Positions 1 to 13,122 of a stretch of 13,122 nucleotides of DNA are shown here, piece by piece. A model generated the notes under the pieces. It worked only from the letters and a program-made list of their open reading frames with translations, did not search any database and was not told where the DNA came from. The stretch's first letter is position 1. The number at the start of each line of letters is the position of its first letter. The translations under genes and the position numbers were made by a program. Origin of the DNA: Candidatus Helarchaeota archaeon. GTDB lineage: Archaea; Asgardarchaeota; Lokiarchaeia; Helarchaeales; RDOG01. The stretch lies in the NCBI GenBank assembly GCA_029838215.1, contig JALGVI010000082.1:1-13122 (forward strand), written 5' to 3'.

Positions 1-821
1 GAGACAAGTTTCTCCGCTTTATTCAAGAATACATGAGTCGTGTTGTTCTCGACCGTGATGTTCACGATGGCCTTATCCAATTCATATATTCGTGAAATGA
101 TATCTCTTGAAATTGGTTCTGCAGTTTTTATTAAGACGTGGTCTCCGCCTAAAATGGAATCTTTTAGGTTTGCTGACGTGTCCAAAGTGACGAGCTTGCC
201 TCGATTTAATACCGCGATTCGATCGGATAACGCATCTGCTTCCGTCATTCTATTCGTGGCAAGAATTATCGTGCTTCCCTCTTGCTTCAATTGTCTTATG
301 AAATCCCACACGATATTTTTCATTTCGGGATCCAAGGAAATGGTCGGTTCATCGAAAAAAGCCACCTTTGGTCTTTGAAGAACGACTTTGCATAATTCTA
401 TTTTCTTCTTCGTTCCACCCGACAATTGCCATGCCGGCTTTGATGCGTGTTCTTTTAATTGAAGTTTATCAATTAAATGATCGATGCGTTCTTTTCGAGT
501 TTTTTTATCGACGCCACAGATTTTCCCATGCCAATTCAGGATTTCCTTGCAATTTAGGCTCCAGTCCAATTTTGGGTCCTGAAAACAGATACCTATTCTT
601 TTTCGAACTTGATCTGGTTGCTTCACGATGTCGAAGCCATCAATTATTGCCGTGCCTGATGTGGGTTTTAAAACCGTGCAAAGCATCAAAATCGTGGTGC
701 TTTTTCCAGCCCCATTTGCTCCTAGTAGTCCTAAAATTTCTCCACTTTTTATTGAAAATGAGAGGTCATTCACGGCAATGAGATCTTTGAATTTTCGAGT
801 CAAATGAATAGTTTCGATCAT
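1..821 (-). CDS. ABC transporter ATP-binding subunit, ABC-2/DrrA-like (3' end runs off the window)
   Basis: Not in the ORF track; translated by hand from ATG at 821 with no stop to the window edge: MIETIHLTRKFKDLIAVNDLSFSIKSGEILGLLGANGAGKST (Walker A), CFQ (Q-loop), LSGG signature, FFDEPT (Walker B), SLD (D-loop). The + ORFs 40..378 and 368..781 are its antisense shadow. Confidence 0.95.
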   Translation of the reverse strand, partial: MIETIHLTRKFKDLIAVNDLSFSIKSGEILGLLGANGAGKSTTILMLCTVLKPTSGTAIIDGFDIVKQPDQVRKRIGICFQDPKLDWSLNCKEILNWHGKICGVDKKTRKERIDHLIDKLQLKEHASKPAWQLSGGTKKKIELCKVVLQRPKVAFFDEPTISLDPEMKNIVWDFIRQLKQEGSTIILATNRMTEADALSDRIAVLNRGKLVTLDTSANLKDSILGGDHVLIKTAEPISRDIISRIYELDKAIVNITVENNTTHVFLNKAEKLV

Positions 822-861
822 TCCAAGTACCAGAATTCTTTTGTGATTTTAAAACTAAGTT

Positions 862-1287
862 CTACAAGCTATTTTCTTTCAACATTGATAGTAAATCGTT
901 GGTGGAATAAGTTTTTACTTCATTTTGCTTCATGAAATGTTTATCATCTGACCAGATTCCATCTAAATCTAAAGCTAATCCGATGGCAAGAAAAGGAGCA
1001 TCTTTGATGTCAAAATCTTGCATTATTTTCATTGCTCGTTCGAATTCTTCTTCATATTCTTTAAGAGATACAAAATATATCTGTTCTAACAGGATGAAAT
1101 AAAGGTTATCGAATAAATTTGGAGAAAGATTTGATTTTTTTATTAAATATTCTTCATATTTTTTAAATTCTTCCAAGATTTCGAATGGTGCATAAAACTC
1201 AAACTTATTACTTAACAAGATCAAACGGCTTACTGAGTCTTTAATGAATGCTGCAAAAAGACAATTCGAATCGATGACCAACTTCAT
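862..1287 (-). CDS. PIN-domain ribonuclease, VapC-like toxin
   Basis: 141 aa, N-terminal LVIDSN, later DAPF and IWSDDKHF acidic motifs typical of archaeal PIN proteins. ATG overlaps the upstream antitoxin stop (TAATG). Ends in TAG. Confidence 0.9.
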   Translation of the reverse strand: MKLVIDSNCLFAAFIKDSVSRLILLSNKFEFYAPFEILEEFKKYEEYLIKKSNLSPNLFDNLYFILLEQIYFVSLKEYEEEFERAMKIMQDFDIKDAPFLAIGLALDLDGIWSDDKHFMKQNEVKTYSTNDLLSMLKENSL

Positions 1288-1550
1288 TATCTTTTCGCCA
1301 TGAGCCGTTCAAGAATGTTCTCTTTAACTTTCTCGCCAATCTCTAATACATCGGCTTCCGTTAATTCACTATTTTGAAGAATCGAATCGAAGAATTTCTT
1401 TTTTTCTTCAAGATCAATCTCATCTAGTAATTCCAGTTTTCTTGTGAACTTTTCTATTGCTTGTCTTGCGATTTCGCTCCAACGTATCTCTTTATGTTTC
1501 TTCATGATGTTATATATTTCTTCAGGGATGGAAAGAGTGATGTTTGGCAT
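1287..1550 (-). CDS. Ribbon-helix-helix (CopG-like) antitoxin / DNA-binding protein
   Basis: 87 aa, MPNITLSIPEEIY...IRWSEIARQAI strand-helix-helix pattern; directly upstream of and translationally coupled to the PIN gene; GGTGA SD-like motif upstream. Confidence 0.85.
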   Translation of the reverse strand: MPNITLSIPEEIYNIMKKHKEIRWSEIARQAIEKFTRKLELLDEIDLEEKKKFFDSILQNSELTEADVLEIGEKVKENILERLMAKR

Positions 1551-1556
1551 AAAATT

Positions 1557-1561
1557 TCACC
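1557..1561 (-). promoter_or_regulatory. Shine-Dalgarno-like motif (GGTGA) for the RHH gene
   Basis: Minus strand reads GGTGA-AATTTT-ATG; GGTGA is the common archaeal SD core. Confidence 0.6.
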
Positions 1562-1570
1562 AATAAGATT

Positions 1571-1588
1571 ATATGTGATTTCACATAT
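1571..1588. promoter_or_regulatory. Inverted repeat, probable RHH antitoxin operator
   Basis: ATATGTGA-TT-TCACATAT, perfect 8-2-8 inverted repeat 21-38 bp upstream of the antitoxin start and abutting the acdA stop codon. Confidence 0.6.
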
Positions 1589-3043
1589 TTAATGGTTTAT
1601 TTGATTTCGCCATCGTTGATAGATGGATAGCTTGTTAACTACATTTACAGCCCTTTTCATGGACGGAAAATATGGGATTTCTAAATCGATCAATCCATCA
1701 ACGAATTCCTTACGTAATTTTGCGATTTGTTCATCAATGACATCGAAATTTGGGAGTATGCATATAATTGGTTTATTGGTTTTCTTCCTGGCTTTTTTTA
1801 TGTTACGAATGAAAGAGCGCCCTAAAAACGCATTTTCCATTCGTTCGATAAATTTTGGCAATCTTTCAATCATGAAGTAAAAAACTACAACGTCAACGTT
1901 TGGATCCTCAGCAACTATTGCAATTGTTTTTGCAAAAACTAAAGGCATCCACCCCAAAACTCCAAGATCGACTGGATTTCTCGTGTTCGTATTGATTGTT
2001 TGGATGTTTGCCTGTATTTTCTCACGAATTGCTTCTGATAATTCGGGAATTTCCAATCCCTGCCGTGCGGTCTCATCGGTCATCTCGACGCTGGAACCAC
2101 CACCGGGCACGAGCATTCCGATTTTCTTTCCCAGTTTCTTATCGAGCAGATATCGAGCACCAAATGTTAAATCTGCCAATTCTTCGAGTGATTCGGCAAT
2201 AATTCCTCCGTGTTGGCTGATGGCTGCTTTAAAGACTTCGTATGAAGAGTGTATGGCTCCTGTATGAGAAGATGCGGCAATTATTCCTTCCTCGGTTTGT
2301 CCTCCTTTCCAAAATATGACGGGTTTCTTCTTCGTGGCTCGTTTTAGGATTTCTAAAAATCGTTTCGTTTCTTTTATACGTTCAAGATAACAAGAAATCA
2401 CGTCTATTTTATCATCACTTGCAAAATATTCGATGAAATCCTGAATTTTCAAATCGCTTTGATTTCCCAGGCTTACGACTTTATTAAACGGAAATCCACG
2501 ATTTTCGCCGATGTGATAAAAAGTCCCCGTATGTCCACCTGATTGAGAGATGAAGGCAACTCGACCTTCTCGCTCATTTATTTCTAGAATTTCCGTCATG
2601 GTTATCCGACTTTCTTGACAATACGGTCCCAAGCAATTTGGTCCTATTATTCTCAGACCATTTGCTGTCCTTTGTAGCATTTCTTGCTCCAATCTCTTAC
2701 CCTTTTCTGTATTGAGTTCGCTGAAACCTGCCGTGAAAATCGTGCAAAATTTCACGCCTTTCTTACTGCACTGCTCAATTACATCCGGAACCGATTCGTT
2801 AGGAACTCCGATAATTGCATAATCAATTTCATCGGGAATGTCCAGAATGCTCGGATATGCCTTAATACCGAACATTACTTCCTTTCTGTTCCGATTCACG
2901 CAATAAATTTTCCCCGAATAGCCAACTCTTTTTAATGCATATAAATGGGCGGTTGCGCCTTTAATCGGATTGTCCGTGACTCCGATCAAAGCCACGGCAT
3001 TTTTTGGGTAGAATAATCGATCTAAGTCCACCATGATATTCAT
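1589..3043 (-). CDS. acdA: Acyl-CoA synthetase (NDP-forming), alpha subunit
   Basis: N-terminal CoA-binding domain (LDRLFYPKNAVALIG), IIGPNCLG, AFISQSGG, VSLGNQSD, KGGQT and phospho-His motif SHTGA, NPVDL. No ATP-grasp domain. Alternative start ATG at 3034. Confidence 0.9.
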   Translation of the reverse strand: MNIMVDLDRLFYPKNAVALIGVTDNPIKGATAHLYALKRVGYSGKIYCVNRNRKEVMFGIKAYPSILDIPDEIDYAIIGVPNESVPDVIEQCSKKGVKFCTIFTAGFSELNTEKGKRLEQEMLQRTANGLRIIGPNCLGPYCQESRITMTEILEINEREGRVAFISQSGGHTGTFYHIGENRGFPFNKVVSLGNQSDLKIQDFIEYFASDDKIDVISCYLERIKETKRFLEILKRATKKKPVIFWKGGQTEEGIIAASSHTGAIHSSYEVFKAAISQHGGIIAESLEELADLTFGARYLLDKKLGKKIGMLVPGGGSSVEMTDETARQGLEIPELSEAIREKIQANIQTINTNTRNPVDLGVLGWMPLVFAKTIAIVAEDPNVDVVVFYFMIERLPKFIERMENAFLGRSFIRNIKKARKKTNKPIICILPNFDVIDEQIAKLRKEFVDGLIDLEIPYFPSMKRAVNVVNKLSIYQRWRNQINH

Positions 3044-3303
3044 CTAATAGCAAGTGGTTTTGAATGAGTTTTCAATTGGTTAATCGAGTAGATATATTTG
3101 AAATTTGTCTAGAACGGAAGATTACACGTCATCGGAATGAAAGAATTGACGTTTACTTTAATTTTTCTCATGAATTTCTTAGTGAAGGCAAAACAAGCTG
3201 GAATTCTAAAACTTTTTATGTTTTGAGTTTTTACTTTCTCTCAATTAATGATGCCTCATCACGTGAATAATAATTTAGAAATTACATAAAGAGCGATGCC
3301 GTC

Positions 3304-4230
3304 GTGTTTCATTCGATTTATATTCTAAAAGATAATGGTGTCTGCTTATATACAAGGCATTATAAACCGGGCAGGGCTGATGATCAATTAATTTCAGGAT
3401 TTATGAGTGCATTCGGGAGCTTCGCAACGGAGGCACTGGGTTCTGAATTGCAGTCCATCCGTCTTAGGACACACGAGAGATTATCAATATTGCGTTACTA
3501 GCGCGCTCCCATACTCGGTATAATAATTGCAGATACTCGAGACCATCCGCATCTCATCTCGTCATTGTTGTCGGAGATTCTGGATGCATTTGATGTCGAA
3601 TTTCATGATGAGTTGGCTTCAAATAATCCATTAACGACTTTTAATTCCGGACGATTTGACAAGCAAGTTGACAAGATACTAAAAGGCAAGATTTCAAAAC
3701 GAACATTTACGAAAATGCTGATCGGGAACCTGTTATCATTCACTCTCATAATCTTGCTTGCCATTTTCCTGCTTACGGGCTTGTTGAGGTTATCTCCTTT
3801 CATAATACAAGAGGTGAAGTTGTTTCCAATCATAAATTTTTCTGATGGTCTAAATTCAACGGAGTTTTTTGTCTTGGAGTTAATCGTTGGAGGTGTTTCC
3901 TTGTTCATGATAACGTTGTGCATCTTCGTGTTTTTCCTTCCCGCTCTTCTTTCGGGTTATTTTGCGGGAAACATGCTACGCGGGATGATAAGTGCCATTC
4001 TACTCGGCTTTTTTACGGGTGTAATTCTATTTTTGGCTGGATCAGCGGCGGAAATACTCTATGGTGAGATAAATATCTTCTGGTTCTTTTTATTATATTC
4101 TCCCCTTTTACTTTTGATTGCAATAACATGTGGTTTATTCGGCGGTTATGTTAAACAGCGCCTTAAGCTCTATCCATTAGAAAAAGAAATTATATTGGAA
4201 ATGACAATCACGAAGAGAAGAACGACCTGA
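3304..4230 (+). CDS. Longin-domain protein with about 4 C-terminal TM segments, interrupted by one in-frame TAG at 3499-3501 (read-through CDS or recent pseudogene)
   Basis: Track ORFs 3304..3501 and 3565..4230 share a frame; codons 3502-3564 are open (RAPILGIIIADTRDHPHLISS). The joined sequence MFHSIYILKDNGVCLY...DQLISGFMSAFGSFA...ILRY*RAPILGIIIAD...LLSEILDAF...FDKQVDKIL reads as a continuous longin fold followed by hydrophobic segments. Confidence 0.75.
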
Positions 4231-4645
4231 TCCTGCTGAATAAATTTTTTTCTTCGATTTTTTTGTAATAATCTTCGATTTGTTTTTCAAGCATCTGGGT
4301 GAATTCCTTAAAGATGGTCTGATCGCCATCCCAATTTTTCAAGTAATCCTTGTAATAATCATGGAAACTATCGAGAGCAAATTCAGCTTCGCCACGTATG
4401 TCTTTCTTCTTCATGCCTGATTCCATCACGGCTATGAGGATTAACTCATGCCTGTATACGATGAACAGATCAATGTCTAGTCCCTTTATCAGAATTTCTT
4501 CAATTCTTCCGAGATTTTCTTCTCCAAAGACACTTAATGCACTTATAAAAGCTGAGATTAAATCTCCATTAAGAACATTATCCTTAATGACGCTAATAAA
4601 CGGGCGTCCGTCCTTGCCTGCTATGATAACGGCTTTCATCGACAT
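4208..4645 (-). CDS. Longin-fold protein (Asgard type)
   Basis: 145 aa, AVIIAGKDGRPF, DLISAFISALSVF, LILIAVM, WDGDQTIFKEF follow the longin beta-beta-alpha-beta-beta-beta-alpha-alpha pattern. Overlaps the convergent gene by 23 bp. Confidence 0.75.
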   Translation of the reverse strand: MSMKAVIIAGKDGRPFISVIKDNVLNGDLISAFISALSVFGEENLGRIEEILIKGLDIDLFIVYRHELILIAVMESGMKKKDIRGEAEFALDSFHDYYKDYLKNWDGDQTIFKEFTQMLEKQIEDYYKKIEEKNLFSRIRSFFSS

Positions 4646-4766
4646 TCTGCGACCTTCAACGGTTTTTATTTAAACTATATTTATAGTGAGGAAGAATTAT
4701 TTATGAATTCTTATTACAATGCTAGTTTAGAAAAAACTACACGATTGCATTACGAGGCACACGAGC

Positions 4767-5441
4767 TTGACTATTAAAAAGATAAATTTCTTTGGAAATA
4801 CGAATGTTGGCGTGTTTGGATACGCCACGGATAAATATTGCTTAGTTCCTGAAAGTTTACCGAAATCAATTATCAAAACGATAGAAGAAGTGCTTCAAGT
4901 CCCTGTTCATGCTCTCTTTTTAGGACAAGTTAGGATCCTTCACACGGTGTCTGTAGGCAATTCCAACGGGATGCTGGTACCAAATTTTACGACTCCCGAA
5001 GAAACTGCAGTGCTTAAGAAGATAGGAATTCCCTTTGCAAGGGTACCAAATGAATTAAATGCCCTTGGTAATCATGTTCTTTGCAACGATCATGGTTGTA
5101 TCGTGAATCCCGCATATGATTCAATGACGGTTCGGCTCATTCAGGACATTCTTGATGTTGAAGTCGTAAAAGGTCGGATTCTGGATGGCGAACCCGGGTT
5201 AGTCGGAACACACGCATTATGTTCGAATAAAGGGGTCTTGGTTCATCCTGATGTAGAAGATAATAAGGACGATACTTTAACTTGGATTAGTGAAATTCTA
5301 AAAGTTGAAGCCAATGTGGGCACGTTAAGTCAGGGTTTTTATCCCGGATCTGGTGCGATCGTTTCGAGTCATGGTGCCATCGTGGGTGAAGACAGTACAG
5401 GTCCAGAACTTGCCCGGTTTAGCCAAGTTTTTGAATTATGA
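4767..5441 (+). CDS. eif6: Translation initiation factor 6 (aIF6/eIF6), ribosome anti-association factor
   Basis: 224 aa, TTG start, GNTNVGVFGYATDKYCLVP, GNSNGMLVP, LGNHVLCNDHG, SNKGVLVHP, STGPEL: the repeated pentein pattern of IF6. Confidence 0.93.
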   Translation: MTIKKINFFGNTNVGVFGYATDKYCLVPESLPKSIIKTIEEVLQVPVHALFLGQVRILHTVSVGNSNGMLVPNFTTPEETAVLKKIGIPFARVPNELNALGNHVLCNDHGCIVNPAYDSMTVRLIQDILDVEVVKGRILDGEPGLVGTHALCSNKGVLVHPDVEDNKDDTLTWISEILKVEANVGTLSQGFYPGSGAIVSSHGAIVGEDSTGPELARFSQVFEL

Positions 5442-6275
5442 GCTTTCCTTTAAAAGCTGCTTGACTCTTTTAATCGGAACATCCAATCTATTCAAGATCT
5501 CTGTAATTTTTGCTTTTTGAGCACCATTCATTCCCTTGTTATCCAAAACGGCGAACTCCACCGGTTCAACCGTTCTTTCGATGGCTTTTTTAATCGTTTT
5601 TTCATCCACGGCATCTAAATGATACTTAGGAATGATATGAGAAAGAGCATACTCGGTATTTAACACCAATTTATTGAAGTTTGGACAATAATGCATTCCA
5701 CCGAATCCTATTCCCGTTGGATAACGTTTTTTTTCCAATGCCGCATCTGCAACTTTCATTATTGCTCGCGCAACCACTTCTGCACCCTGAGTGTCCTGCC
5801 AATTGGACTCATTGCTTCCCAGCTCTACAAAAACTAATGGTGTCGTGAGATTTGTCGGTCCGTGATGCGTTACCTCAAGTGTCGTGTCGAAAATCAGGCC
5901 TTTTTCTTCTTTCAATCGCGTGATTTCTTTTAGTGCCTCTTTCATTGCAAAAGCCGGTGCAACAGCAACATCTTTAGGTTCTCCGCCAAAAGTCGTATCC
6001 GTAGACCAATTTCCCGTGCAATGCGTGAGCAATGAAGGTTTTCCTGATTCTGATTTATGCTTTGACCCGAATATGTAAAGATCTGTCTTGAAATGCTCGT
6101 CCAAATGATTTGCAAAAATGGTTCTTTCTTTAATTGTCACTAAATCGATTTCCTTGAATTGGTAGATGGGATTTTCGTCAAAAGTTCCGCGTTTTTGGAA
6201 GTTAAAAAGTTTCAAAAGTTGTTTTTTGATGGTTTTTCCTGCCAAATCTTCTTGAGAAATGATGATGGTCGGCAC
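5436..6275 (-). CDS. dtdA: D-aminoacyl-tRNA deacylase, archaeal DTD2/GEK1 type
   Basis: SKHKSESGKPSLLTHCTGN, EVTHHGPT, FVELGS, GFGGMHY motifs. GTG at 6275 matches the usual family N-terminus; an in-frame ATG at 6326 abutting the ftsY stop is an alternative start. Confidence 0.92.
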   Translation of the reverse strand: MPTIIISQEDLAGKTIKKQLLKLFNFQKRGTFDENPIYQFKEIDLVTIKERTIFANHLDEHFKTDLYIFGSKHKSESGKPSLLTHCTGNWSTDTTFGGEPKDVAVAPAFAMKEALKEITRLKEEKGLIFDTTLEVTHHGPTNLTTPLVFVELGSNESNWQDTQGAEVVARAIMKVADAALEKKRYPTGIGFGGMHYCPNFNKLVLNTEYALSHIIPKYHLDAVDEKTIKKAIERTVEPVEFAVLDNKGMNGAQKAKITEILNRLDVPIKRVKQLLKESS

Positions 6276-6326
6276 TTTTCGACATCTTCTACGGGTTATT
6301 TTTTTAATTACGGAAGAATGATTCAT

Positions 6327-7220
6327 TCAGGAAATCATGTCTACGAATTTTTCTGGTTGAAATTCGATTAAATCGTCATATGATTGTCCATTTCCAAGAA
6401 AGATAATTGGTTTTTTTGTCGTAAAAATGACTGATATGACGGCTCCACCTTTCACGTCTGCATCTGCCATGTTCAAGATGGACGCATCAATTCCGATTTC
6501 TTTTTTGAATGTTTCGGCTTGCACGTAGGCATCGTTTCCAACAAGTAGTGAAGCAACGAAGATCTTCAGGTCTGGTTCTGCAACCCTGCAAATTTTACGA
6601 AGTTCATCCATGAGATTTCTGTTTGTTTCCATTCGACCTGCAGTATCTATCAAGACCACGTCGATATTCTTGCTTTCAGCATGGCTTACTGCATCAAATG
6701 CAACTGATGCTGCATCTGCTCCATATTCTCGTTTTATAATGCGGACGTCCAAATTTTTTGCATGCTTTGTTAGTTGTTCAATGCTGCCCGCTCGAAATGT
6801 ATCGGCAGCAGCTAAAACGACCGACTTCTTTCTTTTTTGCAATAAATGAGTAATTTTTGCGATTGAAGTTGTCTTTCCCGTGCCGTTTATGCCCAAAAAA
6901 ACCAAAATTGCAGGAGTTCCATTCTTATTCTTTTTTTCGATTATGTCAAAAAAATCGATGGGTTCATCGGGCGTGAGAATTTGTATCAAAGCATTCCTTA
7001 GTGCTTCACGGGTAATTTTCTTTACTGATCTATGGCGTCCGACTTCTTTACCTAAAAGTTGTTCTTTTTTCACCAACTCACAAATCTCTTCGGCGGCTTG
7101 ATATGCCACGTCATTTCGTGCGAGCTCAAGCTTAAAATCCATTAATACTTTTTCCAGATTGCTTTCATCAAGAGTTTTAATCCCTATTTTCTTGACAGCA
7201 CTCTTTAATTTCTCAAACAC
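6327..7220 (-). CDS. ftsY: Signal recognition particle receptor GTPase FtsY (NG domain only)
   Basis: GINGTGKTTSIAK, DTFRAGS, DTAGR, DADVKGG, GNGQSYDDL; downstream of pfdA as in the conserved archaeal cluster; GTG start. Confidence 0.95.
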   Translation of the reverse strand: MFEKLKSAVKKIGIKTLDESNLEKVLMDFKLELARNDVAYQAAEEICELVKKEQLLGKEVGRHRSVKKITREALRNALIQILTPDEPIDFFDIIEKKNKNGTPAILVFLGINGTGKTTSIAKITHLLQKRKKSVVLAAADTFRAGSIEQLTKHAKNLDVRIIKREYGADAASVAFDAVSHAESKNIDVVLIDTAGRMETNRNLMDELRKICRVAEPDLKIFVASLLVGNDAYVQAETFKKEIGIDASILNMADADVKGGAVISVIFTTKKPIIFLGNGQSYDDLIEFQPEKFVDMIS

Positions 7221-7245
7221 TAAAAATCAGCCTGTGGGAAATCAG

Positions 7246-7695
7246 TTATTGAGACATTCCAGGAGGCGGACTGCCTTGGATTTTTTGATACAGCTCGTTA
7301 AATCGTGGTCTTAATTGTTCTATTTGTTTGAAAATTTGTTCCATGTTTTGTTGAATCGTTGTTTGTGCTTTCTTTATTTCCTCTATCTTGACGCTAATGT
7401 TTTCTGATGCTTCTTTAGAACCCTGTTCAATGAAAACACTTGCCCCTACATTAAGAATGACATGTTTAGGATCTAAGACTTTCGCTCGAATCCGAGCAAT
7501 TTTTCCGATTGGCAAGAGAACTTCTTGTCCTGGTTCTACTCCATCCAAGTTTTCGATTGTGAAACTCACGTTTTCGAGGCTTAATATTGTTGATTGAAGG
7601 AGTTGAAGCTGTGATTGCAGGTTTTGCAGCTGGCCTTCATAAAACTGAATTTGCATTGCGATCTGATTGAGTGTATTGATATCATCTTGACTCAT
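7246..7695 (-). CDS. pfdA: Prefoldin alpha subunit
   Basis: Coiled coil / beta hairpins (EVLLPIG, VILNVGASVFIE) / coiled coil; lies between rplX and ftsY; AAGGAG SD-like motif at 7702-7707. Confidence 0.93.
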   Translation of the reverse strand: MSQDDINTLNQIAMQIQFYEGQLQNLQSQLQLLQSTILSLENVSFTIENLDGVEPGQEVLLPIGKIARIRAKVLDPKHVILNVGASVFIEQGSKEASENISVKIEEIKKAQTTIQQNMEQIFKQIEQLRPRFNELYQKIQGSPPPGMSQ

Positions 7696-7884
7696 TTAAA
7701 TCTCCTTTATTTCTTCTATTGAAATTTTTCTACGTGGAACTCGATGTTGGCTTCCAACCACGGAGTAGACCTGTTCGATGACATCTTCCTTCTTAACTCC
7801 TTTTAATTGAAATTGGAATGGTTGACGTCCTCTCTTACCTTTAAAATACCCGACTACTTGAAAATTTTTTACCGTTACCGTCAT
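7696..7884 (-). CDS. rplX: 50S ribosomal protein LX (L18a/eL20)
   Basis: From ATG 7884, 62 aa: FQVVGYF...KKEDVIEQVYSVVGSQHRVPRRKISIEEIKEI matches the archaeal LX pattern and synteny with pfdA. The track's longer start (7944) runs through AT-rich intergenic DNA. Confidence 0.88.
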   Translation of the reverse strand: MTVTVKNFQVVGYFKGKRGRQPFQFQLKGVKKEDVIEQVYSVVGSQHRVPRRKISIEEIKEI

Positions 7885-8007
7885 CTCGTTCGACTCCGAA
7901 AATATTGCTTGAATTAAATAAAGTATTTTTATAAAATTTTTCAATTCTCCTTATCAAATTTTTGGATTAAAAAAAAAAGATTAAATTTGGACTCAAGTAA
8001 ATGATAT

Positions 8008-8565
8008 GTGATAGCGATCCGAGAACACGGAATAAAGGCGATAAAATTGAATATTAATGACATACCAGATCACGTTAAACAGAACATAAGTACGGGTGAA
8101 GAAATCATCTCGACATTCATGGGAAACGTAAAATTTGGTAAGAAAAGCTATTCAAAAGTACTGTGCATACTAACAACTGAAAAATTCATGGCCGACACGA
8201 AAAAAGCCCTGGAAAAACTATTTCTTACTAATATCATCTCAACTGAACGGAAGAAAGCAAAAATCACCTTACACGGAATGTTACGGTCGGGTGATGAGTT
8301 AAAAGTCATCATTGAAGTTTTAAAAAATCCCGGTGAAAAGAAAGATGCTTTTAATAGCCGGCTTGAAGAATTTGAGAAAAATTTCGATGTTTTTTCACAA
8401 AGTGCAACTGAAGAACCCAAAGAAGTTGCTTTAAATAACGATAATAAACCCACTCCACAAAGTGGTACAGAAAGTACTCCTGTAAGACGGTTTTGCCCCA
8501 ATTGCGGGTCAAAATTGCCTGAAGGTGGTAAATTCTGCGCGAATTGCGGGACAAAAGTGATGTGA
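8008..8565 (+). CDS. Zinc-ribbon protein with a possible N-terminal PH-like domain
   Basis: C-terminal CPNCGSKLPEGGKFCANCGTK (two CxxC) after a low-complexity linker; EEIISTF...LCILTTEK resembles prokaryotic PH-fold domains (weaker call). Confidence 0.75.
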   Translation: MIAIREHGIKAIKLNINDIPDHVKQNISTGEEIISTFMGNVKFGKKSYSKVLCILTTEKFMADTKKALEKLFLTNIISTERKKAKITLHGMLRSGDELKVIIEVLKNPGEKKDAFNSRLEEFEKNFDVFSQSATEEPKEVALNNDNKPTPQSGTESTPVRRFCPNCGSKLPEGGKFCANCGTKVM

Positions 8566-8574
8566 TGAAAAAAA

Positions 8575-9843
8575 ATGAACATGTATTATAGCAAGATACC
8601 AATAACCCTTGATGATGTAGATGAGTCTTTTACAGTTTTCAATAAAACTTGGAATTATTTACTTAGTCAGGCTCAAAATAATTTAGACTTTGTTTTCGGC
8701 GAGCAAGAAAACCAACTCTCTAATCTTCTCGATTTTCTCAAGGACTGGCATGCATCCCAAAACCGAAAAAAGATTGTATATGCGGCAACAGGTCGTTCAT
8801 TATTTATGGGTGCAAAAATACTGGCGCACAGAATGTCGATGCTGGGTTTTAACATGGATTATCCTCATGCTGAAACCGAAATGTCTGCACCTCCTTCTTC
8901 AAAGATCTCCGAAGGCGACTGTCTCTTTGCCCTGACTTCATCTGGACGAACAAAATCCGTAGTTCAAAAAGCGAATTTTGCACGAACAAAAGATTGCCGA
9001 GTCATCATTTTCACGGCAAATCCAACGTCGAAGGTTACTGAGGGCAATACCGATATCATTTTGAATGTTCCTTCAAATCACAACGCTGATGAACTTAGAA
9101 AAGGCGATAAAAATTATATTTTCACGCCTCTTGGAACCAACTCTGAGTTTACAAACGCCATTTTGGCAGAGACGCTCGGACGCGGTTTAAATGAATTAAT
9201 AAATAACAATCTCAGCATAGACGAATGCTTGAAGATCATGAAAAACTGCTATTCCGAATTAACAACGGTTGGTAAAAAAGATTTAACGCTTTGCGTGCAA
9301 CAATGTGAGCAAGAGATCAAGAATTTTATTGCAAACCTGATATTACACAAATATTCTGAACACACGGTTCACTTGCTTGGGAGAGGGCGGATATTTGACA
9401 TTCAAATAGCTCCTTTTGAAATGCGCCTTCGTCAAATGCCTCAAGGATATATTACATCAATTATAGGATATAGTCCCAAAAATCGTCCTGTAAAAAAAGG
9501 ACAACTTGCCATCATCAGCACCGGCTCGGGTGCCTTGAGCATGACTGCGCGAAATGTAAAGGCATTTGGGGCGTTAGTTGTAGGAATCTCTTCACAAAAG
9601 CCATCTCCTTTTCTGGATCTATGTGACATCAAGATTTACCTTCCCGGTCGTCCCGCTAAAGATGCGAAACCATATGATTACGAATTACGACAATATGAAG
9701 GACGCCATGCTGAATTTGCTCCAAAAGGATCACAATTCGAAATCAACGGAAGTGCCTTTCTTGAAAGCATTTTTGCAGGAATCTGCAAGTATGCTGGCGT
9801 TACGGAACAAGATCTTAAATCGGGACACGCAAACGTTGAATGA
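8575..9843 (+). CDS. Tandem two-domain SIS protein, 6-phospho-3-hexuloisomerase (PHI/HxlB)-like
   Basis: Domain 1: ATGRS, HRMSMLG, EGDCLFALTSSGRT, TPLGTNSE. Domain 2: GRGRI, FEMRLRQ, STGSG, DYELRQYEG, APKGSQFE and C-terminal HANVE, resembling the PHI HANLE end. Confidence 0.82.
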   Translation: MNMYYSKIPITLDDVDESFTVFNKTWNYLLSQAQNNLDFVFGEQENQLSNLLDFLKDWHASQNRKKIVYAATGRSLFMGAKILAHRMSMLGFNMDYPHAETEMSAPPSSKISEGDCLFALTSSGRTKSVVQKANFARTKDCRVIIFTANPTSKVTEGNTDIILNVPSNHNADELRKGDKNYIFTPLGTNSEFTNAILAETLGRGLNELINNNLSIDECLKIMKNCYSELTTVGKKDLTLCVQQCEQEIKNFIANLILHKYSEHTVHLLGRGRIFDIQIAPFEMRLRQMPQGYITSIIGYSPKNRPVKKGQLAIISTGSGALSMTARNVKAFGALVVGISSQKPSPFLDLCDIKIYLPGRPAKDAKPYDYELRQYEGRHAEFAPKGSQFEINGSAFLESIFAGICKYAGVTEQDLKSGHANVE

Positions 9844-9851
9844 TTCATTCC

Positions 9852-9881
9852 TTTTTTTTCTCATCCATTTTGATTTTTTTT
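9852..9881 (+). terminator. Archaeal-type oligo-T terminator region
   Basis: Two T8 runs (9852-9859, 9874-9881) just after the SIS gene stop. Confidence 0.5.
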
Positions 9882-9915
9882 CATTCTCAAGGGAAAATCG
9901 TTTTCTTCAAGTGAA

Positions 9916-9925
9916 TTTATTTAAA
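9916..9925 (+). promoter_or_regulatory. Putative TATA box for the crotonase gene
   Basis: TTTATTTAAA ending 23 nt before ATG 9949, spacing consistent with a leaderless archaeal transcript. Confidence 0.4.
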
Positions 9926-9948
9926 CAAGTTATGTACATATTTTCTTT

Positions 9949-10803
9949 ATGTATCAAAATAACGAACCATCAAGTTTCAAAGATTTAATCTTTGAAGAAA
10001 AGGATTTAGTGGCATGGATCACGTTAAATCGTCCAAAAACCATGAATTCCTTGAGCATGCGTCTTTCTGATGAAATCGTAAAAGCCATTGAATTGGTCAG
10101 GCAAACTACAAAAATTAAATTTCTCGTTATCAAAGGAGCTGGTAATAATTTCTGTGTCGGAGACGACATTAAAGAAATGATGAAATGGGGAGATGCAAAC
10201 GAAATCACGCGTCGCGTGCGATATTATCAAAATATGGCAAATCAATTGGAAGAATTAGATAAAATAACAATAGCTGCAGTGGATGGATATGCTGTTGGTG
10301 GAGGATTAGAAATCACGATGGCGTGTGATTTCGTAATTGCGACAGAACGCGCAAAATGGGGAATGCCCGAAGTCGATGTGGGAATCACGCCCGGCTGGGG
10401 AGGAACCACGCGTTTATCTCGTCTGATTGGTCGACGTAGAGCTAAGGAAATTAATCTGATAGGGGCATTACACACGGCACAACGGGCGGTTGAATGGAAT
10501 CTATGGAATCGAGTTGTTCCGAATGATCAACTAGATGCTGAAGTCGAGAAACTTTTGGAAGTACTTCGTTCAAAAAACCAACAAGGAATGCGGCAATTAA
10601 AATTCATAATAAATCGTGGTGTTGAATGTGATTTGTACACCGCTCAAGGATTTGAGGTTCTCTCTGCAGGCTTGACGGGGGCAGTAAGCGGCATGTGGAA
10701 AATAAAAGACGCCGATCGAGGCAAAGGAATACTAAACTTCATGGATAAGGACAGTATTTGGCAAACTCGAAGACGACTGGCCAAAAACTTTTGGACTGAT
10801 TAA
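9949..10803 (+). CDS. Enoyl-CoA hydratase/isomerase (crotonase) family protein
   Basis: WITLNRP, FCVGDD, IAAVDGYAVGGGLE, MPEVDVGITPGWGGT; both canonical catalytic glutamates present. Confidence 0.93.
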   Translation: MYQNNEPSSFKDLIFEEKDLVAWITLNRPKTMNSLSMRLSDEIVKAIELVRQTTKIKFLVIKGAGNNFCVGDDIKEMMKWGDANEITRRVRYYQNMANQLEELDKITIAAVDGYAVGGGLEITMACDFVIATERAKWGMPEVDVGITPGWGGTTRLSRLIGRRRAKEINLIGALHTAQRAVEWNLWNRVVPNDQLDAEVEKLLEVLRSKNQQGMRQLKFIINRGVECDLYTAQGFEVLSAGLTGAVSGMWKIKDADRGKGILNFMDKDSIWQTRRRLAKNFWTD

Positions 10804-10863
10804 CGAATATCGAAAATTCTTCACAAACAACATTCAACATATCTTTTTTTGAGCGGTTGTAAA

Positions 10864-12375
10864 TCATGTTTCGGCTTGAAATCTGTAAATCATTCCTGTA
10901 ATCGCGGATCTTAGAAATGGCAAGACTAGTTCCGGAGACTTCATCCATGGATTAAGTAGGAGTTTATTTGATATCGGTAATAGATGTTGATTTGGATCTC
11001 CATCACGCAATCCTTTGATGATTTTTCCAACTAGCATGTCCGGAGTGAAGACATTTACGATATTTCCTCTCAGAATCGTTTCTTTGTTGGCAAGTAAATC
11101 ATTTGATAATGATTTGGTGCGAACTGTTGCATTTAATGCGATGTTCGTGCTAACGGCTCCCGGATAGACTGTGGTGACTCCAATTCCGTGTTTTTCAACT
11201 TCCATTCTCAAGATGTTTGAATAGAAACGAATCCCACGTTTTGCGGCATTATACGGTGAGAGCATTGGTAATGGACATCGTGCATCGATTGAAGCAATGT
11301 TAATCACGTGTCCAGATTGTTTTCCAAGCATTCTTGGCAGAAATTTCTCCACCAGATAAATTGGTGCCATCAAATTTATGTCCAAAGTCTTTTTAAAATC
11401 TTCCAGGCTGAGATCACGGAGAATTCCGGAGATGGCAATACCCGCATTGTTGATCAGCATGTCAATATTTCCGAAGCGATCAATGACTTGCTTGCTTGCA
11501 TCGTCAATTGCATTTCGATCTCGTAGATCCAGCTGAATTGCCGTGCTTTCTTGACCACGAGAAGCAATTATTGAATGAACGTGTTTTAATTCTCGAGTAT
11601 TTATATCTAATAAAACCGTGCTTGCACCAGCCTTGCTAAAAGCATTAGCGAATGCCCTACCGATTCCTGACGCGGCACCCGTTATTAAAATTATCTTATT
11701 TTTAAACTCTTTAGGTCTGAGTTTCAATTTCTGACGTTTTATTTTTTGAACGGACTTCGTATTTAACAAGATTTGACCATTTCGTTTGAGTGCCTTGAAA
11801 ATGCTTTTAATAATATTTGCCTGTTTTTGTTTTACTTCTAATTTTACTTGTTTTGAGCCGAACGAGTTTATCATTTGAGAATTAAGGAGGGGTTGGTGTA
11901 GTATTGAAATGCATGTATTGAACTCGCTTGCTTCTAGGGCGAATGTTTCAAACAAGCCGCTCAAAGCACCTGCAATGGTGCAGCCGGGAGCATGGGACGG
12001 GAAGCCTTCAAAACCGGCACTTGAATGGACGAGCATGATCCGTCCTCTTCTTGCAAGCATCATGTGAGGATAAACCGCATAAAGAGCGTTTAGAATTTTC
12101 CAAAGTTCCTTCAGATTCTCATCAAAAACCGAAATTGGCGTTGATTTGATCGGACCTGTTGCTTTGATCGGTGGACAAAATATGAGAAGAACGTCTATCG
12201 TTCCCGTTTTTCGTGCAACTTCATTGACCTCTTTTCTAACAGAAATCAAGTCTTTAGAATTTTCATCATCAAGCAAGATGAGACTAATGCGTTTCTTATC
12301 TGCTGCTTTTTGCAATGCTGGTTCGAGCTCGTGCGGAAGATTTTGAACCAAAATATTCTTCCCTGTAAAATTCAA
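10864..12375 (-). CDS. Two-domain short-chain dehydrogenase: degenerate N-terminal SDR plus intact C-terminal SDR
   Basis: C-domain has TGAASGIG, LLD (acidic end of beta2, NAD preference), NNAGI, Ser and YNAAK. N-domain keeps the SDR pattern (GKNILV, GTIDVLL, GRIMLVHSSAG, ALE) without the Gly-rich motif or YxxxK. TTG start with a G-rich SD-like tract upstream. Confidence 0.88.
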   Translation of the reverse strand: MNFTGKNILVQNLPHELEPALQKAADKKRISLILLDDENSKDLISVRKEVNEVARKTGTIDVLLIFCPPIKATGPIKSTPISVFDENLKELWKILNALYAVYPHMMLARRGRIMLVHSSAGFEGFPSHAPGCTIAGALSGLFETFALEASEFNTCISILHQPLLNSQMINSFGSKQVKLEVKQKQANIIKSIFKALKRNGQILLNTKSVQKIKRQKLKLRPKEFKNKIILITGAASGIGRAFANAFSKAGASTVLLDINTRELKHVHSIIASRGQESTAIQLDLRDRNAIDDASKQVIDRFGNIDMLINNAGIAISGILRDLSLEDFKKTLDINLMAPIYLVEKFLPRMLGKQSGHVINIASIDARCPLPMLSPYNAAKRGIRFYSNILRMEVEKHGIGVTTVYPGAVSTNIALNATVRTKSLSNDLLANKETILRGNIVNVFTPDMLVGKIIKGLRDGDPNQHLLPISNKLLLNPWMKSPELVLPFLRSAITGMIYRFQAET

Positions 12376-12423
12376 AGAAAACCCCCCCTTTCTTCCACCA
12401 ATATAGCAATGAAATTTGAATCA

Positions 12424-13110
12424 TTAAGCTATCTTGTTTAAGTATTTTTTATATTGCTCAATAAATCTGATGTGCATGTTGAAGCATTGAATCATTATTT
12501 TTCCATGACTATCCGGATGAAGCAAGTACGCCAGCCAATTTTTGAGATGATTTTCTCGAGTATAGGGTTCACCCGTGCGTTTCATCAAGTTTTCGATTAC
12601 AGAAATATTTCCAACGATACTTCCGCTAACGGCTTCTAAGAAATTTTTATTTAATTTTGGATTATTGATGAAGAGAAATCCTGCCAAGTCTACATTATAA
12701 GGGTCGATCACGTCTGGTTTGTAATCAAGTTTTTTGATTATGAAGAGCGTTGGTGAGAATATTAGTTTAGAATTATTGCCTCTATAGTACGGGAAGATTT
12801 GTTCATCGTTGTCAACAACGCTGGTAATCCATGGTTGAAATCCGCCTGCAACTTTTGCCAGAGCTACAACTTTTTGGATGGGAAATTCGAATGGCTTTCC
12901 TAAAACGCCAAATTGCTTTCGAATCGGGTGTAATTCGAAAATCTTTTCGTTTTTTTGTTCATCTCTAATTTTTACTTTGACGGTTTCTGCTTCTTTCCAT
13001 TCCGTTTTATATCTGGGAAGGGGTTTCTTATATAATCCGGGTGGAACGTACCCTGTTTCTTTTATAATCTTTTTTAGCTGATGTCTCTCTTCCTTATTTA
13101 ATTTTTCCAA
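12424..13110 (-). CDS. Hypothetical protein, 228 aa, no recognised domain
   Basis: Long open frame with protein-like composition, TTG start immediately after an in-frame TAA, double stop TAA TGA, same strand as and 48 bp upstream of the SDR gene. Confidence 0.7.
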   Translation of the reverse strand: MEKLNKEERHQLKKIIKETGYVPPGLYKKPLPRYKTEWKEAETVKVKIRDEQKNEKIFELHPIRKQFGVLGKPFEFPIQKVVALAKVAGGFQPWITSVVDNDEQIFPYYRGNNSKLIFSPTLFIIKKLDYKPDVIDPYNVDLAGFLFINNPKLNKNFLEAVSGSIVGNISVIENLMKRTGEPYTRENHLKNWLAYLLHPDSHGKIMIQCFNMHIRFIEQYKKYLNKIA

Positions 13111-13122
13111 TTAAATCAACAC

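Follow-up and report, generated by a model that had tools for sequence, protein, structure and literature searches.

An in-frame TAG in a longin-membrane protein gene of a Helarchaeota archaeon is probably an ordinary premature stop

The window, by which we mean the whole stretch of 13,122 nucleotides that was analysed, corresponds to contig C40 of a Candidatus Helarchaeota assembly (G000; 3.62 Mb, 170 contigs, 38.6% G+C, 94.3% complete, 6.2% contamination). Its genes are archaeal and include those for eIF-6, prefoldin alpha, an archaeal D-aminoacyl-tRNA deacylase, FtsY, L18Ae and an ADP-forming acyl-CoA synthetase. Among them, on the plus strand, lies a frame of 308 codons that opens with GTG at 3304 and closes with TGA at 4228-4230; as the first-pass annotation had stated for this 927-nt frame, its sole interruption is a TAG at 3499-3501 (codon 66, context TAC TAG CGC). 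The TAG divides the frame into a 5' fragment (3304..3501, plus strand) of 65 sense codons including the GTG, which covers only strands 1-4 and helix 1 of a longin domain, and a 3' remainder (3502..4230, plus strand) of 242 sense codons and the TGA, which is open and alignable to orthologues. The longin-fold domain comprises residues 1-106 (3304..3621), and four membrane helices are predicted at residues ~135-282 (3706..4151) from hydrophobic stretches in the translation that are also helical in a full-length structural model. The first candidate starts past the TAG in the same frame are a TTG (3565, codon 88) and the ATG of codon 138, and database gene calls represent the locus as a 65-aa product (P0019) and a 171-aa protein beginning at M138 (P0003). 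A convergent gene on the minus strand (4208..4645), overlapping the 3' end of the interrupted gene by 23 bp, encodes a 145-aa longin-only paralogue, the neighbouring longin of the first-pass annotation, which aligns with the N-domain family and is 18% identical to the read-through protein (P0001).

Since AF2, given 10 sequences of full length, modelled the N-domain poorly (pLDDT < 50, with 60-80 in the membrane helices), a model of the N-domain built from 107 sequences was used instead. In this model the N-terminal 122 residues reach a pLDDT of 90 and adopt the order strand-strand-helix-strand-strand-strand-helix, and codon 66 falls between the strands at 58-64 and 70-77; the stop had been proposed to lie in a beta-turn of a longin domain whose fold continues beyond it, and the predicted strand 4/strand 5 hairpin loop bears this out. 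The top Foldseek match of the N-domain is TRAPP Bet5/TRAPPC1 (TM 0.76, E 2e-6), followed by LAMTOR/roadblock, AP sigma/mu and Mon1-Ccz1 proteins; there were 84 matches at E <= 1e-3 and, among the matches listed, all were longin or roadblock proteins. A sequence profile of the N-domain reaches Bet5, Mon1, AP-3 mu and VAMP7 at E values of 7e-4 to 0.03. Pfam gave no match for the read-through protein; some orthologues weakly match Longin and Sybindin, and no family member exceeds the gathering score of Longin (PF13774), which three of 10 orthologues match at E >= 0.023. On these models and profiles, the label "longin domain" is justified as a statement on the fold.

The interrupted gene belongs to a large family, with at least 17 matches in this genome, several of them full length. 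Searched against 1.84 billion representative sequences, the N-domain profile retrieved 1174 clusters at E <= 1e-3, and family matches were present in all 41 of the Lokiarchaeia-class genomes searched; as far as seen, the longin-membrane family is limited to Asgard-type archaea. The family domain occurs either fused to four membrane helices or alone, and is without Pfam coverage.

The frame had been said to continue past the stop, and full-length homologues indeed align on both sides of it, gap-free at the stop itself. At 34-53% identity, the read-through product aligns end to end with proteins of 293-308 residues encoded by Helarchaeota and by related metagenomes, its best homologue giving an E value of 9e-97 at 52% identity and the homologue in a further genome, G005, 50% identity over residues 1-302. 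The closest named relatives of the gene are in Helarchaeota metagenome-assembled genomes, which, together with the archaeal neighbouring genes, marks the organism as an Asgard archaeon of the Helarchaeales type; even among 5.8 billion sequences the nearest proteins are just 52-53% identical. As this alignment and the 55 invariant columns spread over both sides of codon 66 extend across the TAG, the continuity over the stop cannot be attributed to chance. Codon 66 itself is a variable column in a surface loop, not in an active site: its aligned residues in orthologues are P, P, Y, S, S, T, N, T and N, together with Q (CAA) in G005 and T (ACG) at the Hel_GB_A locus (L113). None of the 12 orthologues examined has a stop there, all having a sense codon for Q, P, Y, S, T or N; the orthologue residues, named at the outset as a check on recoding, are thus ordinary and variable, with no conserved special residue. 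Nor was there any length change at codon 66 relative to the nearest orthologues, and a variable column of the same length in those proteins argues against a hidden intron. No bulge-helix-bulge (BHB) could be drawn at codon 66 in the local fold, and an intron was consequently rejected on both grounds. RNA structure over 3455-3545 was unremarkable (z = 0.33; 121 of 200 shuffled sequences fold as well). An exact pattern across the TAG, with NNN at codon 66, found no match in metagenome contigs.

The interrupted copy is divergent. Its terminal branch measures 0.88, against at most 0.38 for each terminal branch of its sister group, and in 12 of 35 near-invariant columns it alone deviates, as compared with 2-4 such columns for the other proteins; most of its lineage-specific substitutions are conservative. 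Judged from these alignments, the long branch and the lone-deviant columns would fit relaxed constraint, but the branch length is not specific, given that the homologue in G001, a genome of the same family, has an even longer one. No shared neighbours were found at the orthologue loci within the short flanks compared.

We then considered how TAG is used in the genome as a whole. The window's complete genes end in TAA (7), TGA (7) and TAG (1), exactly as first tallied, and the one TAG, which had appeared from the beginning to be a true stop, terminates a PIN_2 gene at full profile length. The expectation that TAG would be scarce yet in use as a stop also held genome-wide, with TAG ending 160 of 1367 long ORFs (11.7%). 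Conserved genes were next selected in which the alignment with the G001 homologue extends to the homologue's last residues. In 19 of these 201 genes the first stop is a TAG that lies no more than 5 codons from the homologue's end, with a median offset of 0; this coincidence implies that TAG functions as a terminator in this organism. In-frame stops flanked by coding sequence, counted where coding potential lay on both sides of the stop and no ORF competed in another frame, comprised 31 TAA, 20 TGA and 8 TAG among 59, and hence no excess of TAG (13.6% against its 11.7% share of terminators). A Pfam domain spanned the stop in none of the 7 other TAG junctions and in none of 10 TAA/TGA junctions, which represent separate adjacent genes.

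Because the first junction filter (no start within 8 codons past the stop) missed a TAG on contig C23, a homology scan was added in which 973 ORFs from 1.2 Mb of G001 were compared with the whole assembly, yielding ~560 homologue comparisons. Internal TAG or TGA codons at C68:9703 and C84:9249 and on C44, C86 and C5 were rejected as antisense or off-frame shadows of conserved genes, and after removal of such wrong-frame shadows three internal stops were left, one TAG and two TGA. The TAG (C23:61503) lies within a putative mini-intron described below, so that this analysis of in-frame TAGs, of a kind likewise suggested at the outset, revealed no other sense-like internal TAG in these comparisons. 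The two in-frame TGAs, at C12:27592 and C144:10919, occupy the same position in two paralogues matched by a single 656-aa G001 query (E 1e-140 and 1e-154) and are aligned with Glu; they may be selenocysteine sites. Separately, a zinc-ribbon ORF at C82:993-1040 has its first CPYC upstream of any ATG, GTG or TTG, in a frame reading M-I-TAG-ATA-GAT...; for the TAG at C82:993, a non-AUG start at the ATA directly after it accounts for the frame no less well than amber read-through does.

The C23 TAG opens a 33-nt insert (C23:61503-61535; L120:704-736) between the DTPGH and VDLS motifs of an EF-2 paralogue, and is the only other internal TAG in the ~560 comparisons. Orthologues in six other genomes are without this insert, and a G001 contig (C6; L124, minus strand, ~3328-3358) has a frame-breaking insert of 31 nt at the same site. 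Both inserts can be drawn by hand as a helix, a 3-nt bulge, a 4-bp helix, a second 3-nt bulge and a helix, with an outer helix UCCA/UGGA, a central helix GGUC/GACC or GGUC/GACU, and differing inner helices; when each bulge is cut behind its second base, CAU|GUG (His-Val) is re-formed. The computed minimum-energy fold of the G000 insert has a 5-bp central helix, slightly unlike the hand drawing. We regard the insert as a candidate tRNA-type (BHB) mRNA mini-intron, with no sense TAG.

Other genes, too, look broken in the assembly. When 564 G001 ORFs with a length of 150 aa or more were compared, about 17 of them matched G000 as two pieces in different frames, that is, ~3% of the conserved genes sampled, typically with 34-82 nt missing relative to the homologue. 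Such sites occur at C118:833, C6:15582-15588, C154:791-799, C25:3620-3627, C61:19313-19340, C101:10320-10328, C77:33087-33105 and C16:18477-18515, and contig-end cases on C107 (an EF-2 fragment), C120, C86, C83 and C81. In the C118 gene, whose pieces are 84% and 80% identical to the homologue, a loss of 34 nt deletes a CCG cysteine motif, and in the C6 gene (66% and 76%) 40 nt are lost. Assembly defects or real decay may lie behind these frame-split genes, as may some other cause. A conserved gene of 490 aa on C102 is interrupted at ~8115-8220, where ~50 nt (TCTGAAAACATGACAGTTCCTGAAAAAACGGTTTTGCTCGT...) are duplicated in tandem.

The boldest proposal of the first-pass annotation was decoding of codon 66 as pyrrolysine or by another form of amber recoding. 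The genome was searched with TIGR02367 and TIGR03910, the HMMs of the Asgard Pyl screen of Sun et al. (PMC9723677), to which the pylC and pylD models TIGR03909 and TIGR03911 were added; the Methanosarcina (M. acetivorans) positive control exceeded the cut-off with each Pyl model. In G000, the PylS model (TIGR02367), whose cut-off is 178 bits, scored at best 30.7 and 29 bits, both with other class II synthetases, and the best pylB, pylC and pylD scores were 44.5, 26 and 24 bits against cut-offs of 348, 248 and 150; the sub-threshold matches are unrelated paralogues. MttB (PF06253, MTTB) had no match, so that no protein of the set passed its cut-off and the proposal found no support. A CUA anticodon was seen in none of the 28 Infernal RF00005 tRNA matches nor in default ARAGORN runs, searches whose recall is poor for the intron-rich tRNA genes of this genome. 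Standard tools recover just 18-28 tRNA genes in the 94%-complete assembly, several of them with introns of 10-46 nt, and a 2026 preprint describes tRNA genes of this lineage as split by several introns and missed by standard tools; with detection this incomplete and intron-hampered, claims of absent tRNAs in G000 are weak. ARAGORN at relaxed thresholds produced thousands of meaningless "tRNA-Pyl/Sec/Stop" calls, which were discarded.

We conclude, with a probability of roughly 0.58, that the TAG at 3499-3501 is an ordinary premature stop, a recent nonsense mutation that has left a pseudogene or a null allele. A recent nonsense mutation was the last alternative listed by the first-pass annotation and is the one that the evidence favours. 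Under this explanation the TAG would be read as an ordinary stop and would have arisen when one base was substituted in a variable loop codon of a single copy within the large longin-plus-four-helix family, possibly from a Gln codon (CAG to TAG; the nearest orthologue has Gln as CAA). The product would be a 65-residue fragment unable to form the longin fold, so that this copy would be a pseudogene inactivated not long ago, or else a null allele present in the sampled population. The change would be recent because the 242 downstream codons are open and all family-invariant residues are kept, and with at least 17 family matches in the genome, several full length, the loss of one copy would be affordable. 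We infer that the base truly lies in the organism's DNA, as a mutation and not an error, and that no full-length protein is produced from the interrupted gene; the intact frame past the stop and the mostly conservative substitutions would be compatible with continued expression of the gene as well.

A second ordinary option, which the first-pass annotation did not include, is that the TAG is absent from the organism and that the real gene has a sense codon at position 66, the assembly having introduced a consensus error or fixed a minority strain variant. The intact downstream frame and invariant residues are what such an error would leave, and the assembly has many defects, with ~17 of 564 genes split between frames, very conserved ones included, a duplication on C102 and 6.2% contamination. 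The defects of G000 are, however, indels, deletions and contig-end problems, not substitutions, and apart from the intron TAG and the two candidate selenocysteine TGAs no other substitution-type nonsense appeared in the ~560 comparisons; the long terminal branch, too, better matches real decay. We accordingly consider an error possible but rather unlikely. A functional membrane-only protein produced by re-initiation at TTG 3565 or at the ATG of codon 138 would make the locus a split gene, for which one can cite the in-frame starts themselves, the database gene call that begins at M138 and the conserved residues kept in the membrane part; yet among the matches listed in the size range of that part, all but P0003 carry the N-terminal domain, and a recent change explains the intactness equally well, making a split gene very unlikely.

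Forms of decoding through the stop fare no better. UAG followed by C might be partly read by a near-cognate tRNA or a CUA tRNA that escaped detection, possibly as a regulated switch. The base at +4 is indeed C, the rarest context among the true TAG terminators of the genome (13%) and a weak hint of read-through at most; the frame past codon 66 is intact, and tRNA genes do escape standard detection (28 found). Against such leakiness, no orthologue has a stop at codon 66, no stable RNA structure lies at or past it (z = 0.33), TAG ends conserved genes exactly at their homologue ends and no other gene has a sense-like TAG. We therefore give leaky termination or a hidden suppressor little credence, and slightly less to its fuller version, in which partial read-through in the absence of a Pyl system yields a short fragment plus a low level of the full-length longin-membrane protein. 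The suggested regulated switch between the 65-aa fragment and the full membrane protein likewise finds no support in the orthologues, which have no stop there, or in the RNA fold. As for pyrrolysine, the in-frame TAG and the occurrence of Pyl systems in Sifarchaeia, one class of Asgard archaea (Sun et al. 2021, PMC9723677), are what can be said for it; pylS, pylB, pylC, pylD and MttB are absent, no tRNA-Pyl was found among the 28 tRNA genes recovered, the only in-frame UAG of Sifarchaeia lies in MtbB (PMC9723677), and the site here is a surface loop, not an active site, with no conserved special residue in orthologues. Insertion of pyrrolysine at UAG 66 is thus extremely unlikely and, within the limits of a 94%-complete genome, refuted. 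Essentially, we found no Pyl machinery, no other internal sense TAG and ordinary orthologue residues, the very combination that the first-pass annotation had itself named as telling against recoding. Even taken together, all forms of decoding through the stop remain highly improbable.

We see at codon 66 no new use of the genetic code, but either the ordinary breakage of one gene copy or an error in the sequence. The analysis is of value mainly as a negative result, in which a recoding claim for an in-frame TAG is set aside. Asgard genomes recode UGA as selenocysteine. Because of this, and because one class uses pyrrolysine, an in-frame TAG in a eukaryote-like Asgard protein invites a recoding claim. 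Internal stops in G000 arise in two ordinary ways, from mini-introns and from broken assembly, and both need to be eliminated before any further recoding claim for this genome. For annotation, the 65-aa and 171-aa calls ought to be joined into a single entry, marked as an interrupted longin-membrane gene. Of more interest than the stop at codon 66 are the longin-membrane protein family and the EF-2 mini-intron.

The fold of this family is shared with the longin and roadblock proteins, namely TRAPP Bet5, Mon1-Ccz1, the AP sigma/mu N-domains, LAMTOR and MglB, and unlike in those proteins it is here fused to four membrane helices. In-frame stops are also placed in conserved genes by BHB mini-introns such as that of the EF-2 paralogue and the tRNA-type intron in the cbf5 protein gene of Crenarchaeota (PMC2738675), for which reason an intron had to be excluded at codon 66; in contrast to those cases, the gene has no extra sequence at codon 66 when set against its nearest orthologues, and no BHB can be drawn. 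With the Sifarchaeia Pyl case (PMC9723677) the locus has in common an in-frame UAG in an Asgard archaeal gene. It differs from pylTSBCD decoding in that no pyl genes, no MttB match and, among the 28 tRNA genes recovered, no tRNA-Pyl were found, and from Pyl amber decoding in general in that the protein is a non-methyltransferase, the position is variable and TAG is a normal terminator. The resemblance is to ordinary nonsense pseudogenes or null alleles of multigene families: here too, a single stop at a non-conserved codon interrupts a frame that is intact elsewhere, the genome contains many paralogues, and the terminal branch is elevated.
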